Translations under genes and position numbers: made by a program
In this document: piece by piece, positions 1 to 64,000 of the stretch
Position numbering within the stretch: position 1 is the first letter of the stretch
Layout: each line of letters begins with the position of its first letter
Notes under the pieces: generated by a model
The model's database searches: none
Told to the model about the DNA's origin: nothing
The model's input: the letters and a program-made list of their open reading frames with translations, nothing else
Origin: Dimorphilus gyrociliatus
Taxonomy: Eukaryota; Animalia; Annelida
NCBI GenBank assembly: GCA_904063045.1
Contig: CAJFCJ010000010.1
Coordinates: forward strand, 434,001-498,000
Length of the DNA: 64,000 nucleotides
Reading direction: 5' to 3'

Positions 1-2754
1 TAGGCTTTAAATAGTTCTATTAGTGCTAATAATGGTATAACAAAAAGAGCTGCAGCAACCATTAGCCATCCCAAACCATTAGCCCAATCCGGATATACGT
101 ACCCACCATACTTGAACTTTTGATAATTACGTATGGAAAATCCCAAGATAAACTATATGCGTTAAAAAATAGAGAAAATATAATTTGCACCGATTAGAAT
201 ACTTAATCAAACGTACTAAAATTAAAGCAGGTGTGCAAAAAATCCACATTGCCAACCAATAATAGTCAGGTTTAAAGCCAAGCATACATTTAATATCTCT
301 GGAAAATCTTCTAAAATCTAATTGATTTGTTTGAAGAATATTCATTACTTGCAAACTATTATAATAATATCAATTGTTTTTTACCATATATCCATGCAAT
401 AGCAATTAGTTCCAGGAGGGATACAATCATCAAAGCATAGCTTGCTGAATAATTATCGAATAGTTGCATAACATAAATTCCTCCTCTCGAGCATTGTGGC
501 AAACCGATTAAAAAGAATAAAGAGCATATGAATGCGGTAAAAATAATTTTGTATTTTCTTAAAGTTTTAAATTCATCGGATATTGCAGTTATAACCGTTT
601 CCATCATGGTAAATTGACTGTCCAATCCTAAGGTTAGCAACATGATAAAAAATAATATAGACCAAAAAGTGGATACAGGCATCATTGCTATTCCCTCAGG
701 ATAGACTATAAATACTAGACCAGGGCCTAAGGAATTATTTAAATATTACTCAGTAATTAGCATAAATGCTACTTATCAAAATAGATATACCTCCATCTAC
801 TACATCTTCTATAGGCAATCCCGATCTATGAGACATATGACCAATCAGAGCAAAGACAGCAAATCCAGCTATAATTTTATTAATTAGTGAATTCATAGTA
901 AAAAGATACTTTAAGTTACCCAATATACTCGTGAAGCAGTTGAGAATAGCCACAAAGATAGCATCCCTATAAACATTATTTTTGAATTTATTATAGCTAG
1001 CCATCGTTTCCAAACCACCAAAGGCGACGCCCAAAGAATAGAATATTTGTGTAGCCGCATCATGCCAAGGCTATTTATGCAGAAATCTTTTTTTAATGCA
1101 AATTGTATGTGAAAAATTCTTGCCTTACCTTGGAATCTTTCAGATTTTCCCATTTAGGTATAACGTAATATTCTATACCATCTTTCGCTCCATCGAGTAG
1201 AGATCCCCGAATCAACAGAATGATTATAACAATGTATGGGAAAACAGCTGTAAAATATACGACTTTTCCAGACGATTTTATTCCCTTTATTAAACAAAGG
1301 AAAACAACAATCCACGATAAAAGAAGGCATAAGACCAAGTACCATTTGAACTCGGAAGTTGCATCATCAATGCCTCCGGATATGTCTAAAACTTCTCTCC
1401 TAATAAGGAAAACGTGTGTAATTTGTAGACAAAAAGAGATTTGATCCTATTCAATACTTACTCCCAATAGATTTGAGCAGGAGAAACAGGATTACACATC
1501 AACCCATAGTTCGATCCAATTGGCAAAGTACCATTGTCGCATTGTGCTCCTTAATTTTATTAAAGATGAAAGTCACAAATATTTATACATAGGATTAATA
1601 TATCATCAATCTCTTACTGATTTCTTCCCTCCTAATTGTCGCATTTTCTCCAAGATCTCTCAAACTACAATTGTACTTTGTTATCCACTCATCTTTGCAC
1701 TCTGACCACGGTACGTCAGATCGAAATGATGCAAAGAGGTAGTAAAAACCGTACGCAATTATCATATTGTAGTAAATACAAACAAGTGCCGATATTATCA
1801 CCATAGCATATCCAAGTCCTTTAAACAACGGCATTGCTGCCCAAACTGATATTGGTCCCAAAGAACCGTATTGACCAAATGCCATTTCAAGAAAAAAGAG
1901 TGGCAATCCAGCGAATATCAACATAATAACATAAGGAATAAGGAAAGAGGCTGTTCGTAATTAAAAATAAAAAAATTGAGCCTATAATCTTAAAATTGTT
2001 TTATGACAAAAAAACAAGATGAAAAGTAGGTATAAAAGTAAAGTAATAAAAGTTGAAAAGTTAAACAATTGTATAGTTGAAAACATGGCGATAGATGAAG
2101 AAAAATATTATACGTAGTTGTTACTTTAGCTACTATAAAATTGAATATAAGTACTGTTGGATATGCATAACTCCTTTAAGACTAATATTATCAAAGTACT
2201 GTAAATAAATAGAAAATAGAAGCACAATGCAAAAAATGAGAAATTTAAGCAGTGGTAAAGAATGACAAGTTAAAAGTTCTTATTTAACTCTTTTCTTTTT
2301 TGCTGACATATATATAATACCTTTTATAAACAAGTCAGTCTTTTCTCTCTTTTTTTTCATTATATCATTTAACTTAATAGACAACGTATAAGCGTAATAG
2401 ACTATTATATCCATATATTACAGACCTCCTCCATTTTCGTACGCTTTGAATGGAAATCTCCAAATATTACCAAGCCCCACTGCATATCCTACCGATGACA
2501 ATATAAAATCAAATCTCCCACTCCAATTTCCTCTTTTATCATTTTCATCGCCTTCGCAAGCAACTTTATTAGCGATTACCATTGAACCCTTAAAAAATAG
2601 ATTTAACATAAAGTTAAACATGAAAAAGTAAAGATTTTTAACAAAAGGACTAGTTTAAAAACACAATGCTAAATTCAAATTATTAAACTACAGGTAATGA
2701 AATAATATAAATTATACATTGGAGAAAGCATACCTTTTTATTCTTTCCAAACAT
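1..2754 (-). CDS. SLC6 (neurotransmitter:sodium symporter) family transporter, multi-exon, 3' end runs off the window
   Basis: Exons join through canonical GT-AG introns to give MFGKNKK|GSMVIANK...[37 protein letters not shown]|ASFLIPY..., [32 protein letters not shown] and [15 protein letters not shown], all SLC6 hallmarks. ATG at 2754-2752 is inferred from a phase-matched donor. Substrate (glycine/GABA/proline-type) cannot be assigned. Confidence 0.95.
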
Positions 2755-3709
2755 ATTGTCTACTGGATCTAAATCACTTGGAGCGATCAAATGTAAATTA
2801 GAAACTGCCAATTCTACAGTTTTCGTTCATTGAAATACTATTGTATAGGTCTACAACAAATTAATATTGAACAACGCGCTTGGGAATGAGCTGCCTGGAG
2901 CTTTTTTTTCACGCTATCCAAATTCTTTCCTTACTCATTCTATTCAATATGCTTTGTATAAAAATAAGAATACACTGACAACTACAATATATAAACAAGC
3001 ACTCTGTCAAAATTTGACATGGCACCGTAGAAAGCCTTTATTAAATATTTTCAAATTTTACAAGGTTGTCCTTGGACCATTTTAAGTTCTTATCATAAAT
3101 AGTATAAAGATACTAACTAGTGAATTCCTGTTTTGATCAGTTTCAAAAAGGCTAGGCTAAGAGGAATGCAGACTTTGTATTATTTAAATTATATTTATAT
3201 AATTTTATTATTCAGTTAAAACTTATTACTTTTCTTAATAAACTTATCACTTAATTAATAAATTAATGGCAAAATAGGAAATTGTATAAAATTTAAAAAA
3301 AAATGAAATATTTAATATCGAAAAGCTATGAAAATAATAAAGGGAGAGGAGGAGCATTTCTATTTTTTGCACAATGATAACAAGAGGACTGATTTTCAAC
3401 TTGAATAATATTGATTGATGATGTTTGTGATAACGAAAGAATGATTTTAGGTTTTTAAATAAATAAAAATGGTGCATAATCTCTAAGCAGGAATATTTGC
3501 TTTCAAACAAAAAATAAGAAACAAATAAATAGCAACAAATTTTCAAGTTAATGTTTTTTCTCATCTTATACTTTATATATATATATATATATATATAAAT
3601 GTATGTACACACAAACGATCTTGTGAATGAAATTCAAATGTAATTAAAAAAATATTTTTGATGAATACAAACAGTCAGCTTTTATAGTTCAAGATGGTGA
3701 ATGACTGAA

Positions 3710-4662
3710 CTATTTCAGATCCGCTCTCATTATATTTGATTTATCACCCCTGCAATCTGGACAGTACCATTTACCCTTTGGTTTTGTTATTAGTTTCATG
3801 CAATCAAAATGAAACCATTCAATTGAACAGCCATCATTGTCGCACCCGACCATTTGACCATAAGAAACTTGATTACATGTACAATATCTCGGTTCGTCTG
3901 GATCTATGTCACTTGATATGGACTTATCATCTTTCGACTGCTTTTTCCTTACTTCTCTTTTGACCTTTTTTATTTGCCTATCATCATCGATATCTTTTAA
4001 TTGTGATTCGGGTATCCTTTGTCGCTTCGATCGCTTTCGGGCGTCTAGGGAATTTCTGTCCTCGACCGAATGCTTCACATGTTTGTTAACTGGCTTGCTG
4101 ACTGGTCGGGGGGCTGACACGGTTTGCTTCATAGAATCCATTGTATTATCGGCAAACGATGGGTCTGTAGGAAAGATATACGTTTTATCATTCTTACATG
4201 ATTGATGACTAGGCTTAAATTACTATATATTACAAAATTTTGATAAAATATTTACCTAAATTTTCTAAATCATTTTGTAACTGCCTTGTATATTTGTCAA
4301 CGTACTCCTGAGTTTGTACTATTAGCTCATTTTGGCAGTCTAAATTTTCTTGATGGTTGATGAGAAGTCGATAGGTATTATTATACCATTTCTTTCGAGC
4401 AACATTATCATTTTCAATTTCTTCGAATTGTTTCAACGAGTTTTCAATATCATTTACTAGTTCTGAAAATACAGCACAGATTATGCACAGTAAAGATATA
4501 TACAGATATTTTCATACGTTGTGAGCGATAATCCAACTCTCTAATTTGGGTTGTGTTGTGAACGATGTCTTCTGGCAGATTTTCCGTTGTATCCAAATAA
4601 TTTTTTAAATAAACGGCACCACATATGGCCTCCACAGCAGCATTATTAATGCCCGGAGCCAT
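3710..4662 (-). CDS. ING: Inhibitor of growth protein, ING1/ING2-like (3 exons)
   Basis: N-terminal ING domain ([27 protein letters not shown]), a basic NLS region and a PHD finger ([48 protein letters not shown]). Introns are canonical. Confidence 0.93.
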
Positions 4663-5243
4663 GACTGCTAGCAAGCTGTGAATGCAGATTATAGTAAACG
4701 CAGTTTCCGCGATTTGTCTATTTCCGGTTTCGATACGAATTTCGATTATATCGAAGTTCGATTAATATTGCGATTTATCATTCGATTAATTAAAATTAAA
4801 TAGCCTATGTTTAAAGTTAAAGTTATCTAGGATTCATCCTTATATTCCTTATTGAGATCGCTAGCTGTTTGAATAATTATTTTTTTACGAAAAATGAATA
4901 TTTTTCATTCATATTAATGCTAGGGAAAAATATGTTCTATGTTCTAAATTACTTTTAAATATATTTAAGAAGGCAGAAATTATTAATATTAATCTAACTT
5001 TACAGTTTAACATTAATCTTGAAACTTTTTATTTATTTAAGTTTAGTAAATTTTTCTTATTATATATCATGCTGGCAAAAGAAATGTAATTTTAAAATGT
5101 CTCCTCAAAACAAAACATTTCAGCTCTCTACTTCACGATTTATATTTTTAAATATTACAAACAATTTTTCTGTATCATCATTGTTGAACAATAGTAATAA
5201 AAATAATAATAAATCGATTTGACATAAATCTTCGATCTTATAA

Positions 5244-5279
5244 ACTTCCGGTCAAAGCGTCAGTCGAATGCGCATGCGC
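5244..5279. promoter_or_regulatory. ETS-like (ACTTCCGGT) and NRF1-like (TGCGCATGCGC) motifs upstream of ING
   Basis: Exact motifs at 5244-5252 and 5269-5279. The same motif pair recurs upstream of NFXL1. Confidence 0.5.
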
Positions 5280-5550
5280 CAATTACAAGACACTGAAGCA
5301 GTTTGGAAAGCTGTTTCGAATTTTTCAAAACTTTATACTTAACGTTACCCATAGAAGTATTTGGCAGACAAAAATTCTTTGGTGTTATATTATCTTTTTT
5401 ACATCTAAAATAATACTTAATAATTCTATGTGCTGGGATATAAACATTTCGTTATTTACTTAATAAATCGAATAAACAATAAATAAATCTACGTGTTGTC
5501 AGTTGGACATAATGTTGAAAAATATAAAGAATTTCATTAGCATTTATTAA

Positions 5551-7349
5551 CTATTCACTTTTTGTTTTATTACGCTTAAGCAGTTTCCAACAGCACCTTA
5601 CAAGACAAACTGTGACAAATATGATGATTAGCAATACTATTAATATTAAGAATATAATAAGCATCCAAACATCAAATAAATATCTTTGAAATGTTGATAA
5701 ATTGTTAACGGCCGGTCTGAGATGGTCAGCACCAAACTTTGCCACGTGATTAATCCAAAATATAGCTTTTTCCGTAGGTTTAGGGGAAAAGTCGTTAAAT
5801 ATTGCTGATAGTTGAATAGACGCATTCAGATAGCTGAAATATGGGAGAAATTAGTTAAAATATAGGATGATTTGCTAATTATAAATTATTAAACAAACCT
5901 TGTATTTTCTATCAAATTACGAATTTTAGGGACAAGCTTGGTAAACTTATCGTTCCGTCCATCGTAAACTTCCGCAACACCTTTCTTACGTAATCTAGCA
6001 CCATTATCGATACCATCCCCACTGATTGGTATGATAAGTAAAGGAACAGCTGCCTTTACAGCCTCGTAAATACTATTCAAATCACCATTGGTGATAATTA
6101 ACCGACAATTCGGATTCTCTGTTGGAACAGAAGGTTTTAGGCTGAACATAATATAAAAATATTTAGTAACCTAGTAGCGCTGGTCTTGGTATTCTCCTGA
6201 ATTGATGTACGGTCATAGGACCACTGTTTACTGGGCATCTTAGAGACCAAATCCATTCAATATCGTTTACTTTTGATAATTCTTCTGCTAGAAAAAAGAG
6301 AAATTCTTCATCTGCGCAAAAATCATGCTCAGAGTCAATTGAAACGATTCCAAATGGATGACTTGCTAAAGATAAAAAATCCCTATCTAAATTCTCATTA
6401 GACTTTTCAGTTATCATGCCACCAACGTGAACAATATTAGGAGTTAGTGGACGGGGATAATCGAAAGACAAATCGGAATTGATCAACCAAAGTAAAGAAT
6501 TGGCTCTAATATCCCAAATGGATTTAGACGGTGATATGTTAAGTGAATCTTTGAGATCCGAATACTCCTTGTAAAGTTTCGATGCAAAGTACGATAGCGA
6601 ATAATGTAAAATAACACTTTGTATCCTTTGGCCATAGTTCATATCGTCTGGAAAACCACTGAAAAGAGGTGGTACCCAAGACATTGGAGTTGGTACAGAT
6701 GCATCCAAATAGCTAAGATAAGAAGAACATTCAAAAACTACAAAGTTTAGCTTTAATTTTTCAGCTAGTAAATAACCGCACGTAAAAAACTGTGTGATTT
6801 ATAATTATATGAATAAATTATTAACTTATAATATTATAGTTTTTCTATGATAAGACTATTGAATATTAATATATACATTGATAATTATAAATCACACTCA
6901 ACCTGATCGATAATTAAGAGATCAAAATTTTCTTTTTCCACTCTTTCAATAAAATTACTATCCGTTAACATTTTCTTACATTCCTGCACGAATGTTGAAC
7001 GAAGTAGCTCAGAATGTTTACCTTCGGACGAACTATTCCTTCTGAGTAAACTTTTTGAATGTTGTCGTAAAGCGTGACCAAAATTTTCTTCTTCTTTTTC
7101 AGATAGAGACGAAGACAATGCCAACTCTTTTACGTCTCGGGGTAATTTATGCTTTCGCCTTGATTGAATGAAAAATGTAATTTCATGATCCGTTCTATGG
7201 GCCAACTTTCCTGATAGAATTTTCATAAGTGTAAAATGGTCTCGGGGAGAGTATTTTGTTAGTGGTAAGGTTAGCATAAGCATCTTCTTTTCTCTTGAAG
7301 GTATAAATGACACAGTAACGAAAAATAACGCAAGATAGTAACGATGCAT
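5551..7349 (-). CDS. UDP-glucuronosyl/UDP-glycosyltransferase family protein with degenerate signature (4 exons)
   Basis: Signal peptide MHRYYLALFFVTVS, IIDQ|FFTCG, DLSFDYPRPLTPNIVHVGG, ITNGDLNSIYEAV, AIFWINHV, C-terminal TM helix and a KxKxx ER-retrieval end (KTKSE). Confidence 0.9.
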
Positions 7350-7471
7350 TTCTTTTTTTATTGTATATACGTTGAAACGAAAACGCGCCAATTCATGTAT
7401 TATCGCTCGAAAGTTACAATAATACCCTTTCGAAAACGCCTAAAGCTTCCAAAACTAATTAGTATCCATAA

Positions 7472-7639
7472 TTAACAATCTTTCTCATTCTTATCCAACG
7501 AATTTAACAACATACAAGAAGCAGAAATAATAAATCGACTGAAAGAAGGGAGTAAACCCTCTTTTTGGAAGCTGTCCAGCAGGCGTTGGAACACGTTTTG
7601 ATATTTTGCATCTCTGAAACACTGAAATTCTCTTGCCAT
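7472..7639 (-). CDS. Possible 55-aa small ORF or uORF immediately upstream of the UGT
   Basis: ATG-initiated MAREFQCFRDAKYQNVFQRLLDSFQKEGLLPSF...KDC*, following a ttttacAG acceptor at 7658. No homology recognised. Confidence 0.2.
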   Translation of the reverse strand: MAREFQCFRDAKYQNVFQRLLDSFQKEGLLPSFSRFIISASCMLLNSLDKNEKDC

Positions 7640-8524
7640 ATTCACAGGCAAAATTCCCTGTAAAACATTCTAATTACTTTTATATACAGCCTAAACGTTT
7701 CAAAAGCAGAATAATTATTATGTTAATACAGCTCTATGACATTTTATAATCGAACGGATAACAATAGAAAGGAAATTCTAATATGAATGCAGTCTATTAG
7801 TAATATTTTTAGAGACAAAGAAATCTTATAAAACATATAAGAATGTGTTCAACTGATGTAACGATTTACTTCCCTACCAAGAACAGAATGTTGATATATC
7901 TTATACTCTTCTTTGTATTTTATTACAAAGACTTTGTTTACTCTAGTTATGTTCTCTATTTATTTAACATTCCAGAAGTTTTACAGGTTTTATGTAAAAC
8001 GTACTTACGTTCTTAAACTATTATGCTTAATAGTAAACAAATTTATTTCATTATAACAGAAGAATGTAAATTTTAAAGATTCCTCAATCAAGACAAGAGA
8101 AACTGTCCAAGATCGAATGAGTAACTAAGAGTGATTAAGTCTACGAAGAGTCATCAATATAAGAAACTAAAGATAAATTCGAAATATATATAAAAATTAC
8201 GAATAAACAATAGAAACAAACAAATAAACAAATCATTAATAAATCCCTTTAATAGTAGAAATATCAAAGAAAACGTATGCTTTCCTTTCAAGATAGTTTC
8301 ATTTAGGAAGAAATATTATGACTAACATAATTGAGAAAAATAACCTATCATAGTAAACCATTTTTTGAAAGAAGCCAGGGTATTACATATGTATAGCCTT
8401 TGTGTATAACCATAGAGGGCGCTTATTGATGGCCTGTTCTATTATCATTTGCTGTGCTCTTTGTAAATTCATTTTCATACGGCTTACAATCATTAGATAT
8501 CAGAAGTGAAGTTTAAAAAAAAAT

Positions 8525-11500
8525 ATGTTAGGAGAGGTTGATGATCTAATAACGTTAGCTGAATTTAACGAGAATATCCTCGTTAATAGTTTGAAAGCTC
8601 GTTATCGACAAAATAAGATATACGTAAGTAGAAAGAAGGGAAAATATTTTTGAGTCATAAACATTCTGAATAATACTAATTGAATTTAGAATATATATTT
8701 ATACTTTAAATACAGTTTCTTTTATTAAACAATTAATTGTTTGTTATATTCTCTGCAGACGTATTTAGGAGATATTTTAGTTGCAGTTAATCCATTCAAA
8801 AGCTTGGGATTATATGGAAGTAAAGAGCAATTACTATATCGTAATGAAAGACGAACTAATTTAGCTCCTCACATATTTGCTATTGCCGACTCTTGCTATA
8901 GTAATATCTGTGGAAATGGACCAAATGAACCAAAAAATCAATGCATTATTATAAGGTTCTTATGAACTAGATTTTAAATATTTTAACTTGCTGACTCTTT
9001 AAAAAAATACTATTGCTGATATGATTTAGTGGAGAAAGCGGAGCAGGTAAAACGGAGAGTTCAAAGCTCTTAATAAAACAAATAGTTCACCTGAGCCAAG
9101 ACTTTTCTCCTCTAGAACAACAGATTGTTCAAGTATATTTATATATACATAATTTTTATTATAATATTAAAAATATCAATTTATCAGGTCAATCCATTAC
9201 TTGAAGCTTTTGGCAATGCACAAACTGTAATGAATGATAATTCAAGTAGATTTGGGAAGTATATTATGCTCAACTTTGTCAGAGGAGTCAGTAAGTTGAA
9301 CAGAAAAATCGAAACTAGAATTTTATTTTGTGAATGCCATCTAGTGTTTAAAATATATATTCACCTTATACCTCTCTAATTATATTTTCTGAAATAACAG
9401 TGGTAGGTGCGAAAATATCTGATTATCTACTAGAAAAATCTAGAATTGTTCATCAAAATGACGGTGAAGAGAATTTTCACGCTTTCTATTATCTTCTATC
9501 GTCTCCAGAAATGAAAGTAAAATGGAATTTAAAAGATGCTGAAGAGTATACGTAAATATACTTTTATATTATATATTTTTATTGCGTAATATATTAATTA
9601 ATATCTAAATTAATTCTCATTTTTGCTCTAGATATTTGAATAATGGAGCAATTTTTTCAAAAAATACAAATCTCATGAAAGAGAGATTTGATGATTTAAA
9701 AGATGCTATGGATTTAGTAGGATTTAGCGATGAAGAGCAAGAGCTGCTTTTTGAAATGGTCGCTGGGTGTTTAACTATGGGAAATATTCGTATGCAAGAA
9801 AATGAAAATGATGAAGTTTTAATTGACCAGAACTCGAATGAATTTCTATTTGTTGCGGTAAATGGGCTTTTTTATTCTCTTTCCCTGATAAGATAAGGAT
9901 TAAACACTTAAAAAAAACCTCAATTTATACAGAATTGCTTTGGACTGCATACAGATGAATTTTATGATATTTTAATATCAAATACAACCAAGACTAGAGC
10001 CGATACGATCACAAGAAATTATAGTAAAAAAGAGGCTAAAGGTTTTCATTTTTAACCTAATTAAATATTTATTTCGTATAGACTAATTGAAAAGCTTATT
10101 AAATTAAATAGACGTCAGAGACGCCGTAGCGAAATTTATATATGGGAAAATGTTTGGATGGGTAGTCTATCGTGTAAATCAATCCATAGCGTCAAAGGAT
10201 ACGAACTCTTATAAAAATTATCAGGAAATAGGAATTCTAGACATTTTTGGATTTGAACACTTCCAACATAACAGCTTTGAACAGGCTTGCATTAATTTAG
10301 CAAATGAACAGTTACAGTTTTTCTTCAATAAGGTATATATATATCTTTGTTATCTTTGTTATTTAAGTAAAATGAATGAAAAATTGATGGAATTTTTTGT
10401 TTCTCTCTTGCCCTTAGCATGTGTTCATTCTTGAGCAAGAGGAATATAAAAGAGAAGGACTAGAATGGAAAGATATTTCTTACGAGGACAATCAAGGCGT
10501 TTTAGATTTATTCTTAAATAAAACAAATGGAATATTAGCAAATTTGGACGAAACATGTAAATTACCAAGAGGAAATGATCAAGTGTTCTTTCAAAGTTTA
10601 GAAAATAAATTATCTGGGAATAATCTATTAATACTATCAAAGAGAAATCATCTATGTTTCTATATAAAACATTATGCGTCTCAAGTTGAATACTCGGCAG
10701 AAACTTGGGTTGAAAAGAATAAAGATACAATACCCAATAATATTGAACAATTGCTTTGCGGTAGTGAAAAGCTACTTATTCAAGAGATTTTTACAGGTAA
10801 ACTTTATTTTATCTCTTCAAAATTAAATTTTTAAACAAGTTTTATTTCTTTCCAGTCACTCAAGCAAATATCGACGATGATAAAACGATTTCTAAATCTA
10901 ACTTTAGAAATTCCAAAATGGTAATATAATATAATTCCCGTATTATCAATTCCGTTAAATTACTACAATTGGAAAACTTATAATTAACAGATTGCTTTTA
11001 CTGAAGTTAAAAAAAGAAAACATACAGTAGGCCTACAATTTAAGGTGAGAAGAACAAATATACATTATTTACTTTTAGTAACGGTTATAAAAATTGAATT
11101 GTTCAATAACATTCTATGTCATTTTCTTCTCTATTGTTTATGTATAATATACATGCTATATATCTAAATATATACATATATGCATATATATAGATATATA
11201 TTGTAACTTTTAATAGAAATCTCTGGAGACTCTGTTGGCTAGAATGTTATTATCTCAACCAATTTTTATAAGATGTATTAAGCCCAACACGAAGAAGATA
11301 TCAAATTCTTTTGATGACGAATTCGTTAAAGCCCAAGTTCGTATTTACTTTATTTACTTACCTTATACAACTCATATTTTCTAACTTTTTTTAATGTCAA
11401 CAGTTACTTTATACTGGTATGCTAGAGACAATAAAAATAAGAAAAGAAGGATTCGCTATTAGACCATCCTTTAATGAATTCTTTAATAAGTAAGTAAAAT

Positions 11501-12703
11501 AAAATAACAACGCCATCTAGAGTGCAAAAATGTGTAATAATTGAAATAGAAATTTCCCACAATGTTATTCAAGATTGTTTAAACGTATAATAGCGTAATA
11601 AATGAATCTATCCAATTTCAGATATAAGGTTATTTATTTCGGCTGTCCAATGGATAAGAGCAAAGATATTCGAGAGAAATGTAAACAAATACTTGAATTT
11701 ACTAAACTTAAGGGTTGGAAGATAGGAAAGACTAAAATCTTTTTAAAGCTCAACCACGTCGATGTTTTGACAGACAAAATATCTAATGTGTCAAAGTTGG
11801 TAGTGAAAATGCAAAAGAGTAAGTTCATTACTAGAATATATATATATATATATACTGTATATACTGGATATTTGTTAAAAATATACTATTATTAACTTAG
11901 TTGTTCGAGGCTTTTTGGATAGAAGAAGAGTAGAAAAGCTTAGGAAAATAGCAGAAAAGAAGAAAGAAGAAATAAAATCTCTGTTAAATTATACGGTTGA
12001 ACGAAACAATTTTATTATGAATTTGTTGCAACGTCATGTTGAAGAGGATAAAAAGAGAAATCAAGGTAAAAATTTACTCAAAGTTGAGGATGTTTAATTT
12101 TTACAAATGCTAAAATAATTTTACGTTTTTAAGGTAAGAAGAAACAAGAAGAAGAAAAACCTACACCTTTGAAGACGACGACAACAACAAATTTGCAACA
12201 GCCAGTAAGGATGAGAAAACCTCCAAGTCCGCCTAAGAGACACCCTGAAACTCCTGTACAGAGAGAACCTCCGTCTTTAAAGGAAGAAATTGCAGCATGG
12301 TTCGAAGAGAAAGAAAAGAAAAAGCTTTATGACCGTAACGGTTCAAAACCGTATTGGTTCCACGGAATGATAAAAAGAAGGTACAATCATATAGCCATTA
12401 TTTTTCAATAAATATTTCAGACCCGTATAATTATCATGTCCTTTTTTCCATAGCGATAGTGAAACTTATTTAAAACAACGCAAAAATGGAAATTTTCTTA
12501 TTCGACTCAGTGACACAAGATTTAACTACTCGTTGTCGTTTAAAACAGAAGAGCGATGTCGTCATTATATAATAGATTTAACTCTACACGGAAAATATGT
12601 TATCCGAAACGAGAAGAAAGTTCATAGGTCGCTTAATGATTTAGTTAACTATTACAGAAAACATCATATATCAAATTGGCCAAATGGTTATTTAGTTGAT
12701 TAA
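8525..12703 (+). CDS. Unconventional myosin with motor, IQ, coiled-coil/proline-rich tail and C-terminal SH2 domain (class XXVIII-like architecture), about 17 exons
   Basis: [23 protein letters not shown]-loop [52 protein letters not shown] motif IVRGFLDRR and SH2 (WFHGMIKRS|[20 protein letters not shown]...CRHYII...[10 protein letters not shown]). Stop TAA at 12701-12703. Confidence 0.92.
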
Positions 12704-14611
12704 TACAGAAATATTTTACAATTATGATAATTTCCATTTCGCCGCAATCGAATCATTTTATATTATTCTATTATGTCTATGCAATGTATATAAAACGCTT
12801 CAAAGCTTTCATCTAAGTTATAAAAAAACAAAATTATTTCTCATAAAAGGAAGAAATTTGAAAGAATACAACGATTTGGAATGTGAACGGTAGTAGCATG
12901 CGAAATCCATTAATAACCTAACTTTACCTTTTTATTTTTATTGGGCTTATATCTTCTCTCTCTCTCTTTTTTCTCTCTTTTTTTTTCTCTCTCTCTCTCT
13001 CGGTCTTTTCTAGAAAGAAAAATCACACAAAAATCCGTAAAGGAACATAAATATTCATTTAATATCCTATTATGGAAGGAAAGCCATTTTTCTAAATTTA
13101 CTCTTTTTCGTGTTAATATATCATTGAAAACCGTTTGTAAACTTCCAATTGACAGCGAAAAAGGCAGGGCTTTTCAAGCATTTCGAATAAATAATGGTCA
13201 AAATGTCGTCTGGGGAGTGATTAGCGGTAACTTTAACGCTTTTCTCTATTAATTGATTCAAGTGTTGCGGAGGGCAAAGGGCGGCGAATAGAAGATGAAG
13301 AATCAAGTTGAAGTAAGACTATTTATAAATAGAAATTCTTTAATAAAAGGTGAAAAATATTTTCTTATTTTCTGACGTTTATTTTAAGATTCTATCTAAC
13401 GATCAGTTTTTTGAGCTTATAAGCCTTGTATGACGTATGCCTTGAATAAGTGAAAGTTAGTTGCATGCTGCTTTGACGACGAAAGTATAAAATTGAACCC
13501 TCTTTATAAACTGATTCCTGCTGAAAAATACTTGAAGTAATTAGTATTTTGTTTTATTCATAATTTGATACGAAACTTTCCGTTCTTCTTTACGTTTCCT
13601 TTACGGAATTTATGAATAAAGATAAAATGATTTAAATAACATATTGTATTAACGATTACTACACGCTTATTTGTTATATTTAAATACAAAGCATTTCTTT
13701 TAAAAGAGATCAAAGTCTATATATTTTGAGAATATACCAGCACAATACTCTCATCCTTTTCATGTTTTTTGTTGGATAAACCTCTCACGGCCGATAACAA
13801 TCTTTATTTAACATTATATTGCGATGTTCTTAATACATTATAAAAGTTCTATATCTCTATATCAACCAACGATAAATGTTCATTTTGAAAAAGGGGAATT
13901 TCAATTAGTGCGAACGTTACACATTAACGCTTTTTAGGAATGACGTCACAGCGCAGCATCTTCTCTTTAAACGATTCGGCAGCCGTCAGAATAGGATCAA
14001 AGTTCGATGCGCACCATGCACGACCGTTTTACACCAATTTTCAATTTACTGTGTTTAGATATGACGCTCTTCTTCTTTGATGTTTACCGCTATTGTACGC
14101 AACTAAAAAAGCAAAGTTTTTTTTAAATCAGCTCTTCGTATACGTTCTTAAAGTGGCCGTAAAAACGAGCAATAAAATCATGATACTCCCCGTGTTCTTC
14201 CATTTCGTTCTTCCACCTGCCGCCCCCCGTTGCCGCCCACTTTCGACGCCGTTCTGACTTTCTCCAATCTTGGAGGAAGTGTGCTATTATCACCTGTTCT
14301 CATTCTCTGTTACCAGCTGAATGTCTCCTTGGACGTCATTCATGTTTTAACTCTTACACACTTCCCGTTTCGGCGAACGTCGTATATCACGGTTGATTAA
14401 CTACTACAATTGATGAAAGAAGAGTCAGCGTTACAAAATAGACGCCTACCTGCATCTTCAAAGGTTTAATTTCTTTTCTCAGTGTCAGCGAAGTTTCGCC
14501 GTTAACCAATAGTAAGGGAGCCCAGCTCTGATTCGCTGTCATCAGACAATCCTATTTGCATAAGCCCGGGGAATTTTTATTTATACTCGAAGAAGATACA
14601 GTTGAGAAAAC

Positions 14612-16226
<1,615 letters not shown>

Positions 16227-18618
16227 TAGAAGCAGAATCAGCCAAATGGGAAGTGGAAATTTGAATGTCAAGGAAGGTGAACGATTGAAAGATATGAGGT
16301 AAAGAAGGGAAGAAGAAAGAGAAGAGGAAGAAAAACAATTGACATAAACTTTTCAACTTTCCAAAGCAAAACAAAAGAGTAAAAAATAAATTTATGAAAT
16401 CTGTTTATTTTTAGTTTTTATTCACAATAAATGAATTCTCTAGTTGAATTATGGGATTCCCTTTTAAATTCAATTTATTAACTTATTTTACGGTAACATT
16501 ATATATTTGAATTAGATATTCAGAGAACAGTACACTTTTCGTTGTGAAAACAGAAAAATACATATAAACTGACGATGAGCAGGAGAAGAAGAATGGCTTT
16601 GTTCAGCCTTACAATGCGGCGCGTTTTGTAAGCGAAACTCGAAAACATCGGATTGTTTACAATAGATCTAAACTAGTAAGGCACATCAGATGCGTAAAAT
16701 AGTTAAAATTCTTTAAGTTGTTGTTCATATCCGGTAGGTGGCATCACCACTCAAATGTAAAATAGATGTCGCTCGAATAAGTTTTTCAAAAAAACTGCTT
16801 AGTTTTTACTTCGTTTTGAAATAACCACACACATATATTCTTTATAATTAATCTCTATTCTTACTCAGATTGAGGATTAAAGTCTTCATATCTAAATATA
16901 GAGAAGTTTAGATAATCACATTATGTCATAATATAACAATATATTGTATGTAAGTTTTTTCTTGGATTTTTTTAATTTTTTTTATAGTAATCAACCATTC
17001 CTGTCTCAAAAAAGAACAAAAACAAACAAATACTATTATTAAAGTGGTTTTTTTATATTTACAAAAAAAAAATGCTTAAACGTTCTCAATAAACAATTAT
17101 CGAAATTGTTAGACCATGCAAAGTCAATTATGGGTTATATGGGTAAAAAAAGGGGGGTATCCGCCTCATGTTTCCTTAGAGATAAGATTTCGGAAAGAAA
17201 TAACGACTTAAGAAGAAAAATTCATACAATACAAAGATTCGAACAATTCAAAAACATAAATAAATTGTAACAAGAATTTTCACAGTGTGAAATATCTTGT
17301 TAAAGTTTTTCTTTATTTTGTTTTCATAAAAGAATTTTCCCGCGTAATTTTAATTATTTAAAAAATAATATTAAAAGAGGAAAAGTAATTAAAATAACTC
17401 CTCATAACGGTTTCTACTTTTCTTTATCTGATTGCCGCCTTAAAGATCAATGACAGAGAGAGATGTCAAAGAAGAAATATCTCTAAATAGGCCTATGCAC
17501 GTATAAATTTAGCTTTAAAAAAAAGAGACGTAAGAATAGCGAATAACAAGAAAAGGAAAAAGAAATAATTGCCTAGGGGTTAATGAAATTTGTAAGATTT
17601 CAAGAGTTGTAAGATTTGATAACATTTCTAACATGTTTGATTTTTATCAAAGATTTTTATAACTTACTAATTTATACTTTGTCAGTTTTGATGATTTCTA
17701 CAAAAGGTTATCAGTATTCTAAAGAATTTGTAAGTAATAGATGTTAGATATAGGGGAGAATTGTAAGGACAAAATGAGGTCGCCGGAAAGCCGTCAATCG
17801 CATCCGCTCATAGAGTTCTCCGATATAATCTTTTGTTATATAGAGAGTATTTCTTTTACAATCGAATATAATAAATAGTAAAGAGGAAAATTTTTTGTCC
17901 AAAAATGAATTTCTACCGTTATTGAATTTTCCAAGGTCTGTTTTCTGCTTCCTAAGCGGTATTGTAATTTGTTATTTTTAAGTGAAAAAATTATTATTAT
18001 TTGCTCTTACGACTGAGTGAAAAGCCAATTATATTTGGTTAGACCCCTATTTATAGCTCGTGTTTTAAATGTGCCTGCAATGTCATAGTCTAAAATCAGT
18101 ATAGATATGTGATTTGTCGTTATCTTTTAGTGCAAAATGCGGGTGAATGGACACCTGTACAGTATAATACGATCTCGTGACATCGGGAAAAGATCTCACT
18201 TTGAAATTAACTTATCAATTTTGAAATTCACTATTTGATTAATAGGTAAATGCAGTGATCTGAAGTCAAACGGTCTTTTTTACATTTCCATTCAAGGTGC
18301 GATAGCGTTTTTTTCTTGTGTAGAAAAATTCAAAGATATCCTTTTATATGCAATAAGATTTGTACAGGGTTGAAGGGGTTACACGCCCAGTAACGAAAAT
18401 AGACTTGGTTTTGCAACGCCCATTGGCGTGATGTTACAGATTAACAATTTTATTACTGTTTCGGAATTCAATCGTGGTGAGAAGATACAAAGAATTATTC
18501 GTTTCATTAATTCAATTTATTCCTATATATATAAATATATATATTTCTATATATAGACAAAGAATAAATATGAAAAATATGCGATAAATATAGATTTTGT
18601 TGGAAAAAAATTTTCGTC

Positions 18619-18622
<4 letters not shown>

Positions 18623-18680
<58 letters not shown>
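18623..18680. repeat. (AG)n microsatellite
   Basis: About 29 uninterrupted AG units. Confidence 0.98.
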
Positions 18681-18685
<5 letters not shown>

Positions 18686-19043
18686 AATCACGAAAATACA
18701 TTTAAAAGAATGGAACATTAACACCTAAACACGCACTTTTTTTCTTCTTTTTCTTCTTCGAGAATTCACAATTCAAGTACGGAATATACAGATTAGACAA
18801 GACTCTTTTTTTGCTTAGAACACTGAATTTTTACAACAAAGCATGCCTAAAATGGTTTCTTTCCTTCTAGTATTATAAATAAGAAGACTACCGAGAAATT
18901 GGAACGGTAGACGGTACATTTAAAATATACTGTGTATTCTACAGTATAATAAATATATGTGCACGTCTTTACAGTGCTTATAAATTAGGGTAAGACTCTT
19001 GCTCCTCCTCTTCACTCTACTTGATTTAAACAAAACGTTTCTA

Positions 19044-20821
19044 CTACCCAACATCAATAATACACTCAGGTTCTCCTTCTTCATCCTCCTCTTCGTCTTC
19101 TTCGTCTATTTCATCTTCTTCCTCCTCTTCTTCTTCAGCTTCACTAGATTCTTCTTTTTTTACCTCTTGTATTTCTTCTTTGTGAGAATGCCTTTCGTGA
19201 ACTTTCTTATGCCGTTCTAAATTTGATTTGTGAGATGTAGCGTAATCGCATTGGGTACATGTGAAATCTTTTTTCCCACTATGGACGGCTAGGTGTCTTT
19301 TTAATAGTGCTTTACGACAAAAATTTCGCCCGCAAAAACGGCACATATATCCATTTGAATGGAAGATAAGGACGTGATCCCTAAGCGCAGCTTTATTTTT
19401 AAAGGAAACGTTGCAGCATTCCAGTAGTTTGTCACAACTTTGATGCATTGTAGAAACGTGCCGCTTAAGATTATTCTTTCGATCGGTAACATATCTGCAT
19501 AACTGACAATTATATAATTTCTTCGAATGAGCATTAAAGACCGGGAAGAAAGGAGAAGTTAAGTGTGGCATGGGAGTTGGTGGTAGATAGGGAGGTCTAA
19601 AATGAGGCAGAACTAGCGGCCAGCTGATAAAAGTTGATGAAAAAAAAGCAAAGGATAAACGTTAAACATTCCATAAATAATCAATAAATAATTAAATCGC
19701 AAAACGAGATCGATTCCAACACTACGTGGGGTCTAGACGCGGTTCGTTTCCTACCACAATTTACGCGTAATTAGGTCATTGGACAGAAATAAGACGGCTA
19801 ATCTTTTTTTTGTTACTCTAAACAGCTGAAACGGCATTTAGAACAGAAAATAAATAGCAAAAAAAAAATGATATTTAATCTTAATAAATGACGATTGATT
19901 GCATAAGGAAACCTGGAAATATATCTAAAAATATCCACTCTCTGCGTACTGAAACCCTCTTTGTATATTGTACATATTGTATATAGTACTGCATTATTTC
20001 TAGAGTACGCAGTGTTAATTTATCCGCTAAATATAATATGATTTCCTTTAACAAAAGTGTTAGTCTATTAGACAGCTATAATAAATAAAACCTATAACTA
20101 TAGTAAAGATTGAAAAACAGAGAATAACAAACGCTTCTACCGATCAAGTATTGTTAGAACGTTATCCCTGCTATTCTTCTGTACAATAGCTATTGATTCT
20201 TTTCTAACATTTAATTTGTATACGGTATAAATAGTAAAAATATAGTTATTTATTAATGATGAAATATTATCCTTTTTGGTTTTATATTTCGATTAGACGA
20301 GTTGAAAATCTTAAATTGTAGCTATCCCCTTATCCGTCTTGCTACCCCTCCGGTTAAATCAATTGTAAAGCTACTAGGTACTTGTGTTTCTTGAGAAAAC
20401 TGTGCGCTAAGCATACATTATGCATTGTGCAGTATATACATATTATGTACTGCATATTAGATATATATTTTTGATAATGAAATTATTTCCATGAGTGCAA
20501 TAAGGGCGTTTCTTATATTCTCTTTAGGAGGAGTTTGCATGACATGCGATGACGTGATAGCTTCATTTTCGCTTTAAATATGGAACTTTCGCGGTCATAA
20601 AAGTTCAAAAGGTAGTTTGCGAAATTCAATAAAATATTTATAATTAAACGCTGAATTACATTTAAAAAAATGGTATAAAAAGTTTTCTTCACCCTTTTAA
20701 CTTACCGAAAATTTAAGGATAGACACATGGCGGTTGAAGGAGCACTCGCTACGAATTGATTGAGAACGCGAGGATTCTCTGAACTTAAGTAGTGACCTTG
20801 ACCTGATGAGGCCGAATCCAT
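19044..20821 (-). CDS. C2H2 zinc-finger protein with acidic C-terminal tail (2 coding exons)
   Basis: Exon 20821-20706 (MDSASSGQGH...LSLNF, donor CG|GTAAGT) joins in phase to exon 19623-19044 (acceptor atcAG|C). Four fingers, e.g. YMCRFCGRNFCRKALLKRHLAVH and FTCTQCDYATSHKSNLERHKKVH, then a poly-E/D tail. Confidence 0.85.
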
Positions 20822-20840
20822 TCGATGTGTTCGGCTTATA

Positions 20841-21179
20841 TCAGCAACGACTCTGGACATTCTTCAATAGTTTAAACATCTCGAATGTCACTTTATTTCT
20901 ATTCCAATATAATTGGCAGTGATGCTTGACATCCTCTGACCAATCATCATTCGTTTGGTACCACGTGATGTATATTTCTACCCAATCAGAGATGTCCGAA
21001 TATAAATCAAACATTACTTTTGTCTGTAAATAGTAACTTCGTTGTAATTTATGTAAACAAATTTTGTACCGAAGAAGACGTCTCAGAGAAAACTTTGGCA
21101 GGAGATTTGAGCTAAAAGAACCTAAATAAGCAATAGATTTGTATATGGTGCGGCAAAGATAATTCGTTTCCGATCCCAA
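20841..21179 (-). other. Long stop-free frame (uORF candidate) in the probable 5' leader of the zinc-finger gene
   Basis: 112 codons from a TTG. The first ATG is at 21014 (57 aa). It stops 19 nt before the zinc-finger ATG, in a different frame. Confidence 0.3.
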
Positions 21180-23187
21180 TGGGGCTAGTCATTCAAATGT
21201 TAGCCGTTTCAAGTTTCTAAGGATGTAGAGACAGCAGGAAAATTAGAACGTCTGTCATTTTATAGACGTACAAATTGCTATATCCGGTAAATTCTTTGAA
21301 ACGTTTCTCCTTTTCTAAAACTTCCGCCAGGTCACGCAAACGATAAAAGACGCGTGTCTACATTATATGTTATAAAATGCTCTCTTTAGTTATGTATATA
21401 TACAGACATTCTCTATATTGTAAATTAAAGATCAGTGTGTAGAAGCACAGACTTTCACCTTGCAAACTGTGTAAAATGACGAAAAGCGAACTATTTCCGT
21501 ACGATTGAGATCGATATATTCCTTTCTCTCCACCCCCGCTTTTAATGACCGTTATATTTCCATGCTATTGTTCTTTGCTTCTCTTTGTTTACTATTTCCG
21601 TAAACTCTGCTATCATTCCTGGACATCAAACCGTTAATTATATAGTTAATAGAACCATAGGAAGGCGTGAAAAATTCGCCAACTAAATAATTAAGCTGGA
21701 TAATTGCATATGTTAAATGGAAGAAGAATTTCCACGTAGAACCCCTGCGTCTTTGAAACTTCAATCGCACGTGCTGTCTCTTTCTTCTCTCAAATTTTGT
21801 AGATTTAAATTCAGAAGTCCACGGAATGGACAACTTGGAATTTTTATTGACATAAGAAAGCGCGGCGCCACCCCCTCCTGGGTTCGGTTGACGGGAAATC
21901 ACCCATCGAATGGAAATAATAATGTTTTTTCTTTTTTTTTGAATTATACATACAAAAAGAGAAAAAAAAATAACAGATATTCAAGTTTTAAGCATTTATT
22001 TTCTCTTATCTGAACAAATTATAGAGCAGAATTTTTTGATAAGATCAGATTTTTTTTTGTTGTACTTATAAGATTGTTCAAAAAGTCATACTAGGCTGGT
22101 CTTATTATAACATACAAGCAATAGAAGGCGAAGGAAATTATAAAGAGAGAGAAAGAGAGAGAGAGGATTGAATTTTAAAGAAAAATTTTACTTTTATATT
22201 TAAATTATTTAAAATCGTTGTAAAAAAATATAAAGAAAGGGGAATTCATTAAGTGCACCTGTCCATATAGGTACTAAATACGATGAAAAAAAAGTTATCA
22301 CGTAAAAGGGTGATTTGTAAGTACTCAAGCCACAACACAGGTAGCGCTAAATATAAATGAAAACAAATTTCTTTCTAAGATTGAGAATTTTGATAAAAAA
22401 GTTTTTTCTCTTTCCTAAACGATTGTACCGTCAATTATTTTATATCTAAAGAAGGAGTTTCTCTATAACCATAGCCCTTTTTGGAAATTTTAAAACTATT
22501 TAAAGAAAATGAGGGATGGTCTATATTGAAGTAAAATGATGATTCTGTTATCATTCATTCAGTTGAATATTGTAGTTGTTTGTTTGGTTATAGGAAAAAC
22601 AAATATAATAGTTTAGTTATGTATAATATTGAACATTCTTAGAAATTGACATGGAACTATATCAAATTATCCAAGAGTTTTCATTCTATTATTTTAAAAA
22701 GTAATAATATGTCCTACTATGAACAATAATTTTATCGAAGCTTTCCCAAAAAAATTACTTGCTTATATATAGATATATAATAATACAAAATCTATTCAGA
22801 ATTAATCCCCCGTATGATTCATGGCAGACAATCTGAGTAGGCTCAAAATTTTTTATAAATGATATGCTTTAAGTTTACAAGAGTTTTAAATCAGTACTTA
22901 CATCTTATGCTCCATTTCATTAGCACCCTACGAATAATAATAATACTATTATTCTCCCAAATATCGATTCTTGGCTCCTACTTTCTTTATATGAGCATAG
23001 GTGAAAATAAGTTTAGAAAGTCGGTGTTTTAAGATTTAGTTTAGAGTTTCATTATTAAGAAACAGATAATCCGTTTAGGCTTGCTTGTAAGTTTTCCTTC
23101 GTTTCTATTTCTTCTGCAAGCTATAAAAGTAAACCTAATCGCTAATCAGTCAATCTAAACCAAGAAGTGATAGAAGCATTAACTACA

Positions 23188-23667
23188 ATGAATAAGTTAA
23201 TTTTTCAAATTATATGCTGCTCTCTCTTTGTCACACAAGTTTTATGTAAACCCTACGAGGGATTACTAAAACTGAATCTGGAAAAGACATCATCAACTTT
23301 GGGTAGGATTCAACAAAAAATACATTGTAGAAAGACTGCATCCGTTCTGGACCTATTAATTCCGAAATGCGAGTTCCCATGTTACAGAGAGTACGAAGAC
23401 TGCCAATTATTGAAACTAAGATGGCTTTTAATAGAAACAAGACTGATTGGAAAAAGTATGGAAAGCAATCACCGTCGGTTCATCGAGCATAATCTACTGG
23501 CAATAGAGAATGCGATTGAAAGAGTATTGAGAGGTGATCTAACGCCTTATCAATGTGATAATTTTGAAAGAAACTTGAATGACATTTATATGTCTTTCTC
23601 AGGGAAGAGACGACAATACTTGAACATTGAAAGAGGTATTAATATTCTCAGATCCTTAATGAAATGA
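23188..23667 (+). CDS. Secreted 159-aa predicted all-helical protein of unknown family (paralog A), intronless CDS
   Basis: ATG at 23188, signal peptide MNKLIFQIICCSLFVTQVLC and an upstream GTAAGT...ttctgcaAG intron (probably 5' UTR). Shares motifs with the 24592 ORF. Confidence 0.8.
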   Translation: MNKLIFQIICCSLFVTQVLCKPYEGLLKLNLEKTSSTLGRIQQKIHCRKTASVLDLLIPKCEFPCYREYEDCQLLKLRWLLIETRLIGKSMESNHRRFIEHNLLAIENAIERVLRGDLTPYQCDNFERNLNDIYMSFSGKRRQYLNIERGINILRSLMK

Positions 23668-24591
23668 AAGAGACATTTTACACTATTCTACTATTTGAAC
23701 AATTTTTTCCTGCCAAAAATTAATTTACGTCATTCTTATACTGTATATAACCAAATATATATTTTAATAACAACCGTTTATTTAAAAAATAATACATTTT
23801 CATAAAACCATGAGATATTAGTAAGCGGAGTAAAATATAAACACTTAGATTATTAGATTACTTAAACTTTATAATTTAATTAAAAGTTTGCAAAGATAAC
23901 ATAAACTAATTTATGTTATAGTATCAAAAAAGAAAAAAAAAAGCCTAAACTTTCTCTATTCATACAAACACGAATTTGAAAGACCCTATCGAAAAGTATA
24001 AAATCACAAAACAAAAAAAGAAATAAAAGCCGAAATGAACGTAATAAATCGCGAATATTTAGATATTGAATAACTATAAAAGAAACAAATTTAATTGATA
24101 TATATAATATATCAGAATATACATATATATCGATAAACTTATGTACAATTACCATACAAATATGATTTTGCTATCCTTTTACGCGTGTTCAAACATGTTA
24201 ATCTATAACTCTATTGTAAAATAAAATTGAAGTTTCCTATACAGAATGGTAAACTCTAATAAACAATTTGAAATGAGCATTTGTTTTCTTGACTTTTTAA
24301 TTATAAAGTATAAATAGTTTATCTTAGTTAATTGTTGTTTTATTAAGAAAAAAGTTTTTCCCACTTTTTAAAATTTCCTTTTCTAAACTCTTGCTTATGT
24401 AAAAATTAATTCGATAGTTTAAACAAACTCTATTGTCCTTTTACTGAATATAATAAATATATTGAAATGAACATAGAATTTTGTCTATTTTTTAAATTTG
24501 TATTTTCCACAGGAGTTTTTACTCTTTTGAGTTTGATTCGCTCTCTGAGTCACTTTTAACCATTGTATATACAGTACAAACAGTATATAAA

Positions 24592-25128
24592 ATGAAACAG
24601 AACTTATTTCTCAAGGAAATGGAACCGATAACTTTCAAGAACTTTTTACTTCTCGGTATAGTTTTAATAGAACTTGTTAAATCTGTTACTTCCAATAAGT
24701 GTCAATATATTAAGAATTATCAGCTTGATTCGCTGAAGCTGGAAACCAATTTGATAATAATAAAAAATAAGCTGGCCTTGTCTCCGACGATAGAGCACAT
24801 TGAAAGGCTAGTACCGAGATGCAAAATGAGGCGCACTGCCTATCGCGGAAACTTGAAACGACTGTTTGAAATGAGATGGCTGTTAAAGGAGTCTGTAGCA
24901 GTTAGTGAGAAAATTGACGACAAAGTTTATACTTTTTTTGGGCAGAGTTTGGCTCATTTGATATGTGATATCGAACGACAATTTAAGAGAACACACTTAC
25001 CTGAATATAAATGTAAGGAACTGAAAACTTCATCCCTCAGAGGGTCGATAAAAGTAACTGCTGGGAAACATTTTCTGCATAAAAATCTTAGCAAAGTAGC
25101 AAGGATGGCTTCAAAACTTAAAAAATAG
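24592..25128 (+). CDS. Secreted 169-178-aa predicted all-helical protein of unknown family (paralog B), intronless CDS
   Basis: ATG at 24592 or 24619, signal peptide FKNFLLLGIVLIELVKS and an upstream ttttccacAG acceptor. Motifs LVPRC, RWLLKE, IER and EYKC are shared with paralog A. Confidence 0.8.
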   Translation: MKQNLFLKEMEPITFKNFLLLGIVLIELVKSVTSNKCQYIKNYQLDSLKLETNLIIIKNKLALSPTIEHIERLVPRCKMRRTAYRGNLKRLFEMRWLLKESVAVSEKIDDKVYTFFGQSLAHLICDIERQFKRTHLPEYKCKELKTSSLRGSIKVTAGKHFLHKNLSKVARMASKLKK

Positions 25129-25833
25129 ACTATTATTTAAAACTATTTTTTGTAATATACTTGAATATATCAATACACTTGTAAATATAAATTATACACA
25201 GCGTCATAAACTATGAAAGATATTCTCTAAGAATTAATTAGATTTGTGTCTAAAAGTTATCTGTTTGTTACTGAAAGTGTTAACTTTATTATTAGACTTT
25301 AGGCAGGAGATGAAATACAATATTTCAGCAGTATTCTCTTCAAAGATATGTTAAAACCCCTATAACTAAAGTCTGTTGAAAATCATTTACGGTATAATCA
25401 GAAGAACTAAACTCCCTGTCTCTAAGAAAGTAATATTTTTCTATCGATTTTTCTTTGTGGTTTTAAGGTGAAAATGTCTTTTATCAACGTCTCTTCCTAC
25501 ATGGTTTTCTGATGGGGGAAAAAGCTTTTTTGCATGAATGAATAAACTTAGTAATCTCCTATGACATCTTTTTGTAGGCCGTAGTTAATATCTGCAAGGT
25601 TGTATTGATAAAAGGCATGCTCTATAAAAAAATTTTACCAATCCTTTAAAAAATTATCAAATATGATACTAAAATCCTAAACTGACCTAGGTGTTAAGAC
25701 TTTTTTCTTATGAAGATAACAAACAACTCTTGAAGTAATTTTATTTTACGTTATTTTAGCAATACTTGTATAAACCAGGTGATAACCGTTTTTTCTGAAC
25801 AGAAAAAGTTATATACATTTAATTTTTTTGAGT

Positions 25834-28800
25834 TTAATTATCTCCCGTCTGCTCATTGATAATTTCAAACACGTCTGTCCAATAATTTTCTCCAATATTT
25901 TCAGACGTGTTCAAATTTACTGCATATTTATTTTCAAAATGTTTATCTTCAGTAGAATCTAATAAGTTCGTTGGAGTATTGGAGTTTAAGACGTATAAAG
26001 TGGTTGAAATTTCCTGATTTGTTTGTCTCAGATTAATTGCTTCTGGCAACATATCTTCCATAAGATTTGGTGAATTTTCAGTTTCTTCATCAGTCATTAT
26101 ATCAAAGTTATAAGTTATTGAAGAAGCCGTTGCCTCCATGTCAGAGACACTATTCAGAGATTGATCATCGGAATCAGAATTATTATTGTCAGAGTCGTCT
26201 TCCTGGCATATGCATTCTTCCAGCTTGTTTAAGCATTCCCAACACATTTCTTGTTTACACAGAGAACAAATGACATGATTACATCCTTCTAATTTTTCTA
26301 TACCGATTAGGCAGTTGGGACATAATTTTCTATTCTTTGGATTACGCTTCATCCATTCTGTTAGTTTTGGATCTATTTCTTTAGATGAACTAAAGAAATC
26401 GCACGGTATACCTTCATGCCAGGTTCGATTGCAGTTTGTGCAGGTTTTGGTTTTACATCCTGGACATTTAAACATATTTCTAACAGTGGTTGTAGCAAAG
26501 ACATATTCGCAATCGGACGTTGGGCAGACTCGAATTAAATTTTTATTCATTGCAATGAATCTGTTCATTGATAGCTGAATGAAGCTAGCGACATCTTCAG
26601 TACTTATAACTTTTTTTATGTCTTGCATAAGTATTGGTTTATAGCACTTATCTTCTGCGCACAACAGGGGATATTCAAATGTCATAGATTTCGATGCACT
26701 AAGCTGATTTTTTAAACAAGAAACACAATAGAAATGTCCACATAATCTGAAAAAAATAAATATCAATTAGAACTTTCAATAATTTAATAGATAATATTAA
26801 ACATTACGTTAATTCCATTGTATTATCGCAAACTTCTGTCTCAAAGCAAATGCAACAATGTCGAGTATTTGTTAGAAAGTTACCAATAATAAATGCTGCA
26901 TTTGACAGGGCTTGCATATCTATCGACATTAGCAGTAATTGTCGGTGATTTTTTATTATTTTAATATTTCCAAGTTCCGCTCGTTTATTATAAATTACAT
27001 CATTCAAGTTTTCTCGAGCTTTCGCGAAAGCTATATGCAGATTTTTCATATAGGTCATAGGTGGGGCAATATCAAATGCATAAGTAACGAGGAATTCAGA
27101 CAATAAACCAATATCCATTTCGTGTTTCTTGAATGCTTGCCAAAGTATACTTTGAGATGAGTTCGTATAATTCATTGATTCACTAATTTTAGTTGTTTGT
27201 ATACACTTATCATTTAATGAGATAATCCGTTCAGTATCTGATTCCTCGTCGACAAATAAATCTACCCCAAAGTATGTTTGAATCTCTGTTTGAGTTGCAA
27301 TATTTTTCAAGTGACAACCTTTGAGAGTGTATTCTATGCCGCAAACATCTCCAGACAGTTTTCTAAATCCAAACTTATTAAACAAAGCATTTAGGCTCCT
27401 AGCATGAATTTGAATATTTCGTTCTTCATTAGTCTCCGTTATCGTTTGCTTGAATGCACTGTTTAATATAGGCAATTCGCACTGCTTAGAACTCTTCGCT
27501 AAATCATCCATTATGTAATTTTCTGCAGGAATATATAAGCTATCATAATCAATTTCGAAACTGCAGTTGTGTCTTATCCTTCCCACGACCTTGAAAAGCA
27601 ATGTAGCTTCATTGCCACAAGTATTAGATGGAAGGTTAGAAGTTTCTTCGAATGTAGATCTTATATAAAGCTTCTTTACTACAGTGGAGAGAAATTGCTT
27701 TGAACATTCTAGATCGCACAAATCGTTGAGTTGTAAATTGATATCACTATTATATAAACTTAAATAATGCGAAGACTTTTCCAAAAGTATATTATTATGA
27801 ACCAAAAATGCATCATCATGAACTAACAGCCTGTCGAACATTTGGGTTGTTAATAGCTTTAACTTTTCCTCTGGAATTTTTTGATAAGTATGATCGGACT
27901 GTATTCGACATTTTGAATTAAAAGTATTCTTTCCCTCGTTCAGTATTTCTCTTAATTGTTGTAAATAGTTTATGAAATGACTCAAAACAAAAATATCCAA
28001 AGGTCTATCAATTATAAACTTTAATTCAACATTTTGAGTTTGTTGATTAGTTTTTTTCAAAACTTTGAATTCAAATAATTCCGTGAAAAAGTATATATTT
28101 GATTTTAAGCAGTCATATTCCAATGAATTTAATTGGAAATAAACATAAGGATCATAACTAACCGATAACTTGTAAGAAGAAGCCTTGATGCGTACACGAT
28201 GATTTAGTGGAAAACTATGTTCCGTTGAAATTAGGCTTATTATCTCCTGTGGATTCTTGAAAAATAGTCTTGCTCTTAAAAGGGATTCAGAAGAGTTCAT
28301 TTCATAAATTTGGAAAAAAGAGTCCTTGTAAAAATGATTAAACATATCTTGCAAGCTGTCTGCCATTGAACAAATCTGACTGATTGATATTGGCTCCTGC
28401 TGTTGAACAGATTTAACCCATACAACTTCGACATGGTATTGAAAAGAAAATTCTTTTTTTATGTCGTCCTCTGATGGATAAATAAAAGAGTTAGAATCAA
28501 GCGAGTTGCTTAGTTCTAGGTAAACAACTCTTTCAGATACATTTTGAATCGAACCAAACACTCTGTGAACAAGAAGACCTGCACTCCAATCTTTTTCTTC
28601 ACCTTCAAAGCAAATTAAAAATGCCGTCTGTGTATCGTTTCTTGCTTTTAATTCTAAATCAACACAGGGACCGATGGCTCTTTCTTCACTATTTAGTAAG
28701 ACTTTTGATAAACCATACCATGTGTTAGATTGATTCAAATCGAGAAATTCGTATGAATTGACGGTCTGTAGAATTAACTTTCCCCAAAGATAAGGAAATT

Positions 28801-30159
28801 GTGTAGAGTTTCTATATCTACATACTCTGAAATCATCCACGGAAAATGCAAAAGAATTGTTAAGTTTCTGTATTAGTTCCTTTTTTATATCAATACTTTG
28901 AGTTTTTCTTGATAGTTGAAGAATCGTTTTATCAATGTAAATGAAAAAGCTCTTATAATTTTTACCCAAGCTTGGCTCAATTTCGAATCCTGGTTTAACG
29001 CACACTTCCAAAGGAGCTTTCTTGTGTGGATAATTTATTAATTTAGAATCAGTAAAAATTTCCTCTTCCGTCCATATTTGAACAACTGCATTAATTTTCT
29101 CAGAAATGGTCTCGGTATTTAGAATTACAGTAGAGTACACTACAAAGTATTCATTCTCAACATCACAGATGATGAAAGAGCTTAGTTGCCTTTTCTCTGC
29201 CTCGCCTGAGATATCTTGAAATTCATATTTCAATTCGCGTTGAATATTTTGAAAACTATTTAATTTTAATTCAAGAAGAAAACTTTGTGAAAAAGGACCA
29301 AATGCATATCGTTCTATATTTTCTTTCTTAACTGCTAAATCAAGGTCTCGTAGATAAGTTGAATCTTCTAAATCTAGCTTTATTACAAAAATTCGATCAG
29401 TTGAATGATAGTCTAGAATTGCAAGGGCATAGTCTGGAGGGCTCAGATAGTTCGTTTTGAAAACGCTTTCAGGATGCATCCGAAGATAATTTTTTGATGA
29501 ATTCATGTATCCAATTCTATCATATTTGGAATATACAACAAGATGCTCATGTAAGAACGTAATCAACGATTTCAAGGGAAGATCATCGTCATTTAACAAA
29601 CAATCGCAAAACAAATTCTTTAATTGGCTAACGTAAAAATCAATGTAAGCCAAATAATAATAATCAAGGCAATTTTTCTCACAAAATATCTTTCTCTCAT
29701 CTACTGGTAGAGCTAACCATTTATCAAAAACTTTGAGAAATGTATGTAAATCTCCATGATCAGAGAAGTACTCGCTTGCCGCCCGTGCGACATCTTTTTC
29801 GGTAGCTGTGGCTCTAGAGTGACAAAATACGCTTCTTGCGTACGTAATATAAACCGATGTTGCTAAAATTCTGTTATTTAAGGAGCATTTTGACCAGTGA
29901 ATTAAAAAGTTAATTATTATATCCAAATGGCTCTTTTTAAGATTAAACATATCTGTAGTTAAAAATTGATTCTGCTGAAAATGATCATTGGGATTGGAGC
30001 GGCTGATATCAAGGAAAATTTTCCTTAAATTTCGTCTTAGATCATTTTCATCGAATCTCTCATGTTTATTCATGTCTTCGTTAAGAGCTAAAAAAGGTTC
30101 GCAACAATTAAATTTTGATAAGAGATATTTGAGATTTAGAAAAACTCACATATATTCAT
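25834..30159 (-). CDS. RBR (RING-IBR-RING) E3 ligase with N-terminal DEAH-helicase HA2/OB-like remnant; lacks the helicase core (3 exons)
   Basis: Micro-exon ATG AAT ATA T|GTGAGT (30159-30150), a 3.3-kb exon, then a 61-nt intron (26807-26747) that completes RING1 CCICF...ELT|LCGHFYCVSC. IBR CPTSDC...CPGC...CTNC...HEGIPC and RING2 CPNC...GCNHVICSLC follow. The N-terminus has FSDHGDLHTFLKVFDKW and MHPESVF. Confidence 0.85.
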
Positions 30160-30234
30160 TGATCAAATTTGTTCAAAAAACAAATAAATATAGGTATATA
30201 TATATAATTCTTGAGAAGGGTAGAGGGGAACCGG

Positions 30235-30300
30235 TGACGTCACAATTTGTCTGTTCACCACGTGTTGTGAGGCATTTAGTTCTTCTTCCGCCTATTGGAA
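30235..30300. promoter_or_regulatory. Probable promoter of the RBR gene: CRE palindrome and CCAAT box
   Basis: TGACGTCA at 30235-30242 and ATTGG near 30295, about 80-140 nt upstream of the start codon. Confidence 0.45.
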
Positions 30301-31754
30301 TACAGATAGATAAGGGAAAATTTAGGAAAATTTTTTAATTTTTATAAACTTAAGAACAACTTAAATAGCTATAAACAAATTATAAAAAAAATTCTTATAA
30401 AATAAAAAAAATAACAAAAAAAACCTAAAAATATAACGACCAAGCTAGGTCTAAAAAAAAACGCTTAAACACTAAATTCTATGTTGTTCTATTAATAAAA
30501 TATTTCATTATCATAAACGTAATAATATATAAGTTACAATCGTAGTCAAACTTGCTAAACTATTATTTTCTCTCGATATATGATCTATTGGTCTCAGACG
30601 TGAAGTATCCTTTTTTTTAGTACCATTAGGCCTAAAACAGCATGAGTCATATTAATTTTTATTCAAACTTGATCTTAGATAAATAAAATAAAAGAGACTT
30701 TTTACTGAAATAACTTTATAATTCTAATAAAGTAATAAAGCTTGTTAATAAGTTAATAAGATAGTGGTTTCAAATGTCTACTGCTATCATTACGTTAACG
30801 TCATGGTTGTGTTTAAATACAATTTGTTCATTGTTTTTGTATCTAAAACATAACATAACGATAACTAAGGGTACACTGATTGGGTATTGATCAGAGAAGC
30901 ATTCACTTGCCACCCTTGGGTATTTCCTTCTACGCTAAAATCTCTCCTACTATTAACTTTCTAGTAAAATAATATTGTAAAGAGAAGATGTAACAAAAAA
31001 TAAAACTATCTGAATTAATAGCCTACTTAAAATTTGTATAGTATATACTATGAAATTATTAACTATAAATATTAATTACGAAAACAGGGGAACAAAACGT
31101 GATGGACGTCAAGTTATAATAATTCTTTAGTATACTATTTCAATTTTGTTATCTGTAATTTTGTTACTTAGTTTTACTTTTCTTGAAAATCATTAAAACA
31201 TTGTCGTTATTACTTTTTAGAATGTACTAATGAAAATGAATATTTCTTATGTAATCACATGACCATTGTAAAATATATCATATATGTAGATTCTATATTT
31301 TGACTTCTAAGGAAAGATTTATAGTTTCAATTGTCTAGCAACTTGTTAAATTTGTTTTTTCTTTTACGTTCTTTATACACTATATAGAAGAATACAGAAC
31401 TTGTGTAAATAAAATGATTTTTATGATCGTTTCAAGCATTATAAGACGTTGATTTAAAATCTCTTTTAAATATTAGAATAAATTGGAAATTTTGCTTTGT
31501 CCAATTTAGATATTCCATCGCGTATTTTAACTCAATTCTTCAAAAATATTTTAGGAAAATACGTAATTTCATCAAGTCATAGGCCCCATTGTACTTTCGC
31601 AATCGTTTCAATTAATAATATCAAAATGAAAGCTGGTGCAAAATTCTTCTTTAGTCTTCTCTATTGCTTAATGAAATTACTACTCACTTGTTTTTCAAAA
31701 ATAAGTTTCATCCATAGATTGTTATTCTACAACAAATTTCTTCTTTTACCGGTT

Positions 31755-31930
31755 TGCGCATGCGCATAAAGAAATATGTCTCATCGACAAGTTACAAAAG
31801 TATGAAAATAAAACTCTATAAATAATCTATTTTTGAATATTGATTGTCTATAAAAATTTTAATTTTGCCCATATCTATTTTTGCATTTAGATACGAAAAT
31901 GCGCATTGCATATGTAATGCTTCCGGTTAT
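31755..31930. promoter_or_regulatory. Probable NFXL1 promoter: NRF1-like and ETS-like motifs
   Basis: TGCGCATGCGCA at 31755-31766 and CTTCCGGT at about 31920. Confidence 0.5.
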
Positions 31931-32115
31931 ATAGATTTGATGAGATTTGATGTAAAAATGGATTTTTAATTTTTGAATTGTGCATTGATACGTAGTGCCA
32001 CTACCAAGAAACAAATAAACGTGGCATTTTTTATTACTTCGTATCAATACAATTGCCTAGAAACGCATTCTAAGCTTCATGTCATCGACCAGCTGCATTG
32101 TCTGCTCTATAGGAA

Positions 32116-35100
32116 ATGGCACAAAGACCAGTATATGTCAGGGGGAGAGGTCGAAGTCGTGGAGCAATTCGAAATAGTGACTTCTTCCAACCTCCGTTTG
32201 GTATAAATCAAACCGGAAACGTGCGACCATCAGGCTTACAAGTCAGGCAGCAATTTCCATCACCCCCGGTTGCTGATGATCATATAAATACAAAAACAAA
32301 CTCCAAAAGCGGTGAATAAGAGTTTTATTTAAAAATTTAACATTTCTCTAACGATCTATTCTCATTTTAGTACCAATGACAGCGGATGAAAGATTTGAAG
32401 AAGCTGTAGAAAGGCATAAAAATAACACCGAAAGGGTATTAAATAATCCATCGGTTACATCCGAATCATCGGACGATGAAGATATAAATGATGAACATAT
32501 TATAGATAGTTTAACTGGTAGTTTTATGAAAATAGCTGGAAAATCCAGTAAGAAATCTCAATAATATTTGTATTATTATTATTTCAAAAATGAAATACAA
32601 TTATATTATCCTTAATATTTTTAGGCTCAGGTGACGTTGGATTAGGGAGAACCCGAGAATTCTTAGTTGGTTCAATTACCTCTCGAGCAAATGTTTGCTT
32701 AATATGCATAGAAACCATTAAACATGTCGAAGCGGTAACACTCTTTTTATTTTTAAAAATATTGGTTGCTGAGAAAGATAATTTGTTTTATACTCTTTAG
32801 ATTTGGAACTGTCAAGAGTGTTTTTGTTCTCTACATATTAGCTGCATACAAAAGTGGATAAGCGACGGTGCTTACCAAAAATCTCTAAATGATGATAATA
32901 ATGTCAATCATTCTTCTTTGCCTTGGAATTGGTATGAAAGAGCCACTTTTCTTCTCTTGATTAAATACTAACAAGCTTTTATTATATACTTACACAGTCC
33001 AAAATGTAGAAAAGAATATTCACAAAAAGATAAACCAAAACGTTACACATGCTATTGTGGAAAAGAAGAAGATCCCACTTTTGACCCCTGGTTATTTCCT
33101 CACAGTTGTGGTCAAACATGCGAGAAGCTGCTTAAACCAGAATGTGGTCATGCTTGTTTGATGCTTTGCCATCCAGGTAATATACTGAACTACAGTATTT
33201 ACAATAGTTGAATTTGTATGTTTTTTAAAGTAGATTTTCATAAATAACTATCTAAAAAATTTTAGCTTAAATCTTTAGTTATGTTAGACTCTCATCAAAC
33301 TGTTAATAATCTTATTCAATTTCTTGACTTTTTGTAACGTATAGAATCAAGGGGAATACAAACTATACCGGTAATGACTAAATGTAACTAAATAGACATG
33401 ATTGATCCAGTTCTTTGGCACTATTCCATTTATTCTTCCTGGAAGCCGTCAAAAGGTGGTTAATAATTGAATATAATTTGAATCACCGACTCCTTGACGG
33501 TCTTTCATATTAAATACGCTGCTAAACAAGCTTGGGAGTTTGTTCACTTTGATGTAGCAAGCCAGATTGATTTTACAAAATGTCTATTTACCTAAATAAA
33601 AAAAGAAGCAAAATTCGTTGTAGTATAGCATCTCAATTATCCTTTAGCTGATAAAAAATATATAATTTTCTCTTATAATTTGCAGTTGCAGAATATATTG
33701 AAATATAACAAACCTATAAAATAGATGGCGCTCGCCTTGTATTTATAGTTTTTCTAAAAATTGGAAATATTAGACTTCATTTTTTTTTCATATTTTCTCA
33801 TCTCCCACTGTTTTTATAATAGCTTTAATTTTATTGAAATTGATCTAATTATTTCTCATTTTTCATTCAAGGCCCTTGTCCGCCTTGTCCTCAGACAGTA
33901 CGATCTACATGTCATTGTGGTCGTCAACCAGCTCAAACGAGACGTTGTGGAACAAGAGAATGGAGCTGCGGAAAACCTTGTAATCAGCTGTTACAATGCG
34001 GTATACATTACTGTAACACTCGTTGCCATGGAGGAGATTGTTCGCCTTGTGGTGAAGCTTCAAAAAGGAAATGTCGATGTGGACAGCAAAATGAATTGAA
34101 ACTCTGCTCTGAAGGCCAATGGCAGTGTGACAAGGTAAATAGCTACTAAGTTGATAATAGAATCTATATTTTATAATAAACATATGTTTTTTTAAAGGTG
34201 TGTGGAAAGAAATTATCGTGTAACAATCACGTTTGTGAGATTGTTTGCCATAGCGGTGAGTGTGGATCATGCCCACGTTCAGAAAAACGAACGTGTCCTT
34301 GTGGCAAAACTATTTTGGAAGATCTTTCTTGTTCGGAAGAAGCACCAACATGCCTGGAAACTTGTGGAAAACTCTTGATGTGCAACCGGCATGAATGTAC
34401 TCAGCGATGTCATAATGGCCCTTGTGGAACGGTATGAATGCTAAAAATACATTTTAACTGCCTCAAACTCAATTGCATATATTAAGAGAATATTAATTTA
34501 ATTTATTTTAAATTTTAGTGTCGTGAAATGGTAGAAAAATATTGCCGTTGTGGGCAAAAGAAGAAAGAAATACAATGTTATAAGGACTTCTTATGTGAGA
34601 CTAAATGTACGAAACTGAAAGATTGCGGTCGTCATCCGTGCAAGAGGAAATGCTGCAATGGTGATTGTCCCCCTTGCGATTTAAATTGCAACAGACTACT
34701 GAATTGTCGGAAGCATAAGTGTACTAGTCAATGCCATAGAGGACAGTGCTATCCTTGTTCAGTTACGACAACTTTATCATGCGCTTGTAAATCTACGTCA
34801 ATCACTTTGCCATGCGGCCGAGCAAAGAATGCTAAACCACCCAAGTGCACTGAAATTTGCAGGTGAGAAGCTTCTGTCATTTTATTCCTTTTTTCTTATC
34901 AATTCAGCTAAATAAGAGATTCTTTCTTCTTTGGTATTTAATTAAAAAATTAAATGAACTAGTCATATAACTGTAAAGAATGTAATACAAGTAAAAGGAA
35001 CGACTTTCTTTCGAATTATTTATCATACGGATTATTTTAAGAAATTGTCAAAAAAAAAATAATGAACTAAATTTAATATGAAATTAATACTTTTTTGACA

Positions 35101-35280
35101 TAATTGACCAGATTTTCTTCGGGATGATATTTAACAGATACATATATATAGAGGATATAAAATAGAGGATTTTCTTTATCATTAAATTAATAATTTAATT
35201 ATACAAAAAAGAATTATTTTTCTACATGGTAAATAACCGTAATGAACGGTGAACAAGTTGGTTTAAAGCTATCAAAATTT

Positions 35281-35347
<67 letters not shown>

Positions 35348-36719
35348 CTTATATATATATAAATTATACATCAGTTTGAAGAAAGGATTTTGCATCTTAC
35401 CATAAAACTATTAAACTGGGATAGCATCATTTAAAATATGACTCCTAAATATAGATTTTTAATGATTCTAATATGAAATTATTTATAATTTTTATGCCAG
35501 TGGACTATTTTTCAGTTACTCTGTATAACATTTTTATCAGAAGCACTTTTACTATATATCAGTCTATTTTTTCTTCTTATTTTAAGAGAAATATCCTGAA
35601 AATAGAACAAATTAAATTAGTGTTAACAAGCTTTCGATTGTGTATCGTGTACCACAGAGTTGCATTAATTATCTCTCAACTTTCAGAAATCCACCCGTTT
35701 GTCACCATCCTCAAAGGGAATCACATCGGTGTCATTTTGGCGACTGCCCTGATTGCAAACAAGTTTGCGGTAAAAGATTAAAATGCGGTCACGAGTGCCC
35801 AGTGGAATGCCATTCAGCCGTTCGAACAGAAATTAGACAACAGGTGATTAGAGTTGGCCCTTGGCAGCAGGTGCCTGAGCCTCAGACAGTGATAGAGAAC
35901 CGATCCTGCCCACCGTGTATGATTCCAGCTCCAGTTACTTGTTTAGGTGGCCATGAAACCTGTGATATGCCATGTCATATTGCTGTTTCAAAATCGTGCG
36001 GACGACGTTGTGGCCGAAAGCTGAAGTGTTCGAACCACGAATGTCAAAAAGAATGCCATGCTGGAACAAATTGTGAGCAGTGCGAAGATGGGTGCTCAAA
36101 ACCAAGACCAAATGGGTGCATTCATAAGTGTCTTTTGCCTTGTCACCCAAATGATTGTCCAGATTGTACACAAATGGTTAGAATGAGATGTCATTGTCAA
36201 ATGGTGGTACAGCATGTTAAATGTCATATCTGGACGAAATCTGATGTAAAAGAGTGTGTAAAATTACAATCATGTCCGGGAAAATGCCCCAGACTATTGG
36301 AATGCGGCCATCAGTGCACGCTTACGTGCCACCCAGGGTCGTGCCCTTCAGCTTCAAACTGCACTGAAAAAGTGAAAATGAAATGCTCCTGCAAACGTAG
36401 GAAGAAGGAATTCATCTGCAATGAGGTATTCAGCAAAAGAACAAATGTTGAATGTGACGAAGGTTGCGTTTTAGCAAAAGAGAAACTAAGAAAAGAGAAT
36501 GAAAAGGAAGAACGACAGCGTAAAGAAGAACAGGAGAAGAAGATAAAAAGAGAATTGGAAGAATTCGAACGAAGACAAACTAAACCTAAAAGAAAACCCA
36601 GAAGACATAGAGAGAGTGAATGTAGGCAACCGTTTTTAGAACGTTATCGCAAATTGTTTTTGACTTCTATAGTCGTTCTTGCGTGCTCTATTGTTGTCTA
36701 TTATCTTTATAACGCTTAG
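32116..36719 (+). CDS. NFXL1: NF-X1-type zinc finger protein NFXL1 (about 9 exons)
   Basis: RING/PHD-like [13 protein letters not shown]|[27 protein letters not shown], many NF-X1 Cys/His repeats (CGHxCxxxCHxGxC), a coiled coil and a C-terminal TM anchor [18 protein letters not shown]. All introns are GT-AG. Confidence 0.93.
35284..35341. repeat. (TA)n microsatellite in an NFXL1 intron
   Basis: About 29 TA units. Confidence 0.97.
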
Positions 36720-37946
36720 AGACGGCTGCTGATTTTTATTTTGTTGTTTTCCGTCGTTTCTCAAAGTTGTTCAAAATTTTTTCTTTTGTCACCCATTTTA
36801 AAACGACCTAATGAAATACAATCTGATGGAAGAAATATAAAATATTTAAATATACGTGATTGATGCCGAATACAACCGATTATGTCACTTAACTGAACTG
36901 CCTATGATGTATGAGCACTGCTTTAACGGTTGAATTTCGATAAAGGGCTCTCCACGCGAGCATAAAACAGCCGTATTTTGAGCACGAGATGAAAAAGCTA
37001 AGTGAAAACTATATTTTAAAAAATTTAGATAATCCTTATAATTTGTTAATTAATAGTGACCTAAAAGCTTGATCCTTTTCCTCTTAAGTGATATAGGAAC
37101 TCCGTCTATACGGCACAATGGTGTGCTCAAAAAATATATGCACTGAAGAAAAAACAACCTAACCTTTTCTTAATATCATTACAGTTCAGGCATCTATACA
37201 TATATTTATAGAGAGAGGGTCCCGTGCGCTATTTTAATCATTTTTCTATTTCTCAGTTTAAAGAGAGTATTAACCAAATTGAACCCTGAAGATATGGCCT
37301 ATCTTATTTTCTTAGAAAGTTTATTTTACTCACCCAGTAAACTAACGATTCTAACATTTAATAGTTCCAATTATATTATTTTTTATCGCCTTGTGAGAAA
37401 ACAAGATTATGAAGCGGCCAAGTATTTCCCACCCTCTTTCTACTCATTTGCGGCCAATTATTTAGGCAAGCCACAACTGGCGTGTTGATTAGTGAGGCTT
37501 ATTGATTTTTGTATTTTGAAAAACAGTTAGATCAAGTATTTATTTGTTCGTTTTACATGCTCTCTGCTCCAAATAATAAATAGTTCAATAGAAAAAAAGA
37601 GACGGTGAAGAAAAGAAGGAAAAAAAATCAAGTAATCGCATTGTTAATTTCTTCCCTCTCTCTCTCTCTCTCTCTCTCGCTTCCTCACTCACTTACTCAC
37701 TCACCCTCTTCTTCACATTCTTTCTCATATATTTTTTTCACTCTTTCTATTTTCTTCTCGTTTTCATTCATATTTTCTTTTTTGGATTTGCAAGAAATCA
37801 ACAGAAACCATAGGTTTCCCATTTTGAGAGTAAATAACAAAACAGTAAGATTAATTAATCAGAAAAAAAGTAAAACAAGCAACAAAATGTAAACAATTTG
37901 TATAGCAGTAAGTAGAAGAGTATAATTTTTTATTCAAAAGCATCTA

Positions 37947-40900
37947 CTAAGCACGTTCGCCACCCTCTTCTGCAGACTTTAATAAAGATCCATTTCTATA
38001 GAAAACCGGCGCAGGTCTCATATATGGTGATCTTCGTGGTGGTTCAGCTGGCGTTAAAGGCTCTAATTCGTGTAAAGAATGGCTTGTGCTAGCTGTTTCT
38101 TCACTTTGTACGGCGTATACGGTCTTATCTTCATGAGAACCGTCCGATTCACAACAGTTTGATGTCGGCCAATTTGCTTGTAAGAAATCGCCCTCCGGAC
38201 CAACAACGCTTAAAAGGGCCGGTAGTACAAAGATGCCCGTTAACCAGGTAGATAAAGAGACGAAAGCCAGAAGAGCACCAAGTTGAAAATACGCTCTCAG
38301 GGGTGCAAATACAAAACTAATGCCAATTGCACCAGTACTTAGGGAGGAAAATGTGACTGCAGGGCCACAATTCTTCAAAGCCGTTCGTAGCCTTGATAAT
38401 CTCCTCAAATCAGGCGACAACCTATAAGCCATACTAACTTGAAGAATTCCATCCACGCATAAACCAACAGAGAGAACGATTAGAACAGCTTGTACTGAAT
38501 CTAATTCAGGTGAGACGAGAGTCAAAAGACCTAAAGTAGCAGACGTGGCTGCGGCAATACAGAGCGTTGATAAGATAGCAAGTATAAGGTTAAGAGATCC
38601 GATTAAAGAGACGAAGCCAGCAACGCAAACTGAAACTATTACCCCAGATTGGACACCTTTAAGAAGATGGTTCTGCAAGTCAACCAGATTAAACTCAGAC
38701 GTAAAGAAGCCATTCGACATTTCGGGTGGGGCGGACTTCATTAATTTTTTAACATCATTCTCTACGGCTTCGCGAAACCGAAGTGTATCTTCATAGTTCC
38801 TCGTATAAGGTTGTGTCGAGTCAAACTGAACTATTAGACCAGATAATTTTCTTTTAAAATCATATCTGAGACCTGAAGTTTTTGTGGCCGAACCATAGAA
38901 TAGGTGGCTAGTTCTCCACGCTTCCCTACGCCAACGGTCAACACATTCCTCATATTGGGAACCCATTAATGGAAAGGTTGTTGCATTCTTGCAACACCTG
39001 AAATCTTTTACACCAAGGCAGGACTGTCGTACAAAATCTACTACTCCTTCAATATAACACCCGTTAACAACACCTGGTAATAGGCCCTGCTTAGAATCAA
39101 CGTAGTGAATTTTCCGCATACTTTTACAAAAGTTTAAAAGCCATAGCTGGGATTCATTAGCAGATGGATTAAATAAATGATCATAGATTGGTGGATAGTA
39201 AGAAGTAGTAGGGGAGAAAGAGTGTCGTCGATCCTTAGCAATGACTCCCCAAACGATCCATATTGGCATTGGGCGTCGTTTTTTTGCAGCCGCCCTTTCC
39301 CAAAGGAACTCCATTTTGTAACGGTCATAAGCTTCTAGTGGATGATCAGAATGGAAGAGAGCTAACGAAGGGGATGATGGTAGCCTTATCGTCGGGTATA
39401 CAAAAGTCGTTAAGCAGCCGAGTAGAATAAGTAAAAAGAGCAAGCTGTATGAGGCAAGAACATGGAACGTGATTCGGGAATTTAAAAAAGATAAGAATTC
39501 TTTAGAATTCACTTAAATTATTCAATCGGGCTGCGACAGATGCCTTTCTAAACGATTTTGGCAGCAGGTTGTCTTTTTAAAAAAAAATTATTTTTTTTAC
39601 TTTGTTCTAAGAGATTATATAAAAAAGAATATTTTTTATTTATTTATATATTTGCACTTAAATAATCCAAAAATGCAACATAATTATCTTTTTCATACTT
39701 TATTTAAACAGGCTGTTTTCTTACAAAAACTATTTTTAGGCCCACAGCAACAATTTGTGCTCTATTGCTTGCGGGAAGTCTGATTGAATATTCGATTTCG
39801 CAATTGTCTAGTAATAAAATATCGATTTAATTTTATCTGCTCGATCATAAATCGTTTTAGTTAAATTTATACTTAAGGATATTCTCTAGAATATATATAT
39901 ATATATATATATAGAGGACTTTTCCCTTGCTAAGCTTTTGAGCTGGCTTTGTGGAATATTATTCTTATTCTTTTTTCCCCTCTTATTTCTATCCGTTTTG
40001 ATTGCTTGAAATCTATGATTTATAATAAATTTTAACGTTTTCTCCTACAAGAATTGTTTCAGTATATTGGCCTCAATTTTCTTTTCGTAGCAGCTACTTT
40101 TTCTTCCTTTTTATGAGCGATAATATAGTTTTACGGTAAATAGAAAAGTAGAACTTTTCCTCAATGCAACGTTAAGTAGGCGTAAAAGCTTACACCATAA
40201 TATATGTATATATCCTAAGATACTACAGGCATAGTGGCTGTAAGATCTAAGCCCAATTATTCTCATTTTCTGAAACTTTTTTTGGCGCGAAATTAGCCAC
40301 ATTTTCATCTTTTGTCAGAAAGTGTAATAAGAAAATCTTTGTGGGAAAGAGTTAAAGAGAGGGTCAATGATTCCTTCTCGAATCACGTTCCATATCCAAA
40401 AATATCGCAGACGAAGAATGACGGTGGGTAGAAGGTCGTCGAAAAACGTTCTAACTAATCTTGTGGCTTTCTCGTAGAACACAAATCGAGGATATACGCC
40501 CCCGCAATATTGATCATGCAGCAACGCAGCAGCTGGCAACCACGTTACCGATAGTAATAAATGTAGGCCAACTGCTAAGCTGGAAAAAACGGCGAAACAG
40601 CGAATGCTAACGATGGCAGATAACAAATTTGATAGCAACGCTCCGGCGGTTGTCGTACTGGTCGCTAGCATACAATAAGTTGAATGCCGGAGGCTGTTAA
40701 GTACCAGACGTTCCAGCGTTCCTGTTAGTTTATCCGATTTGGCTAACTTCCAAATTTGTAGGTAGACAAATGCATCGTCAACACCTACGGCTAATAGCAA
40801 AACACCCGTCAGAATGTTGACGAAAGGGAAAAAGTTCATTGATAGGATGAAAACGTAGATAAAATAGGCTAGAATTAGGGCGAGGAAGATCTGTAGTAAC

Positions 40901-42146
40901 ACAACAATTGTGATGAACAACGAAGAACTGTAAAGCCAAATGGTACATAAGACGAACAATGCGCCCATACAGCCGTATTTTAAATCGATCTTCAAGTGCT
41001 CCGTGAACAAGGCTTCTTTTACGCCGAATCTGCATTGAGATTATTAAAGGGATATGATTCAGACTTGTTTGTTTTCTTTTCTCAAAGTTTCTTATTAATT
41101 ACACTTGCTTTTATGTTTTAATTATAACAATTATTTTGTTTATATAGTAATAAACATGTCAAGTCAAATTTTTTTAAATAATTACTTATCAATAATACTA
41201 TTAGATATAAAGATATTGTAACGGATCTGAATCACGTCCCTAGCAGCAACTAATTCAGCATGTTCATCTCTCATATTTAAAAAGTCGACAGAGTCCCAGA
41301 AGGGTAAGGCAGTTTCTGAGCTAGCACTTATTGGTAAAAAGGATGCGATATAGCTTACATCCTTACGGCGACCAAAACTTCCGTCGATTAGAAACTGAAC
41401 AACTTCATCATACCCATTACAGTTTCCGCTACTATTCGAGCATCTCTTGATAGCCGATAAGAAAATTTTAAGATTTCTATTATTTATCGAACTACAATTG
41501 TTGTCAGCAGCTAAAATTGATGTCACAGAACGAATTGGGCAGCAGGAACAGTTGGCCGATGTTTCGCAGTCTTTACGAAATATCGTGGAAGCAGTTGCAC
41601 TTTTTTCAAATCGGCAGACACTTTTAACGAAGGATAGAATAGATGAGGAACGCCTATACCAAATTAGTCTTACATATCGATGGGCCGATTCTAAAACAGA
41701 AGATGATTAATTACACAGATGTAAGCCACCTACTCTAATTTATTGTACTAGTATTGTTTCAAAGAATTTTCATTAAATTAGTCCTATTAAAAATGGTTAA
41801 GAAAGGACTATAGTCTTCATCATGAAAACGAGATGATTCCACTGTTAGAAGTATTACTTTAAAAAAAAACCTCTTAAAATGAAAGATGAGAGTGAAGTGA
41901 TGAAAAACGAGAGTAAAAAAGAATCTTGGCAAAAAAAAATTGTAATCTTTCAACAGTCACAACACTAGAAAAATAAAATAAGGATCAACATTTTTTCCCT
42001 TTTTTTCTCTCTTTTTTCTACTTTGTTAACACTTCAAGCCTACGTTATAATTACTTATCAAACAAACAAATTACGATCTATCGTATGTTAAACAATATTG
42101 ACTATTTTTACGTAGTTTAAGGTAAACTAAACGAAGAAAGAAAATG

Positions 42147-42181
<35 letters not shown>

Positions 42182-45100
42182 TAGACAGAGATAAAGAATT
42201 AGAGAGGGAGAGAAAGATGTAAGGATAAAAAAAAAGAAAAAAAAGGGAATTTTGTTGTTCCATCTTAGAAACCTCATTAGTAATTACTCTAAAAGTATTT
42301 TTTACCGTGGAATAAGGTTGAAGAAGTTTATTCTATCATTTCTTCTTGATACTATTGTGCATTTATAGGTCTCTTATACTTGTGTTTTAAACCGGATACT
42401 CTTTATTTAATATAGAATATATATTAATTTTGCTTAGTATGTCCAGCAACTATTAAATGATCAATAAATTGTGCACACTGTCTATACAGCATATACAACT
42501 GTATATTAAAGTCTGCTTTTTTTTCTCTTTTCATTGATTATTATTTTCTTATAAAAATGCTTCGTCGATGGAAAATGGAGTAGTTTTAATTAATGGTATC
42601 TTTAGTGCGAAGTAGGAGGGAGCGATAATCGATTATTAATAAAATCAACGTATTGTAAATTGTGGAAACGTATGGAATAGTTTAGAACTTGTAAGAAACG
42701 TTTGGTATTTGCTGTTGAGTCAATAAAGTTACTAAAACGAATAATTGACTGGCACCAGTTCAATAGTTAATTTTCGTTCTAAAAGGAATTAATCCTCCTA
42801 TCAAAGTTTTTTATTAAACCAATCAAGGTTCAATTATCCTTTACACGAGACAGATGTGTTTACTTCTTATTTTTTCTCCCAAGTTGATCTGGTTCGTAGT
42901 TCACTGCCACAGGTAGTCAATTTATGGGACAACATCAGCTTATATTACCTTTTACAGCTATCTTTTTGATGAAAATGGTATGAAATAGAGAGAGAAAAAT
43001 GTTTATAACGGATGCTTAGGATGGAACGTTAATGAGATTAGACGCCTTTAGTGTATGGGAAATCGCGTCTAATATATAATTAACGCGAAGCAAACTGTGA
43101 AATATATATTGCTACACCGGGTCGAGTGCAAAGGTGTCACGTAAATCTTTCTTGCTTTCCTTAAACAAAACTCTCCACTAAACCTTGGTCAAATGTCTTT
43201 TCAATGGAATTAATTTACATAATTAGTAGAATCATACACTTTTACATTTTTTTTTAACTTTTCCTTTCCTTAAGATACTTTTATAAATGCTCTAATGGTG
43301 CATAATAGAATTTAGAGTACAGTCCAGTTGCTTCTGGTTTTTGCCCACAGACGTCAGGTGTCAAGTCACACATATCGGTCAACTTTTAATAGCTTTTCAT
43401 CCATTGACAAGCCTTCATTTAAAAAAAATTTTTTTCTCGCTAGACCTTTTAAAATACTGGCAATCAAAATTTTTATCGAAAGTTGAGATTTTCCATGTTG
43501 AATGACGTTTTCTATTGATTAAGGTTTCTTACGAATAAGTTAAATTTACAAAATATAGAAAAAAAACGACAACAAAATTGGGGCAAACGTTGAAATATGT
43601 CACTACTAAGTGATAAACTAGAAAATATTGAATTTTTTCAACAATCTATATAATATAGGAATTTCATTTCTCAACGTATATAATTTTTATCTATCCAAAG
43701 AAACGCTTTTTTAAGGCAAGCGTATCAGTTGAATGTACTGTCGATTACACGACCTGAGCAATACATGCATGAAGCAACGGAGTGTCTATGGAAACCGGAC
43801 CTAAGCCTTATATTTACCATAATATATATATGTATATATATTCCTCGAATTATGATTGATTAAAAATGTAATTTGAGTTTTTAAAGGAGAACATAAAACT
43901 TTTGAAAAATTCGTGATTTGTTCAGTGCGATTACTAAACCTTTCAATAATTTTGCAACTTTATCACGAAACTATTAAAGAAATTAAAAGAGGTATCTATA
44001 AGAAGTTTTTAAATAGAAGTCATTGATCTGAAAATGTATCTACACCGCATTTATCTTGACTTTACATTTTGAAAATGATACTCCAAGTTTCCTTACCTGG
44101 ATTAAGCCCCTGGCAAACTCCTGCGCATTTAGGCCTTTCAAATTTGACACTATTATCCTCATCGTCGTATGTGATATTCGTATCGGATGGTGAAATTTTG
44201 CGACGGCGTCTATTACCATCTTTTGTCGCCTCCAGTAAGTCTAGTAATGTCGTATCGCGCCTGGCCCACTCAGTATTTCGAGTCTCGAATCCCTTAATTT
44301 GGTTGTTCGTGAGTGAAATTAAAAAGAAAGAAATAACAGAAAGTAAATAAATAAGAGCATAAAGCTGCTATTTTTTTTTTAAAAAGAGAGACATTTTTAA
44401 TCTTTATAGGCCTAGCATAGAGAAAATTTTCTACCTCGCTTGCCTCCCCTAGTCGCGGTGCTTTTCCGCTAAGTAAAACGGAGACGCAGGCGGCTAGTGT
44501 CACCGCTAAAACGATTAAAACTATCACCAAAGGACGCCTGGACAGAAAACGGCAGTATCTGCAAATAAAATAATTTTTTTATCAATTATTTATGACGATA
44601 TATATATATTTATATGTTGCTTGTTAAAAAAGTTCGAAGATTGTTGTATAATACAGAAGATAATTCTCAAATACGTCAGAGGGCGTGGTTTTATTCCCTG
44701 TAACTATCTTTATCGTCATTTACCATCCTTATAATACTTGATAAGTACGGTATAATCTTTCTATAACTTTTTATTATTAATTTCTTAATAAATTTCAATT
44801 TTAATGAACGGTAGATTATTTACACCTCTCTTTTTACCGTCATAAATAAAACCGAAATTTTATCCAGATATAATCCAGCAGGGGGTGTAGTTTACAATTG
44901 CCTATAAACTTCGTTTTACTGGAGACCCATTACATCTATACTTAACGTACTCTCATGAACAGAATATGTGTGCATATGATATCTATAATACTCGTATACA
45001 TTTACAGTATATCTAATTTTGTATAGATCGACAAAAAGATCTATTTACCGACAGTTTTTCTGACGTAAGTAGTTACATAGCCCATACATTATTAATAATA

Positions 45101-45265
45101 ATCTTTAACCTCTTAAAGGTGAGCAATAACATCTACCGTTTTTTTTTCCTTTAGTTATAAATTGACGATCAATTATTAATTATTTATAGAAAGATATTTA
45201 TCGGAAAAGCCAAGATAGGCCTAAAAACTCCAAAGTACCAAAACCCAAACCTACCTTTTAAACAT
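37947..45265 (-). CDS. disp: Protein dispatched homolog (RND/sterol-sensing family), 6 coding exons
   Basis: MFKR|YCRFLSRRPLVIVL, GFETRNTE, FGVKEALFTEHL, sterol-sensing domain FFPFVNILTGVLLLAVGVDDAFV, HPLEAYD, PIWIVWGV and VLSVGLCVDG. Exons are about 45265-45255, 44548-44435, 44292-44096, 41691-41240, 41029-40391 and 39444-37947. The last two junctions need non-GT donors. Confidence 0.92.
39445..40390 (-). other. Inferred non-canonical GA-AG intron (946 nt) of dispatched with a long-range terminal stem
   Basis: Only a phase-2 junction restores RYFWI-C-LLFLL. The intron starts GAACGTGATTC and ends CTCATACAG. 40397-40375 pairs with 39480-39458 (22 of 23 positions, counting G-U). Confidence 0.7.
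41030..41239 (-). other. Inferred non-canonical GG-AG intron (210 nt) of dispatched with a terminal stem
   Basis: A phase-2 junction gives ELVAA-R-FGVK. The intron starts GGACGTGATTC and ends CTCAATGCAG. 41241-41225 pairs with 41064-41048 (16 of 17 positions, counting G-U). Confidence 0.7.
42147..42188. repeat. (AGAC)n tetranucleotide microsatellite in a dispatched intron
   Basis: About 9-10 AGAC units. Confidence 0.95.
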
Positions 45266-45745
45266 GGCAACATTCCAAAATAGGTGTGTTTGCTATTTTC
45301 TCATTGTATAAACAAAAAAAAAGGATTCTTATCGGCCTTCCTAAACGGCAGTTCACATTGATCTACCGTATTGCTCTCTTTCGAGGCTCAATGACGCCAC
45401 CTAGGCTAGTTAAAAAAACGTTTATTCTTATACTTAAGTTCCCTTTTCTATGTAACGATAATCGAAGACGTTTAATTCCCCCTGGCAATTATTTTAATGC
45501 GTTCGCGAAAATGACTAATCGTTTACTTTTTCGTGTGTAACTTTTATTAGTTTATTTGTACCTTTCAGAGATACGACGTTTTTCTTATACCAGTATAAAT
45601 TATATTGAAAAACAAATATAATTCTATTTACTCTATTCTGGAGAAGTTGATTAATGAAAGAAGATAGAGAAAGAGAGAAAGGTTAGGGAGAAGAGGAATG
45701 ATGTAAAAAACAAAAAAAAACACAAAAACAAGAATCAAAACATTT

Positions 45746-45749
<4 letters not shown>

Positions 45750-45780
<31 letters not shown>
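45750..45780. repeat. (AG)n microsatellite
   Basis: About 15 AG units. Confidence 0.95.
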
Positions 45781-45782
<2 letters not shown>

Positions 45783-46920
45783 TTCAAGTAGACGGACAAC
45801 GGATGGCATGAAAGAAATAATATGCATACATATAATATTCTTATTATTTCTTAGAGATGCTCTGAGAAGAACACATGTCAAGAAATATATTTATATCATT
45901 ATACAGAATAAATATAATTTGAGATGTAGATATATATTTCTTCATTTTTTTTTAAATTATCTTTTATTTTTTTTAGCATGAATGTTTAATTATATTTCTT
46001 TTTGAAGTACTCATTTATAAGACCATAAAAGAACCTTAATGGAGTACTTGGAATAATATTTAAATATACCTTTCAATGTATATATTGTAATTAAATCTAT
46101 TTTATGCGTTTATAATGAGTAAATAAAGGAGTCTTTCGGAAAGTTCAATCCGTTTACAAAGACAATTTCATGACTTTCATCATTACATGACTTTTGTAAT
46201 ACATACTAATACTATGTATGTGTATATATATCCAGAATATATTTAAATATGCTTCATTTATTAGTAAAATTAGCACATACACGTACTGTAAATATGTGTA
46301 CATTACGAATGGTATATATCAATGCTTCCAATATACATATTTAGATGGCACATGTGTATATCTCATTATTTGATAATATTGGAATAAGAAATTGACATAG
46401 CAAATATATACGTAAATACTTATGCATATAACGCATTAAACTTAATTTATATACTTTTCAAAGAAAGTAAACTCATCCGAAAAACGAAAATAAAGCAAAA
46501 TTTGTACTTTACACTAACGCCATCTTTCGTTAAGTTTGTTCATAAATAAAAAAACAAAAAATTATTAACATTTAAAAAGACTATGATATTTTTAATTATC
46601 TTGACGAAAGACCAAAGAAAATAAAATCAATTTTCGTTCAATATCGCGTATTATTATAAAAGTAAAGGTTTAAAAGATATAGGCTAAAAATAAAATAAAA
46701 AATTATTATTAGCAACTTATAGCTTAGTTTATCTTTTCCTCTTGCTTTTATTCAAGTTGAATTGTAATTAATATATTCACTTTCATTAAATAATTGAATT
46801 CTTTAAAAAATATCCATTTTAAATAATATTTACAGCTATAATATTGATTTCTGCAGGAATATATATACAGTATATATATATATATATTATATACATATAA
46901 AAATTTATATATACTGTATT

Positions 46921-46957
<37 letters not shown>

Positions 46958-47027
46958 CCTAATCTGTTATGAGATGCTGGAATAAAGCAAAAATGGTTAC
47001 CAATATAGAAAAGGTAACAATGACTAG

Positions 47028-49709
47028 TCACCTTTGCTGCTGCATTTCACTTAGATATTTCAAAACACTTTGTATAAATCGTAGTCTTTGTGTTAAATTG
47101 TTCTTTTCTAGCAAATTAATCTTATATTGCTCTTCTAAAGGTAAGCTAGATATTAGCCACCATAGCCATATTGGGCCATCTTTTTCTTTAATCTCATCCT
47201 CTGTCAGACCTGGACTTGGAATATCGCCATTTTGCTGTGATATTTTGGAGCGTCGACTTTCACTCAAAGTTGCTAACCATTCTCTGCTCTGCTCTAATAC
47301 TTGATCGTGCAAATTCATTGTGTCTTGACGTTCAGCCTCGGGTATCGGCTCATCCTCTAGAATTCTAACGTTAGCAACATTGTAACCGTCAACGTATGAT
47401 CTATCCAATACTGTAAATCTTTTGGATCCTTGAGTTATAATTAGACTCCTTCCATCTGGTAAATACGTAACATCTTCAATGTACATTAGAGTTCCTATAT
47501 TCGCATACGAGTTATCAGACATTGGTCTAACCATACCGAAAGTTCTAGAACCATTTTCTATACACCTTCGAACCATAAGACGGTATCGAGGCTCAAAAAT
47601 GTGAAGTGGACAACGTACACCTGGAAAAGTAACAACGCATACAAATATGGGGACTTTCATCTCTCGGTCGCTGATTCCTGAAACGCACAGACTTTCGGTT
47701 AATAACTCGGAGTAGTGTTCGGAATATTGTTGAGGATAGAAATGCTTTACAATCAATTCGAAAATTTTATCGGTAGAGAATAGCCTATGCTTAAGCATTT
47801 GAACCAGTGAACTTTTGCATAGAGGACAATTGGGAGAGTGATCCAGAGATCTTTTGAGACATTCTTTACAAAACGTATGACCGCAAACAGTGGTAGACGG
47901 CTCAAACAACATCCTCCAACACAAAGAACAGTTAATTTCTTCCATCGGAAGTTGAGCGTCGTCTAACTTCCTTTTTATGTTGTCGATTGAATCCTCTGGA
48001 TCATGAATATGAGTTCTCTGTCGAATCATGGACGACTTTGCAACATTCGCCCTTAATGCTTCTTCCGGCGTAGAAGTTTTGATAAACTGGAACATTCGTT
48101 GAGAGATAGTTTCTCTTAAATCAGGGTTATCAGGATTTAAAGATAGACCAGTCATATATGATCTTATTGCTTCTTCAGTGTAGCCTAATTGTATAAGAAT
48201 CTCACCAAGATGGTAGTGAGCCTGAAGAAAATTTCCAAATATATAAAAATAATAAATTTTAGAAGCAAAACTTTTTAAAAAATTAAAATTATGAATATAT
48301 GAATAATTAATTAGCAAATTAAATTAACAAATATCATATAGTAGGGTAGAAGTAAAAAAAAAAGAGAAAAGAAAAAACTATAACACTTACTCTCCCTAGT
48401 GGAGAGTTTCGTAAAATATATTACTGTAATAATTAATAGAACTAGAATGCGTATTAGAGAAGGTAATAAGTGGAATTTGTAATAATGAGTCAATCTCCTT
48501 TTAGTGGTAATAATTTGTAATAAATAACCGTTTTTTCTATTAATATAACTTTAAACAATTGTTAAATTTCGATAAAAAATATAAAACAATCTAACCTAGT
48601 ATACTACTCAATTATATAGATATATATATACCTTAACTTTTCATTAATGGGCTAAATAGTAGTATACATTGACTATGTGTCCTTGAAATAGAAAACACGC
48701 TGGCAATGGTTTTATATATTATCGTTGAGTATGTCCTAGTTTCGAGTTCAACAAATAGGTCTCACTGGTAACATTATTTATTGTTATTTTCATTATCAAT
48801 ATCAGCCTATATCTTCCTTCTGATTTCTTTATTACTCATGTACATAGTTATTATAAAAAAAAATGGATAAGAAACCTAAATAAGAATAAAGAAACAATGA
48901 TAACTTGAGTGAGACCTACTTTTAAATAATGAATGTGTGTAGAATTAGAATGTTTTCTCTATAGTTTATTTACCTTAATCCAATTTGGCTTAAGATTAAT
49001 AACTCTTTCGGCATCTTTCAACGCCGAATCTCCTCGTCCATTTTCCATGTGTAATCGACTTCTCATTGACAAATAAATATGCTTTTCAAGTCCTTAACAG
49101 TGATAATTTACGAGTTATTTAATAATAATAATAACGATAATGTATAGATTATGTTTAAAGACTTTTTTTCTTACCTAATTTAAGCGACTCTTCTATAATC
49201 TCCAGACATTCATTATACATCTTATTAACTAGAAGGGCTTCAACTCTTTTCCTTCTATCCAATATATCTTTATATTCTGGTATCCATCCTCTTATTAACT
49301 TGTTTAAGAGAACATTTAAATTTCTATTAAAGTCTGGAGTAACAACATTTTGACAAATGTTACAGTTAACTATTCCTGATAAACAACTATTGCAGAAAGT
49401 ATGACCACAATCTACTGTAACAGGATCTATTAGGAGTCCATAACAGATCTCACAAGTTAACGTAGAAAATAGATCATTTGAAATTTGTTGAGCCATCTTG
49501 AGGTTTTCAACTAGACAGTCGATAAGCTTGGATAAATTTGAAGGTTTGAATTCTTTATGTTTGGAAGCTCGAAGGTATACTAAATAAGCTGATCCTAAGT
49601 CGCCATCGCTGGCCAAGTCGTCGGCCTTTAAAATCAATTGTTCAAAATTTTCATTTGTTTCAGGTTGTGAGTCTGTTAGCGTCGCAGTTTCAAATACGTT
49701 TCTCTCCAT
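47028..49709 (-). CDS. LONRF: LON peptidase N-terminal domain and RING finger protein (3 exons)
   Basis: RING1 CEICYGLLIDPVTVDCGHTFCNSC, TPR-like repeats (SALKDAERVINLKPNWIK|AHYHLG), RING2 CSLCWRMLFEPSTTVCGHTFCKEC and LON domain (PGVRCPLHIFEPRYRLMVRRC). Confidence 0.94.
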
Positions 49710-52645
49710 TCTTACCAAAATCAACTCGGTGGATAAGCGACCCGATTGTTAGGCAGAGTTTATTACTCAAGCTATGTATTTTGTTGTCGTCTGCTTTAAT
49801 CTGCCTTGACCTTGAAGAGATTTTAATTAAAAAATATAGATGGCGTTATAGTCTTTCTCACGTAATTAAAAATCAATTAAAACAGCCTTTGTTTAATAGG
49901 AAATAGCTTAATAATCAAATAGAATATTATAATAAACTATAGATTACAGATTGATTTTAGCCATACTAAAAAAGGGAGTTTTCTTATAAAGAGAAAAAAT
50001 CCTTTAATTTAGTTAAAAAGGTTACAATATCAATTTCCTATATATTAATATTATGAGCACAATACAAAACAGTATTTGTTAATAACTACAGATATATACG
50101 ATAACAAAACGGAAACAAAATCAAGATGGACTGAAAAATGAAATTGTTTAACGTATTTCTTAAGTTTCTACATTTATTGTCTATAGAATATAAGCACTTG
50201 TTTAAGTGCAATTACACATATACGCTATATACATTATGTATGAATTAAATATACTGTATATCTACAAAACGTAAAACATTATACATATATACACATATGC
50301 ATATACAGTATATATATATATATATATATATTTGAAGATGTATGTTTATCTTCTCATTTATATAATAATGAATAGTACATTTGAACTTTTCAATACTAAA
50401 TCAGTTAATATATGCAAACTCTTGTAATTTATCAGCTCAAATTGTCAAGAAAATAAATTCCTCCTAGTATTTTATAGTTGACACAGATACAGTGTTTACC
50501 TTGGAGGAATATGTAGGTTTATATATGTATACTGTATATACTGCGCATAATATCTACTATATATTTGTATATATAAATTAAACATACATCTATGTATATA
50601 TAATAATAATATAGTGTGGATACATTTGTATTTCCTCTTCCTATTCATCTCTTCTTTCTGATTAAATTGAATACTGTTCCTTATCAGTTACAAAAAAAAA
50701 CTAGTTTAATCAATCCTTTTTTATTCTGTCAACAATTACTTCTATGAAAGGACAAGTAAAATAAACCTTGCATTCTAGTAGTGTAATTTATCATACATTC
50801 CTATAATGGACTTTTATTTATATATTGCTCAAGTTACATAATTTTCTACATCTATTCAAATAACGAGTACACTATACAAAAAAATCTATAAGTACTTAAA
50901 CGAAATGAGCAAGTATTAATATTCAGCTAACCGTAACGTTAATTTTTCATTAAGCTAAACACTAACTAACTCTTTTCCATCTTAATTGGAACGATTATCG
51001 TGTTTCTCTTCAGTCTCATTGAGACCGTTGAAAGCAACTATTAAATTTCATTATAAATGATTGAAACTTTGGAAAAGAATTTTAAATAAATCGAATCTTT
51101 CTCTTCCTCTCTCTTTCTTTTTGTCTCTTTTTTTTTTTAAAAAAAACAAAAGCACCATATAAAAGGACAATTTTTTTTATTACGAGGCCAAAGAATACGA
51201 TTTAATGATATAAGTAAATAGAACTACGACATTTTTTATGATATTGAAGTATGCCAGGTGAAAATCTAGGTGTTACAAGATTTTAAAAGAAAGAAACTTC
51301 ATTTTCAAAGTTTTGACATAACATCAACTAGATTAATCTTACAGAGGATATTCAATGACTTTCCTATAAAATTGCTACAGTTACATAAACTATTCTACAA
51401 CGAGGAATTATAAATTTTAGATAATTTTATAATTTTTCCTATAAAAACCTCTATATGAAGCAAACAGCAAAAGTAAAAGAGTATAAGACTAAGAGTTATA
51501 TAATTATAAGCGTACGAATGTTGTAATAATGGAACTGCTGCGTTGTAATTTCTTCACTTAAGAAGCGAAGAATAAGTGAAAAATAATCTATATGAAATTC
51601 TTATTGTATACTCTCTTTTTTAATCATGCTCACAATTTTTATCTTCATCCCTCATAAATAAGTAATTTTATAAGATAAACCATTAGAAATACGTTCAAGT
51701 AGGTAAAGTACGAAAATAAAAATGGAAAATAATTCTATCTTATTAATTCTATAAGCTTTTGAATTTATAAAGAATTTTACTAAAAATACAAAAAACAAGC
51801 AAACATTTGAATTAACTAAGATTAGCATTAACTAAAGAGTATTTATTCCTCTATAGATATATAGTCTATATATCTATATATAAATAAACAAAATGAAAAT
51901 GATGAATATTAAAAAAGGAAAACAAAATATCCTTATTAAACTTACTTTACGTCTATTATAATTTGATTAAGATTTCCTATTTCACATAAAATTTCTTATA
52001 ATAGATGTGAAGCCCTTTTTTAGTGTTCTTTTTTTTTTTATTCTATTTGTTTTCTTCTGTTTTCGTGACTTTTTTTTTATTTATTTAGTTCCTCTTTCTA
52101 AATATAATCTATTTTTTTCCTTAGTAATCTAATAATCACTCGCAGAAAGAGATTACGATAATCTGACTCTAAAAAAATTATTTAATTCCCTTTACTCCTC
52201 CTCTCCTCCCAGTCTCACTATATCTCTATCTGTCTTTGTAAATAAATATATAAATATGTATATATATATCCCTATTTTCTGATATACAGTATATATATTA
52301 ATATATATATACTGTATATATATACAGGATATATGCAGTATAAAATATACTTGCATATATCCCACCCAATCGCCCTTCTTTTATTACACTCTTTCTCTTG
52401 CTTTTCTCAGTGAAAAGCTTTACTTTTAGTCGCCTTACAAAGAGCATGTCGTAAATCTAAATAAACGTATTTAATGCAACAACGATAACAGAGATTTGAG
52501 AACTTTCAAAGTGTGTTTTTTTTTTGGTTGATGTAATAAGTAAATAGATTAAGAGACATCGCTAATAGAAGTAGAAAGAACAATATTGCCAATGTTTAGC
52601 TTATGCACTCTATAAACACAGTATGTACAGTATACGCATATATAC

Positions 52646-52690
<45 letters not shown>

Positions 52691-53763
52691 CGTATATAAG
52701 CAGTATACGGTATATATAGTATATATTAATATATATATATAAACAAAGAATTGCCTTTTTCCAACTTTTCAACTATAAAATTGTGAATTGTTTATAAGAA
52801 ATATAAATGGCATACTTGGGAGCTAATATGGGAAGGGAATGAAGGAGCCTAGGGAAAAATTAAACTAATAGACAGTAGATGGCGTCGTCTATAGTTATTT
52901 CTCGCGGGACGCTTTTGGCTTTACATTAGACGTTTGAAGCCGAGAAATAATAATCGTAACAGTTCCATTGAGAAGTAAAATTGATAAAAACAAGATGAAA
53001 AAGAACTTAATATATGTCCACTTTTTTCTTACATTTATGCGTACTCGTTGGTGTTTTCCAATCTAATTTGCAATTCAACACGTAAATTCCGCCGTCAGCG
53101 TCTTGCATAAAATTGAACGGAAGATGAGGAGGAAAAACAAAATATTCACATTCCTCACAGATTAATTAAAATCAGGGTAAAATTAGAATCTAATTAGATT
53201 CAGTTCGAGATTCTCTAATTCTATTCGGCATTCGTCTTTCAATTGAAGTTTTAATGAGAATAATGAATTGATAAAAAGTAGAAAGGGGAGAAGGCAAGGG
53301 TATGGTTGAAAGAGAAGACGGAGACCGCCAGATGGAGCCTGTTGGTCAAATTCTGCACGGCGATTAAATGTCGTATAAACATGCGGCTAGAATTTCTCGG
53401 CTTTAAAATTAGACTGAAAATTACTTTACAAAGACGAGATAAGAGGAAAATTTCAGTTCAAGGCAATAAAATTTATAAAATTCGAGAAGAGCACTGTCTC
53501 GATAAGAAAAAATGGCATAAACTCCTTTTTTATCTATCAATGTACACTTGAGATGGATCAGAAACGATTTTATGGTATATTGACGAGATAGTGAAGCTAG
53601 TCTAAATCTATTTATCTTTCTTACTTTGTCTGATGGACAAGAATAACGTTTCGTTCTCCGATTTATAAATATCGATACAAAAAAGCGTTTAGTTAAAGAT
53701 TTATTCATCAACTTATCTTTATATATAAGTATATATATATATATATGTAAGTATATATATATT

Positions 53764-53795
<32 letters not shown>

Positions 53796-54199
53796 TATAT
53801 ACTACAACTATACATGTGTATAGGTGTTTCAATTTAAACAAAAAGCCATTGAATAGAAGGTAAGTCATATCTTTTTCAATTGAAATGATACTCTTTAATT
53901 ACTCATGCTAAGAATACTATATTTCATCTTGAAGCTTTTTTTTTATTAAAAAATAATATACGTGTTAAAATATCATAAATAAATGAACAGATCTTATTAT
54001 GAGCGCAATTTCAGTATATCTGTGCAAGTACGTTCAATTTCTAAATACTGCTCTTACAAGTAATTTATATACATATGTAATTTCTACCCATAATAGACAC
54101 GTTCGTCGTTTCAACTTGCGCAAGACGTTACATAATCGACGGACGCGAGTAGGACGATTATTGCGTAAGAGTATTGTGAATGTTAATTAGCGTAAATAC

Positions 54200-54675
54200 G
54201 GGGCGTCGTTTAAAAACGTTAAAAAGTTGACGTACAAGGAGATAGACGCCCGCCGTAGAATCGTTTGTCCGTTTCCTTCGGGACTGTAAAGCTAACGAAA
54301 CATAGCAAATAGACGCTTCTTTCGGAGAGAGCGTCTACTAAGAGCGTCCCGCGCGTAAATATATTTTTTTTCGCGTACCCCACGATCAGTAAGAACAAAG
54401 ACACCGCACGCGCGAAATTATTCTATAACGCCCTTTAACCTGGGCAACGCACACCTGACTAGACTGGCTACCTCACATCTACCTCTAGAGGGTACCCTAC
54501 AAACGGCGCGTGACCGAGACCTTTACGAAGCGACTTCATTGGCTGAGAGGATATACGCTCCGCCTCCTCTTAGTCCGCAGTCATCATCTTGATATTGTCT
54601 AAGTGTTCATCAGTCGCCCGTTCATTTCTCTCTCGTCTCTCACTGTGAATGGGACGTTTTTAAACGACAAACCAG
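54200..54675 (+). promoter_or_regulatory. CpG-richer probable promoter and non-coding first exon of prospero
   Basis: Local rise in GC/CpG content ending in a strong donor CAG|GTATGT at about 54676. Acceptor-like AGs lie just upstream of ATG 55736. Confidence 0.4.
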
Positions 54676-55735
54676 GTATGTTATCTCTTGCCTTCCTACG
54701 GCGTCATATCATTTGTGTCTTATTATCTATCCGATAAAGTTTAGGAATAATAAAAATAATAATAAAAAGAATCGATATAAAGTAAAAGTTGGAGAAAAAT
54801 TGTTTGTTTCTTTATACGTAGACAAACCGGCATCTGTGACCAGCTTGAGAATTGCAGATGTTGCCGTTTTCACCGCTTTCGACTTCTTTCGCAAATTTAT
54901 TACATTCTAAGCGTTGTCCTTAATTAATTCCTGGTATTTTAAAATTACAATCCTTTCCATCGTCTGTTTTTCTCTCTTTCTCTCAATGTCTATCTTATTT
55001 TTTTTCTATTTATAACTTTCAGTAACCTCTTTTTCTCTACCTAACTCTTTTTATCTCTCTCTCGCTCTCTCTCTCTTTCTCTTACAAATCTCTCCCATCG
55101 CTACGTTTCTCAATTTCTCTTTTCCCCTCCTCCTTTCAAGTTCTGTTTTCATATCTCTTCTCCGCCTACTTTAATCTCTCTTCACTTCTGTTTCTATATC
55201 GAAATCTTTCTACCAAATATTATTTTTTATCTAAACTGCTATATATGGAAATAGGCTTATAATAAGCAGTTTGTCTAGAAAATTGCTCGGTAATTTTTGT
55301 GAGAACTTTGTGTTCGCAGGCGTATGTGTATATAAGTGTTTAGCAATTACTGAGGCAATTATATGATTATTATTAAGATACGGTGTGTACTCTTTACTCG
55401 TCTTGTCGCATTATTTGTTTTAATATAGAGTGTTTCTGAAATTGTTAATCTTTGTCTTTTCTTTTCTGGATATGTTTTTTTTTTCCAAAGTTTTTTTATC
55501 CCTTTTTTTACATTGCTGTTCACTTGAAAGAAATATGCACTTAGGATTTCGAGGTTTTAACAAAACGGCTCTTCTTAAGTTCACTATGCAGAGTACTATA
55601 TAGTCTTCTCCACATGTAACATATGCTTATACATTATACATAGATTTAATTAAATTATTAATTGAATGCTATATAATTTGGATTTACTAAGGGAATTCTT
55701 TGTTTTTTTTTTAAACATAAGAAACAGAAATAACA

Positions 55736-58700
55736 ATGAACACGGAAACTAACGTCGAACGATCATGCGGCTATGCGGTTGCAGATTTACTGCGACCAGA
55801 GAAAAAGGCTATTAATAATAACAATAATAGTAACAACAACAACAATAACAATAACGTAAATCCGGATTCTGGATTCGATGACGACTCCAGTCCGTCTAGA
55901 TCAAGAGTAATCAATGACGATGGTTCATCTGATGATTCCTATATAGAAGAGGAATTGGACGACAAACCAGAAGCGGAAATTAAACGTGCAAGAGTTGAGA
56001 ACATAATTCATTCAATGCGTACTTGTACTAGTCCGGAGAGAAAACGAAAACAGAAGCGAAAGCAGTACTGTCCTCAGCCACTGCCCCAATCAAATTCGGC
56101 TGAAATGAGCGAAAACGAAGCAGATTTTGACGAAGACGACGAAGATAAAATCAAACACTACGAAAAAGAAGCTTTGGCTGCTCAATTAAAAACTATGCAG
56201 AGCCAATTAGCTATTTTACAGGCTAGACACGATGAATTACAAACGGATTTGGAAGGAGGAGCAGTCGTTTGCGAGAAAAGGTTAGACGCGTCGCCTGCTG
56301 AATTACAGGAATTAGCCTCCGCCCTAAAGAAAGAGATGACATCCTCTTTAGAATCCGTAATTGATCAAGTCTTTTCTCAATTCGCCTCTAAGAGGAAGGA
56401 AACAGAAAAGTCCGCACCGAAGGAAACCCCGGGCGTCATAGTGTCGGCAATCAACAAAGAGAAGTCGAAGGTCGTCAAACAGAGCCCGGTGAGGGAATTA
56501 CCGGAGCGTTTATTTAATTTGGCGAGGCGGAGGAACTTGGACAAAGATAATCAAATGCAGAGGTCGGCTGTAGTGTCGACTTCTCTTTCTACAGCTGAAG
56601 TCAAACCTTTTCCCAACGAATACCGCCCGCCTTTCTTCCATGCCCCCTACTACCCATTTACTGGACCGCCACCCCCTTCGGCTCCTATGCTGGCTGCTCT
56701 CAGACAACAGTCTTTATTGGCGGCAGCCGCTGGTGAACCGGAGCAAACAGAAGCTCTACCATTAGTAACTCCAAAGAAGAAAAGAACAAAGGTAACTGAT
56801 ACCCGCCTTAGTCCAAGAAACGGTCGTGGCTTTCAAGATTCTCCTACACCTCCACCCCCCCCACCGACAGAAGAGAAAATTCATCCAGCCATCCCACCGC
56901 ACCCTATCTTCCACGGATTCCACCCGAATCCTCTGCTGCCCGTCTCCCTACCGACGTCCGTTGCTATACCGAATCCATCCCTAAACCAGTCGGACGTCTT
57001 TGCTTTCTACTCGCAACCGGAAACCCCACATTATGGAAACCCGCTTCCGGCCCAGCATCTAATGACGCCAGCGGTCAATTCTAGAAATGCTGGTTCCCCG
57101 AATACCCCTGACAGGAATCAGACATCTCCGGGCGTGCAGACTTCGAATGGAATGGACAACAGCCCTTCGACATTCGGTAATTCAGACTACGACGGCGGTC
57201 AGATATCCTTTTTCTTGCCTTCATTTGTATAGAATTTCAATTTTCTTAAAAGCTTTACACGGAATATGAGGGGAAGTAGTTGAGTTAGTGAAAATAAGAA
57301 TTGAAAAGGGAAACAAAACTATTATCGTGTCACAAAAGCAGTTTTGCTGTAGGGTTCGTTAGCGATAGCTATTCTTGACTTTAGTAACAGCTGGGACGAT
57401 GAAATTTTTTTTATTCCAACACATTATGCAGTCCTATATATCTTATAGGGGTCAATAGTGTTTATTAACTGTTACTCAACAGTATAGGGCGGGTAATAAT
57501 AATAATAAGAAAAAGGAGCGACAAAGCTATTATCGTGTCAGAAGAATCATTGCTCGGGATCGTTAAAGATCATGGCGCACGCCGCCTCGATAAGCGCGCA
57601 ATAGCCCTGAGGGTTTCTCGGGGTGGTACGGGGGGAAGGTAAGCGGGAGACGGAGCAATTGGTATAAGATAACACTGAGAAGTTGTTACTAAGCTATTTC
57701 TGGCGCTCCATAGGTGGGCTCTCACTTCCAACCGCGATTACGGTCATCCGCGTTTTTGTTTGTATCGTTACGTAAGCATAAAAGCGAACGTTATCGGCGT
57801 TGATTTACATAAATGCATATAGATGAGATTGTAAGACGCCGCAGACGGCCATCATCTTGCAACGAACTGTTCCATAATGCATGCATTAGAGAGCGATCTG
57901 GGCGCCGGGCTCTATGAATAAAGTACATGTTTACTGCCTCCTTTTTATCCGATTTGGCTTTGTGTATGCAAATTTCCGATCCTTAACCTAACGAATACAC
58001 TCAGACGTTAACTCCTATGCATCTACGAAAGGCCAAACTCATGTTCTTCTACACACGTTACCCGTCGTCCAGCATCATCAAAATGTACTTTCCAGATGTG
58101 AAGTTCAACAAGAACAATACGGCTCAGCTCGTCAAATGGTTCTCCAACTTCCGGTGAGTTTAACATTAATTTTCTTTCTCCTATATTATTTTCTATCTAT
58201 CTACTCCATTCTTCTGTAAAGCGCTTTCTTATGAATTTTTGTTAATATAAAAAAGATCAAATAGGGATACATGTACTCTCGAACACATGCCGCACGCTTG
58301 TAGACGCTATTGCTAAGATTATATGGTGTGCACGAATGTATGTAAATAATTATATCTAATATCATAAAGAGGTATGGAGTGTATATTGTGTATATACAAT
58401 CATATAGGAATATCCATAGCTATTGGTATATATCTATACAAAACCGTCCCCTTCGAGAAATCAGACGGCACTAGTGCAAACAAGATTAGCCGCGGCCCTC
58501 GTCGTACGATTGTCTTGTTTATAGACTGTTTGTGCGGCGCTTATCTGTTGACACGTTTTCTGACGAGCGGCGATATTTGTTCTACAAGAAGATAAGGTTC
58601 TTGTCTTGTGTATCTTGTGTAACTATTCAACAAAGAGAACCGCCTATGTTATGTGTGTAGGAAGATGAAAGACAAAGGAGAACGTGCCCAACAACTGCGC

Positions 58701-61700
58701 AGTCGGTCAGCGAGAATCCGCATATAAAGAGCTCGTTATAGACGTTACCTCAAACAACAAGGTGAAGTCTTTGATGGGTCTTTAGACTAATGAGCGTCGC
58801 TTTTCTGCTTTGCCTTTCGGTACAAACTGCGTGCGCTTATAAGAAGGAAATTTTTTTTCTATAGTGTTTGTCTTAACGAGCGTCACCCTTTACACTCGTA
58901 TAAATTTCATTTTCTGAACGAGAGAGACGCCTGACATTTTGACGTCGATCGTCACCTGGACACTGCTCACCTGCCGCAGCTGTCTTATTACGATGTATTG
59001 ATTCTGTGTGACTGTATGTGTGTTTGTGTATACGTCTATTTATGTATATATAACGAATATTTATATAAATTCTTTATGTCTATAAAATGTATCATAGAAG
59101 GCGTTTATTTTCTAGGCTTGGATCCACTATCTTCCTAAATATTTTTAAGTAATCCACCTTTCCATTTATTCACGAGGCGTTTAATTTAATTTTCTTAGCG
59201 TCAAAATGTTATTGACTGACTAAAGTTAATGGCAACGTGAACATCGGTTTTTATGCGCCGTTTCCCCCACCGACATAAAGCCTTAGATATATTAGTTTTT
59301 TTTTCGTTAATCACGTGATCCTTTCTTGTCATTAAATACCATTGACTGGAAGCAGTCAACGGCAACGTGGATATATAAAAAAGCTATATAAGGGAGTTAT
59401 GAGGGACAGAGTGGATCGAGTTAGGAGAAAAGAGGGACATTTCTGTGATGGATCACGTAAGATAATAAAATCTTAAAAGATTAGAAATGTGGTGAATGCC
59501 GACTGAAAAAGTTAAATCTCATATTTTATGCATGAAGAATCGTTAAGGCGAAAAGCTAAAGAGATTAGACGCCTTTAAACAGTGTGGTCTCCTAGCACAT
59601 ATTTATAAATATATATATTTATTTATATATTTATTCATATACTATTGTAGAGAGAGATATTTATTTATTTATTTTGAGAAACAGTTAAATACATAGGACG
59701 TATATCTATACAAATATATAGATAGATCTATACAGACAAATACAGATATAGATATAGATATAGATACACTTAAATAGATTTCCATATAGGATAAAGAAAA
59801 AGAAAATGATACAAAGAATATTCGTCCGTTATGACTATATTTGTATATAAGTATTAATGTCTATATATATAGTAATACGCTATTTTAAACAGTGTATGTA
59901 TACTCATATAAGACAGAACTCGTTAAAACGGAAGCCGTCTAAGGAAAATTTTGTCCGTCTCCTTGTCGAATTACGACGGCGGAAAAAAGCATTTGTCGTT
60001 GTTTGTATCTATTTTAAGACTTTTTACATGCAACGCATGGACGCCGAACGACCGTCTGTGTGTGTTTTGCTGTCGCGTGGCATTAAGTCGAGAGACGGTT
60101 GACGTGAAGGACGCTCGGGGACATTAAGACAAACTTAGTCTTCTACTTGACCGTATAGCTTTTGTCAAGAGACGCTGTCTCGGCTTATAGTATATAAACA
60201 CGAACAAATAAAACAAAACAGAACTGTGCCCCGTCTCTCCTTACAAACCACAGCAGAAATTGTCACCGCGGGCGTCTAAAGCGTCTACTAATTGCGTGTC
60301 AAGAAGCGTCTATCGGCGCGTTATGCGAACCGCTAATTTGTCTTATGTTTGCCGTCACGCGGCTTAATTTGCATAATTCACCGACATAAGGACGCCGTTC
60401 TATTGTGCATGCGCGTCTTGATCAATTATGAATTGGTTCGCTCGACGTTTTTATTCTTTTTCTTTCTTAATACTCGCTCTCTGCAAGCTGGTTGTGAATA
60501 TTTCATTAACATATATGTTCTTATTGTCGTCCATACATATCCGTAGCAAGCTATAATCTTATGCGCTTATTAATATTCATACAGTAGCCGCTATAGCATT
60601 TTGCACACAAAAATAATTTAAGATGTAGGATTATATTCACATTATACGTAGTTTATAGCCACATACACTTAAGTACTGACTACATAGGACTATCGGAAAA
60701 AATGTGTGTATACATGTATCCCTATTTCAATTACGGCTTTTACAAAGCAAACACGCGGCAGGCTTATCGCCTCTCGCTAATTACAAACGCTGACAAACTA
60801 TACCGTCGACTCTTATCGGCCGCCGCCTTTGAAAACTGAAGCCGAGCTAGCACTTTTCTTTCAAAACGAAACGTGCCTCTGCATGTTCCGTTTTTCTGCA
60901 TGACATTTCTTGTTTGTTTTTTTCACAGAGAATTCTACTATATACAAATGGAAAAGTACGCTAGGCAAGCCATCTCGGAGGGTATATCGAATGTGGAAGA
61001 TCTGCACGTAAACCCTGATTCAGAACTGTTCCGAGTTCTTAATCTGCACTATAACCGGAATAATCAAATCGAAGTGAGTTTCGTATTGATAAGAACCTCA
61101 AGACCTTTCAAGTCTCGCCTTTGCCTTTTGAAGTCTGATTCCTGCCGCCCTTTTGTATACAGTATACTTCCGAGCCGATTATAACCGGCCAGATGCTCAT
61201 TGAGGTGTTTCTCGGCGTCACGTGATTACTTTCTAGGCTAACGGGTTTACTCAGTTAAAAGAAAAAAGGGGAGGGAGGGAATCCTACGCATCATTTATTA
61301 TTTATCGTTTTTATTTGTACATTTGTTGCCTTTTTCTTTCCCTCATCTCTTTCTAACACAGTCATCAAGCACGCAGACACTCTCTCTTCCGGCCACCGCC
61401 CATGCTGATTTCCCTTCATAAGAAAGTGTAATTTAAGATTCTTTCTAGAATCGAATCGCCGTCATGAGACTGTCACTTTATCCAATAGATCACGCGACTT
61501 GTATGATCTACCTCAATAGGCTTATAATTTTTCACGTGATGCTCCCCACCGTCTCGCGTCGCGCACGTGATCACGTGACTGCTACACCACACCTGAACGG
61601 AAAAATGAAATATTATCGAACGAGCAACTCGGGCGGCACTTAGACGCGGAAATTTGTCGGCAAATATAAGACGGCGGAATCGACTGAGTAAACGACAACA

Positions 61701-62215
61701 ACGAAAAAAAAAATATATATACTCTCTCTGCATGCATATCTAATATTTATAATAATCGCTTAAGCATGCAGGAAACGCGAGTTATTAAAGCTATTAGACA
61801 GCAATTTACGCGCCGGCTGAAAAAATGGCAAAATTACAGCGGAGGCGCCGGCGCCGATTTTTTTTATTTTTTTTTACACGAATACAACACTCCTCGCGAG
61901 TTAATTACGTATTTATACACGTTAGAAAGTAGTTACAGGCGTTACAAGGCGTCCATTATACTCTTATTCTTTTTCATTTATAATTAACAAGTTTTTTGCT
62001 TTTTTTATCCCTTCGATTTAAAATAGGTACCCGAAAAATTCCGGGAAGTCGTACAACAATCCCTGAGAGAATTCCATAAGTCAATTATGACCGGTAAAGA
62101 CCAGGAACAATCATGGAAGAAAGCAATTTACAAAGTTATTCAACGAATGGACGAAAGTATACCCGAATATTTTAAATCTGTAAATTGGATGGATCAACTA
62201 AACGAAAGAGCGTGA
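55736..62215 (+). CDS. pros: Prospero/PROX homeodomain transcription factor (4 coding exons)
   Basis: KRARVENII and [26 protein letters not shown] motifs, and the homeo-prospero domain [22 protein letters not shown]...KWFSNFR|[14 protein letters not shown]...NRNNQIE|VPEKF...[10 protein letters not shown]. Exons are 55736-57202, 57999-58153, 60930-61075 and 62027-62215 (approx.). Confidence 0.96.
57203..57998 (+). other. U12-type (minor spliceosome) AT-AC intron in prospero
   Basis: Donor ATATCCTTTT at 57203, branch site TCCTTAAC at 57980-57987 and AC acceptor at 57997-57998. The phase-0 join gives DGGQ|[15 protein letters not shown]. Confidence 0.9.
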
Positions 62216-64000
62216 AAAGTGAAACATGTCTCCTTTTTTCTTGACTCTGATTTGTAAATGTATAAAGTGTGCGGTTATTTTTTTGGGTGGTGTTTTATTA
62301 TAATTTCTATTGTTTTTTAATTATTATATTTTTTTGTGCATGCTTTTGTTATAAATACTCGAATTGCTATATATTGTATAGATACATATATATATATAGA
62401 AAGAAAGAGAGAGAGAGAGAGAGACAGAGAGAGCGGCATATATATATATGCATATTACACATAGACATTTTAAGTAAAAACTTTTTAAATATATGTATAC
62501 TGTGTGTATATGTCTTATATGATCGTTATCAGGAATGAAAATAATCTATATCAAATTGTAGAACTTAATTTTTTGGGTGGGTTTGCATCAATTTGCATAT
62601 TTTTTATTTTTTAGGTGCTTTTATAAATATATATATATACTATATATATTCAATTTAAAAATTATTTATATATATATATGTATTTATATTTATGTATATA
62701 ATAATGCATGTTTGTTTTTTTTTCATTATATATATCTATAGATACATATATATATATATATATACATATATATGTATGTATGTTATAAAGAAAACAAATA
62801 CAAGAATTTTTTCTCCTAATATATATATAAAGAGGCGAAAATACAACAAGGCCGACGTTTTACAACGCAGCTGTCCGGATCAAGCGTGCGTCACGTCGCG
62901 GATTAAGAGATTAGTAGAAGGTGGGCGTCGGCCGTCATTTATGCAGGCCTATTATAGCGTCTATTTATCTCTTATATAATGTACTACATGTGTATATTTA
63001 GATTGAAATTTTATAAGTAATGTGTATATTTAGATTATACAGTATATATATATATATATACGATTATAAATATATAACTACGCAAAAGCAAATACGCTAC
63101 ATGGAATATATGAAAAAACAACCCACGCGCACGGAACGCCTGGAAATTGTATATACACAAATAGAAAATGGGGCGATTTCAATGCAAACACGACATTTGG
63201 CGGCGACGTCTTGAACAATAGCCGTTCATCCGTCTTGAGTGGTCAGTTTTGCGCGTCGAACGCATCTGCTGCTCATTCTAGGAACGTCGCACCTGGCCGC
63301 ATTGTGACGTAACGACTACGCTCCGTTTGTTTTGGAATAATGTTCCATTTTCTTCCATTAAGTCGACTGTATATGTATATGCATAAGGATAGAGGGGAGC
63401 AAAGAGAGAGAGGGAAACGAAAGGCGGGGACACAAACAATGGAAAGGGTAAAAGAAAAACAATTGCTTAAAATATTCTTAATTGCTGGGATTATAAATAG
63501 CACAGCAGCGAGTGTTTACGATTATTAGAGACAACGAAATCTCATTAGGAAAGAAATTCTCCTGAAGGACATTTAAATATTTATCTATTTTATGTTTTTA
63601 TTAATTTTCTTTGAAATTTTTATAAGTTTAGAAAATGTTGTAGTATCAAGATTTTAAATTTTCATCCATTGTCCCCTCTTACTCGCATTAAAAAAGAAAC
63701 AATTATAAATATATTAAAAATATATAAAAATGAATATTCATTAATTAGAACAGGTACACTTAAGCATAAATTCACTATGTGTTTTAATTAGACTTTAAAG
63801 AATAGAGTATTAATTGAATCATTTATATAAAAAAATTTCTTTTTTACGACAGTTTTACTCTTTTTCACATTTTTCGTGATAATATTCTATGGAAAACATA
63901 GAAAGATACAGAGAACATATGTATATAAATTTGGATATATATTTATTTATCAGTCTAATCTCTTACAACTCAATCGTGTTTAATTTCAAAACGCCTAACC

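What the first reader, a model, noticed from the sequence alone, without database searches (positions are those of the whole stretch)
23188..25128. Tandem pair of intronless secreted proteins with a candidate four-helix cytokine layout
Seen: two same-strand ORFs of 159 and 169-178 aa, each with a signal peptide and an upstream (probably 5' UTR) splice acceptor. They are diverged paralogs: LLIPKC/RLVPRC, LKLRWLLIET/FEMRWLLKES, AIENAIER/LICDIER and LTPYQC/LPEYKC, with two aligned Cys that could form a disulfide. By eye the amphipathic pattern reads helix, long loop, helix, short turn, helix, long loop, helix, the up-up-down-down layout of long-chain helical cytokines (IL-6/leptin/Unpaired/interferon-like). 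Established knowledge: such ligands diverge too fast for BLAST, and JAK/STAT ligands are poorly known in spiralians. Inference: possibly an unannotated invertebrate cytokine family.
Basis: partly seen in the sequence, partly recalled or inferred. Interest (0 to 1): 0.78.

Follow-up and report, generated by a model that had tools for sequence, protein, structure and literature searches.

The report
Orphan cytokine-like secreted protein trio, annelid
Two neighbouring unannotated single-exon genes of the tiny marine worm Dimorphilus gyrociliatus, plus a third copy elsewhere in its genome, encode small secreted proteins that are predicted with moderate confidence to fold like IL-6/interferon-type signalling proteins, a ligand class not yet known in worms and molluscs; transcription and receptor binding are unproven.

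Summary
Window 23188-23667 (159 aa) and 24619/24592-25128 (169/178 aa) are long, coding-like open frames with N-terminal signal-like segments, and they are diverged paralogs.

A third paralog lies on another contig (G000:C90). It is publicly annotated only as a truncated "unnamed protein product" of Dimorphilus gyrociliatus. The two window genes are absent from a 15-billion-protein collection.

An exhaustive profile search of 1.84 billion representative proteins found no relative outside this species. Pfam and PDB sequence searches found nothing.

AlphaFold2 models are of moderate confidence: pLDDT 70.6 and pTM 0.70 for ORF1, 63.8 and 0.63 for ORF2, both from a 3-sequence alignment. Both show helix A, a long loop, helix B, a short turn, helix C, a long loop and helix D. 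In an exhaustive comparison with 48,161 PDB chains, the top 22 matches of each model are all helical cytokines or hormones (Z up to 11.0 and 8.9, nearly full length).

So the four-helix cytokine layout is supported at the level of prediction.

The "upstream splice acceptor" is unsupported. ORF1 has a TATAAAAG box 66 nt upstream of its ATG.

The scan has already noted other cytokine-like pairs and gp130/Domeless-like receptors on other DNA of this genome.

The parts
23122..23129 (+). TATAAAAG, a canonical TATA-box word 66 nt upstream of the ORF1 ATG. It is the likely core promoter of a single-exon gene, and there is no upstream ATG within 150 nt.
   Evidence: Read from the sequence; not tested by reads.
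23188..23667 (+). ORF1, 159-aa precursor, single exon. The signal-like segment is about residues 1-17/20. The mature part is about 140 aa with 6 Cys if C20 is kept.
23188..23247 (+). ORF1 N-terminal signal-like segment (MNKLIFQIICCSLFVTQVLC). The cleavage point is uncertain. The only -3/-1-rule candidate lies after C20, but C20 aligns with a Cys conserved in all three paralogs.
   Evidence: heuristic only
23879..23884 (+). ATTAAA, the first poly(A)-signal-like word, 212 nt after the ORF1 stop.
   Evidence: Weak evidence in AT-rich DNA.
24566..24591 (+). TATA-like words upstream of ORF2: TATATAC at 24566 and TATATAAA at 24584. If either is the promoter, the first translated ATG is 24619, not 24592.
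   Evidence: inference
24619..25128 (+). ORF2, 169-aa precursor (178 aa from the alternative ATG at 24592), single exon. The signal-like segment is residues 1-25 and the mature part is 144 aa with 4 Cys.

Best explanation
ORF1 and ORF2 are a tandem pair of real single-exon genes. With a third copy on contig C90 they form a Dimorphilus-restricted, fast-evolving family of small, basic secreted proteins stapled by disulfides.

The mature ~140-160-aa chain most likely folds as an up-up-down-down four-helix bundle of the helical-cytokine type. Helix A is about residues 14-28. A long AB crossover loop carries a conserved Cys. Helix B (52-73) carries the RWxLxE motif. After a short BC turn comes helix C (79-97), ending in the conserved ER. 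A long CD crossover starts with the conserved YxC and contains a short extra helix. Helix D is 121-141.

Inferred mechanism: after secretion the bundle uses its helix faces to bring together class-I-cytokine-receptor-like membrane proteins, and so signals through STAT. Candidate receptors are the diverged gp130/Domeless-like genes that this scan noted elsewhere in the genome.

Shown: the open frames, the paralogy, the restriction to this species in current databases, and the predicted fold class. Inferred: secretion, disulfides, receptor binding and signalling.
For: - Long coding-like frames with signal-like N-termini.
- Three paralogs at about 25% identity keep open frames, three aligned Cys and the RW-L-E, ER and Y-C motifs, which argues for purifying selection on a folded protein.
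- AF2 model of ORF1: pLDDT 70.6, pTM 0.70, four long helices, AB and CD loops of about 23 residues and a 5-residue BC turn. ORF2 shows the same pattern.
- VIA-align against 48,161 chains, ORF1: ranks 1-22 are all helical cytokines or hormones, Z 11.0-7.3, with 103-136 of 142 residues aligned across all helices. The first non-cytokine bundles score Z 7.2 or less and cover only residues ~34/47-142.
- VIA-align, ORF2: ranks 1-22 are again all cytokines, Z 8.9-5.8.
- Foldseek, ORF1: IL-6, IL-27, IFN and leptin lead the list.
- By helix order, all conserved Cys sit at one pole of such a bundle: the N-terminus, just before helix B, the end of helix C, and the start of the CD loop. That is where they could pair (inference).
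- STAT DNA-binding domain genes are present.
- Literature: an IL-6-like ligand is still missing in molluscs and most invertebrates, although receptor, JAK and STAT are present (PMC13203501).
Against: - The models rest on a 3-sequence alignment and moderate confidence. Four of the five ORF2 models have pLDDT below 40, and Foldseek on ORF2 is mixed with low probabilities.
- All Foldseek E-values are 0.12 or worse.
- By the tool's own note, Z 8-11 is within the range that helical models can reach by a common arrangement.
- There is no sequence or profile similarity to any cytokine family.
- JAK-specific domains and an IL6Ra-type binding domain were not found in six-frame searches. The one SH2_1 hit is a Src-like kinase.
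- No receptor was examined here.
- Disulfide geometry could not be checked, because model coordinates are not exposed.
Confidence: 0.45

Rival explanations
1. The genes are real and the proteins secreted and helical, but they are not receptor ligands. They would be a lineage-specific orphan family with another extracellular role, for example antimicrobial or other basic effector, matrix, mucus or egg-envelope component, or carrier. On this view the cytokine-like model is AlphaFold's default answer for a small secreted helical protein with long loops.
For: - There are no homologs outside the species.
- The composition is strongly basic: K+R 25-34 against D+E 14-17.
- The alignment is shallow and the model confidence moderate.
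- Foldseek on ORF2 is mixed.
- No receptor or JAK link was found.
Against: - Two separately predicted paralogs both give only cytokines in the top 22 of 48,161 chains, with full-length coverage.
- The loop-length pattern (long, short, long) and the Cys positions fit the crossover topology.
- From general knowledge, few non-ligand families have the up-up-down-down connectivity.
Confidence: 0.35
2. The ORFs are not functional genes: either chance or decaying open frames, or never-expressed duplicates.
For: - The two window ORFs are not in the public gene set.
- No RNA-run holder was listed.
Against: - The frames are far longer than in shuffles (210 codons against a maximum of 143).
- Codon bias is frame-specific and GC is raised relative to the spacer.
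- Three copies at about 25% identity all keep open frames, signal-like starts and aligned Cys.
- The third copy is publicly annotated.
- ORF1 has a canonical TATA box at -66.
Confidence: 0.08
3. They are neuropeptide or prohormone precursors that are cut at basic sites into short peptides, not folded-bundle ligands.
For: ORF1 has a G-K-R-R motif (mature residues 122-125), which looks like an amidation and dibasic cleavage site, and the C90 copy has RR at the same column.
Against: - The site is not kept in ORF2, which has GKHF there.
- It lies at the start of predicted helix D.
- Conservation (Cys, RW-L-E, ER, Y-C) is spread over the whole chain rather than confined to short repeated peptides flanked by dibasic sites.
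Confidence: 0.05

Closest known systems
gp130-family long-chain class I helical cytokines (IL-6, IL-11, CNTF, CLCF1, LIF, viral IL-6)
   Same: - Size of about 140-180 aa, secreted.
- Predicted four-helix up-up-down-down bundle with long AB and CD loops and a mini-helix in the CD loop.
- Structural matches: IL-11 Z 10.6, IL-6 Z 9.9, CLCF1 Z 9.8, CNTF Z 8.8, vIL-6 Z 8.7-8.9.
- Foldseek ranks IL-6 first for ORF1.
   Different: - No sequence or profile similarity.
- The Cys pattern differs. From my own knowledge, IL-6 and G-CSF have two local disulfides in and around the AB region. Here the conserved Cys lie at the N-terminus, in the AB loop, at the end of helix C and at the start of the CD loop.
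- The helices are shorter (15-22 residues).
- The genes are intronless.
- The receptor is unknown.
Type I interferons (fish IFNa/IFNd, mouse IFN-beta)
   Same: - They are the top structural matches for ORF1: carp IFNa Z 11.0, IFN-beta Z 10.7, croaker IFNd Z 10.6.
- An extra helix sits in the second crossover.
- Both are intronless, as mammalian type I IFN genes are (my own knowledge).
- The Cys placement (N-terminus with the end of helix C, AB loop with the CD region) recalls the IFN-alpha C1-C98 / C29-C138 scheme (my own knowledge; not tested).
   Different: - The Z values tie with class I cytokines within 1 unit, so the two classes cannot be told apart.
- No sequence similarity.
- Type I IFNs and their class II receptors are regarded as vertebrate-specific.
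- Disulfide pairing was not testable here.
Leptin / growth hormone / prolactin-placental lactogen hormones
   Same: Same predicted bundle topology and size: placental lactogen Z 10.1, leptin Z 9.6, GH Z 9.4.
   Different: No sequence similarity and a different Cys pattern. Nothing here separates a hormone role from an immune role.
Drosophila Unpaired (Upd1-3), ligands of Domeless
   Same: They are the only established protostome helical JAK/STAT ligands, and like this family they diverge fast and are restricted to one lineage (PMC13203501).
   Different: From my own knowledge, Upd proteins are much longer and are insect-restricted. No solved structure was available to compare, and no similarity was detected in Pfam.
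Other candidate cytokine-like pairs that this scan noted in the same genome (s1-080645, s1-080305, s1-081722, s1-082011)
   Same: Same species, small secreted orphan proteins, mostly intronless, read as IL-6/G-CSF-like four-helix proteins.
   Different: They lie on other contigs. A genome-wide six-frame HMM search with this family's profile found only its own three members, so any kinship is below sequence detection. I did not see their sequences. s1-082011 might be the C90 copy; I did not check.

Membership tests
Helical cytokine superfamily (class I long-chain / type I IFN fold) | Secreted: N-terminal signal peptide | tested here: met
   All three paralogs have a hydrophobic N-terminal 10-mer (mean KD 2.5-2.9) followed by -3/-1 small-residue sites. 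This is a heuristic, not SignalP.
Helical cytokine superfamily (class I long-chain / type I IFN fold) | Four-helix bundle with up-up-down-down connectivity (long AB and CD crossover loops, short BC turn) | tested here: met
   Met on predicted models only. ORF1 has pLDDT 70.6 and pTM 0.70; ORF2 has 63.8 and 0.63. The top 22 of 48,161 PDB chains are all helical cytokines for both models, at near full length. Confidence is moderate and the alignment has 3 sequences.
Helical cytokine superfamily (class I long-chain / type I IFN fold) | Binds the cytokine-binding module of a class I or class II cytokine receptor | not tested
   No receptor sequence was recovered here. The IL6Ra-bind domain search found nothing. 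The one weak Lep_receptor_Ig hit is a small Ig-domain membrane protein. Spliced receptor models may not be joined, so no co-fold was sent.
Helical cytokine superfamily (class I long-chain / type I IFN fold) | Downstream JAK/STAT pathway present in the organism | tested here: inconclusive
   STAT_bind was found at two loci, the best at E 3.8e-40. Jak1_Phl and JAK FERM_F2 were not found. The SH2_1 hit is a Src-like kinase. Exon-by-exon searching can miss diverged domains.
IL-6/G-CSF family (Pfam IL6 and relatives) | Sequence-profile match to the family | tested here: not met
   No cytokine family appears in Pfam at E up to 10 for any of the three proteins. The profile found no PDB sequence at E up to 10.
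IL-6/G-CSF family (Pfam IL6 and relatives) | Two local disulfides in the AB-loop region (my own knowledge) | tested here: not met
   The conserved Cys lie at the N-terminus, in the AB loop, at the end of helix C (2 of 3 members) and at the start of the CD loop. This is a different pattern. The pairing itself was not testable.
Type I interferon | Sequence-profile match (Pfam Interferon) and signalling through class II receptors | tested here: not met
   There is no Pfam or PDB sequence match. The receptor side was not tested. The structural Z of 10.6-11.0 ties with class I cytokines.
Expressed gene | Transcript evidence | tested here: inconclusive

The most novel reading that the evidence does not exclude
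The three proteins are genuine annelid helical cytokines that signal through the diverged gp130/Domeless-like receptors encoded elsewhere in the Dimorphilus genome. Together with the other orphan pairs noted by the scan, they would be the first ligand repertoire of a spiralian JAK/STAT-type cytokine system. That would fill the 'receptor-JAK-STAT without ligand' gap reported for Lophotrochozoa, and would suggest that helical cytokines date back to the bilaterian ancestor but evolve too fast for sequence searches to see.
Probability: 0.3. Interest if true: 0.8.

Novelty: new variant of a known kind. Interest (0 to 1): 0.55.

Why it matters
Receptor, JAK and STAT components are reported from molluscs and other invertebrates, but no IL-6-like ligand is known outside vertebrates apart from the insect Upd proteins (PMC13203501).

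A small, experimentally tractable annelid with unannotated genes for cytokine-fold proteins would make that open question directly testable. The steps are to express the protein, test binding to the worm's own receptor-like proteins, and read out STAT.

It also shows that compact intronless secreted genes are being missed by standard annotation of this genome. Two of the three members are absent from the public protein set, and the third is truncated so that it lacks its signal peptide.

Tried and rejected
**Sequence and shape searches that found nothing**
- Word-index protein search with ORF1: 18 candidates, none at E 1 or better.
- Exhaustive profile search of 1.84e9 representatives: only the family's own C90 member (P0001) and a spurious 1059-aa Cys-rich repeat protein that matched in 16 short stretches.
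- Pfam at E up to 10: only sub-threshold noise, Med15_fungi and RVE6.
- PDB sequence-profile search: nothing.
- ESM Atlas by shape: only bacterial membrane or unrelated helical clusters at TM 0.53 or less, mostly partial.
- ESM Atlas by features: best score 0.77, to a hepatitis core antigen, which is noise.

**Weak own-genome hits rejected**
- C46 has stops inside the match.
- C55 is a polycystin-like membrane gene.

**Exact-sequence look-ups**
- Encoding contigs for ORF1, both ORF2 forms and P0001: nothing on record.

**Reads**
- Two local scripts read window stretches that include them, for shuffling and a poly(A)-word regex only.

**Pathway and receptor searches**
- JAK search by Jak1_Phl, FERM_F2 and SH2_1: nothing, or a Src-like kinase.
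- Receptor search by IL6Ra-bind and Lep_receptor_Ig: nothing, or a basigin-like Ig protein.
- For that reason no complex-prediction job was sent.

**Local analyses that added little**
- Promoter-word scan (STAT, NF-kB, ISRE, AP-1, GATA) of the three upstream regions: nothing survives multiple testing. ISRE-like GAAANNGAAA occurs 2 times against 0.24 expected, reached by 7 of 300 shuffles.
- Hydrophobic-moment scan of the 3-sequence alignment: clear amphipathic signal only for helices C and D, so it adds little.

**Other**
- The neuropeptide-precursor reading was considered and ranked low (see the rival explanations).
- No spliced model was needed, since the genes are single-exon, so there was no joined step.
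Full report
**What is there.** The window is AT-rich animal DNA, about 28% GC around the finding. On the + strand lie two open frames: 23188-23667 (159 aa from the first ATG) and 24592-25128 (178 aa, or 169 aa from the ATG at 24619).

In DNA this AT-rich such frames are not expected by chance. The longest open frame in 22000-26000 is 210 codons, against a mean of 82 and a maximum of 143 in 500 shuffles. A codon model trained on long exons of the same window scores positive only in the proposed frame (+0.07 to +0.11 bits per codon). The other five frames score -0.14 to -0.79, and the spacer about -0.6 to -0.7. GC rises from 0.23 in the spacer to 0.35 in the ORFs.

Each product begins with a hydrophobic stretch followed by small-residue cleavage candidates, which fits a signal peptide. 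No dedicated predictor was available.

**Paralogy and family size.** BLASTP aligns the two products at 26% identity over 90 residues, E 1e-5.

Six-frame searches of the whole 77.9-Mb assembly, with either protein or with a profile, find exactly one further member: G000:C90, L002:1429-1971, 180 aa from the ATG that precedes its signal-like segment. Two weaker hits are spurious.

The three proteins share about 25% identity. All three have aligned Cys near the mature N-terminus, in "P-x-C" before helix B, and in "Y-x-C". They also share an invariant R-W-x-L-x-E and E-R. A fourth Cys, in helix C, is shared by ORF2 and the C90 copy.

Open frames, signal-like starts and Cys kept at this divergence argue for selection on a folded secreted protein. 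With three copies only, this is not a repeat or a transposon.

**Organism and annotation.** The C90 member is in public databases as CAD5126822.1, "unnamed protein product [Dimorphilus gyrociliatus]". That model has 144 aa and starts at an internal Met, so it lacks the signal peptide. Neither window protein is in the 15-billion-sequence collection in any tested form, and neither appeared in the exhaustive search. Both therefore appear to be unannotated.

**Gene structure.** Upstream of ORF1 the pyrimidine run ends in AAG, a poor acceptor, and is followed at once by TATAAAAG (23122-23129). That word lies 66 nt before the ATG, with no intervening ATG. ORF2 is preceded by TATATAC and TATATAAA at 24566-24591. 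If these are the promoter, translation starts at 24619 and gives a conventional signal peptide. A decent acceptor-like word (TTTTCCACAG, about 24503-24512) does exist upstream of ORF2, so a spliced 5'UTR cannot be excluded there. The simplest reading is two single-exon genes, each with its own TATA promoter. No spliced model was needed.

**Relatives elsewhere.**
- Word-index search: none.
- Profile search of 1.84 billion representatives: only the family's own member and a spurious Cys-repeat protein.
- Pfam at E up to 10: no cytokine family or any other credible family.
- PDB sequences with the profile: none.
- ESM Atlas by features and by shape: noise.

In current data the family is restricted to Dimorphilus.

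**Fold.** AlphaFold2 on mature ORF1, with the 3-sequence alignment, gives pLDDT 70.6 and pTM 0.70. The helices are 14-28, a short one at 37-40, 52-73, 79-97, 107-117 and 121-141. That makes two crossover-length loops of about 23 residues (AB and CD) and a 5-residue BC turn. Mature ORF2 gives the same pattern at pLDDT 63.8 and pTM 0.63, but only one of its five models is usable.

VIA-align compared each model with all 48,161 PDB representatives.
- For ORF1, ranks 1-22 are exclusively helical cytokines or hormones. The leaders are carp IFNa Z 11.0, IFN-beta 10.7, croaker IFNd 10.6, IL-11 10.6, placental lactogen 10.1, IL-6 9.9, CLCF1 9.8, leptin 9.6 and GH 9.4. CNTF, vIL-6, LIF, IL-31, IL-7, IL-23p19, IL-27p28, IL-12p35 and IL-22 follow. 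Between 103 and 136 of 142 residues are aligned, across all helices.
- The first non-cytokine entries score Z 7.2 or less and cover only the last three helices.
- For ORF2, ranks 1-22 are again all cytokines, Z 8.9-5.8.

Foldseek ranks IL-6 first for ORF1 (prob 0.98, TM 0.54), but with E 0.12. For ORF2 it gives a mixed, low-probability list.

The tool notes that Z below about 13 can arise from common helical arrangements. The argument therefore rests on the exclusive, full-length enrichment of one topology in two models, not on the Z values themselves. The predicted models have the helical-cytokine connectivity. Whether the models are right is the main uncertainty. I put the fold at roughly 0.6-0.65.

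The data cannot separate the IL-6/leptin/GH class from the type I interferon class, because their Z values tie within 1 unit.

**Cysteines.** In an up-up-down-down bundle four places lie at the same pole: the N-terminus of A, the stretch just before B, the C-terminal end of C and the start of the CD loop. All conserved Cys sit exactly there. This is consistent with two disulfides stapling that pole. The pattern differs from IL-6/G-CSF and loosely recalls IFN-alpha (my own knowledge; untested).

**Pathway context.** STAT DNA-binding domains are encoded at two loci. JAK-specific Pfam domains and IL6Ra-bind were not found exon by exon. The SH2_1 hit is Src-like, and the weak Lep_receptor_Ig hit is a small Ig-domain membrane protein. 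These blanks are weak evidence.

Earlier notes of this scan report five diverged gp130/Domeless-like receptor genes and several other cytokine-like orphan pairs on other contigs of this genome. I did not test those notes. My profile search shows those other pairs are not detectably related in sequence to this trio.

A 2026 survey states that no IL-6-like ligand has been found in molluscs and most invertebrates, despite receptor, JAK and STAT being present (PMC13203501).

**Transcription.** Not established. The run search, asked for RNA, listed a single holder of unknown kind (60 M letters, 2017, 52% of the sampled words) and no run on record as RNA. I worked beside those places afterwards and sent none of their letters to any search tool.

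**Verdict.** The structural interpretation is supported by prediction at moderate confidence. The functional interpretation, a cytokine and JAK/STAT ligand, remains an inference.

My best explanation is a Dimorphilus-specific family of secreted ligands with a helical-cytokine fold (0.45). The main rival is a secreted helical orphan family with another role, in which case the model would be over-read (0.35). Non-genes (0.08) and prohormone precursors (0.05) are unlikely.

It is a new variant of a known kind. Interest is moderate to high because it makes the missing spiralian helical-cytokine ligand testable. It is tempered by shallow-alignment models, the lack of expression data and the lack of any receptor link.

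Noticed in passing
window 25834-30073 (-): Directly downstream, on the opposite strand, a 1089-aa open frame with no Pfam match (26804-30073) is followed by a 310-aa frame with two IBR domains (25834-26766; IBR E 1.3e-16). Together they are probably one RBR-type E3 ligase gene with a very large orphan N-terminal region.
   Followed up: partly
L002:1399-1971 (G000:C90:90486-91058): The public model of the third paralog (CAD5126822.1, 144 aa) starts at an internal Met and so lacks the signal-like N-terminus. The open frame offers ATGs 36 and 46 codons further upstream.
   Followed up: yes
window 23102-23111: An ISRE/IRF-like tandem GAAA word (GAAATAGAAA on the minus strand) sits about 10 nt upstream of the ORF1 TATA box. 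A second GAAANNGAAA lies 245 nt upstream of ORF2. That is 2 observed against 0.24 expected, which is not significant after testing nine motifs.
   Followed up: partly
window 47028-48317 (-) and 49155-49724 (-): A TPR + RING + LON substrate-binding (LONRF-like) gene. The exon frame further along the window at 49155-49724 looks like a second RING.
   Followed up: no
L016/L017 (G000:C11:186546-188155, -): A small membrane protein with Ig-like domains and a Glu inside its transmembrane helix (…LGICAEVFLL…), which resembles basigin/neuroplastin. It came up as the only weak Lep_receptor_Ig hit and is not a cytokine receptor.
   Followed up: partly
window 23917-23956: An A-rich low-complexity stretch in the spacer between the two genes tripped the read tool's filter.
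   Followed up: no

Follow-up and report, generated by a model that had tools for sequence, protein, structure and literature searches.

GG-AG and GA-AG introns with inverted repeats near both ends in the dispatched gene of the annelid Dimorphilus gyrociliatus

GA and GG donors are regarded as near-lethal splice mutations in most animals, and their wide use is known only from a copepod and a tunicate. GA-AG and GG-AG introns are frequent in Oikopleura dioica as well as in the copepod. In long yeast introns, zipper stems joining the 5' splice site region to the branch point are said to have been described by Goguel and Rosbash in 1993 and by Rogic in 2008. In the copepod Eurytemora affinis, GA and GG donors account for ~12% of introns, all of them lineage-specific and with A at +3, and an AG is obligate before the donor, with no associated sequence element noticed (Robertson 2017, PMC5714493); the same GA-AG and GG-AG introns were also treated in Frey & Pucker 2020 (PMC7072748). 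A GA 5' splice site is used efficiently in vertebrate FGFR1-3 (Brackenridge 2003, as cited in PMC5714493 and PMC7072748). Transposon-derived non-canonical introns with terminal inverted repeats occur in Fritillaria borealis (Henriet 2019) and Amoebophrya (PMC7789003), as reviewed in PMC11282704.

Here, we characterize two non-canonical introns in a 64-kb stretch of DNA (the window) from the tiny marine worm Dimorphilus gyrociliatus (GCA_904063045.1), establish their borders from transcripts and orthologous proteins, and weigh possible origins and roles of the inverted repeats near their ends. The host gene lies on the minus strand and is a homologue of Dispatched, an RND transporter: its best PDB matches are 7fif, 6xe6 and 7rph (E-values 1e-35 to 1e-38), and it contains the sterol-sensing region. 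Transcript evidence came from RNA run X8, of the same lineage as the reference, and from runs X1, X2 and X3, of a sibling lineage; comparisons between lineages set the reference against this one sibling, the sole one found via the protein index. The gene features are as follows, in window positions.

41691-44096, minus strand: neighbouring canonical intron of the same gene (CAG/GTAAGG ... TTTTAG), RNA-confirmed, used as a control
41240-41690, minus strand: exon upstream of intron 1, 451 nt, ending ...GCTGCTAG
41030-41239, minus strand: intron 1, 210 nt, GG..AG, phase 2
41184-41185, minus strand: unused in-frame GT (AA/GTAATT) inside intron 1, 54 nt in; the open reading frame runs up to it
40391-41029, minus strand: middle exon, 639 nt, 213 codons, in frame, both ends set by RNA joints
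39445-40390, minus strand: intron 2, 946 nt, GA..AG, phase 2
39485-39854, minus strand: span of two conserved blocks within intron 2 (39854-39689 and 39578-39485)
37947-39444, minus strand: last coding exon of dispatched, including the stop codon

The acceptor of the upstream exon (TTTAG/AATCGG at 41691/41690) was placed by an RNA loose end in X1-X3 that maps to 44097 upward, and its 3' end at 41240 was set by a contig assembled from X8. The middle exon encodes the sterol-sensing transmembrane region, with Dispatched homologue 1 as its best PDB matches. P0001, the public gene model (455 aa), is confined to a portion of the last exon.

On the minus strand, intron 1 runs from GGACGTGATTC at 41239 to a terminal ...AATGCAG at 41030. 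The X8 contig joins 41240 to 41029, corresponding to GG..AG, with 0 differences in 61 nt, and spans the exon side alone, the G at 41238 lying outside its coverage; past 41240 it reads the reverse complement of ATTCGGCGTAAAAGAAGCCTTGTTCACGGA, the exon beginning at 41029. The sibling-lineage run X3 contains the identical joint. Intron 2, likewise on the minus strand, opens with GAACGTGATTC at 40390 and closes with ...CATACAG at 39445; its joint, 39444/40391 (GA..AG), was found in X1, X2 and X3, and the sibling-lineage genome (L002) also carries GA there, as ATG/GAACGTGATTC. Placement of the joints is ambiguous by 2 nt in intron 1 and by 1 nt in intron 2, and GT-AG results from no placement. The spliced protein aligns without gaps across both joints to six orthologues, and this alignment needs the excision of both introns, indicating that each is removed constitutively.

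Both are thus genuine non-canonical introns, GG-AG and GA-AG. Each has G at +1, a purine at +2 and a 3' AG; position +2 is the sole departure, as G+1, A+3, G+5 and U+6 are normal and the tail is pyrimidine-rich and ends in CAG. The upstream exon ends in AG at intron 1 and in TG at intron 2. The first-pass annotation, made from the letters alone, had placed the intron starts at 41239 and 40390, called both junctions phase 2 and named +2 the only deviant position (+1G, +3A, +5G and +6T being normal); the sequence is as it described, the junctions 41240/41029 and 40391/39444 are seen in X8 and in X1-X3, and RNA joints together with the protein alignment bear out the phase and the GG-AG and GA-AG assignment. 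Its further statement that no plausible in-phase GT exists at the conserved position needs amending for intron 1, which has one 54 nt downstream at 41185, although the X8 contig ignores it.

Several other donors and intron types were considered. Use of the GT at 41185 would add 18 residues absent from orthologues, the X8 contig skips this site, and it is missing from the sibling lineage. The GT at +5 would need a phase-0 acceptor, and none is present. The U12-type 5' splice site (/RTATCCTT) is not matched by the intron starts, GGACGTGA and GAACGTGA. An FGFR-type GA donor is rejected by the lack of GT at -6 in either exon end, and the euglenid nonconventional type by the pyrimidine-rich tails ending in CAG and by the partner of +1 lying at -21.

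The sibling lineage supplies a natural contrast at intron 1, which there starts with canonical GTATGT at the same joint; two bases of the donor differ between the lineages. Since this intron is GG in the reference and GT in the sibling with the joint unmoved, position +2 appears, on this sequence comparison, to be weakly constrained.

The ends of both introns are joined by inverted repeats.

41225-41241, minus strand: 5' arm of the intron 1 stem, AGGGACGTGATTCAGAT, covering exon -2 and -1 and intron +1 to +15
41048-41064, minus strand: 3' arm of the intron 1 stem, GTCTGAATCATATCCCT
41030-41047, minus strand: intron 1 tail after the 3' arm, TTAATAATCTCAATGCAG, 18 nt, ending in the 3' splice site
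40375-40397, minus strand: 5' arm of the intron 2 stem, GGATATGGAACGTGATTCGAGAA, with a perfect core at 40393-40379
39458-39480, minus strand: 3' arm of the intron 2 stem, TTCCCGAATCACGTTCCATGTTC
39445-39461, minus strand: intron 2 tail, GTTCTTGCCTCATACAG, 17 nt, ending in the 3' splice site

An inverted-repeat search returned 16 nt at 88% and 19 nt at 95%, and a second computation 17 and 23 nt. The 5' arms reach 2-3 nt into the exon and the 3' arms stop 17-18 nt short of the intron end. In both introns G+1 pairs with a C that is followed by exactly 20 nt to the intron end. Duplex energies are -22.4 to -23.6 kcal/mol for intron 1 and -31.6 kcal/mol for intron 2 (-27.1 in fixed geometry). Among ~1,100 random G..AG pairs of the same length and geometry (mean -5.3, sd 3.0), the values of -23.6 and -27.1 kcal/mol are attained by the real pairs alone, and the neighbouring canonical intron, which is without such a stem, gives just -8.4 kcal/mol in the same geometry. 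When each intron is folded whole, its closing stem persists in the minimum free energy structure and in the centroid (z = -3.07 and -4.85). The complementarity between donor and 3' end and the 20-nt register, both proposed at first pass, therefore hold up, as does its remark that the interiors are dissimilar: comparison of the interiors with each other or with the window gave (TA)n matches only. Within the 64-kb window the two introns share only the 11-nt start (10/11 identical) and its complement. A scan of the window for this architecture at loose thresholds yielded 1419 candidates versus ~1100 in shuffled sequence; under strict settings, the two real introns were the sole candidates combining the 20-nt register, reading-frame continuity and RNA support.

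Both intron positions fall inside a single exon of ~990 residues (~3 kb) in Lingula anatina, Haliotis rufescens and Patiria miniata. Their absence from these orthologues, of a brachiopod, a mollusc and a sea star, suggests that both introns were probably gained in the line leading to D. gyrociliatus, and both positions are lineage-specific. The first-pass proposal of an introner-like origin from an inverted-repeat element thus keeps the support of ortholog absence and of the repeats themselves, and is weakened by three observations: no target-site duplication was found at the borders, where only AG (intron 1) and G (intron 2) are repeated; the 3' arm stops short of the intron end; and neither arms nor interiors recur elsewhere in the window. 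An Rfam search of the region gave one chance-level match (bxd_1, E = 0.063). The two blocks within intron 2 share 84% and 93% identity with their sibling-lineage counterparts, compared with ~47% in adjacent intron sequence, and have no Rfam match.

The account we favour, with about even confidence, is that these are constitutive, gained, U2-type GR-AG introns in which the repeat came from inserted DNA. The near-terminal repeat would have arrived with introner- or MITE-like intron-creating DNA; the spliceosome of the D. gyrociliatus lineage would tolerate a purine at +2, as in Eurytemora affinis; and the RNA stem would be at most a helper, pulling together the ends of unusually long introns. 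Several features sit poorly with this account. Only 1-2 nt are repeated at the borders, a subterminal 3' arm is unusual for a transposon end, arms and interiors lack other copies in 64 kb, and U1 would ordinarily bind less readily to a 5' splice site buried in a stem. In the GT lineage the intron 1 stem is also much weaker (-15.9 vs -23.6 kcal/mol), which the decay of a relic and a real trade-off fit equally.

A possible but unlikely alternative is that the stem is required, presenting a non-canonical 5' splice site 20 nt from the 3' site and so replacing recognition of U+2. Stem arms are 87-96% identical between lineages versus 47-68% for the interiors: the 3' arm of intron 1 is identical at 15/17 positions (68% in the loop) and its tail at 17/18 without an indel, and 20/23 positions agree at 39462-39484 of intron 2. 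The tail of intron 2 has 4 substitutions and 0 indels, so the register common to both introns is kept in the sibling. Intron 2 also holds its stem strength (-27.1 vs -27.0 kcal/mol) through two adjacent one-sided changes, and in the GG lineage a G-C pair at +2 makes the intron 1 stem the stronger of the two. Against a required stem, intron 1 is spliced at an unchanged joint in the sibling, where the donor is a canonical GT and the stem is weaker. Introns in general tend to be conserved over their first ~10 nt and last ~40 nt, and by the time the 3' arm of a 946-nt intron is transcribed, U1 would long since have met the 5' splice site; the sample, moreover, is two introns in two lineages. The first-pass annotation had read stem covariation as evidence, but it compared two different introns; between the orthologous introns of the two lineages all changes are one-sided, with no compensatory double substitution. 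A contribution of the stem to splicing is a plausible candidate role. Its extension to a genome-wide, hairpin-defined class, in which a stem holding the 5' splice site ~20 nt from the 3' splice site permits GA and GG donors, we consider unlikely.

Distinctly improbable is a history with no inserted element, in which ordinary GT-AG introns recently drifted at +2 under a relaxed spliceosome and zipper-type stems evolved in place. The GT of intron 1 in the sibling lineage would fit, as would the lack of a target-site duplication or another copy in the window and the lengths of 210 and 946 nt in a genome with a median intron length of ~66 nt, whose splicing machinery is adapted to short introns (PMC7854359). 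However, intron 2 is GA in both lineages, and evolution in place does not predict the shared 11-nt start and its complement. A C also stands opposite +2 in the intron 1 3' arms of both lineages, as expected from an originally perfect repeat with G+2.

Very little probability attaches to a regulatory switch, in which competing pairings of donors and 3' arms would control skipping of the 639-nt exon and hence Dispatched activity. A 12-bp duplex can form between donor 1 and the intron 2 3' arm, the exon length is divisible by 3 and both introns are phase 2; yet the exon-skipping joint was not seen in X1-X3, the cross-pairing is weaker in the sibling lineage (donor 1 = GTATGTGATTC), and the exon encodes core transmembrane helices. 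The related first-pass suggestion of a splicing control on Hedgehog release is not supported, both introns having to be removed to yield the conserved protein. An assembly error at +2, or a reverse transcriptase jump of the kind that stable hairpins can cause, is largely refuted and barely credible: the excised segment extends 17-18 nt past the hairpin to a normal 3' splice site, excision exactly restores the conserved reading frame, the same joints recur across several runs and lineages, the intron 1 donor differs from the sibling at two bases rather than one, and GA is present in two independent assemblies.

In the literature searched, we found no description of such introns in D. gyrociliatus or in annelids, in agreement with the first-pass view that they may be undescribed, and the combination of a GR-AG donor with a closing hairpin is unreported for annelids. 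The genome of this worm has been presented as conservative, yet it uses GA and GG donors, here accompanied by a simple structural feature and by a natural GT/GG contrast between sibling lineages. Should the class prove genome-wide, it would offer a tractable system for relaxed +2 recognition and for the birth of new introns, and the public gene models of this genome would be systematically broken at such introns. Splice sites would then be paired on the basis of structure in an animal, and GR-AG introns would be abundant in a third animal lineage, independent of the other two.

As with yeast zipper stems, intramolecular pairing in the dispatched introns would cut the effective distance between the ends of a long intron, but in yeast the donor is a canonical GT and the stem lies past it, leaving the splice site itself outside. 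Pairing near both ends also brings the ends of euglenid nonconventional introns together; those introns, however, have no polypyrimidine tract and variable borders, form pairs between +4..+6 and -8..-6 and come out in circular form (PMC11282704), whereas the dispatched introns carry spliceosomal signals and have their pairing partner at -21 and beyond. The FGFR1-3 site resembles ours in being an efficiently used GA donor but serves as an alternative site and relies on a canonical GT 6 nt upstream that recruits U1, whereas the dispatched introns are constitutive and without such an upstream GT, having one instead at +5/+6. The Fritillaria and Amoebophrya introns are alike in their positions, absent from the orthologues of other animals and consistent with recent gain, in RNA-pairable inverted repeats near both ends, and in non-canonical borders that are spliced efficiently. 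They differ in forming multi-copy families, in carrying target-site duplications and in the variety of their borders (AG-AC, AG-AT and others); in dispatched only +2 is deviant, no duplication was seen and the 3' arm lies 17-18 nt inside the intron. Closest are the introns of Eurytemora, which share the retained G+1, A or G at +2, A at +3, a normal 3' splice site, constitutive removal needed for the full protein, and lineage-specific positions, and which likewise break automatic gene models, as in the truncated public model of dispatched. Unlike them, the introns described here belong to an annelid, intron 2 follows TG rather than AG, and a strong stem joins the donor to position -21.

The window belongs to contig CAJFCJ010000010.1 of GCA_904063045.1, an accession given in a published list as Dimorphilus gyrociliatus. 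A Dispatched homologue is represented by its 3' half on the minus strand, and DISP1 chains are the top solved-structure matches of its 212-residue middle exon (E-values 1e-35 to 1e-38). The first-pass annotation had proposed that two introns of this gene begin with GG or GA and are closed by a hairpin, and its border sequences match the window (slashes mark splice sites):

41030-41239, minus strand: intron 1, 210 nt, GG..AG, ...GCTGCTAG/GGACGTGATTCAGAT...GTCTGAATCATATCCCTTTAATAATCTCAATGCAG/ATTCGG
39445-40390, minus strand: intron 2, 946 nt, GA..AG, ...GGATATG/GAACGTGATTCGAGAA...TTCCCGAATCACGTTCCATGTTCTTGCCTCATACAG/CTTGCT

Splice joints in RNA confirm that both introns are real. Contigs from runs X1, X2 and X3 skip exactly 39445-40390 (joint 40391/39444), and the X3 contig also skips intron 1; its joint, reading as 211 nt plus one letter, is the proposed joint plus a synonymous T>A at 41242. 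Because exons in X1-X3 differ from the window by ~8%, these runs derive from a sibling lineage, whose genomic DNA we found by way of the exon ORF in a protein library (P0003, leading to L002 and L003) and aligned to the window. Intron 2 starts there as ATG/GAACGTGATTC, so that genome and RNA of one lineage agree in demonstrating GA-AG splicing. The start of intron 1 is AAG/GTATGTGATTC, a canonical donor, and sibling RNA is therefore uninformative on GG. That joint (41240/41029) comes from run X8, of the window's lineage, which is identical to the window along 61 nt: a 1,092-nt contig follows the window up to 41240 and then reads into the reverse complement of ATTCGGCGTAAAAGAAGCCTTGTTCACGGA, the exon from 41029. 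As this exon carries the window allele CACGGA (CACAGA in the sibling), the window's own lineage does splice at the GG-AG joint. An in-frame GT at 41185, overlooked in the first-pass annotation, is not used by the X8 contig. Skipping by reverse transcriptase is argued against by the gap-free alignment of the spliced protein with six orthologues across both joints, and disfavoured because the excised piece does not stop at the hairpin but ends at a normal 3' splice site 17-18 nt further on.

In sibling RNA (X1, X2, X13), contigs also run from the exon into intron 1 (window 41206-41243), at a depth of 6.7 vs 16.5 for the exon contig in X13, suggesting appreciable retention. Runs under one organism label fall into two lineages, ~8% apart in exons and mostly unalignable in introns (X8, X13; L002, L003), which suggests cryptic species within D. 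gyrociliatus. Run X19, with ATTCGGTGTA where the window reads ATTCGGCGTA, may be a third variant.

A repeat finder detected the inverted repeats of both introns (I21 and I3). The stem of intron 1 spans 17 nt (14 Watson-Crick and 2 G-U pairs, -22.4 kcal/mol) and that of intron 2 spans 23 nt (20 and 2, -31.6 kcal/mol) in a separate scan. In each, the partner of G+1 is a C after which exactly 20 nt of the intron remain, as first described. Scored in this fixed geometry the introns reach -23.6 and -27.1 kcal/mol, values attained by none of ~1,100 random G..AG pairs drawn per intron length within the window (mean -5.3, sd 3.0). The adjoining canonical dispatched intron (44096-41691, CAG/GTAAGG...TTTTAG) scores -8.4. 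Whole-intron folds (z = -3.07 and -4.85) retain the closing stem, in the minimum-energy as well as the centroid structure. A further pairing of 12 bp (11 Watson-Crick) is possible between the donor of intron 1 (41229-41240) and the 3' arm of intron 2 (39464-39475), and it is weaker in the sibling; the intervening 639-nt exon could be skipped without loss of frame, and no such joint was seen in the RNA of X1-X3.

Comparison of the lineages reveals that the arms of both introns persist and that position +2 is labile. Intron 1 retains 15/17 positions in each arm and 17/18 in the tail, with 68% identity in the loop. Intron 2 retains 22/23 in the 5' arm and 20/23 in the 3' arm, with ~47% identity in the interior surrounding two blocks (39854-39689 and 39578-39485, minus strand) that are 84% and 93% identical; this conserved region (39485-39854) has no Rfam match. 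The 20-nt register is preserved in both introns. Stem strength is maintained in intron 2 (-27.1 vs -27.0 kcal/mol in the sibling), and the GT lineage has the weaker intron 1 stem (-15.9 vs -23.6 kcal/mol).

Stem changes, window to sibling
Intron 1, +2: G-C to U·C
Intron 1, +4: C·A to U-A
Intron 1, +13: G-C to G·A
Intron 2, +12: G-C to U·C
Intron 2, +13: A·C to A-U

Every change is one-sided. The stem covariation adduced earlier contrasts two non-orthologous introns and does not bear such weight. Persistence of the arms is no proof of selection on structure, given that introns are in any case usually conserved over their first ~10 and last ~40 nt.

The last ~990 residues form a single exon in Lingula anatina, Haliotis rufescens and Patiria miniata, and both joints map well within it, so that neither intron is present in these orthologues. 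On intron positions, the simplest reading is that both were gained on the worm's own line; alternatively, the introns may have been lost in the Lingula, Haliotis and Patiria lineages. Gained introns could derive from an inserted inverted-repeat element, a reasonable but unproven source. Sequence shared by the two is limited to 10 of the first 11 bases and the motif's complement. The 3' arm is subterminal in both, their borders carry no target-site duplication, and the window holds no further copies; a (TA)n microsatellite in intron 2 (39884-39912) is the source of that intron's remaining matches there. In both lineages a C faces +2 in the 3' arm of intron 1. Judged from these two lineages, the repeat may once have been perfect, with G at +2, and the donor later "repaired" to GT in the sibling.

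In the dispatched region of the window (37947-44600), the public gene model (P0001, L001:10001-11368) is a 455-residue fragment covering part of the last exon only, and the upstream exons are in no called gene. Rejection of GG and GA donors by annotation pipelines is the likely cause, and the same kind of gene-model damage is seen in Eurytemora affinis (Robertson, PMC5714493). Antisense to a coding exon, a weak Rfam match to bxd_1 (40785-40859, plus strand; 21.6 bits vs a gathering score of 75, E = 0.063) is almost certainly chance.

Non-canonical splice sites and hairpins go unmentioned in the D. gyrociliatus genome paper, and literature searches on annelids yielded nothing relevant about introners or non-canonical splicing. 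In E. affinis, ~12% of introns have GA or GG donors; all of these are lineage-specific, carry A at +3 and follow an exonic AG, and the authors noticed no accompanying element (PMC5714493). Oikopleura, too, has frequent GA-AG introns (PMC7072748), and Fritillaria, Amoebophrya and euglenids have non-canonical introns with inverted repeats (PMC11282704). The dispatched introns unite these two known features, a purine at +2 and closing inverted repeats, neither reported in annelids in the literature searched, and they also have a fixed geometry in common.

Follow-up and report, generated by a model that had tools for sequence, protein, structure and literature searches.

A helix-closed GA-AG intron and its GG-AG sister in the dispatched gene of Dimorphilus gyrociliatus

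Here we describe a 946-nt intron in the dispatched gene of the annelid Dimorphilus gyrociliatus that begins with GA and ends with AG, and whose two ends can pair in a long-range helix containing the 5' splice site. A neighbouring intron of the same gene begins with GG and carries a helix in the same register. We favour, with moderate confidence, the reading that such an intron is U2-type and that the helix would act as a bridge in cis, supplying the pairing of 5' splice site with 3' splice site, hiding an out-of-frame GU and freeing the +2 position.

The analysed sequence, hereafter the window, is a 64,000-nt (64-kb) stretch of contig CAJFCJ010000010.1 (positions 434001-498000; assembly GCA_904063045.1), AT-rich animal DNA of ~31% G+C. 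Its minus strand carries the dispatched (DISP) gene, a Hedgehog-release gene. Two exon ORFs were queried separately against DISP1 structures in the PDB, rather than as a joined (spliced) protein model: the ORF at 41010-40318 gave E values of 1e-37 to 1e-30 (7fif, E 1.3e-37) and the ORF at 39512-37950 matched 6xe6 with E 2.1e-55. Joins were made only as short local translations, for a check of the reading frame. The exons also matched the Pfam families PF02460 (Patched SSD) and PF12349 (Sterol-sensing). By its similarity to DISP1 structures over the sterol-sensing domain and the second half of the protein, the gene is identified as Dispatched (RND/SSD). The public dispatched gene model is a 455-residue fragment that starts just past the GA intron. 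No Rfam family matched intron 1 or the window as a whole. The features that define the first intron and its surroundings are as follows; here and below, a slash in a sequence marks a splice boundary.

40391-41029, minus strand: exon 4, 639 nt, 213 codons, with the transmembrane helices of the SSD (PDB DISP1, Pfam, contig X7 record 21)
39445-40390, minus strand: intron 1, 946 nt, GA-AG, phase 2, TG/C giving Cys (joint in X1, X2 and X7 contigs)
40385-40386, minus strand: GT at +5/+6, inside the helix; it belongs to the GNANGT donor signature and could act as a cryptic donor, out of frame
39445-39457, minus strand: pyrimidine-rich tail, unpaired, whose final CAG is the 3' splice site (sequence, joint)
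37947-39444, minus strand: last exon, with TM7, the second extracellular domain, TM8-12, the tail and the stop (PDB DISP1 E 2e-55, contigs)

The boundaries of intron 1 were read from contigs of three runs, of which X1 and X2 are one sample and X7 is another. In all three, 39444 is joined to 40391 with a 1-nt ambiguity, so that 946 nt with the minus-strand ends GA..AG are skipped; the contigs cover exons only. Record 21 of X7 (3395 nt) contains five exons, at 44560-44435, 44292-44097, 41690-41240, 41029-40391 and from 39444 onward. The RNA label of the runs is a guess, although a contig lacking four introns, of which two are canonical, is mRNA. These contigs belong to a close relative, lineage R, with 56 differences from the window over 636 exon positions (~9%). 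Runs from coral metatranscriptomes gave only low-complexity matches of ~30 nt.

The original prediction of a GA-AG intron at 40390-39445 is thus borne out in lineage R, and the GA donor is also present in a more distant relative, lineage L. Between the two donors then considered, 40390 and 40393, the spliced contigs of the relative select 40390, with the junction at 40391. The peptide predicted across the junction, RYFWICLLF, is encoded by the same contigs: the spliced product reads RYFW-I-C-LLFLL and preserves the W-to-P spacing of 19 residues in TM7 of DISP1, a spacing first proposed with reference to the human protein and now found in the PDB alignments with mouse and human DISP1. The unspliced reading of the region contains stops. 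As had been stated, the GT at 40386 has phase 0 and does not share a frame with the AG at 39446-39445.

At the 5' splice site, UG/GAACGU, the U at +2 is missing and G+1, A+3, G+5 and U+6 are retained. At the other end the AG is preceded by the pyrimidine-rich tail TTGCCTCATACAG. The bases available for pairing with U1 and U6 are kept (donor GAACGT) and the 3' ends are of the ordinary Y-rich...CAG kind; this speaks for the major spliceosome, with +2 relaxed, rather than for a U12-type or non-spliceosomal route, and intron 1 is best read as a genuine U2-type spliceosomal intron with non-canonical GA-AG ends and a degenerate +2 base. Other readings of the region were rejected. It is no U12-type intron, as the donor GAACGTGA does not match /RTATCCTT and TCCTTRAY is absent from the last 40 nt. 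An AT-AC intron (40395/39447) and a GT-AC intron (40386/39447) are both contradicted by the contig junction, and so are the upstream in-frame GT donors at 40447 and 40480 joined to the AG at 39445, with which a segment conserved in DISP1 would also be lost. For a stwintron or recursive splicing that would make a GT, no arrangement is compatible with the sequence.

The complementary ends of intron 1 are located as follows.

40375-40397, minus strand: 5' arm, running from the final 7 bases of the exon across the GA 5' splice site and through intron positions +1 to +16
39458-39480, minus strand: 3' arm, TTCCCGAATCACGTTCCATGTTC, intron positions -36 to -14
40367-40386, minus strand: local 7-bp hairpin GTGATTC / GAATCAT with a 6-nt loop, which competes for the donor-proximal arm (fold of the first 70 nt)

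Read from 40397 to 40375 on the minus strand, the 5' arm is GGATATG/GAACGTGATTCGAGAA. The duplex between 40397-40375 and 39480-39458, described earlier with one A-C and two G-U pairings, is present exactly so: its 23 positions comprise 20 Watson-Crick pairs, 2 G-U pairs and 1 A-C mismatch (40378 opposite 39477), with base -21 (39465) paired to +1 (40390). A repeat search returned 19 nt at 95% (39462-39480 / 40375-40393) with a perfect core of 15 nt. The helix reaches 7 nt into the exon and ends 20 nt before the AG, and its G-U pairs match only in the sense RNA.

The proposed check of RNA structure was carried out by computation and upheld the duplex. Between the donor region and the last 60 nt of the intron the duplex energy was -34.5 kcal/mol (z -5.9), against -17.1 +/- 3.0 kcal/mol for dinucleotide shuffles, 0 of 1000 of which came as low. 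In a partition-function fold of the full-length intron with 40-nt flanks (1026 nt), the pairs from -7 to +12 had probabilities of 0.97-1.00 and were present in the MFE structure as well. The helix is real in sequence and is predicted to be the dominant structure in spite of a loop of ~900 nt. Since the arms are stable complementary end segments beyond chance expectation, and are kept in lineage L, the intron has the layout of a structure-bridged intron. The local donor hairpin appears in the fold of the first 70 nt in both the window and L. GAATCAC in the 3' arm may serve as a branch site, with its A at -26; A-37 to -39 and A-48, upstream of the arm, are further candidates.

A second intron of the gene, upstream of exon 4, has the same arrangement, and the two canonical introns serve as controls.

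41030-41239, minus strand: intron 2, 210 nt, GG-AG, phase 2 (joint in X7)
41225-41241, minus strand: helix of intron 2, 5' arm, from exon -2 to intron +15 and including the donor word GGACGTGATTC
41048-41064, minus strand: helix of intron 2, 3' arm, whose base -21 (41050) pairs with +1 (41239)
41691-44096, minus strand: intron B, canonical GT-AG, control, no end pairing (z +0.8)
44293-44434, minus strand: intron A, canonical GT-AG, control, no end pairing (z +1.2)

Intron 2 reads GCTGCTAG/GGACGTGATTCAGA ... TCTGAATCATATCCCT, followed by 18 nt and CAG/A. In the X7 contig its joint runs from 41031 to 41243 with one letter between, which is equivalent to 41029/41240 if R is taken to carry a synonymous GCT>GCA change. 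Its end pairing has an energy of -25.9 kcal/mol (z -5.0; 0 of 1000 shuffles as low) and a pair probability of ~1.0 in the full-length fold. The donor word GRACGTGATTC is common to introns 1 and 2, and its three exact matches in the 64-kb window all lie at these arms. The register of +1 with -21 is found in both introns and in both lineages (the window and L), while the intron lengths differ (946 vs 1007 nt and 210 vs 204 nt); the candidate branch word GAATCAC likewise has its A at -26 in both introns. The true donors keep the positions relevant to U1 and U6 (-1, +1, +3, +5 and +6) and all fit GNANGU, the three non-GT donors as well as the GT one; in intron 2 the +5 G persists in a G-U wobble pair. 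When end pairing was looked for, against shuffles, in both GT-AG introns of dispatched, none was seen (z +1.2 and +0.8). With two non-GT and two GT introns from one gene, the link between non-GT donors and end helices is, taken alone, anecdotal. An 11-bp inverted repeat in the LONRF gene (48918-48908 / 48766-48756), with an AG 20 nt downstream, was rejected as a further case because the intron around it is a canonical GT one and 11-mers are no more than chance would give.

The comparison between lineages involves the window (W), the relative of the spliced contigs (R) and the more distant relative (L), the last represented by the genomic contigs L001, L002 and L004. A search with the exon 4 ORF led to one related ORF (P0001, 95% identical) and from it to L001 and L002; L004 belongs to the lineage of L001. 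Apart from the window's own model, word-based protein searches that used the ORFs of the exons matched this single other lineage. L differs from the window at 134 of 636 positions, and 15 of the 40 listed R differences are common to L.

In L001, intron 1 occupies 5521-6527 (1007 nt), starts TATG/GAACGTGATTC, has GA-AG ends and retains both arms, with the +1:-21 register, an uninterrupted 17-bp core and a 17-nt core of the 3' arm identical to that of the window. The GA donor and both arms are therefore present in two independent assemblies (W; L001/L002/L004), and full-length folds give helix pair probabilities near 1.0 in both lineages. The original prediction had considered an orthologous locus in which the GA donor persists and the duplex is gone; L keeps the GA and both arms together. 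As both are present in L, the GA donor and the helix are older than the split between W and L. Between these lineages the middle of intron 1 is unalignable, and the first ~45 nt and the last ~400 nt are conserved. Against flanks already so conserved, the conservation of the arms as compared in sequence is not exceptional. The arm differences are single-sided, an A-C mismatch at +13 in W and a U-C mismatch at +12 in L; compensatory double changes were looked for between the W and L arms and none was found, so that the helix at the dispatched locus is without covariation support.

In the same comparison, intron 2 of L (L001 4678-4881) is a GT-AG intron with the canonical donor AG/GTATGT. There the RNA donor is GUAUGU, a U-C mismatch falls at +2 and the helix reaches -19.6 kcal/mol, with 7 of 1000 shuffles as low. 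In the window the donor is GGACGU, and the G at +2 pairs with the C of an unchanged 3' arm, at -25.9 kcal/mol. Thus a single base both abolishes the GT and completes the helix. The best explanation of these sequences is that intron 2 displays the transition itself, with GT and a weaker helix in L, and GG and a stronger helix in W.

How might such a helix serve splicing? By pairing exon -7 to intron +16 with intron -36 to -14, it would set the donor beside the 3' end of the 946-nt intron and leave the AG on a single-stranded tail of 13-20 nt, while the out-of-frame GU at +5/+6 would be buried. The cis bridge could in this way replace or supplement weak U1-mediated definition of the 5' splice site and cross-intron pairing. 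Spliceosomal helicases would then open the helix, and U6 and U5 would take over the donor. With the pairing provided in cis, selection on +2 would be relaxed and GA, GG or GC donors could persist. The sequences establish the junction, the non-GT donors in two genomes and the helices with their conservation; that the helix exists in vivo and favours splicing we infer. Two considerations count against this bridging role: a helix that buries a 5' splice site is classically inhibitory, as in tau exon 10 and TSL2 of SMN2, and the candidate branch site of the helix-closed introns may be buried in the helix too. A broader proposal, which we regard as rather unlikely, is that a structural splicing code exists in the annelid lineage, in which a helix in fixed register (+1 with -21) acts as a surrogate for U1, defines the 5' splice site, pairs it with the 3' end and makes GU dispensable, the helix having been gained before the GT decayed to GG or GA, a step that intron 2 would exemplify in the contrast of its two lineages.

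Bridging by end pairing has precedents. In zebrafish, (AC)m-(GT)n introns carry complementary end segments that bridge the splice sites (Lin et al. 2016, PMC4691745), and yeast introns are cited there as having 'zipper' stems between the 5' splice site and the branch point (Goguel & Rosbash 1993; Libri et al. 1995, cited in PMC4691745). The likeness is that a stable end helix draws the splice sites together and enforces correct pairing, as the dispatched helix would do. However, the fish and yeast helices lie within the intron beside a canonical GT, and consist of simple repeats (fish) or connect the 5' splice site to the branch point (yeast). The dispatched helix, unlike these, is of unique sequence, takes in the actual 5' splice site along with 7 bases of exon, accompanies non-GT donors and ends 13-20 nt before the AG.

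GA-AG introns are likewise known: they are frequent in Oikopleura dioica and Eurytemora affinis, a precedent among animals for GA-AG sites being spliced efficiently (Frey & Pucker 2020, PMC7072748), and a variant U1 has been proposed for E. affinis (PMC7072748). For human FGFR genes, a GA donor dependent on a nearby GT is cited in the same source (Brackenridge et al. 2003, cited in PMC7072748). Intron 1 resembles all of these as a U2-type intron that starts with GA, has A at +3 and ends in AG, but its exon ends in UG and not in AG, and it has a fixed-register helix, whereas an end-pairing helix is not described for the GA introns of Oikopleura, Eurytemora or FGFR. Pairing between intron ends is also found in the nonconventional introns of Euglena, where it is required for splicing (PMC12501133) and is a demonstrated part of the splicing code. 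That code, N3-CDG ... CHG-N5-6, involves no GT or AG, and the machinery that reads it is unknown; the dispatched intron, by contrast, has a 3' AG, a pyrimidine tail and a U1/U6-like donor, all of which indicate the spliceosome, and its offset at the 3' end is 20 nt.

Among the alternatives to a bridging role, the one that best survives, though we think it unlikely, is that the helix is a functionless relic of an inverted-repeat mobile element (MITE- or introner-like) or of an intron duplication, with the arms being terminal inverted repeats and the spliceosome simply tolerating GA or GG. Both introns share a terminal word of 11-14 nt (GRACGTGATTC, then AGA) together with its complement, which exceeds the splice consensus and suggests common descent, and the W and L arms show no covariation. 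Inverted-repeat non-canonical introns born of transposons are known from the tunicate Fritillaria and from protists (PMC11282704, PMC7789003), namely the transposon-derived introns of Fritillaria borealis (Henriet et al. 2019, via PMC11282704, PMC13326754) and the introners of Amoebophrya (PMC7789003). Those introns, too, are of the non-GT kind and bear terminal inverted repeats, and their hosts are likewise small aquatic organisms whose genomes are compact. They have target-site duplications, however, occur as multi-copy families and end mostly in AG-AC, AG-AT or arbitrary dinucleotides. The dispatched introns, in contrast, have G+1...AG ends and a GNANGU donor, form a family of two neighbours only within the 64-kb window, and lack a duplication: no target-site duplication flanks the 23-bp helix or the 15-nt core in intron 1, nor the helix in intron 2.

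The geometry and history of the arms bear on the same question. Terminal inverted repeats are indeed present at the intron ends, but the 5' arm crosses into the exon, and 13-20 nt separate the 3' arm from the intron end; in intron 1 the pairing covers 7 nt of coding exon, with G-U matches in the sense RNA alone. Introns 1 and 2 are alike only in their arms, the interiors being unrelated and the 20-nt tails matching at 9-10 of 20 positions, and the terminal word has no further copies in the 64 kb. Both introns were already in L, from which the interior has become unalignable while the helices were kept, and the helix of intron 2 is stronger where the GT is lost. These observations argue against a relic.

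A less probable alternative still is that the helix is a negative or regulatory element which gates splicing, or that the four arms compete with one another and cause in-frame skipping of the 639-nt SSD exon. The helix encloses both the 5' splice site and GAATCAC, the candidate branch word, and the conserved local hairpin competes for the donor arm. Pairing of the intron 2 donor with the 3' arm of intron 1 is predicted at -20.7 kcal/mol, against -22.4 for the cognate pairing, and with both introns in phase 2 the loss of exon 4 (213 codons) would stay in frame. In the contigs, on the other hand, exon 4 is included and neither a skipped nor a retained form appears, which is weak evidence since contigs drop rare isoforms.

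The original prediction had offered ADAR editing as another route to a donor: the duplex would resemble an editing-complementary sequence, and A-to-I editing would create a usable GU-like site, in particular from the AT at 40393. Editing-site complementary sequences are intronic segments that pair with the end of an upstream exon, as at the Q/R site of GluA2, and a 19-23-bp duplex that includes exon sequence and an A-C mismatch is in keeping with such a substrate, although this length is at the short end of the range for ADAR. The likeness comes down to the 7 nt of the helix that are exonic. The mRNA retains ATATG up to 40391, so that the AT at 40393 does not serve as donor, and an inosine at +2 would pair as G rather than U, giving GG and not GU; nor is a repaired GU necessary, because the neighbouring intron 2 is plain GG-AG in the genome. 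In contrast to a GluA2-type site, then, the dispatched helix needs no editing, and editing could not create GU there. This proposal therefore failed, and we consider editing of this kind highly improbable.

An artefact, either an assembly error at the donor or a template switch by reverse transcriptase across the hairpin, is scarcely credible: reverse transcriptase jumps are favoured by hairpins, a general caveat for GA-AG sites (PMC7072748), and the runs are labelled RNA only by guess, but two independent assemblies, from different lineages, both have the GA, the junction sits asymmetrically on the helix (7 nt within one arm and 13 nt beyond the other, with 1 nt of homology) and restores both the reading frame and the DISP1 alignment, and the X7 contig skips two GT-AG introns as well.

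The genome paper of D. gyrociliatus does not mention non-canonical splice sites, and our literature search found no description of helix-ended non-GT introns for this species. What is new here is a very long (946 nt) helix-closed GA intron, a sister pair in fixed register and the GT/GG contrast between lineages. The practical consequence is that helix-closed non-GT introns break gene prediction, as the 455-residue fragment that stands for dispatched illustrates, so statements on gene content and pathway loss in the D. gyrociliatus genome may be affected. The sister introns and the lineage contrast also constitute ready-made mutant and compensatory designs. If the helix truly substitutes for GU-dependent donor recognition, these introns would be a natural, genetically simple setting in which to ask what GU is needed for, and could show RNA structure taking over the pairing of splice sites in an animal with an otherwise conservative genome.

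Directly 3' of the GA donor of intron 1, the GA-AG intron of dispatched whose ends are closed by a long-range helix, lies a local hairpin of 7-8 bp (GTGATTC/GAATCAT; window 40367-40386), which is conserved in the related lineage represented by genomic contigs (L001 ~5525-5545). As modelled, this hairpin would be the first to form during transcription and would act as a competitor of the long-range helix. The 3' arm of that helix (within 39456-39482) is also predicted to pair, over 12 bp and at -20.7 kcal/mol, with the donor region (within 41222-41243) of intron 2, the neighbouring GG-AG intron. Since the exon between these arms, exon 4, is 639 nt long and both introns are in phase 2, its skipping would preserve the reading frame; no exon-skipped form was found among the transcript contigs of the closer relative (runs X1, X2 and X7).

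Conservation also extends through the 3' ~400 nt of intron 1 (window 39445-39860), where identity between the window's lineage and the genomic-contig lineage is ~90% and long blocks match perfectly, among them:

~39815-39760, minus strand, perfect block
~39575-39530, minus strand, perfect block
~39525-39487, minus strand, perfect block

Unlike this part, the stretch from 40340 to 39860 cannot be aligned between the two lineages. An Rfam search of intron 1 returned no match. The conserved stretch may serve as an intronic regulatory element or encode an unannotated RNA.

In the gene calls of the public assembly, dispatched (window 37947-44560, corresponding to positions 8001-9368 of record L003 plus upstream sequence) is represented only by an intronless model of 455 residues. 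This model starts at Met67 of the ORF at 39512-37947, immediately downstream of the GA-AG intron, and the upstream exons are not covered by any model in these calls. The prediction was probably broken by the non-GT introns of the gene.

Elsewhere in the window, perfect inverted repeats (15-17 nt, arms within 3.5 kb) occur at three other places, an excess over the chance expectation of ~0.1-1 per 64 kb:

13751-13765 and 15106-15120, perfect inverted repeat
54205-54219 and 54654-54668, perfect inverted repeat
58259-58275 and 60711-60727, perfect inverted repeat

No obvious donor was seen in their sequence context. A candidate for another hairpin intron in a LONRF-like gene (window 48736-48973), where an 11-bp inverted repeat is followed at exactly 20 nt by an AG, was rejected, as the repeat is contained in a canonical GT intron starting at 48973; inverted repeats of 11 bp are, moreover, at chance level.

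Public data include at least two further lineages that are relatives of this worm. One, known from RNA contigs only (runs X1, X2 and X7), is ~9% divergent from the window in exon 4, and the other, represented by genomic contigs L001, L002 and L004 (from SRR23372228, SRR23372229 and SRR31984834), is ~21% divergent. Both would provide useful material for covariation tests across all such introns.
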